Below are positions 1-64,000 of a DNA stretch of 64,000 nt, piece after piece. This DNA is from Patellaria atrata CBS 101060 (Eukaryota). The stretch covers positions 139,707-203,706 of the forward strand of contig MU006117.1 of NCBI GenBank assembly GCA_010093705.1. Reading direction: 5' to 3'. Numbering within the stretch: the stretch's first letter is position 1; every line of letters starts with the position of its first letter. The position numbers and the translations under genes are program-made. The notes beneath the pieces are model-generated. The model searched no databases. It worked only from the letters and a program-made list of their open reading frames with translations, and had not been told where the DNA came from.

Positions 1-451
1 CGCCTTCTCTCAAATTGATTCTTTCAGCTACTGCATTACCACATATCTCCCAGTTCTCTCTTGCCTTCTTCGCTTTTTCGGGTTCCTTTTCAGTGGCAAT
101 AACCCACCCTTTTTCGCCTGTTAACTTTTCTACTTCTGCAACTGCTAGTGCAAGGTAGATCGTGCTGACGCCATAACTGGTTCCCGCTTCGACGATATAT
201 CGAGAACGGCTGGAGATGACGAGTTGGTAAACGAACTCCGCTTTATCTCGATCTAACGCGATAAACTTGTCTCTCATAAGATCATCTAGAGCTAAAGAAC
301 TAGTAACGGGATCCGTCTTGTATAACTCTTTAACGGCTACTAATTTAGCAGGTGGTATACTCTCCTCTTGCTCCAATGACGATTGGTGTAGCCGATCAAG
401 TAGATCAGCTATATGCTGTGAAGGCCTAACGGGTGATGATGTAGCTGACAT
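1..451 (-). CDS. SAM-dependent O-methyltransferase (class I, COMT/CCoAOMT-like), 5' part only; gene runs off the window
   Basis: Manual translation from ATG at 451 is open to the window edge: MSATSSPVRPSQHIADLLDRLHQSSLEQE...DKFIALDRDKAEFVYQL...IVEAGTSYGVSTIYLALA...VIATEKEPEKAKKARENW. It carries SAM-binding motif I (EAGTSYG). Not in the ORF track because the stop is outside the window. Confidence 0.85.
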   Translation of the reverse strand, partial: MSATSSPVRPSQHIADLLDRLHQSSLEQEESIPPAKLVAVKELYKTDPVTSSLALDDLMRDKFIALDRDKAEFVYQLVISSRSRYIVEAGTSYGVSTIYLALAVAEVEKLTGEKGWVIATEKEPEKAKKARENWEICGNAVAERINLREG

Positions 452-2284
452 TGCAGCTACGGTGAATATAAGTGCTGACTAGATGGCTAGTGGGCACAAA
501 ATATTGATCTTTGGTAATAACGGGAAACGTTACATGCAAAAAGACTTCATGATCGACCTGGATCAGAGAAAGTCAGATATTGTACGAGGTAGCCGATATC
601 GCGATCTTCTGTTCCAGGCCATCACGCCGTGTTCCGCGCGGTTTGGAATGACTGTTGGAATCGTCGCTCTGCAGAAGCGTCTAACTATTTTGTTTCAGCA
701 GTTGGGATCAAATTAATCATCTATTTCGCAGAGACAAAATGACCGGATTTGTTGCGATCTGACGCAATCTCGGCGCAAATCTTTTGTGTGAGGTGACTAT
801 CCTTCGATATTCCCAACGTCATGGGCGGGAAAGGGTCCTTGGGTCCAGGCTTGAGGTTCTTTTGGACCGTTCGTGTTTGACGGGTTTGATCCTGTCGATC
901 TTTCGGTTATGCTTGATGTCCTTAGGAAAGGATGGGCGAGCCGCGCTAAGGCCACGACATCATCTTTGAGCTATAAAACTTCATGGACGAAAAGGTCGGT
1001 CTAAATCGCGGTATACTACAATACTACCTTGTGCTACCTTTGTACTTGGACACAGCTTGCTATAGCCATTCTTGTACTACAAGCTGGTAAAGACTCACGC
1101 ATAGACGTCAACATTGCATCTGAGATGCTACACTCTCATGCCCACGAGTTACATGGTAATCCTCGTCGACGTTCAATAGGATGTTATTGGAGCGAGTTCT
1201 TGAAGAGACATTCGTAACCGCTCTATCTCAATAGTGCTTACTTCCCCTGAATACTCGCAACCTAACCAGTACGTCACAAGCGATTGGGATCTGTGATGAT
1301 TTAGAAGCGATATCTATGGAACTAAGCCAGCTGAATAACGACCGTAGATCAATACAGAAGCGGCGAGAGAGAATCGGTAGGTAACGCGGGCTTAAATCGT
1401 CCTACACAAAAAAAAATTGGACTCATTAACGTAGAAGGTAACAACATCTCTTTTCTCGACAGCAAAGCATTTGTTTCTCACAGTCAAGAATCCCGTAATT
1501 CCGTTCAATATAGTCGTGCTAAGAACCAGAAAACATGAAGTCTTTTTGTCAATATTGCTTTTTCATTTCAGTCATGATTTAATAAGTTGGATTTTAGTCT
1601 GTTGATATTCTGTTAAGAGCCTGGGAGTCCTCATGACGATACTGGATAGGGGACTGACTCCGCACCCCGTAATCATGTGCAACTGTACTCTCGTCAACCG
1701 TCACTATCCAATCCCCATTAAGCAATTATTCAAACTCCTTTATGACTTCGAGTCATAAACAACAGTTCACCTCTCATGACAGCATAGACCACAAGCCTCA
1801 GTTCCTCTCTGATCCTCAACCCTTTTCCAAAAAAACTTCTCTCCCACTCTTCCAAATCTCACAACAAACACCATTTCACATCTCAAAACTCTAGCCTCCA
1901 TACACCAGCCCCCCTTCTCCACCATCCCCATCCCCCCAAATCATGGGCCAAGAAAACAGCCACAACACCTTCCCAAACGAATCCCCCTCTCGCACCTCAA
2001 AGTCTATTAAGGGACAAAGACAGCAGCGAAATCTACTAATGGCGCAACTTCGACTGGACAATGAATGTGAATATCTAGTACTCCTCCTTCCCCTATTAAT
2101 CCTACGTTAACAGCTCCAAGGGGCTCAAGTGCAATTCCTTTCGCGCGGTCAGCAGGAAAGTTTTCACCTCGCTAGACTTCGGAATATGGAGGCGCAGAAG
2201 CGGGATGTTGCTATACGTCTTAATGGCGGATAAGGGTGTGTTACTATGAGGGTGCTAGGTGGGGTTTGGAATTATTTTATTCTT

Positions 2285-2384
2285 NNNNNNNNNNNNNNNN
2301 NNNNNNNNNNNNNNNNNNNNNNNNNNNNNNNNNNNNNNNNNNNNNNNNNNNNNNNNNNNNNNNNNNNNNNNNNNNNNNNNNNNN
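2285..2384. other. Assembly gap (100 N)
   Basis: Run of exactly 100 N; true gap size unknown. Confidence 0.99.
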
Positions 2385-3014
2385 TACCGGGGTTCATTTC
2401 CAACGGAGAAGGGGTCTTGGTTGCTTGATACGATGGGATTCTTAGGTTAATTAGCTCGGTCGGCTGGAGTGTATGTCTTATATATGCTTTCTGATGTCCC
2501 GAGCACTGTGAGGAAACGGCAGTAAAACCACGTGAAGAAGATGTGATAACCCAGAGAGGAGGCTACGGATGACAGGATCAAGAAAAAGGCACGGGTTTGA
2601 GAAACCGGACCGGCCGAGAGAGAAGAGATACGCTCCACATCAAATCAAAACCATAACGTTGAATTCCTAATAATAAAACAGCAACTTAGCTGCTCCAAAA
2701 CTTCCGCTGTGCAAAAAAGGGGGTATCGGTATCCATATCCATATCTTATTTAAACCTCAAAACCCAAATCGATCCAGCAAGAGCGTTTTGGAAGGAAAAA
2801 CGCTCATTCACCTGTATCGTGCTACCTGATCCAACCTAAGCGCGACGCCGAAACTCAATATCCCATGAATTCCCATTTTAGTTCAATTCGCCGACGCTAA
2901 TGTTCCTTCCCTTACCGTACCAAATAAAACCCATATAAACAAACGCGCCAATACCCTGCTTCAAAGACCAAAAAAAATATGGCATAACAATCATAACCCT
3001 CCTCCTCACTCAGC

Positions 3015-5270
3015 TCAGAGGAAACAAGCAACTCTAACCTCACAATCCTCACTCCCACTAACCAACCTCTCATCGCTCAACCCAACGCAAGTCACAGGCC
3101 CCGAGTGTTTCGTATACGTCCTCAAACACTGCCCAGTCCTTGGATCCCACTCTTTAACCATGCCGTCTTCGGCTCCGGAAACAAACCTCAGCGTATCCGC
3201 CGCAAGTGCCCACACGCCCTCCAAATGCCCGAAGAAGCTGCGGATCGGGAGCGCGGACTGGACGTCCCAGAGCCGGATACACGCATCCAGGGAACCGGTG
3301 AGTATGTATCTGGGCGGGGGCTGGCGCGAGGAGTTGGGCGCGAAGAGCTCGTGCGGGGGATGTTCGACGGGGACGGGTGGAGGGGCCATTGGAGCGATTT
3401 GGGAAACGGTGTTTGGGAGGGCCCAGTCGTATGTGCTTGTGGATTGCGCTGCAGACACATCGGAGTGTGTCTCTGCTGCATTATCCACCGTGAGATCCTC
3501 GATGTCATATTCGCGTGGTAGCGGGAGGACCTGTTGCACATGTCCGACATGGCCCTCGTATACGCGGACGGTCTGTTGAGTATTGAGGTCCCATAGTCTC
3601 GCGGTGCGGTCATCCGAGGCAGAGAAGAGCGTGCGAGACGGCGCGTCGACGCGGACGCTGTTGGTCCAATCTGTGTGACCCTTAAGGAGAAAGTTCGTCG
3701 CATTGCCGAAGTCCCAGACGAAGATCGTGCCGTCCATATTGCCAGCGGCGAGGACCTCGCCGTCAAAGTGTAGGCCAACAAATCCTTTACTCGGATGGCC
3801 GCGGTCAACGAGCACGCGGAGGATCTTGCCACTCTTCCAGTCCCACATGATGACTTTGCCGTCCATGCCTCCGGAGAAAAGTTTCGTTTCGTCGAACTGG
3901 AGACACCGTATACCCATTGTGTGCCCTCTCAATGTCTGCAGCTCTTCACCATTCTCGACATTCCATACTTTGATCGTGCTATCGTACGACCCGGTAACGA
4001 GGGTGGTGTCGTCGACTTGAAGACACGTGACTCCGTTACGGTGCCCACGGAAAATTTGGGTCTTGTATCGACCATACTTCCAGTTGATGCCAACTTTGAA
4101 ACGATCCTTGTACACGTCTTTCCAAGGTCTTCGGCTCGGTGGATGGAAGTATTCGTCGTCTTCTTTTAGCGATTGTAGGCAAGTTTTCTTTCCAGACCCT
4201 TCCGGAAAAGATCCACTTGGTGTTGGGGCACGCTTTTTTCCGATTACCAAGCTCTTCTCCGTCGATCCGCTTGAAGATTCGGGTGAAATGAGGTTGTTAG
4301 CAATTGGATCTTCCGGCGCAGGGGTAATGTTTGGTGACCACTCATTGAGCCCTCGACCAGCTGCTCTCATTTGAATCTGCCGCTTATTCTTACGTAGCCG
4401 CTTCCTCTCTAACAAGGGTAAGCCCCAACCGCACTTCGTACACTTCCGATCGATATGTTGCTCGCACATCCTATGCCAAACGACATCATCCTCCGCGAGT
4501 GCCCTCCATCTCTGGCTAACCTGAGCTGCTTTACATAACGAAGTGGTATCGAGAAAGCAAAGTATATTGAAAGCTAATTCGGTCGGTAATGCGGAGAGGA
4601 AATCGATTTTTATGAGGTCCCTTACTTGACCTGAGATGAATGATAACTGGGGAAAGCAGCATTGGGTGAGAATACCCTGGAGAATAAGTTTTCGATGTTT
4701 GGAGGGTGCGGCAGAGAAGAGTGACCAGACGTGAGCGATACCTTGTTGGTCTGATTGAGACAGAGCTCCAAGTTCCTATCACAATGTCAGTCAAGGTTCA
4801 AGAGAGCATCAAGTTGTAGATAGTGAACCTACATTCTGCAATTGCTCCATGGACGGTTCATTGGCTTGTTTCCGACACTTGAGGTCTGGATGATGTCTAT
4901 AGCAATATTTTGTATTTCCCTTCGACATAATGTCTGGGGGATCGGGTCTCCCGCCGAGGGGGTTGTACTGCTGCGGGATATGCCTGGCGAGAAACGGTGC
5001 AACAGTACGTTCGGCTTGTTGATTAGACAACGATATTGCGATATTCTCGTCTTCAACCTCCTCGTCTCCCTCTGCCATATATTTTTTATTTCTGTTCCAA
5101 CTTCCTTCGTGGGTGTGTTCGTGGAGAGCGGCGTGCGCCTCAGCAGCTACATCGGCGGACATTTGAGGCGTAACAGTCTGACGAAGGGAATGTCGTCGTT
5201 TGGATTGGGATCTGCTATTATCCATATCTGAAGGGTCAGATTGCGACCGTAATTGCTCTTTTGACGCCAT
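3015..5270 (-). CDS. sconB: SCF E3 ligase F-box/WD40 subunit, sulfur controller (SconB/SCON-2/Met30 family); exons 5270-4833 and 4775-3015
   Basis: N-terminal [14 protein letters not shown]...[33 protein letters not shown] intron 4832-4776; then [26 protein letters not shown]-box [51 protein letters not shown] and multiple WD40 repeats. The start could instead be the ATG at 5225. Confidence 0.93.
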
Positions 5271-5785
5271 TTTTAAGAATCTTAGACACAAAGTCAAAAG
5301 ACTCCAAGACGATGAAAGATATTGTGGGGATCAAATGGTGGCCCAGATTGCCTACATGAGCTGACGCATACGATAGGTAAGATAAGACGAATAGCGCATA
5401 GAGAGCTCATATGGAGGGCAACTTTTCGATATTCAGGGGAGCGATGGCGTGCGACATGCAATCGGGACACTGCCATATACACTCCTAGTCGTTCCAGTAG
5501 CACTGAACCAGATCGTTGGATAGATGGTCAATAAGTCAAGAGGGTGGCGCAAAGAAACGTTCCCTGAAGAGTATGCCCCTCGCACAGTCACTGAGAATGA
5601 AGGACTTCAAATTGAAAAAACAGTTTCCAAGAAAATAATAGGACTGTTACTAACATTTTTCGACGGAGAATGGTGTTGAGGCTCCGGAGGGTGATTTGAT
5701 ATGGGTCAGCTTCTCGATGTCGTAGCCGGGATGCCGTGAGATTCAGATGAATTGCGTGCGAGGTCTCAAGGGACCGACAATTGAG

Positions 5786-5793
5786 GTCACGTG
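5786..5793. promoter_or_regulatory. GTCACGTG bHLH (Cbf1-type) site about 520 bp upstream of sconB
   Basis: Exact RTCACGTG match. Cbf1 sites are typical of yeast sulfur-regulon promoters; function here is inferred only. Confidence 0.35.
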
Positions 5794-6529
5794 CAACAAA
5801 TATTCCCCTACCGTATCTGACTTTTCATATTCCGCCAAATCACGTTCTCTTCATCCTTTTTCTTCTCCTTTCTTTTTTCTTAAACAATTTTTTTTCTTCT
5901 TGCACCCGACATCGTACTGTTGTACACACTCGCAACAATCTCTGTGATACGCCAAGTGACGTCTTTCGAGATGCCCACGTTCAACTTTTCGTCCCAACTG
6001 ATTAAAGTATCTGAACCCCATCCGGTAATCAATCTTGCAGCTCCCCGTCACTATCTGCATACCTTAGCCCGGTTGCAAAAGCCGTTGCTGAAGCTTCCCC
6101 GTATTCGCGTCAAGCCGGCCTTCCCCCTGAAAAGATAGCGTTGATCTCCTAGGTAGAAAAGACTACTATTTGAAAACTAGTGTTACAAAGTCCAGTGGTA
6201 TAGAATGGAGCTCGATGATGTTATACCAATGGCTCTACACCTTGCAGATTCCTAGTAAACGGTTTCTATATCTCATAAACGACTCTTCGTAAATCTCCCC
6301 TCTTCAAAGGAGAAAGAATAGGCATTGGCCTCATTGATCTTTGTTAGCACGAACAGTCACCATAGCAATCGAGACAATTCATGGAGGGCCATCGAAGTCT
6401 TCTTGTTGAAGCTATCTGAGCTACAGTATAACCCCTAACCTCAAGCTCCCCTGGCCGTTCCGGTGCATCCCCAGAGATCTATGACCCTCGCATGCAGCAT
6501 AAGAGAAGATTATATCGTGCAAGCGCTCA

Positions 6530-7228
6530 TCAGTATGGCACCTTCACAGCAGCAACCGCCTCTATACTCTCCCTTCTAGCATGCGGTCCCGTCCAGCTAT
6601 TCAACAGATTCAAAGGCGCATCTCTTATAAGCACGTGGACGTGGTCAACCCCTCGTACACTCTGCAGACTGACCCAATTCTTGAACCACAGCACCCTATC
6701 CTCAGCGGCGTCTCCTTCCAACTCCCTCAACTTTTCACGAAACTTCTTCGTAACGAACTTGTCGACTAGTTCCCTTGCATCATCCGTCATATCGCCATCT
6801 TCAGGTCGGATCTCTAAGGGAGTCTTGACCCAGACGCAAAGATGAGTGATTCCAGGTTCAAGTCCGTACGGCCAGTCATTCGGTAGGATTTTGTAGTCGT
6901 TTTCATCTGCAAAAGGCTCTCGGTTTTTCACTTCGAACTTAGGCGGTCCATCGGTCGTTTCGGAGGGTATTACTTCCCACTTCAACCGTTCCTTTAAGAC
7001 GAAGTTTGCGACGCTACCATGATGAGCCTTGACGGCTGCGGTCCACTTAATGTAGCGTTTGAGGTCTGACGGATTACGTGTAAGTAGATCAAGCCGATTT
7101 TCAGCAATTAGAGTCTTCAGGTTCTCCCATGTATGGGGCTGAAACTCTTCGTCGGTTTGGCTGAGAATTGCTCTGTCGAGAGCTGTGAGCTTGAAAGGTG
7201 CTGACGATGGTTGATCGGATCTGCTCAT
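6530..7228 (-). CDS. GIG1: GIG1 / DUF3605-like protein (N-acetylglucosamine-induced protein 1 family, HIT-like fold)
   Basis: Intronless 232-aa ORF from ATG 7228 with family motifs HTWENLK..I..NRLD.L.R.PSDL.RY, ILPNDWPYG..PGITHL.VW.K.PL and WFKNWVSLQSVRGVDHVHVL. Confidence 0.8.
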   Translation of the reverse strand: MSRSDQPSSAPFKLTALDRAILSQTDEEFQPHTWENLKTLIAENRLDLLTRNPSDLKRYIKWTAAVKAHHGSVANFVLKERLKWEVIPSETTDGPPKFEVKNREPFADENDYKILPNDWPYGLEPGITHLCVWVKTPLEIRPEDGDMTDDARELVDKFVTKKFREKLRELEGDAAEDRVLWFKNWVSLQSVRGVDHVHVLIRDAPLNLLNSWTGPHARRESIEAVAAVKVPY

Positions 7229-7689
7229 GGTGGGGTTTGGAAGGGGGGGTACGGTAAGTGAGGAATTCCACGTCAAACAACCCAACGTCTCAATTTCTTA
7301 GGACGGATAGATACACCTGAAAAGTCTTTAATAGTAACAGACGTCAATATATATTCTTTGGTCCGTTGTTCAGAGCACTTAGGACGAGGATTGTCAACAT
7401 GAAATAGACGGCCAAGCCAATCATATACCGTTACGGCAAGCATTCCTTAGGTAGCGTTTCCCCTGTCTGGCTGGCCAGTGCTGCTATATACTTCTGAAAT
7501 TACCTTAAAACGTTTTATCGTTTCCTTCAAATGCCTTTTTATAATCCTATTTTTACCTTCAATTTCCCTTCCAATATCTAACGCTAGCAGTCCATAAATT
7601 CACCCTAAAGGGTCGTATCTTCTTTGAACCTACAACCCTCCTCCTCAGTTCCCCCTAATCCCCATCTTCTCTCGCAGAATTCGTCCACT

Positions 7690-8050
7690 TGATCAAGTAT
7701 CAAACTGGTTCCAAACCGATTCAACGATCAAGACGTCCGACGAAAATACCCCTTTATTTCCTAAAACGGACATACTCTGGCTCTTATCCATAGTACCTTT
7801 AGAAACAACGTATCTACCTTACTATTCTTTCTCTTTGGAACTAGGTCCAAACTAGTTCATAACCTATCAGACATCGTAGACGTTCGACGAAATGAATTTA
7901 CTATTCCCTAAATGACAGTTGAACATACTGCTGGGTTAGCTTGTAATGTCATGTCCTCTCTTTTCCTCTCCCTATAGGTAGCCCCATTCTCTCTTGAACT
8001 GGTCACAAATTGGTTACAAATCGTCGATATCCTGTATATGCTTGACGGAG
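7690..8050 (+). repeat. Degenerate tandem repeat, about 150-nt unit x3
   Basis: CAAACTGGTTC (7701), CAAACTAGTTC (7848), CAAATTGGTTA (8006); AGACGTCCGACGAAA (7731) vs AGACGTTCGACGAAA (7878); shared downstream TT(T/C)CCTAAA..ACATACT. Confidence 0.6.
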
Positions 8051-8263
8051 GGATATCACCTATGAGACAATTGTCTACCGTTTCACATCGCTCGACAAGA
8101 GGTTAGTATCGGAGTTAGTGGTAGAACAATTACTACAAAGCGAAGTCTTTTTCATACTAGAGACTCTCAAGCATAAGGTACTATACACATAAACGGGACG
8201 TAACAGCAAATCCCAAGCCCAACCCACGCATAACCCCGACCTCTATTTTCAACTGTCGTCCCC

Positions 8264-11200
8264 TTACGCCGCACCAGTAGCAATACCATTTTCTGCCCTC
8301 GTTCCAGTTCCGATGGGAGGAGCTCTCTTCTCACCGAAATTATGCAACCGTTCCCCGATCAGATAAACCTCATCCCTAACCACGCTCCTCCACTTCCTCG
8401 TAGCCCTGACCGCCTTCGCGCCCATCCAAGCCGTTCCCACCAGCGCCAACGCAACCGGGTACGACGCCTTGACGATATCTTTCAGCGCTGTGGTCTTTCC
8501 TAACCACGTCTGTATGCCCACTCCGTGCCAGAAGAGCGCCATAACAGACGGTACACCCACGGCGACCGCGAAGAGCAAACACACGGGCAGGACGAAGAAC
8601 CGTGTGGCGAGCCGCGCATTGGGGTGAAGGTAGCCGTCGCGGATGACGGCCTGTAGCGCACGAGCTGGCCGCGAAGTGCGGTCCCAGAAGAGGACACGCA
8701 TGCCGATGCGAACGTAGATGATGCCGAGTGTCCAGTCCTGGATGAGATGAACCGTATGGGTGTCCGCAGGACCTAAGAAGGTGTGTAGAGGTATGAGGAA
8801 GTAAAGCTCAAGTAGGGCGGCGAGGAAAAGGGGCAAAATGAGCGCGAGGAAGGAGTAGACGTACACGATGCGGAGGCCTAGAATTGTGAATTTGGCTGTC
8901 GCCGTCAGGGCGCGATGGAGAGTTGCGCTGATGGTGCGCGGCGGCGCGGCGCGGACAATGTGAAGGAAGGTGGGGACGCGGCGGATAAGGTAGGCGAAGC
9001 CACCGAGGATGTAGAGACCGAGGGAGAGGGCGTAGATGTCGTTGGGATGGGAGTGGTTTGGCCAGATGATGGAGAAAATGGCGCGACCCAATAGGAGAGG
9101 AAGAACGGTTACGCCTAGACCCATGGCCGCTGCGAAGAGCCAAATGGCGAAAACGAAAAGGGAGAGTCGTGCACGGAACCAAGGGGGGATGTAGATGACA
9201 GAGATTGCTTTCGTGAGATCTCCACCGCTCCTGGTACGGCTCGTATCAATCGGGTTTGAAAGATGCTCTTCGAAGGTCTCGCCATTCTCAATCTCTTTGA
9301 AGACCTTCTCTCCCTTCGTTAGACGGACTTGATCTGAACCCGGCGCTTTCACTAATTTGCCGTCGTATTCGAAATATACCGATCGACCGGTTGCTATGAC
9401 CCTTTCCTTATCCTCAGCAGAGGTCACGGGATTGTCAATATCGCCCTTCTCTCTGTAGAACCAAGCAGTCCATGTTCTCCTAACGTGATGTCCATACTCT
9501 TCCTTTCGCCTTTCTCCAAACATGAAGTCAGATAGCCTTAACCATTTCGCACAAAACCAGAACCACATCTCATACCAGGATTGAAGTATGTCTGACGGTC
9601 GAGAAACCTTTATGAGCCAAGGGGTTAGGAAATTGTAGAAAAGAAGATCCAGTGGGAATTCCAAGGCTGGATCTGTGGATTTGAGACGGATCGGGAATAT
9701 ATTGGTGGCAAAATATAGGCCCCATACAACACCACCCAAGCAGACTACGACAAGAGTGCCGTAGACCACGCCACTGAAGGCAATCTTACGCAGTTGCGAA
9801 GTGATATTTCGTTCAAGGACGTCGCGAACTGGATGAAAACTTGGGTCGTCGGGATCTCTAATGAAATAGAGAACACCAGGTCGCATGATCTTCCGACACA
9901 TGGCAACGAACAGAGCAAAGTGAAACATATAGCATGTCCCAAGGAACCAATGCACGAAGACTGCGAGCCATGGACGATCAATGATGAAGATAACCCTGGA
10001 TGCGAAAGAAAAATCCTCGAACAGGGGCAGCAATGCGAGATCCAAAAGTAGGCCGCAATACAGTGGAAATACGATCATTTCGATACTAATGATGAAGATG
10101 ACCTTGAACACTCCTCCTGCTTGCTGAAGGAAGTCAGATACTGTGGCTTCGAGAGCACGTCCTTGGCCAGTTGATGTGAAAGGAGCGCCCCTTCTGAGAT
10201 ATAAAGCCCCAACAAGAGCAATAAACGCGTAGCCTGCTATGATAACAACGAAGCGATCTTTTGCTGTCCATTCATTGGCCGAGACCTCAACTGAACGAGA
10301 AGCAGGACTCAGATCTAGAGTGAAGTTGAAAGCATTTTGCCTCGATAAATGGTTGATAAAGGTATAGCCTCGCTCGATGATGTATGCTATGGTAGTGCCG
10401 ACTGCTTGAGGAATTTGAGGTAGTATTTCTTGGAATATGCGATCAAAAGTAAGCATGGTTATTCTTTCGTATGTCCAGGATAGGATATTAACCACAAACG
10501 CCATTATTTCAGATACTCTGTCTTGCAATGCACGAAGGGCAGCGTGTGAATTTAGAGCTTCGTCAAGACTAGTCCAGTCGTAGCCAGTCCCGGTATTAAT
10601 AACGAAGCCGGACATACGGCGCAAGGCATTTTCGGCCATGGTTCTTGAAGGTCCGGAGATGGAAGCAATGGCGCGTTCAAAGACCACTGGAGATAGCCAA
10701 CCGAAAGGCTTTAATATAAATTGGAGCAGTGTAAGAGGCCAGTACACAAGTGATCCGCTAAAGAATATGATGATGTCTACAATGAGATCTACGCTGTTGG
10801 ACAAGATATGAAGCGGGACCAGAATATAGTTCGAAGGTGGTGTCCCTAATAGGAGAATGACCATCTTGCCTGTTAGATAGGGTAGCCAAACAGCACACCC
10901 AACCGTCGCAGAGATCAGGATGACGCTGAAAACAGCATTTTGAAATAAGCCTACTAAGGGACCTTGCATGCCTATGAGTTCTAAAACACCCTCCAGGTCT
11001 TCGGCTTCATCCACCGCTTCTTGATCATTCAAATCGATCCCCGCTTGTGCAGCAGCCGCAACGACCTCCGGGTCCTGAGCAAGTGCTTCTACCGCGTCTA
11101 GTACTTGCGCCTGCTCTAGTTGTGCTTGATGAACCGGCACAAATGGTGCTTCTTCGGCTATATTTTGGACGATGTGCTCATCGTTTTCGCCTTCAACATT

Positions 11201-13222
11201 GCGCTCGCGATGTGAAGGAGTAATGTCTCCCCAAAACCAATCGGTAATTTTTTCAACTAGACCTACTTGAATATTGGTCACAGCTCTATCTTCGTGCGTG
11301 TCGTCGCTTGCTGGCATCCGAGTAGGCTGGGCGGTCGGCTCACCAGCAATACCCACGTGCTCATCGTGGGAAGGAGCACACGTGGTTTCCGCCGGAATAT
11401 CACGAGAGGTTGTTGGGGCTCCAGAATCGTCAGGATTCATATTCCTCCTAGTCGAATCCCGGGTATCAAGGTTTGAGTTCTCGTAGTTTGGCTTTTGCGT
11501 TTTGCCCTCTGCATCTGTAGTGGACCGCGAGACCATTTCAATATTTTCCATCCGAGCTTTGCCTTTATGTCGACCATCCAAATCTTCCCCTGTGACTGCA
11601 TGGTTTAGAAGCCTATCATCAGTACTTTGAATATGTTGCCAACTATCATTACTTCCATCACTAATCGCTTCGGTGTCAACTTCCCTAGAAAACTCAGAAT
11701 GGAACTGAGTATCGGCTCTTGTGAGTTCCTCAATTCCACGACGTATTTCTGTCGCCATGGAAGATGCTTCGCGACTAGGTAACTTAGGTCTTGGGTTGAC
11801 TCTTGACACGGAAGGACCGGCAACGGTAAGATCATTGTTCGGCGAACGAGGCTCTTCATTAGGCCGCTCCTTTGTACCCGTGTCCATTACCGCATCCATG
11901 GGTTGAAATCGGGTCTTACCATTCGAGTTATCCGAAGAAAGATTAGCCACGTCCACATGGTTATCTGCACCACTTGAACTCTGCGTGATTTGGTAGTCGT
12001 ACGAAGCCTCGGGAATATTACCGTCCTCCCGGTCAGCCAAATCTCTTTCGGTACGTATAAGATCGCCAACGTCGCGCTCGGATTCAGGCTCGTCATCATC
12101 GAATGCGGACTGGACAGGAGTTTGTAACTCATCCTCCCAACCATCATGGTCCGAATTGTCATCGTCGCTGTCTAGTTCGCCGGCAAGTTCTTCATTAGGT
12201 CCGTCGTCTTCATTATCCTCGTCTTCCTCGTCATTTGCTGCATTAGGAAGAACTCCATTGTCAGCATTGAGTGCAGCGGCGTTGAATATAGCAGGTTGTT
12301 GTTGCACAACCCACTCACGTATGAGAAAGACTAAGATAAACCCAACGACTACCAGAAGCGTAATAATTTGGCCCTCAAGGACATCCAAGATTAATCGATT
12401 AAGAGCTGGGGAATTAGTGAATGAATTGAAGAACGATACGTCTGAGAGAAGAGAAGACCGTTCGTAAAAGAACAAAGAAGCGTCAGTCCCATTCGTGCCA
12501 TTGTTTGCTGCCATGCTCGAACGGGAAACACCATTTATGCCAAGGAAAAACTTCTTGAGGAGAGTGTAAAGTACTGGTTCCTCAGAGCTCATATTTAATG
12601 TCTGAGAGATAGGTGAAAGTATGGATGGTGAGATTATCCCTGATAAGTTGAGCTGAGCTAAAGGATGGATAGCAGGAGATGAGTTCGACTGTTGCACCTG
12701 ACCGACATTGTGCGAATGAATGTCCCAACCGCCATCGCCGAGCCAAAATAAACTCTTCCAGACGAATCTTGTGCAATAAGGGAGCCATAAGAGCCAGACT
12801 GAACCAACAAGTATGCCTCTACACCAAGTAAGGAAATGGCTGATACTATGTACAACAGCTCTCCGGATGAAGACAGTTAAAGGAAGACTTTGCGGCATCT
12901 GCGGATCATATAGTTTCGTGAACCTGAATGGCGTCTTGCAGAGCTCACAGTGCTTCTTCTGTGAATGTGATAGCCACGTCATCAGACAGTCTTGATGTAC
13001 GAATTTGATGCTTCCGCTACATTTGCAAGGATAGAAGAGCGGCTCATCTTTATTGCCTTCGCCCCTACATATTCTGCATGTATCTGCTTCGCTCTCGGTT
13101 TGTTTCGACGTGTTCGTGGTAAAGGCGGGATCATTCATAAGGTCGGATTCCGGATTCGCAGCGACAGACGCCTGAGCCTCCGACGATAGACTAGGTCCCT
13201 CTGTTGGTATATTGTCGTTCAT
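8264..13222 (-). CDS. DOA10: ERAD RING-CH E3 ubiquitin ligase Doa10/Ssm4/MARCH6
   Basis: 1652-aa ORF with RING-CH CRICRGEG..EPLFYPCKCSGSIKFVHQDCLMTWLSHSQKKHCELCK, TD-domain HWFLGTCYMFHFALFV..RKIMRPGVLYFIRDPDDP, many TM segments and C-terminal RDEVYLIGERLHNF. Confidence 0.96.
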   Translation of the reverse strand: MNDNIPTEGPSLSSEAQASVAANPESDLMNDPAFTTNTSKQTESEADTCRICRGEGNKDEPLFYPCKCSGSIKFVHQDCLMTWLSHSQKKHCELCKTPFRFTKLYDPQMPQSLPLTVFIRRAVVHSISHFLTWCRGILVGSVWLLWLPYCTRFVWKSLFWLGDGGWDIHSHNVGQVQQSNSSPAIHPLAQLNLSGIISPSILSPISQTLNMSSEEPVLYTLLKKFFLGINGVSRSSMAANNGTNGTDASLFFYERSSLLSDVSFFNSFTNSPALNRLILDVLEGQIITLLVVVGFILVFLIREWVVQQQPAIFNAAALNADNGVLPNAANDEEDEDNEDDGPNEELAGELDSDDDNSDHDGWEDELQTPVQSAFDDDEPESERDVGDLIRTERDLADREDGNIPEASYDYQITQSSSGADNHVDVANLSSDNSNGKTRFQPMDAVMDTGTKERPNEEPRSPNNDLTVAGPSVSRVNPRPKLPSREASSMATEIRRGIEELTRADTQFHSEFSREVDTEAISDGSNDSWQHIQSTDDRLLNHAVTGEDLDGRHKGKARMENIEMVSRSTTDAEGKTQKPNYENSNLDTRDSTRRNMNPDDSGAPTTSRDIPAETTCAPSHDEHVGIAGEPTAQPTRMPASDDTHEDRAVTNIQVGLVEKITDWFWGDITPSHRERNVEGENDEHIVQNIAEEAPFVPVHQAQLEQAQVLDAVEALAQDPEVVAAAAQAGIDLNDQEAVDEAEDLEGVLELIGMQGPLVGLFQNAVFSVILISATVGCAVWLPYLTGKMVILLLGTPPSNYILVPLHILSNSVDLIVDIIIFFSGSLVYWPLTLLQFILKPFGWLSPVVFERAIASISGPSRTMAENALRRMSGFVINTGTGYDWTSLDEALNSHAALRALQDRVSEIMAFVVNILSWTYERITMLTFDRIFQEILPQIPQAVGTTIAYIIERGYTFINHLSRQNAFNFTLDLSPASRSVEVSANEWTAKDRFVVIIAGYAFIALVGALYLRRGAPFTSTGQGRALEATVSDFLQQAGGVFKVIFIISIEMIVFPLYCGLLLDLALLPLFEDFSFASRVIFIIDRPWLAVFVHWFLGTCYMFHFALFVAMCRKIMRPGVLYFIRDPDDPSFHPVRDVLERNITSQLRKIAFSGVVYGTLVVVCLGGVVWGLYFATNIFPIRLKSTDPALEFPLDLLFYNFLTPWLIKVSRPSDILQSWYEMWFWFCAKWLRLSDFMFGERRKEEYGHHVRRTWTAWFYREKGDIDNPVTSAEDKERVIATGRSVYFEYDGKLVKAPGSDQVRLTKGEKVFKEIENGETFEEHLSNPIDTSRTRSGGDLTKAISVIYIPPWFRARLSLFVFAIWLFAAAMGLGVTVLPLLLGRAIFSIIWPNHSHPNDIYALSLGLYILGGFAYLIRRVPTFLHIVRAAPPRTISATLHRALTATAKFTILGLRIVYVYSFLALILPLFLAALLELYFLIPLHTFLGPADTHTVHLIQDWTLGIIYVRIGMRVLFWDRTSRPARALQAVIRDGYLHPNARLATRFFVLPVCLLFAVAVGVPSVMALFWHGVGIQTWLGKTTALKDIVKASYPVALALVGTAWMGAKAVRATRKWRSVVRDEVYLIGERLHNFGEKRAPPIGTGTRAENGIATGAA

Positions 13223-14281
13223 GACTTAGATCTTCTAGCAATGTGCTTGCCAAAACCGTGTTGATATTAAAGGAAAGTTAATAGAGTAGCCTGAGGAGGC
13301 GAGGAAGGGAAGGTCTAGGGTATCATTTGAAAGACCAAAAAGGATTGCTCAAGGAAAGATGAGCGAGGAAATAAAGAGATTAGGTATTTGACGGTGTTTC
13401 GACGTCCGGTGTAAGGTAGGGTAAGGTGTTAGACAGCAATCAAGCGGTTCATTGTAAAGTATAAGTTGAACATAGGTCGTGGTTTCTAAGCTCAACTTTA
13501 AGTTTCTATGGTACCAGGACCGTATGCGGGATCAGGTCAATGACAGAATATCGCCTTGGCGCCCACGTGATCAACCATCACAATCAAGAATTATTGCCCC
13601 TATGAGAGAGCTAACAAGTTGGGTAACTTTTGCATTTGCAGTGTGCTATATCGATACACAAAACAACCATATTCGTGTATCGGAGATAGGATTGCTTTAT
13701 AGCGTGACAAACAACCTGGGAATCAACGCAAGAGGTAACCAAACATGCTGGATATACCTTCTCTAGTTCACCAAGCGCTGTATCCTCCTTACATAGGGAG
13801 AAACCTTGCACAAATTTTTCCGCCCACAGGAATCATCAAACCCTTGTGTATCTTGTAACTCCACGCGGTTGAAAGTTGGAAAAACAAAATCCGCACGCCA
13901 CCTGAAGAAACCGGCCGGAGAGAGTTTTAAGACACGAAACGAACTGAAATACACACAGATCGACAAGCAAAGCCACGTCGAAACATACAAGAGAGAACAA
14001 GAGATTAAGATACAATAGTGAGGGGGTGGATTGATACCGGATGCTGATACAGAGCGCGTGGCCGCCATTGGGGACATTAGAGGTTCTTATAAAGGACTCG
14101 AACGATAAAGAAGTCCCCGGGTATCCTTGAACGCCGATAAGCCACTCCTTTTGCGAAAACAGTAGTAGCCCGTCTTAAAACCTTGTACGCCAGTCGAAAG
14201 ACCCGAGCTGAAAAGCAATTTTCCTCTATCGAATCATATAGCGTCGGATAGTCCTCGGTCTAGTCTTATGATTCTGGATGT

Positions 14282-17200
14282 CTAAGGTGAAAATTCACGC
14301 TTTGGTTTCTTGCCCCTTTCTAACCAACGTCGCTTTCCTACACGGGTTTCGAAATGGGGTGCCACGCTAGCGACATCTTGGCCAGCAGCAACCATAGTGC
14401 TCCGCATTTTGTTTCTATATGCATCAACTAGAGATTGTTAGAATGGACATGTGTTTCATACAAATTCACACTTACGAGACCTCTGAAGGAATAAAGCGCG
14501 GTTAGAGAATACTCGGCTTTGGGCCCAGCTCATTCGATAACCAAGATCATTCAGAGTAACTTCTTTGCTGCGTTTCGTCTTAGTACGTCTAGGTAGAGGA
14601 ACTTCTGCGTCACCATCAAGAGTCTTGACCTTGACAAGCATTCTTCCTGTCAGTGGAGCATCCGTACTCAAAGCGTTCGAGGCCTCGGCGACAGGATCAT
14701 CTTTGAAAAAAGCGCGTCCCCGCGGAGAACTAGGTGGTGATTGCATCTGCATCGGAAAGTATGATCGAGGAAAGACTGAGTTGCTCTTTCTGTACGAATC
14801 GGGCATCTCCTCCATGTGAACTTGATCGAGCATGACCCTCACCCTCACTCTCGTACCCCTTTGGGAATCGTCAACTAAGATGAACTTTCTCCGTTTGGAC
14901 TCTGGTAAATCACCGAAAAGTGACTTGCTCTGATCGTCTTTGTCTTCTTGGGTGGATTGAGGAATGGAATTCGAATGAGGTACACTATGCGGCCCAAGAT
15001 GACCCATTCCGTCGTGTATTGATAGGACAGACGAGTTACCAACATTCTGCGCGGTGGGATAGGTCGGATAGAAGTTCTGCGCGTGGCGGACATCATTGGG
15101 ACTCGACGTTTGCCCGTTCGGGGCCTGGTGATGGTGGGTGTGAGGACCATCATTGTAATTACTCCCGGCTGCAAGAAACGAACAGGATATTAGCCTACAC
15201 ATATCATCAAGCAGGTGCATATGTTGCTGGGGAGACAGATTCCGTGAGGGAGTATTTTACATGCAAGGCAAATACAGAATAAACAAGGATATGTATATAT
15301 ATATTTCGATTCCCAATTCTGCACAGAACGAATGCATCTTAATCACATCTGGTGAAACATACCGCTAACATCATCATTACCTCCAGGTGGTCCACCACCA
15401 GGGTGTTCGTGGTGGTGGTGTAACTGAGGTCCTCCGATACTCATAGCAGGTTGTCTAGGACCTGGTCCCGGATTCAGTCCGGCGGAGTTAGGCACACCCG
15501 CTGAAGCTGGACCGCTTGGTCCTGTCATATGCGTTCCTTGCTGAGCTGCCATGTTCTTCCTGTTTGATATTTTCGCCATCCTTCTCACACGCCTACTCCT
15601 TAGGCGAGGGTCCTGATTACTATTGCGCCAACTATCGACTGCTCTCTGAATAAGGCCTCGCTTCCCTCTTAGACACGGATTTAACTGCGCCAAGGCCCAT
15701 CCGACTGTGTTACATTCTGTTTCGTAATGCAATCGGTTGCCTTTGTACTGTTCTTTACTACAGCAAGCTCGAGGGTAAACGCAATTCTCCGTCTTGAATT
15801 CTTGAGGGAGGTCTTCCACATTTACCGATTCGACATCGCAACGAATAGTGTACTCCATCTTAACACGGTCCCTGGAATACTCGAAAGCGATCCATTGCAC
15901 ACCATTCTGGTCTTGACGAACAACTAGGGGTGTGGTAGCTGGGATTGGTCCTGGAGCTGCGTTTGGATTCACGTTTGCTGCAGATGGGGGCCCATGGTGC
16001 ATGTTTGCTGGCGCGCCCGGAGGACCAGTTGGCGGACCCTGGGTGGGTCCCAAGCCTGATGGAGGACGTTGGAGAGGCTGCTGTAGCTGCTTCGTTCTGG
16101 GGCTCCCTAGGCCAGGGGTGTGCGGATTGGGTGGTGGGTGCTGTAATGACTGCCCATGCGGATTAGACATCAACAACGACGTGCTAGACATCGGCTGATG
16201 TTGTTGTGATACAGGATGCTGAGCGTAGGGAGACTGCTGCGCCATTTGATACGGCTGATAATACATGTTTTGCTGCAGTTGAGCAGATGGCTGGGAATAC
16301 AGTGGCCTTCCGTGTTGATCATGCTGGGGAGATTGAACAGACGCCGGCGAGTTAGATTGCGGCGTCCCATAAATTGGGGGGTACGGGCGATTCATTGTTG
16401 CTGCTGCCATCGGTTCAATTTCTGTATGTTGAGTTAGTCCAATATGACACATTAGGAGTCAATATCTGTTCATGGTGGAACGGTTTTTCGGACGCGGAAT
16501 TCTAGCTCACCTGCTGATGAATAACTTCCCGTAGCACTGTTAGCACTGTACGGGCTGGGATGCGCCGTATAATACGGAACTTCTGGACCTTGCTGAGCGG
16601 ATTGGCCGGGTAGATTCGCTACGTAAGGCGATTGGTGCTGGGTTGGAAGGCTATGTGTAGACGAGTGTGGTGATGCGTAAGGTCCTTGAGCTGCAGGATG
16701 CGCTTGCTGATGAGGCGAATCCGGGTGATGCTGATGCTGCTGCTGCTGGACAACACTTGATCGTGGGTGTTGAAGATGCTGAGGCGGTGGAAGGCCCTGC
16801 GCAGATTGGTGGGGGTGATGCTAGCAGGTGACAGTCGCGTTAGCCACGGTTCCGTTGTTTTGATAATGGACGCGAAGTTTTTAAGGACTTGATTCTGGTA
16901 AACGAATTGATTGCCCCTTGCATTCGAGGAAAAGACAAAGATAGATATGGGGTGAAGTGTCTCTCGTCCTCCACCACGCGCACACAACACTCTTATCAAA
17001 AACTAGCAATTGACTATGCTTTAAAGAAACTTCATGACTATTCAACGACGGTTTAAGGTAATTGAGAAGTCGAAGTTTGGTACAGACAAGCCCTTGGGAA
17101 ACGTGGGGAAATAAGGGGAAGACCAGGCTTTAACGAGCACGGGGGTTTATACCAGCGAAAATGCCTGAGCAGACGCTAGATAGATATGCGAGTAGAGGAC

Positions 17201-17575
17201 AGGGACTCTTGATCACAGTGACAGAAACGTTAAAGACTAGGAATATTTTGAGGTGAGGATGAGAATCGACGAGGGTGGAGGGCCCAAGTTGATATGCTAG
17301 CAAGGAGTAGTACAATGGCGGTGCAAGTTGCACGCCGGAGGTTTTGAAAGACAGGAAACAAGCAGGGAAGCCGCTGAGAACAAAAGGCGCGTGGGAAGCA
17401 TGAAGAGTGGGTGAGCAGACAATAAAAGAGCAAGGGAGGGATATAGGTGTTTAACGGTAGGGAACAAGTAGGGGAGTGTTGAGAAGAATAATAAGGTATG
17501 CGTGTGGTGGTAAGTGGTGACTGGTATGCTGTAGGGGAAAACAAGCCAGTCATCTTGGCGAGAAGGGCCTACCAT
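14282..17575 (-). CDS. Conserved filamentous-fungal protein of unknown function: Q/H/P-rich N-terminus plus two related globular domains (probable nuclear regulator). Exons 17575-17573 (ATG only, inferred), 16820-16511, 16421-15363, 15168-14476, 14427-14282
   Basis: Frame-consistent GT-AG junctions link HHPHQSAQGLPPPQH..., PATTPLVVRQDQNGVQWIAFEYSRDRVKMEYTIRCDV...KRGLIQRAVDSWRN and KRRKFILVDD...LFLQRS|LDAYRNKMR...REFSP*. The first exon is less certain than the rest. Confidence 0.82.
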
Positions 17576-20500
17576 GTAGCCAGAAGAACGCGTGAACTGG
17601 GGTTAAGGAAACCTTGAAGGGTAGCCCGTTATGCGGCGTCAACGCGACAACGATGTGCGGTGGAGGGCTGATGCATGCACGCAAGCAAGCAAGCAAAAGT
17701 GTGGGAACAAGAAAAAAAAAATAAGAGCGGAAGCCAGCAACGGTTGCAGGAGGAAGAGAAAGATTGTGTGGATTGTGCGAAACGACGGGAAACGGTTGCT
17801 TGAAAGTTTCGTGAATAACAGGGAGTATCACTCACAAGATCGTCCGCCACATGAGCCGGCTGCTCCTTACCCTTATACCCCAGAGGAGACTTCGCCCTAT
17901 CTTGATGCGACGCATGCGACATTGTTATTATTACTCTCTGCTCCGTACTTGGGGTGACTGGGGAGGAGTTGAAATGTGTTCAAGGTTTTAGAGGACGAGG
18001 GTAAGGTGCAAGGTGGATGGATGGATTGGGGCACTGGGCAGTGGGCAGTGGGCAGGCTAAGTGACCGACAGGCTTTAACAACGGTCGTCCGTGCGAGGCC
18101 TGCCTCTTTTTTATTTTGTAAGAAAAGTTGCCAAAAGCCCTTCTGGTTAGTGCTGCTGCCCACCCTGCCTGCAACTTTAGCTACCCAATTCGCAATTTCG
18201 ACACTGCAGAACCGCTGCAACGAGGCTGTGACTGGTTGAAGGTGAAGAGCGGCGAAGGGGACGGAGAACGGAGTAAGTGTCAAGCTCGGTCAAGGCTCCC
18301 AAAAAAAATAAAAAAAAAAAAGAGAGTCAAAGTGGGCTTCAAGGGTAACGAAATTCGAAAGGCTCGTTTGACGACCCTGAAAGGGACTAACGCGTGTTTC
18401 CAGCTGAGGGAAAGAGGGAAAGAGGGAAAGAGGGAAGTCTCCACCCGCAACTGAAATAAACTCAAAACACCCTAAAGCAAGAGCGAGCAGCCACACAGTT
18501 GACAAAACGCCTATCGCAACGAGAGGTCGCCTGCCACTATGCCTATTTCTGGTGCTAGACCCTCTTGGCGACATCACGGCAGAACCAATTCCAGCGCCTG
18601 GGAAGGAAAACGTACAGGCTCAAAGATGTGAAATCAGAAAATCAGAGAAAGGGAAATCAGAGGGAAAATCTTCGATGCTACCCCTTGTGCATTGCCCTCA
18701 GCTGCATGCGCGGGGAAATTGCCTATTCCAGCCTACTGCCCCGCGGCTGTTGGATGCGTATTAAATCCTTGTGCAACGGCTTTTGCCCGCTTAAGCTCAC
18801 GATGGAATACCAGGCGTGGCTGGCGTGCAACGGGCGTGGAGACCGCGTGGTGGGCCGGTTGATTTGCCGATGGGTCGAGGCCAACTTCATGCGTAGCCAG
18901 GAATCTAATCACTACTGACCTGGATGGATACACAGAAGAGGCAGCAGCTCAAAGGGAGTACAACAAGATGTGCAAAGTAGAAGAAAAGGAAACGTTTCGA
19001 GGATCCGCTCCAGAATACTCAAGATCGGGTCCCCTTTCATCATCACGACACCAGTACTCCTCAAAACTGCAGCTGGTAAGACAAGGAGAGGGGATTAGAA
19101 GCTACCCGCGTGCCCGTCTATGAATTATTAATCCCTTCGAAATCTAGTCCGTAGCGCGATAGAGATGTGGTTGCTAGCTTGCTGTCCGTTCTTAGGTCAC
19201 CTACTGCGCTTGAAAGCCTTCCACATACCGTTAGCATCCTCAACTGTCAATAATTCACGACATTATTTGAGAACGGCGACTTGTTCATGCGAATTGCGGA
19301 AGAATGTTGGCCATCTGATGATCTTCTAAGACGAAGATGCGGCTAATCTTGTACTGTACTGTATAGTACTCTGTATCTTTGCCCTCCTTTTACAGTTTAC
19401 ACACGTACTGTCCTTCAACTCACTTAAAAATTCCAAAAGCCGTCTTCCAAGAAGGGAATGGGTCATCATTTTGTGTGACCAAATTCCGCCATCGTGATCT
19501 CTAGCTTCTGTTGGTCGCCTGAATTGGTATCCTGCGACCTGCGTCCATTATCAATCCCGAGCCCGCTGTTACAAGCGCGACAACAACGCGAACGCACGGT
19601 CAAAGATGACGATAACGATCAAATTTGCTTCTCGGGGAAAAACCTCACACTTCCACAGGAAACATCCACATGTATCAGCCACAGAAGCCTGCCGTTCACG
19701 GGTCGTAACCTCGATGTTCCCTTACTTGACGTTTCGCTTCCCCGTTCAACTCTCTTTCTTACCTTATTCCCTAGCTTCGCGGGGTTGGAGGGACCGCCGT
19801 TGAACATGGATTTGATAGGGTATTCCTTTTAGGCCTAAGATGCCCGACCGTTGAGATGTCAGGGGTTTCAGTGGATTGTCAATAAAGATCACCGCAATCA
19901 ACGGTCCAAAGCGAACACTTTGACCCCGGTGAGCATGCGCCAGTGGGCGTGATGCTCTTATGCCCATTTCATAATCAAGAAAGACGAGCCAATTTTCTGT
20001 CCAATAAGAGCTACACGAATGAAAATGTCCCCTTCGGCAAAGTCTCTTGATATTCTTCCGATTTTGACGGTAATTTCAAAGCGTACACTTACCTCGAAAG
20101 AAGCGATGGTACGAGCGGTCTTAATCAATTCTGCATAGGCCTACTCCTCCTAGGGCCGACTGCAGATGGTGCGGAGAATATGCCTCGCCCTGTCACATCG
20201 CCGAGATAAAGATTAATGGATGGTAAGCTCTAGTGCCAATAATTGTTTTCTCAAGCGAAGAACTATTTGACAATAAGCCTAAGTTGCGCTTCATGCTCTC
20301 AGAGGGATTCTTTTCATACTTCTGATCTTATAACTCTTGGCTTTAAAATTGTGTCGCCATTGTCTTTACCCGAGTTGGTCCTCTCGCTCTATCACACAGT
20401 TCCCTAATACGTGCACTCCTCCGAATGATGAGTCTTGAAGTTATTGAAGTTACTGTGCGCTTTTAGCCGTTCAAAATATCGATTGCACTGCTCGAAACGT

Positions 20501-23500
20501 CCGAATGAGGTCAATTCTAAGTAAGAGCATTATGGATGGACACCCTTGGGAGCTGGGATGTAGACGACGGTCAAGCGAAGAATAGTAACAGTGCGCCGCA
20601 ATCTGGGGACTCTCTCACGTTACCATTGTCTAGGGAGCCTCAAATGCACAACGTGTTATTGTGATAAGCTTGTGACACGCGACATTCGAAAGACAGTAGC
20701 TTCCCTTACAGCCAGTATCATCCCGTTTCTACTCGGGATACCGAGGTTCCGAAAATGCCGAACCTCTTTCTTTGTCGGCACGCTGAGTTAACCTCTCTGA
20801 ATTTTCCTAATATGAACTAGAGACCGTCAATGTATTTTAGTTCTACGGGTTCATCCGATTCCCCGCAAAACCATATATGATACTAGATGAACTCCGAATC
20901 GCTTTTATTGCGGTGATACATCTAACGGTGCTCACCTAAGGTACTGTATTCGTCCAGTAGTCAGACAAATCAAGATTTCCAATAATCGCGAAATAGAACT
21001 ATACACGTCGCTTCTTCTAGTGGGCCAGAGTTGATGTTGAGCTTGTTCAAACCCAAATGACGGCCGGTTGATACCTGCATATGGTAACGGGTGATGATCC
21101 TACCTACTACTAAAGAGTAAAGATATGCAAGCAAGTCGATAAGCCAGGGATTTCAGAAGAACACATGTACTGTACGTTAGCAGAGACCGGATTTTCATGA
21201 TGCTATTCGTGCGAAACCCCACAACCGATACTTGTATTGAACGCGATTTTCCGTCGGCGCCGCATCAAGTATCCTAAACTAAGGTATACCCGAAGTCCTG
21301 TCTTGCTGACAGTGCCTATCTTATTAGTAAAGGCGACAGGAGGTAGAGTACCTTTATATCCGGCCTGTCAAATCGCCTTCAACTTGATGCATTCAGTCGG
21401 ATTCAGGCGTCCACTTCTGTCATGCAGAAAATGCGATATGAAGTTAAGTTTACGAGACCATTCTTCTATATTGCAACTGGTGCCGATGTCTCAGTTTTTA
21501 TATTGACTAGCATCAACTGCAAAAAGACATGATGATAATAAAGTTGAAATAGGCAACTTAAAGACATGTCTCCAGACTCCACCTTTCCAAGTTTTCCAGG
21601 CCCGCATTTAGAAGGGGCAAGGGCCAACGGTCCGGAGTACCCATGCGCTGATTTTCTCAGGCTTTACCTGGCTTCCCGCAGCTTCCTTGAGGGTTCACAC
21701 TTCGTTACCCGTCTAACCTCTTCAACACAGATCAAACTATCTCGGGAGGCTTGCATGATGAAGGTTAAGCTCATCTCGAGCGCGATCCTCGAACCATCTA
21801 GATTTGAAAATGGTCAAAAAAAGAGATCGTATAGCTATCAGACTTTCAGTAAGTGGCCTTTCGGAATGTTGAGACATCAATCTGATGTTGTAGGCAAAAT
21901 AACTTCGAATCAGCTGTACTCCAACCTTCTCCCCACCTCATATGACCAACTTACCCATCATTCGCTCTCGACGTTCGATAATTTACTAGATGGACGGTTG
22001 ACTTGGAACATTTCTCGATGCCAGTCGGGCCGTTCAGCGGTATCTTCGATCCAGTACAACTGCCGCAGCCTAATCTGAAGTGGCTATAAATCGATGCTAC
22101 ATATATGTGCTCCCATATAGTTTAAAAGAGGACCCGTTGATTCACAGTTGTAGCTATTTTCAGGTCTTTTGCGCACACACCAAGGAGAAATGATCGTTGC
22201 ATGACAGCAGAAGCTTTTTGTTCGACCTGTCCAGGCGAAGCACCACAAATCATCATCGGCGACATGCCTGACCTCCACTACACCATAACCCGCTTGGCAA
22301 ATCCACCCCAGTAGCCTACTTTGGTACGGAGTGACAGACATTGGCCATTTTGCCGGCGATCCGAGATGGTGGGCACGACGCCAGTTAGGGGCAAAAGGCA
22401 CGAACAACCATGTCAGAAATCGAGCTCCTGGGTAATAATAATCACGACAAACTGTTTACCACAGAAACGCGTTTCTTCGACATGAAACATAACATGATAG
22501 AGCAAGATACTGCTGGATTTCAAAGACGGAGATATTCTCAACTAAGCTCTAACCGAGGGCAAAGGACTAAACGTGCTTGCATAAGCGCCACCCCTCACTC
22601 ATCCACCCACCCACCAAAAAAGAAGACAGATACCCGTGCTGATTCGTCAAAAGGTACACATCGAGGGTGACTCGAGAGGTTTGCCGTCACGTCAATAAAG
22701 AATTATGAGGAGCGTGCCAACCTAGCCCTTCTCAACGGGTCTATGGGAGGGACAAGGTATGCCCTGCTTCCCGTTGAAACCCTGCTGCCGTCTAGGATTC
22801 ATCAAGCCATGCAAGAAGGGGAGTTCTTGAGTACGGGTATCTTGAAGTTCTTGACAGGCTTTTTCAAGGCGGTGGGCTGAGACTAGCATCTATCCGGTCT
22901 CCTATCTGCTACCTTATCTGCACGTAAATGGGCTGACATTTGCAGGGTCGATTGATACTGTATGTGCATCACAATTCTTTCGAAAGTTAAATATTCACTG
23001 TACTGTATCCGAGGGAAAGCAAAAACGATATGTTTAGTTAATTACAAAGGTCCCAAACGAAGGACGTCGTTGGAAACGTGCTTTTCATGCCTTGCAGGCA
23101 GGATGCGAGCGCGTGTCGGCGGAGATTGCTCTGGACGCAGGCGTCAGGAGAAATTCCCATTGTTGTGGGAGCCCCAGCGAGTGGGCTTTTAGTGAAAGAT
23201 GGTGAACTGTATGCCAGTGTCGCACGGAGTTGCAGGCTTATGGTACTCCAGAAACTCAGATCTTGAAACTATGAACGACACAGACAGGAATAGATGTGAT
23301 CTGCTTCTACAGCATGGATACCAATGGGATAAAGATGGTATCGTAAAAGTGGTTTATCATGCGCAAAGTCTCAAAGAATCAAGTCAATCAACCCCCTAAA
23401 GCCCGTACGACGTCGCGTAAAAGTTCGGCCGTGCGCTCCCTCAGTCCCTTCCGCTTGGCTTTGGAGACATGAAGCCGATCATCAGACATCACTTTGTCTT

Positions 23501-25940
23501 CCAACCAATCAGACTACTGATCCAACGCCTTGTTCGGAAATACGCTAGAATCCTTCTGATATCCATCAACTCCTCACCAACGTTTGTTTGAAGGAGATGA
23601 AAAATCCGAGACGGCGAACTTAAAAAACAGCTGACGTGGCATTTCTTTGATATCATTCCGTGATCGAAAACACTTCCAGAATTCAGAGGCGAGACCGGTA
23701 GTTTTGCTTTGATGATTTTGGCCGTGAGGATCATGTGTGTAAGCTGCATCAAAGCAAATCTTTCTTGCGTCTTTGACCTCTCATTATGTCCGTGCATTAT
23801 TGATCAGAGTGCAGTTCTCTTTTCTCTCCAATCGAGGAATTTGTTACCTTGGACTCATATTGCAGTGACCCACCAATGCCACCCAGGGCTTACCAGCATT
23901 CTCCGCGTTTTTTTTTTTTGGAACCAGGTGATGGGCAATCATTATCTGTACGTGAATGTGGCTATCTTCGTTACTGGCCACCACATCGGAATAATGCTCA
24001 CCGAGTCCGTCGAGACGCTTCATGGTGTAATGACATCTAGAAATCACTCAACGTACAGACTTGCACCGTCAGGTTCCCGTACACCGACATTGACCTCTTA
24101 ATAAGCACCTCAGCGTCCTTCGTTGTAATCCACTACATACTCCGTTATTTTGGTATGGGTCTGTGTAGCTCAACATCAGCTGGACATGATTCTGCGGTAA
24201 CACCAGCACCAACATCAATGCAAGTGATGGAATGTTAGCGAGATTGCCTCCTGTCGCACCAAAAGAAATCACGACGTCACTCAGAATCTGCGCAACCGCC
24301 TCTCAGTTCGAGTGGTAAGTTGTGCAATCAGATCTGCATGCTCATGTGGTAGGCTATCCGCCTTTCCTCTCCAACCTACGGTCTCAACTGTCAAGAGCTT
24401 GGATCCTCAGGGACTCAAATCTCTACGGTAAGCTCATCTTTCCATTGTCATTGTCGTCCGCTTTCTAGTTCGTTTCTAGAATGAATTGGAGCAACTCCAA
24501 CTGTTGCGGAAAGCCACATATACGAGTCATAACCCCTATCAACATCAACTGATTTGGCCACAGATCACGCCCTGCGGGACGAACAAAGATCGCATTCACT
24601 AGATGAACTAGTCACCAGGTTTTATTACACCGACCATCGTAGATAGTATCTGAGGATACTCAACGTATGACGGTGCCAGTACAACGTAATACCGTGTCAT
24701 AAACATCGCGAGTCCCGTACCATAAGAACAGGACAGCATGACTACAAATCAGGTCGCTGGAAACCAGATCTATCCTGTACCCCGAGTTACGATGTCCCAG
24801 AACATCTTCCGTACTGATGATCTCGTCAGAAGACGGAATGTAACTTGTTCGGCATGACCGATGGGACTCGGCTGCTTGCATAACGATTCTCTTTGGGAAC
24901 GTTACTGCACTATCAACAGGCGGCAATCCGCATCCCCGATCGGAACTCTGGGCAGTTTCTTCCCTACCAATGTTTATGACACTGGTCTGGGACTCGGTTT
25001 TCGTATGAACAGTACTGTACGATGTACGGGCCTTCTGATCAACTTTGTATGATTCCAAATATACCGTTCATATCACCTAGGGAAAGATAAGTAACGCTGT
25101 CCCGGCAGTAACACAAGAGTATCACGCACCGTTTGTATATCATCTTCAAAGAGGTTGAAATGCGAACTGCGAGAACAATTAGTATGAAAAGAATATATCT
25201 CTCATACGAAACCAAGTCTACCACCTCATATTCTTTGCTATTATCACTTGTCTACAATTGACCCTTTCCTTGACTATAAGTGTAAGCTACGACCCCCTAA
25301 GTGAAGCAAAGACTTTAAAGCAATACTTCCGCATAAGACACACGTAGGTTTTCGCCAACCTGAAGTCGCATACTATATGTAAACCCGCAGATCGTGGTGG
25401 AATAAATGAGGCCCAGTTATCATCCCAAGGAACGTATCCTTAACCTCTCAGCGGCGCTCCACATGTAAAAAGCTGCGGTAAGCAACGACGTGTTCTCCCA
25501 TACTTAGAGGAAGGAAAGAACTATTTCTTAATTCATTGTATCACATTCTTCACGCCCTCACTCAACAAAGCGGTCGTCAATAATGTCATTGAGTCTCTAA
25601 TAAAATATTCTGTGCCCCGTAGCAGAATTTCCACACATCGTGATCATCTCATCCAGCAAACTTCAGTGTCAGTATAGTCCCCCGTGTAGCTTTTATTGCC
25701 GTAATAGCTCTCCTCAGGCAATTACACTTCCTTCCACACCTCGATATCCCACTCAACCTTCTTGATCCCTCGGCCCCATTCATCCAACATACCATAAAAA
25801 TCTTCCATATCCCACATATAGTAGGAGAAATCAAACCAATATCCTACCATATATCCCGCACAACACCAACCCCAACCCCAAGCCCGCCACAAGAGAAAAA
25901 AAAACACATTTCAAATCATGTAAAAATTAAAAAATGAAAA

Positions 25941-26088
25941 CAGTTCCCGCGCCCCCTTGTCAGGGGGTACGCGGTAATCTGCCCCCGTTCGACGGGGCCG
26001 AGGATCGAACCCAGGACGTGATGGCGACTCGGCCCGATTCGGTGCGGGGGGGGGAGTTTTCCCACCGCTGGGCCACGGGTCCTGGGCT
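25941..26088 (-). mobile_element. tRNA-derived SINE-like element / Pol III-transcribed ncRNA
   Basis: Minus strand: A box TGGCCCAGCGG (26075-26065), B box GGTTCGATCC (26011-26002) inside a T-arm, two GC hairpins, then TTTT/TTTTTT. Flanked by the 7-bp direct repeat ATGAAAA (25934-25940, 26089-26095). 104/148 bases are GC. The acceptor stem does not pair, so it is not a canonical tRNA. Confidence 0.65.
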
Positions 26089-26701
26089 ATGAAAAGGGGT
26101 TATGGGGCGTTTGATTATGTAGTTGGGCTGGGGGAACGGATTTGTTGTTTTGTTTTTGGGGGGGTGGGGGGGTGTATGCTGACTATATCCCTTTGACAGA
26201 CGGGTTAGAAGCGCAGGTCAGGGGTGGAGTTATTGTGATCTGGTGAAGTCTTCTGTAATATATCGTCATGGGATAAATGGGCTCAAGCGGTTTTTTTTTT
26301 TTTTCTTTTTTTTTTTTGGTTGGACTTGGGGTCGTTCGTATTGCGCCCGCGATGGTAAATTTTGATTGTAGATTTATACGATCTCTTCGGTCCGCAAGTT
26401 CCGCCTTCGTCATCTCGTTCCTCTGCTTTCGTGTTTTGTCTCTTCGTGTTGCCTTATCAGCTCGTCTCTATACCTGGACTATCACTGTGCTTGATATGGA
26501 GGGTTGGATATTGAAACGGGTGTAGAGCAGTTTTCGTGATTGATTCACTGGCACAGTGCATGTTAAGGAGGACGGATAACTTGGGTATTCGAAGCATTTG
26601 CACTGTTAAAATCGTATCGTACCGTATATACAGAACGCAATCACGCTGACCATCACAACGTCCCCCTTCCCAAACATACTCTCCTTCTCCATCCTAGACT
26701 C

Positions 26702-28637
26702 TCACATCCTAAATACGCCCCACTCTCCCTCCTCCCGTCTCCTCCACCTATCCACATTCCTTCCCCCCATCGCCATGCTCAACCCCAACCCGAGCACCCT
26801 CCTCGTATGACTCGGCGGTATGATACCATCATCCCACAACCGCGCGCTGCCGAAGAGGACCTCGCTCTCGCGCTCGATACGCGCCTTAAGCTCTGGATCA
26901 TCTTTCCCAACCGACGCCATGACCGAAGAGAGCTGCTCGGCACCCATGACGGACGTGCGGGCATTCGGCCACGTGAAGAGCAGCCGCGGCGAATACGCCC
27001 GTCCACACATGCCATAGTTCCCCGCGCCGGCGGAGCTGCCCACGACGACGGTGAACTTGGGCACCGTCGCGCACGCCACCGCCGTCACCAGCTTCGCGCC
27101 GTTCTTCGCGATGCCGCCTCGCTCGGCGTCCGCACCGACCATGAATCCAGATATATTTTGTAGGAATATCAGTGGGATGTTGCGCTTTTGGCATAGTTGG
27201 ATGAAGTGAGCGCCCTTGAGGGAGGACTCGGAGAAGAGGATGCCGTTGTTGGCGAGGATGCCGACGGGGTGGCCGTGGATGCGGGCGAAGCCGGTCACGA
27301 GGGTGGGGCCGTAGAGGGGCTTGAATTCGGCGAGGGCGGAGCAGTCGACGATGCGGGCAATTATTTCGTGGGCGGAGAATTGAGTGCGCAGGTTTGTGCC
27401 GACGATGCCGTTGAGCTCAGAGGGGTCATAGAGGGGTTCGCGGATTTCTTTGGGGGTGGATGGGAGGCCGGTACCGCGGGGGTAGTTTAGGTTGCTGACA
27501 CAGCGGCGGGCGAGGACCAGAGCGTGGGCGTCATCCACAGCTAGATAATCTGTTACCCCCGAGACCTCGGAGTGGAGGTTACCGCCACCGAGGTCTTCTG
27601 CGGACACGACCTCTCCTGTCGCAGCTTTTACCAAAGGAGGCCCGGCTAGAAAGATGTGGCCTTGCTTTTGGACGATGATGGATTCATCTGACATGCTCGG
27701 AACATATGCGCCTCCAGCGGTACAAGGACCCATTACGATGGATATTTGGGGGATCCCTTGAGAGGACACTTTATAGTTCATTAGATGAAGCTTTGGAAGC
27801 TCAGATTTGCGGAAAAAACTTACTTCGCGCTTGATTATAGAATATCCTACCGAAGTGGTCACGGTCTGGAAATACGTCCGCTTGATGCGGAAGATTGGCG
27901 CCACCGGAGTCAACAAGATAGAGACATGGTAGTCCTAAAGAGTGTAAGCTCAGTAATGGGGATAGGTATGGCTAGACGCACGGTTCTCTTCTGCGATAGC
28001 TTGTGCCCGTAGGTGCTTCTTTACTGTGATGGGATAGTATGTTCCCCCTTTTACTCTACAACACGTTTAGTAACGTTACATATGTCCTTTCAGAAAGAGA
28101 CTACATACGTGCTGTCATTGGCAACAATCATACACCTTGCCCCTTCTACCGTCCCGATTCCCGTTATAATTCCACCAGCTGGGACCTCTTCTCCGGGATA
28201 AACCCCGTGGCCCGCCATTGATGATAATTCGAGAAAGGGAGTTCCCGGATCTATAAGAGCAGAAATCCGACTACAAGATGATCAGCCTTAATATAGCAAA
28301 TGAAAACATCTACATACTCCCGTGGTAACATCTTTCCTCTAGCAACATGTTTATCCCTAGCCTTCTGAGATCCTCCTAGTGAAACCTTCTCATGTAATTC
28401 GGCAATGTGCGACGTCACCGCATTCATTTGTTCCCTTTGCTCTTTGAACTGTGCTGATGATGTATCGATGCTTGTAGGTATTGTAGATATAGCTGCTGCA
28501 TAGTGGGAATGAGTATGGCTCGCGATGGAGCGGACGCAACGGGTTAGGTTGTTATATTTGGATCGTTTTCGGGGAATTGTGCGAGCTGAGAAACGGAGTA
28601 GAATTAGGATCTCTCTTGAAGGTACTACTGAAGCCAT
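26702..28637 (-). CDS. mccB: 3-methylcrotonyl-CoA carboxylase beta subunit (5 exons)
   Basis: Spliced translation: ...[30 protein letters not shown]...[92 protein letters not shown]...[12 protein letters not shown]...[10 protein letters not shown]...GVFRM*. Confidence 0.95.
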
Positions 28638-28834
28638 TGTCAAGAGAAAAATGGTAGGAAGCTGCTAATACGGACGGGATACCGACATGTTCAGGACGGA
28701 GTTGGTGGTTGATGGTGGACATCAGATGTGAACCAAAGCCGTGGGTAGCCGAATCGTGGGTGGGGACGTCAATGCTACCCCAGATCTTCCCGGGCTTTCC
28801 TCTCTTCCTCCGTATACAACATAATATCTTCACA

Positions 28835-30327
28835 ATGGCTTCGAGAACGGTTCCGAGAATATTTACACAAACATTAAGGGAGAGTTGTAAGCCGAGAAGA
28901 TCACACATCTCACTAAAAAACTTCAGGAGAGCGGCGTCGTCCAAACATCCGCAGGGATTCGTTGCACCGACGCGGGAAGACCTAGATGAGCTTCGGGAAA
29001 GGGTCCAGGAATTCACACGTGGGTTGGTTTCCCTCTTCGTAATATTTGTATAATGACTTCTTCTATAGGACGTGAAATCCCCGAAGAAGTCGCCCAGAAA
29101 ACAGATGCAGACAATGCATTTCCCAAAGATATGTGGAAGAAGCTTGGTGAAGCTGGGTTCCTAGGAATGACAGCTGACGAAGGCTATGGAGGACTTGCTA
29201 TGGGATACCAAGCTCATTGTGTCGTTATGGAGGAGATAAGTCGTGCTTCAGGTCCGCCCTTAACCACTACACAATTCTACCGATATGGCGCTGACGGGTT
29301 TAGGTAGCATCGGACTCTCATATGCAGCACACTCTCAGCTTTGCGTAAACCAACTCATGTTGAACGGGACTAAAGAACAAAAGGAGAAATATCTACCGGG
29401 GTTAATATCAGGAGACAAAGTAGGTGCATTGGCCATGTCAGAACATTCCGCGGGATCGGATGTGGTGAGCATGAAGAGCACAGCAAAAAAGGTTGATGGG
29501 GGATACAATCTTAACGGGACAAAGATGTGGATAACAAACGTACGTTTAAATCCTCAGTTCGGATGGCTTGCACTGCGATATTAATGGCTGTACCAGGGTC
29601 CAGATGCAGACTACGTAGTTGTATACGCAAAAACGGAGCCGGACAAAGCGTCCAAGGGAATTACAGCTTTCATCGTAGAGACTTCCTCTCCCGGATTTTC
29701 GTGCGCCCGCAAATTAGATAAACTAGGTATGCGTGGCTCCAATACGGGGGAACTGATATTCGAGGATGTCTTTGTCCCCACTGAGAATGTACTCGGAGAG
29801 GTCAATAGAGGCGTCCGTGTCTTGATGGAAGGTCTTGATCTTGAACGTTTAGTTTTAAGCTCGGGTCCACTCGGGTGAGGCTCCCAATGGAGATTCGACC
29901 TCAGTTGAATTTGATACTGACATTATCCAGTATTATGCAAGCGACTCTGGACCTCATTCTTCCATACACCCACACCCGCACCCAGTTCGGCCAGCCCATA
30001 GCTCATAATCAGCTTATTCAAGCTAAACTCGCTGATATATACACCAAACTCGCTGCGTCGCGTGCCTTCACCTACTCTGTAGCAAGGGAAGTCGATGAAA
30101 ATGGTTCCGTTGACTCGAAAGATTGCGCAGGTGCCATCTTGTATGCTGCGGAAAGAGCGACTGAGGTAGCTACAGATGGGATTCAGTGTATGGGAGGTAT
30201 GGGTTATGTGAACGAGGTACCTGCAGGAAGATTGTGGCGGGATGCAAAGTTGTACGAAATTGGTGCAGGTACTAGTGAAGTCAGGAGGGTAGTTATTGGC
30301 AGAGCGTTTAATAAGATGTTCTCATAG
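28835..30327 (+). CDS. ivdA: Isovaleryl-CoA dehydrogenase, mitochondrial (5 exons)
   Basis: Acyl-CoA dehydrogenase motifs: [114 protein letters not shown]-rich presequence. Confidence 0.95.
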
Positions 30328-30766
30328 GAGCCGAAGTATAAGGTAGGCTTGGATAGGACAAGGTGTCGTTATTTCAGGCTCTTGTACAGTACAGTACATA
30401 TCGCATACTTGCGCACTAAGTGTAACAACATGCCGACTTATATCTAGTGTACTCATACCCCTACTCTACCGTGAATCCATCTACCGTCATCAAGTTCCAA
30501 ATTTCTGTCCCTTTTATCTAATACTGAAGTTGAGGAAAGGGGTCAAAAATCCGCACGTGACTATCCTGATGTAGTAATCTTTCGGTACCTAAAGCTTGTA
30601 CTTGCACACAATGAGCCTGAAGATGACCTTGGCTCTTTGGCGGAATAGTTTGCGTCATTTCTACTTCCCCTTAGCTTTTCTTATATTGATCTCGAGAATA
30701 CAACGCACCGTCTAATACTGTAGCAGATTCGACTTCTCGTTTCTCCTTGCGAAGATCTAGCCAATC

Positions 30767-31786
30767 ATGTCCAGGATCATGAAACTCGCTGTCTTCAGCG
30801 CGCAGCCTTACGATCAACGCTTTCTGGAGCAGGTTCACAAAGCCAAATACTCTGATGCTCTCGAGATCTTATATCATGTATTTCCACTTACTACTGAAAC
30901 GGCGGACCTAGCGCGTGATTGCGACGCTGTCTGCGTCTTCGTCAATGACGTCCTTACGAAAGATGTAATGGACAAACTGTATTCTCATGGAATTCGAGCG
31001 ATCCTTCTTCGTTGCGCAGGCTTTAATAACATCGATCTGAAAGAGGCTGAGAAGCTCGGCTTCTTCGTTGCTAATGTGCCTTCGTACTCTCCTGAGGCTG
31101 TCGCTGAGTTTGCGGTTGCTTTGATCCAGACTCTAAACCGAAACACTCACCGTGCGTATAACCGCGTACGAGAGGGAAATTTCAATCTAGACGGGCTTCT
31201 AGGACAGACTCTGTTTGGAAAAACCGTAGGCGTCGTTGGTACCGGAAAGATTGGACTCTCATTAGCCCGGATTATGAAAGGGTTCGGATGTCGTCTCCTG
31301 GGATACGATGTCTACAAGACACCAGACTTCGACCAATACGGCAAATATGTTGAACTGGACGATCTCCTTTCTCAAAGCGATATTGTCAGCTTGCATTGCC
31401 CGCTCATGGATATTACACGTCATCTAATCAACAAAGAAACCCTTTCCAAGATGAAACCTGGAGCTATGCTGATCAACACTTCTCGTGGAGGTCTCCTGGA
31501 TACAAGTGCTGTAATCGCCGCTTTGAAGAACAGAACACTTCGAGGCGTTGGCCTCGACGTTTACGAGGCTGAAGCACCGTTATTTTACAGCGATCATTCT
31601 TCCGACATCATTCAGGACGACGTCTTCCAGCGGTTGATGACCTTTCCCAATGTTCTCGTCTGCGGTCACCAAGGGTTCTTTACTGAGGAAGCTTTGACAC
31701 AAATTGCTGAAGTTACTTTGAGCAATTTGCACGACTTCAAGAATGGTCTCCCTTGCAAGAACAACCTGATGGCAAAGAAACACTGA
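30767..31786 (+). CDS. ldhA: D-lactate dehydrogenase-like D-2-hydroxyacid dehydrogenase (LdhA family), intronless
   Basis: MKLAVFS..YD, LRCAGFNNIDL, VPSYSPEAVAE, Rossmann GVVGTGKIG, SLHCPL, NTSRG, LDVYE.E, HQGFFTEEAL. Confidence 0.92.
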   Translation: MSRIMKLAVFSAQPYDQRFLEQVHKAKYSDALEILYHVFPLTTETADLARDCDAVCVFVNDVLTKDVMDKLYSHGIRAILLRCAGFNNIDLKEAEKLGFFVANVPSYSPEAVAEFAVALIQTLNRNTHRAYNRVREGNFNLDGLLGQTLFGKTVGVVGTGKIGLSLARIMKGFGCRLLGYDVYKTPDFDQYGKYVELDDLLSQSDIVSLHCPLMDITRHLINKETLSKMKPGAMLINTSRGGLLDTSAVIAALKNRTLRGVGLDVYEAEAPLFYSDHSSDIIQDDVFQRLMTFPNVLVCGHQGFFTEEALTQIAEVTLSNLHDFKNGLPCKNNLMAKKH

Positions 31787-32860
31787 CGCGGATTGATCGG
31801 ATCCGATGCTCAATCATTCCTTGGTCGGCTGATAATGCTCAGCGATTAGTTGAATGAAGCGAAACGATACTTCTCCTTACGATGTAACGAATAACGACCA
31901 CCAGACTCATTCCAACGCGTTTGCGGACCTGTAAAAATAGCTTTCATAGTTGAGCTTTGCCCTCTCATGTCAAGATTCAAAATTCTCTTTTCATATACTA
32001 CGGCGAACTAGTTTATTATGTAGTTCGTGGTAGCACAACTTTTCACTTGCACCTCCCGGTCTGCTTCATCCCTAAATTCAATACTCATGATAGACTCCTA
32101 ACTTCATCCAATATAAACAATCTTCAGCTCACGGTAACTTCCATAAAACCTCAGACTATTCCCCAGTATCCAGATCCTTGTAACCAAGCTGTAGGAGTAG
32201 CTTTCTCTAGACAAAGAAAATCTGAATCGGTAACCAGAAAGACTACAGAGTACAGACCGGTCAATCTCGGTAAGTCTGTTCTCAGAAAAGGGCAAAGTAT
32301 ATTCATAGTCACAATAGTTCAACCATCCATTCACCTAGCTAGAACTCGCCCTATATCTAGCTAAAAAGCTCGAATTAAAAATAGATTCGAGATGACCAAC
32401 GTTCGAGATCCTTTGTTAAGGCACCCAACGGCTGAGCTGAAATGAAGACTAAGTGCCGAATCTAACCCCTTGCAGCAAAAGGTTAAGTCCCGAAAATACA
32501 ATAAGTAGATAACCCAGGGCAGCAAATTCAGTAATATCTTCGATCGCGAAGTTTGGTACTTTTAATCTCTGGTTTATGTCTAGAAGTGCCATTGTGCAAG
32601 TCGGCAGAATGTATCAAAAAGGCAAAAGTTACGTGCCGAAAAGCACTTCGATACGCAGCCAATCCAGCTCTACGAACCAGTAAGCTATCATCTCCATGTA
32701 TATCCCTCTCTATGCAACATCATAGAACGAGTGTCTAACCCAGATACCCAGACCACCTACAAACCCATCCCGCACCTCAAACTCCCACTCGTCCCCCAAC
32801 CCCCCAACCCACACCCACACCTTCGACCTCCAGCCCCTCAACATCCAAACCGAAACCACC

Positions 32861-33556
32861 ATGCCATCTTTCCCTTCCCCCAACCCCACCCAACCCCGCC
32901 GCACCCTCAGCATATCCCAAACCTTCACCTTCCACCCCCACCCCAACAAAACATTCGAACACCACTTCATCCTGTCCCGTCTCTCATGCACTCCCTCGAC
33001 CTCATCGCAGCACTCATGCACCCTCCCCTTCCACATCCCAGACTCCCACTTCCTCCCCGCCATCTCTCGCCCCACCCAAGCGACTTACTTCATCCCCGCT
33101 CTCGACGCCCAACCGACACCCATCCGCGCGGCCGTCAAGACAATCGCGGACGGCTTCATCCGCATGCTTGACGGGGAGGCGTTCTGGGACCGTGCACCGA
33201 GCCGAGACAACGGAGGCCGATTCGTTTCGGTATCGGTCCGAGCCGGATGGGACACCGAACTGATTGTCGAGCGGGAAGGCGTGGACGTATCTACGCACCC
33301 GAATCCCGATGGTACAGCTACCGCGGTGACGAGGGTTGATTTGAGCGGTGCGGCGAGGGGTTTGCCGGCGAGGGTTGGAGTACAGTTGGAGTTTGAGGGA
33401 GGAAGGGCGCCAGGGGCGTTGGAAGTCGTGACCTTGTCGTTTGAGACGGGGAGGGAGGTTGTGGATCCCGTGCAGGGGGCATGTGTGAGGTCTGGGATGT
33501 GTGTGACGAGGAGCGTTGTTGGGTTGGATGGGGAAAGGGTTCGGGGGAATGTTTGA
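32861..33556 (+). CDS. Hypothetical protein (possibly the last exon of a longer gene)
   Basis: 231-aa ORF, frame open further upstream to about 32726. No recognisable motif, and it lies in a compositionally extreme patch with overlapping antisense ORFs. Confidence 0.4.
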   Translation: MPSFPSPNPTQPRRTLSISQTFTFHPHPNKTFEHHFILSRLSCTPSTSSQHSCTLPFHIPDSHFLPAISRPTQATYFIPALDAQPTPIRAAVKTIADGFIRMLDGEAFWDRAPSRDNGGRFVSVSVRAGWDTELIVEREGVDVSTHPNPDGTATAVTRVDLSGAARGLPARVGVQLEFEGGRAPGALEVVTLSFETGREVVDPVQGACVRSGMCVTRSVVGLDGERVRGNV

Positions 33557-33748
33557 TTGATTGTAGGAGTAATGAAGGAGCACGACGAGACTGACACCAT
33601 CTGATATATTAACGCTACCGAATTATTGCAACATTACTTCCTCCACCTCCTGTATTAATCTCTCTTGATTTCTCTCCCTATCTCTCCTTATCCACCTTTA
33701 TACCCCTACCTTACATACATCACCGACCCTCATCCTCTATTCTCATCC

Positions 33749-35894
33749 TTATTGGGGTGTCTTGCCCGGAATGGGATAAGCAGGCGCGACAACGCCTCCG
33801 AACCCGCTGGGCAATAGACCCGCATAATCCGCACCTTGAGCCAAGAACGGGGGGAAGTCTGGCAGATAGACGGAGCCCTGGGTCGGGATCTGGTTGAGGT
33901 TGAAGAAGCGGAAGATGATGTCGAAGACGCCGAGGGAGGGATAACCTTGGTTGCCGGAGAGAGCGCCGGTGGAGATGGCGGTGTGCTATGATAAGTCAGA
34001 AGGGGAACATTGACGGGGGATAAAGAAAATTCAGGGGGATACAAGGTGGAAAACTGGTGGGCGAAACGGGAATGTGGAGGGGAACAGGATGAAGAAAGAC
34101 TTACACCGACGGCGTGATCGATAATGTTTGTGGCTTTGTTCTTGAAGAAGCGGGTTTTCATATAGATGGCACTATCGAGAGGTGTGATGTAGTCGGCCGT
34201 GTTACTGATATAGAGGATATGACCAGCGATCTTGGTGCCGCAGAAGTTCGAAAGAAGTTTTCCTAATCCACTGTCAATTTTGTGTTGGGCAAGATAAGTA
34301 GAGTCTCACTTACGTGGGAAAACATTTATTGGTTTGACTTTCCATTCTAGTTCACGCAATATTAGTAATCTATACGATAATGATGCAGACCAATTTGCGT
34401 ACCTGAACAGAACAGCGTGTTCTGCGCAACGATACCACCAACAGCTGGCGAGGTAGCCAGCATTCTGTCGAGATACCGCTGGAAGTCTCGGTTGTTCTTT
34501 AGGCCAACGTTTGACGGATCCATGCACACACCGGCTATGATCAGATCGAACGGGGGATCAATACCAAGTGGTGGAAGGGGAGCAGGCTCAGCGTAGATGA
34601 TAGCGGAGGCAGCACCAGTGGCGGGTCCAGCTTGACCAGCTTCCAACTCGGCAAGGAGACCAGCCAGTTGAGGAAAGAACGTGAAAGAATCTCCAAGTGC
34701 TGTGCCGACAAAGTTATGGAGAGCTGAGTAATCGAAGGGCGGGTATGGCGCATTGGGAATGGATGCCCTCTTGAACTTTCTGTCAATAGCCTCATAACGC
34801 CTTCTGAGTTGAGCTGGGGTAGTCGAGTTGCCCAGGAATGGACATGCTTCTGGGCCGGCAGCAACACAGGTCGTGAAGAAGCCGTCAAGAGCAAGCTCAG
34901 AATCAACAACGGTGCTGGGTTGATCATCTGATACAGTATATTGAAGATCTGAGCGCACAACACCTGGATATTGTTAGCACATAGAAAGCAAACAACAGAT
35001 GAGTCAGAGTGGCACAAACCATCCAATACGAACTTATCAACTGCTTCAGGGTAAAGAGCGGCGAACGTTTGAGCAGTGTGAGTCCCGGAGGAAAACCCGT
35101 AGAAGCTAATCTTCTTATCACCCATGGCTCTCATGACTGTGTACATATCAACAGCACTAGGGTAAGTTCCCGACCATTTGAGTGCGTTGCCGCTATACCT
35201 GGCGCAGTTTTGCGCGAACCGTTTAGCACGAGCACGCTGAGCGGGAAGTGCACTCCTCGAAGATCCTAGAACAGGTGGCGCAGTCCTTTGCCAGTTGACG
35301 CGTGCTTCCTGGTTCGGGAAGCAGCGGATTGAGGGGGTAGAATAGCCTGTTCCACGTCTATCGATTCCAATAACATCTAAGTTAGGATAGAGAGTAGCAA
35401 AATCACGTCCAATCTGAATCACAGCATTGGTACTACCATCGATGTTAGAAGTGAGGTAGAAAACACTCAGGGATAATGATTACTTAGAAGCACTGAAGCC
35501 GCCTGGGAGGTAGTTAGCACCAGAGTACTACAATGTAACAGATACTGACTTACCCAGAGAGAACACAACGCTACCGGTTCGATTGCCACCAACTGCCGGA
35601 AGCTTTACAACGGCTATCTCGACCTTTTCCCGCCGTTTAGGATGTGTTACATCCGCAGGGACCTAGCAATTAGACATTAACACTGCGAATAACTATCAAA
35701 TGGTATCCCGAGTGGTCATTTACACGAAGACGAGCGCACTGGAATCCATCATAGCAATCCACCCAGGTCAAAGTATCTCGAGGAGTAAGGCTAGGAAAGA
35801 AATTGGGATCAATCGCGGTCGGAGGCGCTTGGGCAGAAACACATGTTGCAAGAATCGCACCGCAAAGGGCACTGAGTCTGTAAAGAGTGACCAT
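33749..35894 (-). CDS. Secreted alpha/beta hydrolase, tripeptidyl-aminopeptidase (TAP)-like, multi-exon
   Basis: Signal peptide MVTLYRLSALCGAILATCVSA; LTWVDCYDGFQCARLR|VPAD; IGIDRRGTGYSTP; nucleophile YGFSSGT; KFVLD|GVV; acid NTADYITP; His AVG|HTA; stop TAA at 33751-33749. Confidence 0.88.
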
Positions 35895-37351
35895 GGTCGG
35901 ATTGGACTCAATGAAAACGAATGTAGAGATGGATGTCGACCGGACGACAAATCTTGTTCAGGGGATGCTACTTTGATATATAAAGGTCTACGAGGTAGAT
36001 CTATAACCCGTCTGACAGAGCTTTGGGCAAGTTCACACTATGCAGTGAGTGGAGCAGATACCGAAATGAGGTATAACTGCAACACAGGGGCGGTTAATGG
36101 CGCTCAGGACGGTTTGGCTCGGCTTCACTTGTGTTCCTTTTGCTCCAACGTCTGTTTCTCCATCGTGGCGAGGCGTCAACTTTATAACATAGAGGACTAA
36201 ATAGAAGTTGTCGTTACCTTGCCATATTTTCACCAGTTTAGAATATTTGTAAAGTCTAGGCCCGCTATGCGGACTAGAATGCTTTTCAGAACTTTCTTGA
36301 GTGGGTGACATGTCCAAAAGCTGGTACTGTACACTTCTGCATACAGACTTGAGCAAGTTTGAGGACGGACAATGAATTAACACTAGCCTAGCGTCAAGAG
36401 CTGAGAAGGACCCCTGATAGGAGTATGTCACTATTGGGAGAAAAACCGGGAGCCAAGAGAATAGCTGCTGGTCCAAGTTAAAAGACAGATAGGACTACAG
36501 GAAGACAAAGACCTATTCCACCATATCGTAACTAAAAAGCAGGGGATCCAGTGATTTGGCCAAGCTTTGGGCTCAAGGCTGAGAGGTTAAAGGGGAGCCT
36601 CGATCTCAATTGCATGCGAATCGTAAACTCTACAAAGCGCCCCTCTTCAAGCCACAGATTCTATCGTGGCAGAGCCGTAAGCTCGGAGAGTCAATATTCC
36701 GCTTTCACCAGACAAAGATCTTTTTAAAAGAATATAAATCGAATTCGTGATCGTTCATGTAGAGTAGGTTAAACTTTATATGATCCCTGACCACAGTATG
36801 GTGAGTGTCGAACTTACACCACGCCGCGGAATATGGTCATTATAGGGATCTCTTGAGGAGCTTACTGTAGCTTAAATAGATCTCACAAGGATACCAAGCA
36901 TGATTGATCACCAGTGCAGCCACATTCTAAGAATCGGGTAAAACCGAACGACCAAGGAGACGAGAGTTGTGGAGGAAAGATGGTTCAAGCATTGGCCGTG
37001 AAAACGCCGGTTTTCGCTTAAAGCGCTTAGCGTCATGTCCGCTAGTCAGTAATAGTTTAATTCATCTTCAGCTGAATACGTAGTTACCACAGCACTTCCC
37101 TACTATCACGAGAAAATAATCTTCAATCACTGATCAGAGACAAGCACCAGGGAACAGCAGATTATTTCACACTTTTTTTTTATTTCTATTCATTTCGTTA
37201 ACAACCAATTATCCAATCCCGCAGAATAAATACAAGTAATCCGAACAACTACATGAAGATAGGGGTAACAAATCTCCCAAATACAAACTCGGGGCAACAC
37301 TTGTTGTTTGACACAGAATGCTCTCGATCTCTCATAACTTAGAGTAGTATA

Positions 37352-39967
37352 TCAGATCCGGTGTCGACAGTTTCTGATGTCCTGTCTAGCATAAAGGATC
37401 CTCTCCTCGCTTTGACAGTCATGTGGCAAGAATGTCCACAGTTGCTTTGCATGATCGTCCCCGCTCATCTTCTTAGGGTCATCACGATGAGCGCCGAGGA
37501 ATAAGGGAACATCGAAATCTCGTACTAATTGCTTCCGGGCCATATCGAGCTCCTCAATAATGCTAAACTCCTTACATAGCTCTTCACGGATCGTGTGCTT
37601 TAAGTCCAGCACTGTATCCTGGCCACGACGACGTATTGTGATTCGCCAGTTGGGGCGGCTGATGTAGTTCCTACCACGAATAAATATCTCACGAGATATC
37701 TGATTGAACACTACGATAACAGCGATATCAGACATTTGATCTTCTGGTTGACACCCCGGCCCGAAAGCGGCGCCTCGGTCGGTAAGAGCGTTACTAGGAG
37801 GGTTTCGAGGTGTCCTGAACGAAACTACATCTTGTGGGATTCCTCGTCTAGGAGCAATCATATCATCTCCAGCACCTGTGCCTCTATGTTGACCTTCGAA
37901 GAAGTCCCTTGAGTCACGCTCTGGATGTGTGCTCATCTGATAGTCAGCGCGAGGTCCAGTCGGGGCGCGAAAACCGATCTGGGCGCGGGGCCTAGTCGGG
38001 ATAGAAGAGTGTAACGAGGCGCGATGCATATCTTGACGCGGTTGCATACCCTGCGTGGTAGGAGGAACATTCCGGGGACCGATATACGAGTCCTGTTGGA
38101 TATGCGACTCCCCTTCAGGCTGCAGTTGTCGGTACCGATTATCCCAAATTTGTCTCGGGGCGTAACGACCTCCGTATACTTCCCGATGACGAACACCTTG
38201 AGCATCCCAAGCTAATCTGAGTGCATTAGGTCCGCTGTAAGTCTCTCGATGACGGTCACCTTGATCGTATGCCGGTCTATGAGCGTCTATATGTTGCCCT
38301 CGGTGAGGTCTGTCGTTGACATGGATGCGGCGCATCTTCGGGATGGGTCCTTGTTGGGGTGAGTGGGCAGTAGCATCTCCCGTATCCCTAGGTGATCGTG
38401 GACGCTTGTTCTGCGCGGTTTCTTCATCCATACGTGCTTCTGTGCTCTTCTGAGCATTTCTCTGAGATTCCAAAGCATAACTTGGCAGCTCGGATTGACA
38501 AATCGTAGAAGGATTATCTTGCTGCCGTTGTGCTTGATCAACCATACCTTCTGAACGAATGGATTCAGGCGTGGCTGGATGCCGTTGTTCCGCACTGATA
38601 ACAGGTTCTTCGCCATTGTCCTTGCGAGTACGAACGGCAAGGGCCAGCGTACTGGATGACGAACTGCCCGAACTAGAGTAAGGTGGGTCCTCGTCCTCGT
38701 CCTCATCCTCATCATCGCAATCGAAATCATCGTTCCTATTCTCCGGGTTATACTCCTCTACAAATTTCTTTACAGAGCTGGTGTGATCTATGACCGAACG
38801 AGGATCATGAATAAGGCTGTGCTTGATGCCCTTCTTCAATCTTGTTGCGCCGTACGTCTCTATTAACTTATTGAGCTCATTAAGTAATTTGGCATCTCTC
38901 AGTGCGACTTTATTGCCGGCGTTCACTGATGTGCTCTTCGAGATAAAGAGACGTCCAAAAGAGTCGAGCCTTGCGTACACCGACTTTGCATTACTCAGAT
39001 AAGTACCAATCCTCCAAGGACGCTTGTTAACGTTTGGTAGTTCTAAAGGTGTTAGTACCCTTGACGCGAATCTACATCGTTGCCCTTGGTCATCCTTGAC
39101 ATAGACGTCCACTCTAACATTCATACGGCGGCGGTCTATCTGTGGAGGAGTCATATATTGCTGGAGAACTGGTCCGGGTTCGAGTAGTATTTCTTCCCCA
39201 CCGAGGTATATATCCCATTCGATACGGTCTTCATCATTGAGCAGTCGTAACGTTCGCCGAATCTTATCAACGACCGATACCTTGACTAGTGCTGCGATTC
39301 CGTCACTATCTGCATTAGCTGATATGTTATCCTCAACCGCACTCCACTCTTCGAAGACGTCTACGGTTCCTCTCCGAAAAGTTATGGTGAGTGTAACCTC
39401 CACATCTCCCAGTCGCGGTCTGCCTTGGTATATACCCCGTTTTCCGGCGGAAGGTGCTGCATTGTTGTTAATGTTGGTTTGGGCACTTGATGTGTTTCCA
39501 TCTTTGTTCGTGATTGCGATTTGTTTCATGGTTGCATCTTCAGTAGTGTCTCTATTGTGCCCCGTATCCACATCCATGAGGAGAGAATCTGTAGGACTTA
39601 CAGAATTCCAGGATTCTTGACGTGCATGGATTTGTCGTTCAGCGCCGGCACGGGTTTCGGGTGAAGGCACCGCAGGAGAATCATCATGTTCGTCATCGTC
39701 GGTCTTGCCAGATACCTTGGGCTCTTTCTGGATAGTTGCTGGCGACAGACTGGCCGGCGTATTATGTCCTGTCTTCTTCGACGTGTAATGAATCGCTATT
39801 TCAATGACCTGTTGGTAATCCTCGCTCTCCGTCCAATCGGGCTTTACGGCTGAAATAAAGGCGCGAAATTTGTCGTATGTCTCTACTTCATCAAGCTTGA
39901 CGATGATCGGTTCATCATTCCTTCCAACTTCTGTTACAATGACGGACCTGTTATCTTGGGTCGACAT
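37352..39967 (-). CDS. Orphan 871-aa intronless protein
   Basis: 2.6-kb uninterrupted ORF from ATG 39967 (MSTQDNRS...), alternating globular-looking and disordered or acidic segments; no family recognised. Confidence 0.75.
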   Translation of the reverse strand: MSTQDNRSVIVTEVGRNDEPIIVKLDEVETYDKFRAFISAVKPDWTESEDYQQVIEIAIHYTSKKTGHNTPASLSPATIQKEPKVSGKTDDDEHDDSPAVPSPETRAGAERQIHARQESWNSVSPTDSLLMDVDTGHNRDTTEDATMKQIAITNKDGNTSSAQTNINNNAAPSAGKRGIYQGRPRLGDVEVTLTITFRRGTVDVFEEWSAVEDNISANADSDGIAALVKVSVVDKIRRTLRLLNDEDRIEWDIYLGGEEILLEPGPVLQQYMTPPQIDRRRMNVRVDVYVKDDQGQRCRFASRVLTPLELPNVNKRPWRIGTYLSNAKSVYARLDSFGRLFISKSTSVNAGNKVALRDAKLLNELNKLIETYGATRLKKGIKHSLIHDPRSVIDHTSSVKKFVEEYNPENRNDDFDCDDEDEDEDEDPPYSSSGSSSSSTLALAVRTRKDNGEEPVISAEQRHPATPESIRSEGMVDQAQRQQDNPSTICQSELPSYALESQRNAQKSTEARMDEETAQNKRPRSPRDTGDATAHSPQQGPIPKMRRIHVNDRPHRGQHIDAHRPAYDQGDRHRETYSGPNALRLAWDAQGVRHREVYGGRYAPRQIWDNRYRQLQPEGESHIQQDSYIGPRNVPPTTQGMQPRQDMHRASLHSSIPTRPRAQIGFRAPTGPRADYQMSTHPERDSRDFFEGQHRGTGAGDDMIAPRRGIPQDVVSFRTPRNPPSNALTDRGAAFGPGCQPEDQMSDIAVIVVFNQISREIFIRGRNYISRPNWRITIRRRGQDTVLDLKHTIREELCKEFSIIEELDMARKQLVRDFDVPLFLGAHRDDPKKMSGDDHAKQLWTFLPHDCQSEERILYARQDIRNCRHRI

Positions 39968-41030
39968 TGCGAACAGTTCTGACCGAGGATCCGATCTATG
40001 GGTAGGTGGAATGATGTATGCGTAGCTATGTGTGATGGATGTATCGAAAAATGTAGGTGTCCAATGCGAGTGCGAGCGCGATATTGATATGATGTCTCGA
40101 CTTTCGAAGGTAAGTTGCAGGATAAAGTGATGGAATGGAGACGTATAACGGTTTAAATATCCGTTGAGACTCTCAATCACAAGCCTTTCGTTCTTCGTGC
40201 CCCTCTTTAGTCGTAATTCATGGTATGTGTATGCTCAGTGTTATGCATGTGGTTGAACAATGATATATTACCAGGGACAGTATCGCGCGAGCGTACTCCT
40301 TCGGAAGTATGTTGGTTATCAGAAGTTTACAGCGAAGGATGTATCGCGAAGAAATTTTTGCGGCCTTTATATAAACAAGGATGCGACACTGGGGGATCAT
40401 CTTAGGGAAGGAGCGAAGAGCCTCCTGTGAGGCTCCTTCTCTCTTTGTGGCCTGGGACCTCGACATGTGCCTGCCTCGATAACGTCTTCTCTTAAAATAG
40501 TGAGTGTTGATTAACAATGTTGTAGACCGCGACGCCGAACTGGCACATGAGATGAATCACGCATGTTAAATTGGACCAATCATACGAGGAACCACTGGAC
40601 AGATTTTCTGTAACACCACCGTAAGGTATAAGGTAATGTCTTGGGTTCACTTGGTTTTGTGAATGTAAGATTCGGGATAACCTAATAACGTCAATCCCGT
40701 CAGTATCCAAGGCAATCATCAGTGTTGATGACTAACCTGGGTTTTAATGGACGTCGGGTGATGTCTTAACATCACGTGAGAATACCCCTAACACCTTAAT
40801 TAAACCACAACCCGATATCCTGCTGGTCAGTCCAGTGTCCTGGTACTGATGTCGATGGTAAGTCCGTGAAACGACGATAGTAATAAATATCATGTCTTCG
40901 AAGACTTCGCGTCCTTCATTGAAACCTAGTGCCCAACGTACCATTACTCCGCGTATAACTCCATCCATGCACTTGATTAACACGTCCAATCGTCCTCACG
41001 ACGACATAACAACCCCTCATCACCCAAATG

Positions 41031-44000
41031 CTACCTCTCAAATAACTCCTCGCCCTTTGTACTCTCAGCCACCGGCGCAGGAGCGCCAATCTCCCTATCC
41101 ATAAGATTCTCGACTGGCTTGCTGACGCCGACATCTGCTGTCTCTGCACCTTCTAACAACTCCCTATCCGTATCCATGACCGATCTTGTCTCCGGATCAC
41201 CCTTGCCCCGCGGAGTCCTAAGATCATCGTGTTCATCTTCACTATCCTCATCTCTACCCGTCGCCGCACGATCGAGCTCACGTTGCGCTTCGTCCATGCG
41301 TCGCCGTACCTCTGCTGCGACTCGCATGCCGTCGGATACAATATTGTCAAGCATACCTCTGATGCCTTTACCTGGTGCTGCGACGCCAGCACTAGCGCCT
41401 CCGACGGGGAGGGTTACATTCGAGCCTCGTCCCGGAGCACCGGCATTTGAAAACGTGGTTAAGTTGGCGGAAAGTGAGGTAGAGGAAGGAATGGACGGGT
41501 CGAAGAGCTTGAAGGAGTTAGAGAAGGCGGAGTCGAAGAAGTTTTCGAGAACTTCGTCCGCGAGAATGACCATGCGGAAAGTTGGGAGTGTGATGAAGAG
41601 AGGATTATTGGGATCCAATGCTGCGTTTGCTGCAGCTTGGTTGGGTCTAGGTGTTTGAGGAGATTGGGATTTCTTAGGAGAGGTAGGCTTCTCGTTATTT
41701 CCCAGATCAAGGAGATCGTCCTCATCGTCACCGATAGAAAAGTTGTCGATACCAGCGGCTGCTTCTTTTACTTCACCTTCCGTGCGTTGCTGGTCTGGAT
41801 CTGCATATTCGAAACATCGACGGATGAACGCGGAGACGCTACTTAGGAACTGCTCATCTCTATTTTCCCTTCTTCCTTCCCGGGTTTCTGAGGACACCTG
41901 GGTCTGCAGATCATTCATAGAAGGTGATGACGATAAGGATCTCTCAAACCCGCGCCTTGAGAGGAAGAGTAACGCTTCGGATATCCTTAGTATTCCTTCA
42001 CGATCAACCTTACCGTCACCGTCATCATCGTATAGCTCGAAGAAGTAGCTGATGTTTGACATTATATCCTTTGTTCCTTTGACTTGTGCAAAGCCGGCAA
42101 CAACATTCTGTAAGGTAAGGGCACCTGTATTATCTTTGTCCCATTTTTGGAACAATCTCTTCATGAATTCATGATCTGTTGGTTCAGGTCCTGCTCCCCA
42201 CGGTGATAGATTAACAGGCCGGCCCTTCAAGCTATTACCGAAGTACGAGTGCTGTTTCTCCGATTGCGAGTCTTGTAACGGCGTGCTGGGCGAATCCGTT
42301 ACTGCCCATCTCGTGATTCCTATCAATGATGAGCGCTGTGTACTCTACTTGGAACTGCCGTAGTCGCGTAAACTGCGGGAGAGTAAACAAAGAAGAGCAA
42401 ACTTACCAGCGAGAAACTCTCTAAATGTATCGTAATCCATCTGTGTGGCACTCGGCCCAAGCCCTACTCTCCCCGTTTCCACAGTATTACTAGGGACGCC
42501 AGTTACTACTTCAGTCGCTTTGGTCCTTGCATTTTTCGTCTTCCGGTCAGCCTCGGCTTGGATAGTTTGTAATCTTTGTTGTCGCTCATATAAGACTCCG
42601 TAAAACCGGTCATAGATAAATCCTAAATCATTACTGCTCAGTCGTTTGCTTTCTGGGCCTAGATTGCGTATCGACGTCCGTTTGGCAAAGCTCTCAATAC
42701 TATCTAGCACCGCATCTTTATGTTTGGCTCTCTGTTCTGATATCGTATTTTGTGTGATTCCGGTGAATTCTTTAAAAGCAACAACCATAAGTTCCTGAAA
42801 CCGGGTGACTGCTCGTAGTTTTGGATTTTCCGAATTTGGGTGGGCGGACTCATCGAGTCGAGAGAAATATGATTTAAGTATGGATATAAAAGTCCCGTCA
42901 TCGGTTGCATCTAACAGTTCCTCACCATTGATCCGCAGGATAGCCAGGCCGATCTGAAAAAGGACCTTTGGACCCTCTAGGAAAAATACATCTAAGACAC
43001 GGAAAGCAAAAATGAGGGGCATAGAGTTTATGTAAAGCGAGAGAAACCAGGGTAGAGAGACCACAGACAGCTGTATGTCCGACCTGACTAGGTGTTCCCA
43101 TAAGATAGGCATAGTCTTTTCTACTAGTGATTCGAATACTCTCTGATCAAGAAGAGTTCCGTACATCGTCTGGGAGTAATAACCCGGTAAAAGAGTGTTG
43201 CAAAGGACAGATAGAAGGAAAAATGCTTGAGATTCGGACATGTATCTACGATGATTAGTAAAGTTCACGGCACGATAGCGTTTGAGTTCATACATCAATA
43301 ACGCGGCAACGACAATGTTCATTGCCTGACAGTATCCAACATCCGGGTTTATCCAACTGTATGCTGTCAATACGCGCCTTAACCTCCCAATACCTTCCTC
43401 TTCTTGAAAACCAGGGTATTCAGGAAGACTTCGGTTTAGATCTTTTTCAATCTCATCTATGGCTAAAGACTCTCTCCCTTCGTACTTCTTCAAAGTTTCC
43501 TCAAACAGCTTTGGGTTTTGTAGCCGCTCAAAGAATGAACCTGACGTAAGTTCCCATATCTCACCTCTTAAGCGGTTTGGGAGACCGACACGGATGAGCT
43601 TGTGGAACGTAGGTTGGCGTACGAGGGTCGCGTTTCGACCATTCTCTTTCATCTCCTCCCTCCAAAGTCTCATTTTGGTAGCATCGCGTAGCTTTCTTAC
43701 ATTTCCGGGATATTTATAAATCTTCCCTAAGCCAGTATCCGGAGGTTCCCGCATTCCAGAGTCATGGTTCTCAGGGCCGCCTTTCTCGTCTGACAGTTCA
43801 GACAATAGAAACTCAGAGTAACACTCCGAGACCACTGCCCGCAGGTTCTCCACCTCTTTCACACCTTCTCGAAGGCCCTTCTTCAGACCATCACAGAAAC
43901 GTTCGCATTGCTGCCGACTCCCCGCCATTTGTATCGTCAGCTTCTGGCCTCCAGACGATCCCGAACCCTTCCCTTTGCCATCACCAGAGCCATTCCATGT

Positions 44001-44471
44001 AGTTATTGCTAACGCAAACATGTAACTGTGAGTTGGTAACCGTTCTACCCGTCTAATCGCACATAAGGGTAGAATAAACCCATTTCCGGCGGGACCGGCC
44101 CCATGCGTCTGACCTGTGAACGCACTGGATGCACTCAGACTAGCTGTGTTCAGGAAACTCGAGCCCTGCGTTGAAAACAACAGGTATTGCTCGCTCAGAT
44201 GTAGTTTTCCAACATAATGATTCCCTTGTACCCTTGTTCCATCCTTCTCCCCGCGTGAGCCCTCGTTCTGCGGCCCTCTTTGCGTATGGTGAGGGGCCAG
44301 AGTGAGCTCCGCAGTAATCTCTTGGAGTGGATTCTGGGAAGCCGGCAGTCGGAATTGGCTTCTGAAAAGGGTTGCTTTGGAAGGTCTTCGGTCTGATCCT
44401 GGGTTTAAAGGAGAGAGTGTCGGGTCGATGAATTGCTGAGCTTTCTGAACGAGGGAAGAGAGATTGAACAT
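41031..44471 (-). CDS. GYP2: Rab GTPase-activating protein Gyp2/Mdr1 (GRAM-like, TBC, EF-hand); introns 43293-43246 and about 42406-42321
   Basis: FRSQFRLP, KLIRVGLPNRLRGEIWE, IEKDLNRSLPEY (R-finger), GYCQAMNIV (Q-finger), SLPWFLSLYI, EF-hand YDDDGDGKVDREG. Confidence 0.92.
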
Positions 44472-44956
44472 TGCGTTTGACGAGGTTTCTGTTAACCTAA
44501 ATAAGAAGCTAGTTACATGTCAGAACTCCGAGTCTATCCACGCAGTATGCTATCTGATAGAGCCTTACAGAGCTGCTAAGGCTGAGGAATGGATATCATG
44601 TTTAAATTCGAGTGGGAGAGTACTATTGGCTAAGCTCTCCAGAGTTACAGAACAGAGAAATGCCGAAGAACTACCGGCAAGATTTACATCAGGTATGCTT
44701 TGACCAATAAGGTGTCCGGGAAGTCACTACACTAATAAGAACACACCCCACAATTTGATCTGGTAGATACTCCAGAACATGTCAATTGGTAACATTCTGT
44801 CGAGTCGATTCATTAGGTTTAGAAGGACTAATGCTCCATACAGCAACCCTACGGGTCAAGACTAAATCCTGCAGCATTCCCCTACTGCTTCTTCCTCTAT
44901 AGATGTTATGCACTACTAGAACTTAGTGCTGAGAATTTTAAGTAAACTATCTCTTC

Positions 44957-45974
44957 CTACATAGCACCTGGGTATTGTACGCTTACTATAACGAGGGTCT
45001 TGACTTGAGTAGTATAAGACCATAAGATATCATGAAAGAGAGTTCGGACAGTACACCATTTTGTATACCAAAGGCATAGAGCATATGAGGATTGACAACT
45101 CCCATGGGAGAAGAGGTACTTATACCGGAAGTCCGTTTCTGGCTGTGTGATTGTACGACAACCTATGCATTCCATAGCAGAGAATCCCGAGCCGTCCATT
45201 GATGCCCACCACTTCCGATGGTTTTGACAGTTATACCTCATAAGTGAGGGATGATCCAGTTTATAATTTTCGGGAACATGCAAGTACAGGTCTCGTCTAA
45301 ACGCCGGCGTAGATTCAATAGCTTCGAGGAAGCTCTCGCTTGATACAAGGATCGCTTGGTACTTGAAGGCGATCTTGACAACTAGGTTCCGAAGCGGACG
45401 ATAATTCGGTGGTGTCGTATAAACAAGTTTTACGGCTTGATCGAAACCGTGTTCCATAAGTTCGGATACGGTCATCTCTTCTTCAGTCGTATACCGCTTA
45501 AACTTCCGCCTCGCATGCTCTTTGAGTGCGGGAACAATATACTTGTCACCGATCGCGTACATCTTTGCATGAAATGGGAGCGATTCCTCTCTCTCTCGAG
45601 TCTCGTAGTCGAGCCTATACAGAAACTCCAGCATCGCTCACACAGCTGTGGGATCATCGTCGTGGAGTTTGATGACGCCAGATTCAGCTTCCTATATGTA
45701 CGCGTTAGTAATCAAATTCTAACAACAGGTAATCCCGCGACCTACCTTGAAACCTTGTTTGAATGCGTTCGCAAAATACTCGCACCGTCCGCCTAATACG
45801 AACCTATGAAGGTTGTACCGATCCTCGCAACAGACGACTACCAGATCGGAGTACAGGCCAGAGCTGAACGATCTGTTTCAACACAATACGTTATTTCCAC
45901 TACTTCGTACCGAATAGACAGACTTACTCGCTCATGAATTCCTTAAAAGCCACATATGCCTCCTTACTATTCAT
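44957..45974 (-). pseudogene. BTB/POZ-domain gene with an in-frame TGA (probable pseudogene or null allele)
   Basis: Spliced: MNSKEAYVAFKEFMSE|SFSSGLYSDLVVVCCEDRYNLHRFVLGGRCEYFANAFKQGFK|EAESGVIKLHDDDPTAV*AMLEFLYRLDY...HAKMYAIGDKYIVPALK; TGA at 45640-45638. Confidence 0.8.
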
Positions 45975-46728
45975 CCTTTCTTTATGCATGTGTACAATGA
46001 GCGCAGGGAAGACTTTGTAAATCCGTACGTACAGGGAGTGCAGTGGGTACGCTTACTGGATTCTTGGTTGAGGATGGAGAAGTCGAAATTGAGCTGGGAA
46101 GAACAGGACTGTTTATATAGACGCGTATGGTGAATGACCTTAACTGTCCGGACGAGTAACGTGACCAGAGGGCGATTCGACCCACAGAGCATTCACAGAT
46201 TTGGCGTACATAATTGTCTAAGATTAAGAGGCTCCGGGCTGAGCCTCAGGACGAAGATGACCTAGTAAAAGTGAACTAGACGCGTAGCCACTGTAATTGG
46301 TCGTCGAGAAATAGCCACGTAAAGAGCTATGATATTCCAAAGGGAATAGTCTTCCACTATACTGACTACTTCATTTGATCGTGAGCTAAAACTTGGCCAC
46401 CCGGATATAACATAGAATACATTCCACTACGACAAGCAGAAAAGAATACATACAGAGGTATCAATCAATCGGGAGCCTTTCCGACCCAAAAGCGCAAAAG
46501 CGCCATCATGTGCGCCTCCCTAGGATCCAATGCACCTTCCCTCCGTATACCTTCCTAAACCAATCATGACCATATTCGGACTTGAATGTCGTGACACAAC
46601 CATATACCTTCAGGTTGTCCAACACTAAGGTATCCTACTATCCTCCTATCCTAAGGTACAGTACCTCGTGCTCTTGTTCCGTCTCTCTTTTGAAACTTTC
46701 ACCGTTTTTCTCCCCCATCAACTTCCAA

Positions 46729-48332
46729 CTAAAAGTCCCTAAAAGCGTCCTCGTGCTTATCTCTCAGTTCCGCACTATATTCTTCCCGCTCGGGATTCTC
46801 ATCCTCATACTCATCGAAGTTTCTTGTGTCTGCTGGACCCCTTAGATGCGGAACGATGGGTCCTGGAACACGGCGATAGTAGAGTTCGTCCCAGTCGATG
46901 TCCTTAAACCAAGGGTGTGATTTAACAGCCGAAGCCCCGCCCTTAATGTTACCAAGGCGCTTAGAGACATCTACAGTGCAAAGGGCGGAGATGAGAGATC
47001 TAGCAGCTGGGGACATGGCAGAAGGGAAGCGGAGATGACCAGCCACGATCCTGTACAGAGTTGTTAAACAGAAAAGCACGACAATTCGCAAGGTAGAAAA
47101 CATACTGTTCGTAGATTTTCATTGGGTTTTGATCCCAAAACGGCGGTTGACCGACCAGGAACTCGTAAACCAGAATACCGAAGGCCCACCAGTCGACGGC
47201 GCAGCCATGACCTACGCTTTTGTGAGACATATGAGTCGTTATTCAGAATTGCAGTTTAACGTACCTGTGTTCCTGATGACTTCCGGAGCAAGATATTCAG
47301 GCGTGCCACAGAGAGTGTATGTCTCCCCTGACAATGTCAGTCAGTACATTTACCCATGAAACTGTGTTTGCGAGGGACATACTGTCATCCACTTTCTTCG
47401 CAAAGCCAAAATCCACCAACTTCAAATGGCCCTCAGCGTCTATAAGGATATTCTCGGGCTTCAAGTCCCTATAGGCGACGCCCTGTTGCTCATGGAGGAA
47501 TTCCAGAATCAAGACTATTTCTGCGGCGTAGAATTGAGACGTAGCTTCATTGAATCGTCGCGCTCTTCGTAGATAGCTGAAGACCTCACCACCAGGGCAA
47601 TAATCGAGCTGTTGAATAGTTAAAATACACTCTCACAGAAGCGTACAAGTGTGCCAGTCACTTACAAGCATATATAGAGAATCATGGTCTTGAAAACTTG
47701 CTACGAGTGTTGTGATGAAGGGATGGCCGGCCACTGCAGCTAAAACATTCCTCTCGTTTCGGACATGCTCGACTTGCTTTAGCCGTATGACTACGGTCCC
47801 GTTAGTACTCTGAGGTAAACGCCAATCAAATATGATCAACTTCTAGACTGGACAATTTGTTACCATCAACCTTCCGTAGAATTTTGAGCGCAAAAACTTT
47901 GTCCCCATCTGGGCCCTTCGCGTCCCTTAATCTAGACAACCAGACCCTGGCGAATGTGCCTACAAGGACCAATTAGTATTCGGCTTTATTCTTGAATTTC
48001 AACTCTTCAAGTTGAATAGGTGAGAATTGAACGGTAGTATTCTCACCAGTTCCTAAGGTCTTTATAAGGTCAAAGTCCTCGCTCCGCAAATACTTCCTCG
48101 AATGTCCCACGGGTTTATCATTAGGGTCCACGAGGATTTCATCATACCCCATGGGGTGTTTCTCAGCTTCCCATTGTGCTAGGGCATGCTTCTCCTCATC
48201 ACGACGGGCCGTGATGGCGCGCTCATCCTCTTGTGGTTGCTGCGGTGGGCGTTCTGGTGAGGATTTGCGGTTTCGGGTCATGCTGTGGTGCAGACCGTGG
48301 GGAATGATGTGGTGCATCGCTGCTGCAGCCAT
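46729..48332 (-). CDS. pkaB: cAMP-dependent protein kinase catalytic subunit, second (PkaB/Cpk2) type, multi-exon
   Basis: IKTLGT|GTFARV, FALKILRKVD|VIRLKQVEHVRNER, YRDLKPENIL, DFGFAK, YTLCGTPEYLAPE, GHGCAVDWWAFG, GQPPFWDQNPMKIYE, C-terminal F..F motif (AFRDF*). Confidence 0.92.
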
Positions 48333-50391
48333 TTGGGAGGTGCGATTGTGAGCAAAACAGTCCTACAGAGGATCGTAGAGTTTATTGTGAGGATCGAGGT
48401 GTGCTAAAGTTGGAAGTTGGAAAGGTGGCAGGGTCGGTGGTTAGATCATATCGCGGCTCGAAGACTGTTTCAAACTGATAGAGCTGTTCACAAGACAAGC
48501 GAGGAAAGGACGAGAGCAGATGTTGAAGCACTGGAGATAGTATGATAGTTGGAAATTTGTTGGTGTCGTAACTCTCTATCTAGGATGGATAGTGGGGTTG
48601 CAGTGCATTTTGAAGAAGCATGACAGGAAAGGTCAACGATTCATCAATCATTTACAACACGGGTTCAAAAGGAACGAGGCCCGATGACGCTGCCGTGGCT
48701 TTTAACCAGGGGGAGCAAGGGGGGGTAAGTCAAGACCCGATACTGATATGGTAGCACGGGTTTGGCCGGGATTTGGCATGCACTGGCGCAAATGGTGGGC
48801 ACGGTGGGTTGCGTGTGCTGCTGGTCCCCCAACTCTCCTTTAGCTTGTTACTGCCCTGCTTTCCCGGATCTTGGGGCTGGACGAATGGCTCGAATTGCTC
48901 TCATTAACCCTAACTTTATCCTCCGTCGATCAGATCTGATCTTCCATGATTTGCCAATATTTCCTCAGAGTTTCCTGATTCAGAAGACCTGTCAGAGGTA
49001 ATCGGTAACATGGCCTTTCCACCTCCGTAATCTCAGCCTTATTTCTATTCATAACCTCGAAGATTTTGTCCGTCTAGTCCATGGCGCGCGGAGACTCTCA
49101 ATGTCGTGTCAGCGGAATCGCGTAAAGGTACCCATCGCCCCTGGATTATGAACCGGCGCAGAGGTGTCAGGGCCGGAATTTGATATTATTTGACAGGACG
49201 CTACAAATCAACCGTTCCTATGCTCCTTTAGCTTCTATTGGCTGCCCGGGTCCGACATATCATGACAGTTTGATCGGGCATGTCAGATCTATTATTACTA
49301 TAAATGCGAGTAAATACGACCCTATTATGTTGTCTCAAGAAATCGATTTACTCATAACAGTACGGGTCAAACTTGTTAGGATCAAACAATGAACTTGATC
49401 CTTTAAAGTGAGTATTAAATATCAGCTAGATTCAAGGCCCAGTCCGTAAAGCCTTGGAGATTTGGCAGAGTTGGACGTGCGTTCTCTGCACGTCAGAACT
49501 CCCCTATATGATTGGTCCTATAAATATATAGTTATTACAGCTACTCAAACTCCAGCGGATCAAAGTAAACATGAGAATGCGTATATGAAGACGCATAAAC
49601 CTTTATATTAATCACTTAAGAATAGGGAGCCCAACGGTGAATAGCCCTCAAAGAGTACTCCCATCTTCCAGGAAGCACTCCCTCGGACTTGATACCGTAA
49701 GTTCCTCTTAAATCAGGTAGGGTATTAATCACGTGGAATAGCACAGATAGACATATCCACATAATGTATAAGTGCCATCATGCCACAGTCAGGTAGGTGA
49801 GATCGGAGAGAGAGAAAACTGATGAGTCTTGGTCTTGATATTTCACGAGTAGAATCTCTTTGCGATAAACTGATAAAAGCAGACTACTACAAGTTCCTTG
49901 ATCGTACGCGATCCCACGTAGTACGTGGAATTGGCGACGTGGTATTACCGTTTCACTTTGTCTTCTGGCATATAGACTACAAGCACACCTCTGTGCTCAG
50001 ATGTCTTTGAAATATGGAAGTAACAGTGAACGGTAGAATGAGATACAACAACTTGAAACCAGAAAAGAAATCGCATTGCAGACATTTGCTTTTCCAATGA
50101 TTATGAGTAGACTCGTCGATCATTACCGCCTCATATCATTTCTCCAACGGTGAAAGTGACAGGAGACACATTGAGCACATCTCCTGTGATATGCTCTACT
50201 GTTTCGTCCGTCCTGCCTCAATTTGGAAACTTGGCTCTTTCTCTTCTCGACTAGTGGGTATAAGAATTTGGTTCACATCCTAATTATCCGCATTCTGTAA
50301 ACTTGAATCGTAAAAATACATGTCGTGATTCTATAGCAAAAGAATTCGAGAAAAATATCGGTACAGTTGTTCTTCCCGTTTAAATCTATCC

Positions 50392-51205
50392 TTAACCTTT
50401 GCTGTGTGTATTAAGAATCAAGCCCACGATTAGACTGGATGATAAGTTAGCCGCTGAGAAGCTATGCCTAATTTGGTAATGGACCTACCCATAAAGACCC
50501 AGGACTTCACCAAAAATTAGAATTAATACCATGCCTACAAAGATCCTCGACTGTTGCATATATGATCGAACGCCCTACTACGATCAGTAATAGATTCTGT
50601 AGCTTTCCTTGATCATTCGCATACCATATCACCAACTATGCCTATCGCGTATCCCGCCGCTAGACCGGAGAGACCAACGGACAGCCCGCAGGCCAAGTGC
50701 ATAAAACCACTGAATAATGTGTAGTGCTGGCTAGGCGGTGGAGACATGTCTCCTGCTATTAAAACGGCTATAACAAGAGCGTAGACTGCAATGATACCGG
50801 ACATGACGACGGGGATAAGGGACTGTTGTGACAGTTCAGCTTCGTGGTTAACGCTCTATTCACCGGTATCTGTACCTTCATAATAAGATCAGGCCTATAT
50901 GTACCAACTCCTGCAATCCCTATGCCAGATTTTGCTGTGCCATATGCCGCTCCTATGCCTATTGCACTATATCAGCGCTTGGGTCGATTGTGTAGTGTAG
51001 GGTAGTATAACGGACATCCAAAAATCATCTATGGAAGAGAGGTTAAGCTTAGAATCTCTTTGAATCAGTCAATACGTGTGAGAGCTTACTGCGAATGCTA
51101 TTCCACCCTGCAGAATGTGTTAGCACCGTCATAGAAATGTCAGCTCTGGAGACGTACCATGCCAAAGAAAGGCGCAAATTTGGGGGTTAGATCAACTTGT
51201 TCCAT
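50392..51205 (-). CDS. VMA11: V-ATPase V0 proteolipid subunit c', with 18-nt (51107-51090) and 13-nt (51028-51016) micro-exons
   Basis: [71 protein letters not shown]...|[42 protein letters not shown]. Confidence 0.93.
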
Positions 51206-51962
51206 CTTGAAGATGTGATGATTTCACTTTACAAGTATAACGGATAGGAAGATTGGCGAAGGGGGATGGAGAGTAGTCGAAAAAAGCCGCGAGAGTTGAT
51301 GATTAAATTAGCTTGAACCTCGAGCTCGAGCATGTGCAGGTGATGATGGCTACCAAGCAGTGCAAGATAACAGGCGGATGACTAAGCTAGTGGGCCAATA
51401 AACATGCCCGCTTCCAGTCGAAAGTGGAAATATTACGATGCACCTTTTCCTACAACCAAAGAAGAGAGACCTACCTTAGTAAACTATCGATCTCCGCAAA
51501 TACTAAATTTCATCACTCTTCTTCATAGATATTCCAAACGGTTTTGTCAGTTTTATAGGAACCCCAATCGTTGTCACTCGATATCGTCTTGCTTTGCAAT
51601 CCCTCCCTTGTCCTTACCACCTTCAATATACCCTCAACTGATCTGCCTCTCTTTCGTATCTGCTTCGACATCAGACCCCCCCAAACCTCCCACAGGACCC
51701 TCGGTAATAGGGCCTGAATCACTCTGAGAGACCATCCGCAGAAAGACCCCTTGATTCGAGTCTTCCGCGCAGCGCCATTCTTTGCTTGGCTATTGTCGTC
51801 AGCGTGTTCACAGAAGCACAAGGACTCGCCTCCACCTCCACAGATAACCACCCTCGACCTCACGCCTGCAACAGGCTTTACTCGAGTTCGAGGTACACAA
51901 CATACAAGGAAAACGAGCTGATGCTTGGGTTTTGAGTCGTCCCTGGCGTCGAAGAGGCCCAG

Positions 51963-54900
51963 ATGGCGGACTATGGCTCTCAACAGGGGAGAGAGTACAA
52001 TCGACAGTACAACCCTGTGTCCGACCAACAAAGACATGGAGCTTACTCGGCCATCTTCGGAGGTGCACCTTCAGGGCGTGCTCAGACGATGTCAAGTAGT
52101 ACTTTTCAACAACCGCCCGATCGATCACAAACAATGTCCTCACAGGGCTCAACAATGATGCAGAGAACTCCACCTATGCGACAACAAATGAACGGCTATG
52201 AACGGCCCTCCCACAATGGATATCCCCCCCCCCATCGATCTGTTGATAATACACCTTCACCACCTCACCAACAGCAGAGAGGCTCACCCACTAATTATCT
52301 CCCGAATCCAGTACCACCGGAGCGTAAACCCTATGGCTTGCCCCCTCGAACAGATATGCGAGGACCGCCTATGGGGCAGAGCTTCAATAGGCCCATTCCG
52401 AATAGATATCCTGGAGGTCCGCCTGGACCCGCGCTCAATTCGGACCCTTATCGTTCCCAATCTCTGGCTGTGGGATCCAGGCCTACCTATCCAGGAACTG
52501 GGACTTATAACCTAGCACCAGCTCAAGCTTTCCGACAACAAGCATACCATAATCAGTCGAGGACGACGGCGCAAGGACGAGTTGTCCCTGAACGTCCGGA
52601 TGAGCGAACAATGTCCTTAGCTGCATATTCCAGAGATGGTGACCATTCACACATGACACAAACAATGAGTGGGCGCGTGATACCAAACCGTAGACGCGAA
52701 TCCGTAGGACAAGATGACGCGCCTTCGCCAAGCTCGTTTGCAACAACCTCACCTTCTACTACTAGCACAAAGACACGAACACCTAGTCAATCTAGTTTAC
52801 CCTCGAGAACTATGTCCATGGCGTCCACAATAGTAGCTCCTTCGGATCGCACAATGTCGATGGCCAGCCGTTCCGGAGTCCAGAAATCGAACAGCAATTC
52901 GACCTCCCAGGCCGCAGCGCCCAATCAACGTAGGGCTCCGCTTGTTTATCCAGCTCTTCTCTCCAAGGTCGCCGAGACATTCCGTGATAAAATTCCATTA
53001 GGGGATAAGATCAAAGATGGCCTGGATTATAAGGGTGCATTTGCAGGAGCTGAAGCCGTCGACCTCATCGCGTATATTATCAAAACAAATGATCGCAACT
53101 TAGCCCTTCTACTGGGCAGATCCTTAGACGCGCAAAAATTCTTCCATGATGTCACCTACGCGCATCGGTTACGCGACTCGCACACCGAAGTCTATCGCTT
53201 CAAAGAAACTCTTGTGGAAACTGAAGATACCGGAGTCAATGGAGTTTTCACCTTGCTAACTGAGTGTTATTCCCCTACTTGTACAAGGGACCGTCTCTGT
53301 TATTCTATTGCATGTCCTCGAAGGTTAGAGCAGCAAGCTCGCCTCAACATGAAACCTCAAGCTGGCTTAAGGCGAGAAGATTCAAGAGGAAGTCTGCACG
53401 AAGATCAAGCGGACGAACAGAAACTTTGGATTAACACCGTCTCTAAAGAGGTTGCAGATAGCATCGATGATAAGGAGAAGAAGCGCCAAGAAGTCATCTC
53501 CGAATTGATGTACACGGAGCGAGATTTCGTAAAGGACCTTGAGTATCTCCGCGATTTCTGGATGAAGCCTTTACGTGCCCCTGGCACCTCCCCTATTCCA
53601 GAGCACCGCCGGGAAAAGCTCATCAAGACTATCTTCTCTAATTGTCAGGACGTGTACTACGTCAACTCGCGCTTGGCAGAATCTCTTACTCGACGACAAC
53701 AGCAAAGCCCGGTTGTGAGGAATGTGGGAGATATATTCCTCGAATATGTTCCCATGTTCTCTCCCTTTATCACTTATGGTGCGAATCAACTGTTTGGAAA
53801 GTACGAATTTGAATGTGAACGAAAGACAAATGCCGGCTTTGCTAAGTTCGTAGACGAGGTGGAACGCTTGAAGGAGTCAAGGAAGCTGGAATTGAATGGT
53901 TATCTTACGAAACCAACGACAAGACTAGCGAGATACCCGCTACTACTCGAAAATGTCTTGAAGTACACGGCTGATGATAATCCTGACAAGGATGATATTC
54001 CTAAGGCAATCAAGATGATTAAAGACGTCCTATCCAGGGTCAACATTGAATCCGGAAAAGCAGAGAACCGGTTTAATTTGCAGCAGCTTGCAAGGGAGCT
54101 CAAGTTCCGGAATGGCGAATACATTGATCTTAAATTGACGGATGAATCTCGACAGCTCATCTACAAGGGAGGCCTCAAGAGAAATCCCACAGATGCTAAT
54201 GCGGATGTCCAAGGATTTCTCTTCGACCATGCGGTTCTTTTAGTCAGAGTTAAGACGGTCAATAAACGCGAGGAGATGAAAGTATACAAGAAGCCGATCC
54301 CACTTGAACTCTTGGTTATCACACAAATGGATGAAGTCATTCCAAAAATGGGTATTGCGAAACGACCTTCGTCCAGCCTCGTACTCGGTAGCAAAAACAA
54401 TGCAAACACTCCCAAGACGGAAGGATTCCCAATCACGTTCAAGCATCTCGGTAAGGGTGGTTATGAATGCACTTTGTACTGCTCAACCCATATCCAGCAA
54501 GTCAAATGGATGGAGCATATTGAAGCTCAGTGTAAGATGATCAAGGATCGTAACAACATGTATATGCAGACTACACTCAATGAGGGCTTCTTCACCGCAG
54601 CGATTAGAGTCAACTGCTGTGCTCCTGCAGGTAAGCGTCGCTTCGATTTAAGTCGCGACTTTTTGCTAACGAATTTACAGACAGTGGTAGGAAACTCGTC
54701 CTTGGAACGGATTCAGGCGTTTACATCACCGACCGCAAACCAAAGGACGCTTCTATCAAACCTCGCCGTATTCTGGAAGCTAAGTTTGTTTCTGGTATTG
54801 ACGTACTTGAAGCTCATTCCATCCTTCTAGTCTTGACAGAGAAGACTATGTTTACCTATCCAATGGAAATTCTGCATACGGAGGAGAGCCCTGTGACTAA

Positions 54901-55823
54901 CGCTAAGCGAGGAAAGAAAATTAGTCATGGCACTTTCTTCAAGGCTGGCATTTGCGATGGCCAGCAATTAGTGTGTCTCGTTAAGTCAAGTGGTCTTTCA
55001 ACCACCGTTAAGGTCTACGAACCCATGGAAAACTACTCAAAACAGAAGAAGTCCGGCTTCGGAAAGTTGCTGGCTGGTGGCCAAGATGTTTTGAAGCTGT
55101 CAAAAGTAAGCGCCAACACAGTTCATTCTTATTTTCCTCACTCAGCATTCGGCCTAACTTCAATCAAGGAGATATATATACCCAGCGAAGCGATCTCCCT
55201 ACATTACCTCAAGACCAAACTCTGCGTAGGTTGTTTGAAAGGCTTTGAAATTGTAGAAATGGAGACTTTGGAAACTCAGTCTTTGTTAGATCAAGCAGAC
55301 ACCTCTTTGGACTTCGTAGTCGCTCGCAAAGAATCGAATATCAAGCCGATCCATGTTGAGCGCATTGGCACAGAGTTCCTCCTCTGCTATTCCGACTTCT
55401 CTTTCTGGGTCAATCGGCACGGTTGGCGTACCCATCCGGAATGGAAGATCACGTGGGAAGGTAACCCACAAAACTTTGCCATCTGCCATCCTTACATTTT
55501 AGCGTTTGAGCCCAGCTTTGTGGAAATCAGGCATATTGACACCGGCATGCTCATGCATATCCTAACGGCTAAAAACATCAGGATGCTCCACACTTCTACT
55601 CAGGAGGTAAGTCTTCAACTCCCTTCGCAAGTTACCTTTCCATGGCCTAATTATTTTAACGTCTCAGATCCTGTACGCGTACGAAGATGAACTCGGATAT
55701 GATGTCATCGCATCCCTCGATTTCTGGCCTCAGACTAAGAATCGACCAACCCACGCGCCAATGAGCGAAAAAGCTACTTTGGAAAATGGTATGCATCGCC
55801 AGCAAATCGAGTACAGATATTGA
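51963..55823 (+). CDS. ROM2: Rho1 guanine nucleotide exchange factor Rom2 (DEP-DH-PH-CNH), 4 exons
   Basis: VYPALLS..DRNLALLLGRSLDAQKFFHDVTY (DEP), KRQEVISELMYTERDFVKDL and KPTTRLARYPLLL (DH), FDHAVLL (PH), CNH to ILYAYEDE..DVIASLDFW; introns at about 54631, 55106 and 55607; stop TGA 55821-55823. Confidence 0.96.
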
Positions 55824-56467
55824 GCCGATACATATGCCCATATTCTCGAAATCGATTATATCGGCCTTAATTTCAACCTGTTGTCGGCAGCTTCCTTAAC
55901 TTCCCCATGCAATGTCTCAGCAGTTTACACCGATTCGTCGTCGCTCGATTTTTCGTATAGTCAAATCTCGTCTAGCCGCATAGACGGCCTGTATTGCGAC
56001 ATACCCTCTCAATTTGAGTCTCGTGTCATCTTTGGCCTCCCTGTTTCGCCTTCATCGGTTTCAAGAGCGTGGGTTTCTGCACCACTACTGTGCATGGAGG
56101 ATTTCTGGTGCCTCTTTTCTAGAAGTTCTTACGTCAAATCCACCCGATTCTTGGTGTCAGATTACGGTGGTAATCAGCAGGATGAATCAATTGCTGGACT
56201 GAAAACGACAAGTTATTCTGTACAAACACGATTCGACTTTTCCTTCTGTGTCCTTGGTTATATTGACTTGTTGAGTCGGCTTCTCCTCCTTTGATAGGGA
56301 CATAGGAAGCTAGTGTTTCATCTGGAGGTGAGTTCGAAGAAAGAAGTTATGGAAGACGACAGGAGTGTATATGATAGTGATTAGGACGACTGAAGCGGAG
56401 GAGAAATGGATGGATGCATCATAGACAATTTTGGATGATCATTCGACAGATTGCTCGTCTTAACCTC

Positions 56468-56636
56468 TGCATTGAAGCTTATGCATAGCTTTAGTGCTTG
56501 GTGGACATGCTTCTATACTACACTTTGCATTAAAGCTCTCTCTATGGCTTTTTGTGCTCGGTGACGTGCTGCTACTATACTATGCTTTGCATTGAAGCTT
56601 AAAATAGCTTCTTGTGCTTAGTGACGTGCTACTATG
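56468..56636 (+). repeat. Degenerate tandem repeat, about 60-nt unit x3
   Basis: Units start TGCATT(G/A)AAGCT at 56468, 56526 and 56588, and share GTGCTYRGTG(G)ACRTGCT and CTAT. Confidence 0.8.
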
Positions 56637-57226
56637 ATTCTTTGTGCCAACTTTTTAACCATGCTACTGTTCAGACAGAGACTCCACAAGTTCCTATTGC
56701 CCCTCCCTGGATTGAACTCACATTGATCCCTTCTATCCATGCTTTGGTTATCCCGAATCTAACAACAGTCTTAGGCCCTCGAAACGCCAACCTCAAGCTA
56801 AGGAACACAGAGAATCGAAAAGACAACCAGCCTTCTCTCATACAGCACAAGTATTATCCTACCTCATCTTTTTTTTTTAATTCCATTATATTGTATTATC
56901 TACAATACTGCGCATACAGCCTTCAAGCTATGGCGCAACCTCATCTTATCCTTACTGTAAAAGAAGAACCCCCATCTCAACTATACATATTAACCCAGGA
57001 AACTGCCACCAGCGGGACAGAAGAACCAGACATAACCAAAACTTACATAGACTACTCAACCCACATCAGCAAACCCAGTGAAGACGATGTTTACCACAGA
57101 CACAAGGAACTTACTCAAAATTAAAGAGTTGAACAAGTACACTAACCGATCGGTCGACTATTTCAACCGAATCGAAAAAGACCTACACATATCGTCCACA
57201 TATCGTCCAGCTTAGACATCGTGTGC

Positions 57227-57506
57227 GAAGGTAACCCACAAAACTTTGCCATATGCCATCCTTACATTTTGGCCTTCGAGGGGATCTTTGTGGAATATCG
57301 CGAACCAATTCAGAATTGCAAAACCTTGCTGCTATTCCGATGGGAATCCCGTCCCAGGAACTCTTGTAGAGACTAGAGTGACGCACCCATTCGAGTATGG
57401 TCCTCAATATCGCCAACCAATGCAAGAATACACCTCGCAAGAACCAATGAGCGATGGTTACCATCACCATCTCGACACTGGAATCAGGATATTGCACAAC
57501 TCTTCC
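57227..57506 (+). pseudogene. Partial duplicate of the ROM2 CNH-domain 3' region
   Basis: 57227-57270 matches 55457-55500 at 43/44 nt and encodes EGNPQNFAICHPYIL; weaker remnants CYSD, THP and HLDTG/IRILHNS follow. Confidence 0.75.
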
Positions 57507-58199
57507 TCCTGGAACAAACACTACAAAATCATAAGGAGCGGCACCGAACACGTAGAACCGGGCTTGTTCCCAATCCAGTAGCAAAGAACCTGGTGCCATG
57601 CCCTCTTCCAGACGATGGCGAATCGACGGAAAGAAGTTCATCCAGCCCAGTACCATTCCTATCAAGGTGTGGATTCACGGAAGATTTCCAGATCAGCAGA
57701 TCCCAACTTATGCAACCGTTTCTCCAGCAGGTTTGCGAACACATAGGATAAACAGGGTTGCTTCCAGGATAAGTGGAGAGATTCATATGAAAGCATCATA
57801 GCCATTCATCTTCAACGGAAAGAGGGGATAGTCGTCTCCCTGCTCGAGCTACACAAGTGGGTCAGGGGATTGAGGAATAAGCCACCTTGCCCCCTATTTG
57901 GGGTTCGCCGGCTCAGAGTATCTATCATCACCGGCGAATTTGTGAACACCTACGACAAGCAGCATTGCGGCCGCTTTGCTGAATGTGCTCCAACGATTCT
58001 GGAGCAGGTTAGGCAAGATATTGAAAAGGGGGAGGATGGCAGCAATATAAAATCCTCATGGTCATTCATTCAATAGAATGAGGGGGTAGTCGTTTCCCCG
58101 ATAATGCTTTCTGAATATTAGTAAAGGGATTGAGGAAGTAACCCCATTGCACCGCACAAACGTCTCGTTACGAAATTCGATCGTTACTACGAGGAGGGT

Positions 58200-59846
58200 G
58201 GCAGTATTACGTGAGATAATGGGTTTGTAGACACCCTCACCGCTCTCCTACAGGAGATATGGGCGAGACTGCAGTATTACATAGTGAGGTGATGAGTTTG
58301 TAGACACCCACACCAACCTCCTACGGGAGATACGGGCGAGATGGCGCATCCGTACAAATACCCCAAGTTTTTAGAACCCCCATGGTCATTTACCCTAATA
58401 GAAGAGGGTTGGAAGCGGTAGTGAAGAATTTGATGGCGGAGAAAGAAGCGAAGGAGAAGGACAAGGAAGGAATGAAGGAAAAAGATGAAGTAGCGGTCGA
58501 CAAATCCGAGGATACCGCTGCCTGGGCCCTCAAATTAAAGGTCAACACTCTCATGGAACGCGATGTCGCAATGAAGAAGGCGATGGAGGAACGTGACGTC
58601 GCGATGAAGAAGGCCCTGGAGAAACGCGACATCATTATGAAGAAGGAGATTGAGGAGTTGAAGGCTCTTTATATGGGGGCGCGCCTCTCGTGCTAAGCCT
58701 GCACCTATCAAGAAAGAGCCTGAAAAGGTCGAGGACGCACACGGGCAGTTCGCCGTTATTGCCCGGTGGCCGTCGGTAAACTCCCTCCCCGGACGAGACG
58801 TTAATATGACACGGAGAGGTGACGGGTTTGTAGACATCCCCACCCTCCTACAGTAAGCTTCAACGAAGAAAGTTCAGAGATGCCGTCACAGGAGGACTGA
58901 ACAGCACTGTCGGTAACCCATTTTCTATGGAGATAAGCCGTATATGGAGAGGGCCCAGATTCGTAGGCACCTGCAAACTCCTCTAACGGGCGAGTTCAGC
59001 AAAGAAGGTACACGATGGTGTTACAGGAGGACCGTTGTCCGCTCGTTGGATGGACACGCACCGTCGGTAAACCCCTTCTTGGACGGGACGGCAATAGGTA
59101 TTCCGTGGAGAGGTGGTAAGCCTGAAGACACCCCCCACTCTCAAAAAGGTACAGGATGGTGTAACAGGAGGACCGTAGCCCGGCCGATATACAGACGCGG
59201 AGAAGTGGTGGGTTTGTCGACATCCCCACCCTCCTACTATCGGATTCAAGTAAGGATTATTCTCCAGGTGGACCTCATCGGACGAGAAGCAAGAGTTCCC
59301 AACGACGATAGATCCAGCAGCAGAATGCAGGATTTGGGTTCACATCGCGCCTTTGGCTGATTTACCACCTCCCCCCCAACTCTCCTCAAACTCCAGACAC
59401 CCCTTCTCGTATTGCTGCCCTCGGCAGGTTGGACCCACACTGTGTATGGAACAGCGGTGGAAATCCGTACAAATACCCCAAGCTTCCCTCCCTGGAACGG
59501 TAGAGGTGTGGGCTATGCTTTACGTGCCCTGGCGGATGGAGATGCTGGTAGAAAGTGGAGGTGGTGGGTTCGTAGACACGCACCCCTCCCACTCCTCTCT
59601 TACAGTCGAGTCCAAAAGAAACTTATCCCTCGATTCCCACCACCACCGCTGAATCTGGCGACGAGCGGAAGCAGACGAAGAACTATAAGCACCATCGACA
59701 CTATTGCTTAAGATACCCCTATCCGGCACGGGCGTGTGGGTTCATAGACACTCACTCCTCACTCCTCTTTCATCACAGTCAATTCCAGCGAAGAAAACTT
59801 ATCCCTCGACCCTCCACTACTACTACCGGTAAATCTGGCGACTGCG
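58200..59846 (+). repeat. Mosaic array of short dispersed repeats, including seven copies of a GGGTTTGTAGACA-centred hairpin motif
   Basis: Core copies at 58221, 58294, 58824, 59118 (diverged), 59210, 59566 and 59738, plus other paired modules (see findings). Confidence 0.8.
58382..58696 (+). CDS. Small coiled-coil protein with a 3 x 11-aa repeat (may be an exon of a larger gene)
   Basis: 104-aa E/K-rich ORF; 33-nt units at 58556, 58589 and 58622 (ERDVAMKKAME / ERDVAMKKALE / KRDIIMKKEIE); 4 of 5 differences between units 1 and 2 are synonymous. Confidence 0.55.
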   Translation: MVIYPNRRGLEAVVKNLMAEKEAKEKDKEGMKEKDEVAVDKSEDTAAWALKLKVNTLMERDVAMKKAMEERDVAMKKALEKRDIIMKKEIEELKALYMGARLSC

Positions 59847-60465
59847 TATTTTGGATGAGATGAGGAGGCACTGTACCCGGCTCAACCGGCGATGGATTTG
59901 GTGCGGGATGAGCTTAGATAAAAACTGTAGCGTTCCTGAGACATCCTTGAAGTAGCGAGATGGTGAGAGAGGGGGTGGAGAGGTGTAGGTACCCCTGGTT
60001 GTTGTGGTATGGGACATTTTGACTGGAGAGTCGGGCTGATTGATAGGTAGATCTTTGATTATGAGGACAGCATGAGGGATATTGAGATGGACGCGCGGGA
60101 GAAGTTGGGTTGGAGGCCAGCATGAGGATGGGATAGGGGTGGTATGCAAGATGAGGAGGGTTTGGGAGGAATACTGGTAGGCGATTTTGTAATGAGGTGT
60201 GAGAGTTAGTGTTTTGATTCGGTTGATATCCTGTATCTCAGTGAGAGGAATTTCGAGGGTTGGAGTTTGATATTACGGATTTCCTAGAGTGTTGGAGCTA
60301 GAAGCATCAAAGACCGAACAGAGTCACAAGGAAATATACCTTGTCTTTTCAAGGACAACACAGTCAGGTTGGGTTAAGAGAAACTTGTCCGAGTAGAACT
60401 ATACACCACCCCATTCTCATCCAATAAATAAGCTATATACATAAAACCCCATAGTGCCCCTCCTC

Positions 60466-61638
60466 CTACAACCTACTCCCCACCGCATCAACACCCCTCC
60501 ACTCCACGACCCCCTCCGTCCCATCAAACCGCCTCTTAACCCTCCAAAACCCAACCTCCATGCCCTCAACATTCTCCAACACCCGCAAGCTCCAGGGGGT
60601 TCGATCACACTCTACCAGCGCCTCCATCGGCAAACCTTCCCCGGTACTAGAAGCCTCTGGGCGGAAGTGGTGGAGGGCGAGATAACGGGGTGGGCGTGAG
60701 TCAGCTGTTTGAGTGTTAGCAAATCTCATGAAGAGTTATCGGGAGTTTGAGGAGATAGGGGATAGGGGAAAGGGGATAAGGGAAAGGGGCAAACCTACTC
60801 CTCTCAAACTTCGTCAATGTGCTCGCGTCAAGGAGTTTGTACCGCAGGCTCTTGACGTGTCCGGGAACTTTAGAGATCATAGGGATGTGCTCTTCGTCGT
60901 ACCATTTGTTGAAGTCGGACTCGGTTGCGGGTGTTGGTTGGATGACAGCGGTTATGAGGTGGGTTGGGGGTTCGTCTGGAATTAGGGGGTTAGTTGAGTT
61001 TGGGGGTTATGGTTTGTTGGGAGCGGAGGTGGAAATAATAGGGGTTATGTGACTACTTTATTTCCTGTGGGATATTTATTCTTTTTGAAATTGGTATCTC
61101 CTTTTAGTAATGAGGAAGGTCTCTTATAAAGAAATAATCGAAAGATTTAAGGACGTGTTCTTGGAACAAGATACAAAAACACCAGAATATAATGCCAAAA
61201 ACCCCCCACAAGACAAAACAAAAAGCCAAAAACGATCTAAAACTTACCACTCGTCACCACCTCACCTGCAAACCCTTCATAAAACCTCGTCTCAAACTCC
61301 GCCCTCCTAAAGATTTCCCTCTCCAACCGTTCCTCCGGCTTCGACTGTCCATCCAAGCCCTTAAACCCCCTGCTCTCGCGGTACGCCGGGTCCGGCATCT
61401 CGTACAGCGTCAACCACTCGTATGGGAGCAGACCTGGGAACTCTTTGCCTTCAAATAAGGGCATGAGGGGGGCTGGGAGCTTTTCGTAACGTACGGCCGT
61501 GGTTAGGCCCGGGAGGGAGAGGACTTGGGGGATGTGTGTGTCTTCGTACCAGGCGTTGAAGGCGAGGGGGGTGAGGGCGGGGGAGAGGGTTTTGGAGGCG
61601 ACGAAGAGGAGGCCGGGGTGTTTTTGGGAGGAGGACAT
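60466..61638 (-). CDS. Tandem EthD-like dimeric alpha/beta-barrel protein; exons 61638-61248, 60975-60799, 60704-60466
   Basis: Two copies of the signature: FNAWYEDTHIPQVLSLPGLTTAVRY and FNKWYDEEHIPMISKVPGHVKSLRY, each followed by a W/Y-L-x-L strand; frame-consistent GT-AG introns. Confidence 0.82.
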
Positions 61639-62597
61639 GGTGGTGACGGTGATGGTGATGGAGATAATTGGATGATACGTGGGTCTGTTGAAGATGATGG
61701 AGTGGAATGAGGTCTTGAGAAGGGGGAAGAACGATGAGAGGGAGTGTTAGGGGGTGGACTATGTGAATTCACTCTTGGGGAGCAAATAGCGATATGAGAG
61801 GTAAGAATGCAAAGGACTCTTGATGTGTTCTTGGACCTTGACTAGTTTCAAACTCAAGAAAGGGTTATACATAGAAGTGATATCTGGAAGAAGACGCGTA
61901 AAAAGCTTGAGGAATGGTTCTGCAATTCGACTCTTTAAACGTGAATGCTCGTGAGATACAATTGAGCAAGAGAGAACGAACCCGTAGAAGATAGAGTTCA
62001 AACTGTGAACAGAGGAAAGCAAACCACGCCCATCTCAATCCCATCTCTTGATCCAATCTCTCCATCTCTTCCGAGCCTCATCTCAGAATCTGGGGAAGGC
62101 CGGCAGCATCCTATGAACCGAATCTGGCAATCGTTAGCCGTCCCTTCCCCGGATCTCAAACCCCACCTTCTCAGTTAGATCGCGGGGAAGGGAACGAGAA
62201 ATATCAACGCCCGCCCCGTCAGTGTAGAAGGAACTCCGAACTCCTTCAAGTAAAATACCGTTCTTGTAAGATAGAACTCGCTTCTCGTATAATTTTCTTA
62301 TTAAGAAGAAAGATACAATGCGCCTAAGCGCCTGAGCGGCAACTAGAGCCGACATACCGGCTCACATGCGCGGTTGCGTAGAGCCCACCAGGCCCACCTT
62401 ACTTACGGTATCATCGTACAGGCTGCAACCCACCTTGTACAGTATCTGAATCGCAAGAGACCCTACCTAGTTCTACCTACAGCGACGTCGCAGTATGTCG
62501 ATCTCTCTCGCTGCCGGCCCATGTCGTAATAAACTGTCAAAACCCACCTACCTGGAGCGCCCGCACATGCAAATTGATGTAGACAGTAAAATCGTCG

Positions 62598-62631
62598 CTG
62601 TCGCTCTGTCGCTCTGTCGCTCTGTCGCTCT
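62598..62631 (+). repeat. (CTGTCGCT)4 octamer microsatellite
   Basis: ctgtcgct ctgtcgct ctgtcgct ctgtcgct ct read directly. Confidence 0.9.
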
Positions 62632-64000
62632 TTATGAACGGCGCCCAGAGATGTGCGAAGCCTGAAATGAGATCTTGTGCGATATATTTCGTCCAAGGCT
62701 GAATTTCCAAGATCCCAAGCAATATTATCCATAGTCGCACAGTATGTATAGATACGTACTCAGTACCATAAGGCATACTGCTGCATCCTTATTACTATTT
62801 TACTTCTTATTTTTCATCTTTTATTTTTCATTTTCTTTTTTCGCGCCTGAACAGCGGTGAAATGCTTTGCCGACTTATCGCCCTTATTTATCCTATCCGA
62901 CAACGTACCGTAAGATGAGAAGCTAAGACTGGTATATGTACTATAGTCGGATGGGGAGGCCGTCCACGGAAAATAAGCCAACGGTCCCTTGGGTGCTGGT
63001 CACCAGTTGGAGTGTGGGGAGGGGAGGACGAGGGAAGACGAGGGTGAGGTGAGGTCACTTCCGGGTAGTTGCGGGACCTGAAGCTCCACTCTGAGTGACT
63101 GACGTTTTCGGCCGAAGGAAAAAGAACCAGGAAATAAATAACAACCACGGGATTACTTGGTGCTATGTATGATATTATGGATAACGATATACAGCTGGTA
63201 ATAATATACTGCAAAAGTCTCATAAGCTCTAAGATCAAGATGTTATGTTTAAGGCGAAGATGATATTCGACCTCGAATCCTTTTCCGGTCGTCCATGCGA
63301 TGCTGCGTGAGGTAATAGATCGAAATGATTGGACCGAGCGTTAGATGAAAAATCACGCACACAAGCCGTTGCACATCACCGACGGCATGGGAACGGAACT
63401 AAAAACTGCCTTGTTGGAGGAATAATAATAATGATGATAATAATAAGTCGCAAGCTATCTTTTCGCATGTGCTCGGTTGGATGGACACGATAGGTAAAAA
63501 GGAGACTAGAAGAATATTCTTGAGGACAAGACAATTAGAACTGGACAAGAGCCACCCAGATTCTCGATCTCGCTACCCTAGCGAGAGAGACCCAAGAACC
63601 TACTAAATAAGAAAAGCCTTTGCAAAAGTCGCAATTTGGGGCAGACCCAGAACGCCTTTCACATTCGTGCCGCACTGGAGCGAATGCAAATTGATAACAG
63701 CCCCGACCATAAGTCCTAGGAAATAATAATAGGGTGGCCGTGAAGAAATATGTACGGGAGACAATAGGAAAGATACTCTGTACAATCCAGCAGTCGACCG
63801 TAGACGACAGCGTGCAACATAAAACTCATGCACGATAGAAAGGACCCTTTACTGAAAGAAGTAGGAGAACCCGCCTAAGATGCAGAGGGGAAAAAGAGGT
63901 GACGTAGACACGATGACCGCTCCACCTGTTCGTGAGAAGGAAATCAGACTCGAGAAAGTGATCCACCCTTGCAGATTAAAAATAAGGTATACTGTAGCGC

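Follow-up and report, generated by a model that had tools for sequence, protein, structure and literature searches.

A GC-rich unit of 148 nucleotides (nt), set between fungal genes in the 64,000-nt stretch of DNA analysed here (the window), raises the question of whether it is a tRNA gene in disguise, a new RNA gene or one copy of a mobile element. On the minus strand, positions 26088-25941 carry an A box, followed after 53 nt by a B box, and a very stable 3' hairpin, after which TTTTCATTTTTT follows, and a 7-base direct repeat borders the unit on each side. Most likely, we conclude, it is no one-off new RNA gene but a copy of an ordinary short retroposon (SINE).

The unit extends from a tRNA-derived head to the end of a 3' hairpin module (25941..26088; this and all features described below are on the minus strand). 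Its GC content is 0.703, compared with 0.48 and 0.39 in the 200-nt flanks, in agreement with an initial annotation of the locus that had put it at about 70% in AT-richer surroundings. As read from the sequence, the unit starts with AGCCCAGGACCCG (26088-26076) and includes an acceptor-like 5' strand, GGACCCG (26076..26082), followed by the A box TGGCCCAGCGG (26065..26075), which matches TRGCNNAGYGG at all 11 positions. A D-region hairpin, GCGGTGGGA/TCCC(CCCC)CCGC (26044..26068), was also read from the sequence and incorporates a run of nine C residues (26054-26046). The T-arm-like stretch CTGGG-TTCGATC-CTCGG (25998..26014), with a stem paired at 5/5 positions (two of them G-U), encloses the B box GGTTCGATCC (26011-26002), which agrees with GGTTCGANNCC at 10 of 11 positions. 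Next comes a first hairpin, CCCCG/TCGAA/CGGGG (25997-25983), which overlaps a degenerate acceptor-like 3' strand, CGGGGGC (25987-25981), the two together occupying 25981..25997. The 3' module (25941..25981) comprises the motif CAGATTACCGCGTACC, a second hairpin with an 11-bp bulged stem, CCGCG-TA-CCCCCT/GACA/AGGGGG-CGCGG (25974-25947), and GAACTG. Beyond it lie T runs resembling a Pol III terminator, TTTT-CA-TTTTTT (25929..25940), the first seven bases of which are the 3' copy (25940-25934) of the direct repeat TTTTCAT; the 5' copy lies at 26089..26095, and the pair is a candidate target-site duplication. The A box, the C-run, the T-arm with its B box, the hairpins, GAACTG, the T runs and the bracketing repeat were all found on the minus strand where the initial annotation had placed them.

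How much of this layout could arise by chance? Five A-box and 12 loose B-box matches were present in 128 kb (both strands), and the locus of the unit is the one place in the whole window, on either strand, where both boxes and a run of five T residues cluster. A second pair of A and B boxes at 14144 on the minus strand had its T5 run 210 nt away and was judged to be a chance occurrence. The 7-base repeat is the sole word of at least 7 bases common to both flanks, and a match of this kind was seen in 141 of 9081 placements (1.6%) with 20-nt search windows and in 385 of 9076 (4.2%) with 30-nt windows. Folding was compared with that of shuffled sequences. The second hairpin (-22.8 kcal/mol, z -4.88) was more stable than every shuffle (0/200 as stable), while the first hairpin (-10 kcal/mol, z -1.71, 12/200) was no better than shuffles. 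Thus both of the twin 3' hairpins of the initial annotation exist, but only the second exceeds expectation. The complete unit had a minimum free energy (MFE) of -71.6 kcal/mol (z -1.99), equalled by 7/200 shuffles. Shuffles folded as well as the D-region hairpin of this copy (z -0.49, 64/200), and the tRNA-like part (z +0.10) did not rise above them.

The unit is neither a tRNA nor any catalogued RNA. ARAGORN made no call in the window, and none on the unit with five of five option sets, introns included. Rfam gave no gathering-level match in the 64 kb, and at E values up to 10 it returned chance matches only (3 in 451 nt and 6 in 121 nt), with no tRNA among them. A forced cloverleaf reached -26.3 kcal/mol against an MFE of -43.3 kcal/mol, with the acceptor paired at 5/7 positions, the D stem at 3/4 and the anticodon arm absent, in keeping with the earlier view that this is not a working tRNA. 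It had also been noted that GGACCCG cannot pair with CCCCGTC, which is correct, but the partner in the family is the adjoining stretch CGGGGGC at 25987-25981, with which 5/7 positions pair. A working tRNA gene concealed by unusual introns or a permuted order would account for the good A box, the T-loop TTCGATC, the acceptor-like helix of a sister copy and the similarity of the 3' hairpin loop CTGACAA to an anticodon loop. We regard this as very improbable: besides the ARAGORN and Rfam searches, which gave no tRNA, inspection by eye of GT...AG and bulge-helix-bulge excisions, of a permuted order and of CTGACAA as the anticodon loop yielded no cloverleaf, 7-10 extra bases separate the T stem from the 3' acceptor strand, and the anticodon arm is missing from the window copy and the consensus pieces of the family alike. 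Two other RNA classes were considered and rejected. AGATTA/AGACTA would fit the H box of an H/ACA RNA, but a guide pocket would not fit in so short a 3' hairpin, and an ACA box does not come after it; a C/D box RNA was ruled out by the absence of a C box.

Within the window, blastn-short retrieved the element itself and five chance words of 11-12 nt, but no second copy; there was no second match to the 3' module, and no LINE. A 13-nt repeat (25769-25781 and 26028-26040) was also observed, and a rough estimate puts it within chance expectation. Further copies were found in the contigs of the only two public runs containing the stretch (X1 and X2), neither of them listed as RNA, which come from one sample that may be the source of the assembly itself. 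Stretches of 30-102 nt in the unit recur, at about 85-100% identity, in at least four further loci, and the flanks of these loci are unrelated. This supports the SINE branch of the initial annotation and leaves its Pol III RNA branch only as a gene family; a single novel RNA is not supported for a multi-copy unit. In X1, eight records comprised one contig of the locus itself, three unitigs of 31-35 nt (depths 800, 600 and 422.5, against about 312) and four long contigs of other loci, each 4-16 kb in length and continuing into dissimilar sequence. Of these four, one covers 25991-26053 with 8 mismatches and 1 gap, one matches 25991-26020 exactly, one spans 25994-26038 with 6 mismatches, and the last extends over 25995-26096 with 11 mismatches and 5 gap letters. 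A 31-nt core (25990..26020) recurs exactly elsewhere in the genome, as judged from contig matches and word depth: records 2, 3, 5 and 6 of X1 are identical throughout it, and its summed word depth in X1 was 3418.9, compared with 312 in the flank. No contigs joining across the unit were present in this one sample, which has no bearing on empty sites. A metagenome scan with a 20-base B-box core returned 11 loci, none with the family head or tail, and 10 of the 11 were GC-rich and read like bacterial coding sequence. The remaining locus, on a contig that is AT-rich and has a D arm of tRNA-like form, gave no ARAGORN call and was set aside. Literature searches revealed no paper on this repeat family, and sequence-string matches were unrelated by title.

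The other copies are visible to 30 letters at each loose end of the contigs, and the T tail and target-site duplication were read for the window copy alone. The loose ends show a head of the type GGACCTG-TG-GCGCAGTGGTGGGAAA and a tail of CGGGTCC followed by CAGACTACCACGT, the latter standing in two other copies where the window copy has CAGATTACCGCGTACC. The first hairpin looks particular to the window copy, because two other copies have GGGTCC in its place. In the D region other copies have GTGGTGGGA with CCCACCAC, a paired difference in the stem of GCGG/CCGC in the window copy and GTGG/CCAC elsewhere, which is ambiguous because both changes are CpG transitions. The acceptor-type helix is paired at 7/7 positions (one G-U) in another copy, the strands of which were reverse-complemented by hand, and at 5/7 in the window copy, indicating that the latter is worn and not young. 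Divergence between copies is about 13-15%, in addition to indels; from one other copy some 37 nt are missing between the B-box core and the D region, the C-run is expanded in the window copy, and differences among the hand-compared loose ends are mostly C or G here and T or A elsewhere. The youth claimed by the initial annotation is not supported, given this divergence and the broken helix. The unit is one diverged copy, probably inactive or weakly active, of a lineage-specific family of tRNA-derived Pol III type.

Such a family could have spread in more than one way. The copies may be the remains of a single old family of tRNA genes, now pseudo-tRNA genes comparable to ZOD1 and iYGR033c of yeast, that were spread or kept by duplication at the DNA level and never retroposed, and to which TFIIIC or Pol III may still bind with no useful RNA resulting. 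Retention of the A and B boxes without a cloverleaf would fit this, and continued recruitment of Pol III by such relics in yeast is documented in the accessible part of PMC5356446. Similarity may also extend upstream of the putative start site. Nevertheless, DNA duplication hardly explains a unit of about 150-190 bp at four or more unrelated loci, a 3' module common to the copies but unrelated to tRNA, or the 7-bp repeat flanking the window copy, and we consider this history improbable.

We therefore prefer, at somewhat better than even probability, a low-copy, T-tailed, tRNA-derived SINE-like element. Its architecture of a tRNA head, an unrelated hairpin body and a flanking repeat is fitting, as are the A/B-box promoter, with its 53-nt spacer, and the dispersal over four long contigs with unrelated flanks in X1, from one sample. 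An A-rich or simple-repeat tail is absent, which speaks against a SINE, and the T4/T6 run that follows the unit would fit the T-tailed type; the family is most likely a SINE of this 'stringent' kind. From these features we infer transcription, retroposition and a partner for the unit. In a source copy, TFIIIC would bind the A and B boxes, and Pol III would initiate near A26088, some 12 nt before the A box, and stop in the T run. The 3' hairpin of the resulting RNA of about 150 nt would be recognised by the reverse transcriptase of a partner LINE, and its short U tail could anneal to the A-rich end of the nicked target (plus strand ...ATGAAAA), priming the copying. Every new copy would therefore end in a T run and be flanked by a duplication starting with T, and this T run would double as the next terminator.

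Several observations sit less well with the SINE reading. Record 8 aligns past the 5' heptamer up to 26096, and TTTTCAT may thus reflect a preferred target or belong to the unit itself. The upstream flank of this copy also has CATAAAT near where the window locus has CATAAT, whereas a retroposed Pol III transcript should not include sequence from around -30. The B-box core is identical in several copies that elsewhere have about 85% identity, which may point to selection, and the D-region stem has changed in a matched manner between copies, albeit by CpG transitions. Each of the last two would speak for a family of genes, present in several copies, that encodes a lineage-specific small RNA made by Pol III, a reading we hold to be distinctly less probable. 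The gutted tRNA scaffold would then serve as promoter and acceptor-like helix, and the 3' module, consisting of the CAGAYTACC motif and the hairpin, would be the functional part. RNase P or RNase Z could free this module, in the manner of viral tRNA-hairpin RNAs; alternatively, it may be produced in the way that RPR1 and SNR52 of yeast are made from leader-type promoters. The 31-nt core, the acceptor-type pairing retained in another copy, the 3' hairpin (z -4.88) with its 5' flank motif kept in two other copies, and the T-run terminator adjoining the end of the unit are all consistent with this. So is a TATA-like element at roughly equal upstream distance in two copies, CATAAT at 26119-26114 in the window locus and CATAAAT near that site in the upstream flank of one other copy. 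Precedents exist in the leader-borne A and B boxes of RPR1 and SNR52 (accessible part of PMC5356446) and in the TMERs, which combine a tRNA-like part with hairpins (accessible part of bioRxiv 10.1101/2022.05.09.491269). However, the broken acceptor helix and expanded C-run here, and the loss of about 37 nt in another copy, resemble neutral decay; the matched changes, as CpG transitions, need no selection; a Dicer-type precursor would need a stem longer than these 11 bp; shuffles fold as well as the tRNA-like part (z +0.10); and searches, including the metagenome scan with the B-box core, found no relative outside this genome. In a more specific form, which we think unlikely, the units would be non-retroposon Pol III genes peculiar to a fungal lineage, in which the tRNA remnant, through the A and B boxes, the acceptor-like helix and the upstream TATA-like element, provides only the promoter and a processing handle, and the conserved 3' hairpin RNA is cut off and used.

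As a SINE-like relic the unit would carry little weight; the few SINE families listed for fungi would gain another that is low-copy and lineage-specific. If the SINE reading is true, the T-tailed, hairpin-bearing layout of plant Au-like SINEs is also present in a filamentous fungus, and the tail that primes copying also acts as the next terminator. The importance would be greater if the units are expressed and conserved, since a considerable number of unknown Pol III RNAs would in that case be present in the genome; as Pol III genes they would represent, in cellular form, the tRNA-hairpin (TMER) design known from viruses.

Among known systems, yeast ZOD1, iYGR033c, RPR1 and SNR52 resemble the unit in having tRNA-type A and B boxes in a non-tRNA, with those of RPR1 and SNR52 occupying a 5' segment that precedes the functional RNA; as described in the accessible part of PMC5356446, these are single loci with Pol III occupancy or transcripts, whereas the unit belongs to a dispersed family known from DNA alone. 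The TMERs of murine gammaherpesvirus 68 likewise have a 5' tRNA-like part, hairpins and T-run terminators, but they belong to a virus, they have a tRNA-like part that folds and undergoes processing, and their hairpins are microRNA precursors (bioRxiv 10.1101/2022.05.09.491269, same part), while the tRNA-like part of the unit folds poorly and its stem has only 11 bp. The AfuSINE2 families of Aspergillus fumigatus are tRNA-related, low-copy elements of 140-493 bp with 4-14 bp target-site duplications and no cloverleaf fold. Compared by description only, they have in common with the unit a filamentous ascomycete host, the size range, the low copy number, short flanking repeats and a degenerate tRNA head followed by a region unrelated to tRNA; their tail is A/T-rich, with ACT repeats in one member, and a hairpin with a T run goes unmentioned in the accessible part of PMC5063351. 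Closest in layout, though from a different kingdom, are the Au-like SINEs of flowering plants, as given in the part of PMC6007223 used here. They are RTE-related, whereas no RTE-type or other partner LINE is known from the genome of the unit; their box B lies at 57-67 and that of the unit 20 nt further down, at 78-87; and the run of Ts that marks Au-like and RTE-related elements, some 10 nt before the target-site duplication, is absent from the unit, where 26110-26096 reads ACGCCCCATAACCCC. Both have a tRNA head, a similar length (about 145 and 148 nt), box A at nearly the same place (13-24 and 14-24), an internal box B and a 3'-terminal hairpin (115-142 of 148 in the unit), and both end in a short T stretch instead of poly-A. 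The tail regarded as unusual by the initial annotation thus has a precedent: the Au-like combination of terminal hairpin, T-stretch end and a target-site duplication with T as its first base is found here as the hairpin at 25974-25947, TTTT and the candidate duplication TTTTCAT.

The GC-rich 148-nt stretch at 26088-25941 on the minus strand (hereafter, the unit) belongs, as a diverged copy, to a low-copy family of tRNA-derived repeats of Pol III type. All motifs listed in the initial annotation were found where it had placed them. An A box, TGGCCCAGCGG, was read on the minus strand at 26075-26065, with a B box, GGTTCGATCC, 53 nt from it at 26011-26002, and the GC content of the unit was 0.703, compared to 0.48 and 0.39 for the 200 nt on either side. 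On both strands of the window the A-box pattern matched five times and a loose B-box pattern 12 times, and only at the unit were both boxes found in proximity to each other and to a T5 run. The only other pair of A-box-like and B-box-like words, 30 nt apart at 14103-14144 (minus strand), was judged to be chance, since no T run was present within 200 nt and nothing tRNA-like was seen by eye. A TATA-like CATAAT (26119-26114, minus strand) lies ~26-31 nt upstream of the first base of the unit, and in another genomic copy a CATAAAT stands almost as far upstream, in a flank that is otherwise unlike (contig end reverse-complemented by hand). These words may be a coincidence or may represent a Pol III promoter element lying upstream.

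Exact bracketing of the unit by ATGAAAA, which reads TTTTCAT on the minus strand (26095-26089 and 25940-25934), was confirmed. Matches of 7 nt at the same spacing occurred by chance in 141 of 9081 placements in the window using 20-nt windows, and in 385 of 9076 using 30-nt windows; the heptamer is therefore suggestive of a target-site duplication (TSD), and not decisive. Around the unit, an A12-G-A14 run at 26291-26317, ~200 nt upstream on the same strand, has the look of a simple repeat or of a tail from an old retroposed sequence, and just downstream, at 25740-25865, there are several short direct repeats on GGGATAT / ATATCCCAC, 63-131 nt apart.

The DNA of the window is fungal nuclear, with long ORFs carrying MARCHF6-type RING, RhoGEF/DEP/PH, RabGAP-TBC, F-box/WD40 and 2-hydroxyacid dehydrogenase domains, and with an assembly gap of 100 N at 2285-2384. 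The unit follows, at a distance of ~610 nt, the stop codon of a carboxyltransferase-domain ORF (26702-27934) that is likewise on the minus strand. None of the 12 ORFs scanned against Pfam, from the 32 of at least 90 aa in 16-27 kb, gave a match (11 of the 12 lie within 16.6-26.5 kb), and the unit was therefore treated as intergenic. The ~10 kb at 16500-26700 lacks any stop-to-stop ORF of at least 200 aa, and the 11 ORFs (90-176 aa) checked within it gave no Pfam match; this region may be gene-poor, intron-rich or non-coding.

The statement that the unit is not a working tRNA was borne out. ARAGORN found no gene in the 64-kb window, nor in a 651-nt region under five option sets, introns included, and a spliceosomal-type intron tried by eye did not restore a tRNA. 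Rfam returned no gathering-level match to any known family in 64 kb; at E values up to 10, three chance matches were obtained for 451 nt (best E 1.2) and six for 121 nt (best E 2.4), none of them tRNA. This copy pairs at 3/4 positions of a D stem and 5/5 of a T stem (two G-U). GGACCCG had been taken to lack a partner after comparison with CCCCGTC; its real partner is CGGGGGC (25987-25981), with 5/7 acceptor positions paired. Forcing the acceptor, D and T helices gave -26.3 kcal/mol against -43.3 for the minimum free energy fold, in which AGCCCAGGAC (26088-26079) pairs with GUCCUGGGUU inside the B-box region. A hidden working tRNA is thus highly improbable. Of the twin 3' hairpins described initially, the second stood: its module (25981-25941) folds at -22.8 kcal/mol (z -4.88, 0/200 shuffles as good). 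The first was no better than shuffles (z -1.71, 12/200), as was the tRNA-like 102 nt (z +0.10, 102/200), and the whole unit was marginal (z -1.99, 7/200).

Contigs of two public sequencing runs of one sample (X1 and X2) were aligned to 25780-26260 at 80% likeness. X1 gave eight matching records: one contig of the locus itself, three unitigs of 31-35 nt with depths of 800, 600 and 422.5 compared to ~312-332 for long contigs, and four contigs of 4093-16005 nt from other places. These four match 25991-26053 (eight mismatches, one gap), 25991-26020 (exact), 25994-26038 (six mismatches) and 25995-26096 (11 mismatches, five gap letters), and each passes into unlike sequence beyond the match. The unit is thus not single-copy, an outcome raised earlier, there being at least four other loci with unlike flanks among the X1 contigs. 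X2 gave 18 matching records, eight of which were seen in detail. Summed word depth at 26001-26017 was 3418.9 compared to 312 in the flank for X1, and 5279.4 compared to 460.6 for X2, which is not a copy number and indicates several more copies, nothing finer.

Loose contig ends of other copies, reverse-complemented by hand, showed GGACCTG-TG-GCGCAGTGGTGGGAAA-type and CCCAGAACCTGTGGCCTAATGGTGG-type heads, a D-region hairpin in one copy (GTGGTGGGA...TCCCACCAC) and, 3' of the B-box core, CGGGTCC or GGGTCC followed by CAGACTACCACGT. The repeated unit therefore includes the head, the core and the beginning of the 3' module. In a sister copy GGACCTG pairs 7/7 (one G-U) with CGGGTCC, indicating that the family has an acceptor-type closing helix. 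In the present copy that helix contains two mismatches, and a C9 run replaces the CCCACCAC of the others; judging from its sequence this copy is worn, and its first 'hairpin' is a predicted by-product of these changes. In one copy the D region is joined directly to the B-box core, with ~37 nt missing.

We lean towards a T-tailed SINE-like retroposon: copies are dispersed among unlike flanks, a tRNA head is combined with an unrelated hairpin body, a heptamer flanks this copy, and the pattern of decay fits. The earlier SINE interpretation is thus supported by the dispersed copies and composite build; its young age is not, as copies are only ~85-87% identical, with indels. A point against a SINE is that the alignment of one other copy extends through the 5' heptamer as far as 26096. 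The upstream CATAAAT of that copy resembles CATAAT here, and sequence from -30 is not expected in a retroposed transcript; with two A/C-rich flanks only, either chance or a target preference may account for this. The B-box core is also exact in several copies while the remainder has drifted, and a D-region hairpin differs in a matched manner (GCGG/CCGC compared to GTGG/CCAC). Both D-region changes are CpG transitions, the direction of most hand-compared loose-end differences, so selection is not required. A multi-copy family of small-RNA genes is a possible but rather doubtful reading, and DNA-level relics of tRNA genes are unlikely; the remaining probability belongs to none of these readings.

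Under the SINE-like reading, a nicked plus strand with the 3' end ...ATGAAAA could pair with a Pol III transcript that ends in ...GGAACUGUUUU. The T run and a duplication with T as its first base would both arise from such annealing, and the new copy would use that T run as its terminator.

A metagenome scan with the 20-base B-box core gave 11 loci, none a relative; no look-alike stretch occurs in an index of other scanned DNA, and literature searches found no publication on this family. One metagenome contig (L001, 365-425) has a tRNA-like D arm (GGTCTAGGGGTAACAC), ~15 nt and then the same 20-base core, in AT-rich flanks; an anticodon arm has no room, ARAGORN calls nothing, and it may be another 'gutted tRNA' from an unrelated organism. 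Among known systems, the AfuSINE2 families of Aspergillus fumigatus are described as low-copy, 140-493 bp long, with TSDs of 4-14 bp and no cloverleaf (PMC5063351); the unit is alike in small size and copy number, which also favours a SINE. In plant Au-like SINEs, box A lies at 13-24 and the 3'-terminal hairpin is common to RTE LINEs; the authors relate the link between the T end and a TSD starting with T to the part that the 3' terminal repeat plays in insertion-site choice (PMC6007223). The Au-type T stretch ~10 nt upstream of the TSD, as described there, is absent at the unit. The missing A tail and the terminator within the duplicated target, initially called unusual, have published precedent in these Au-like SINEs (PMC6007223).
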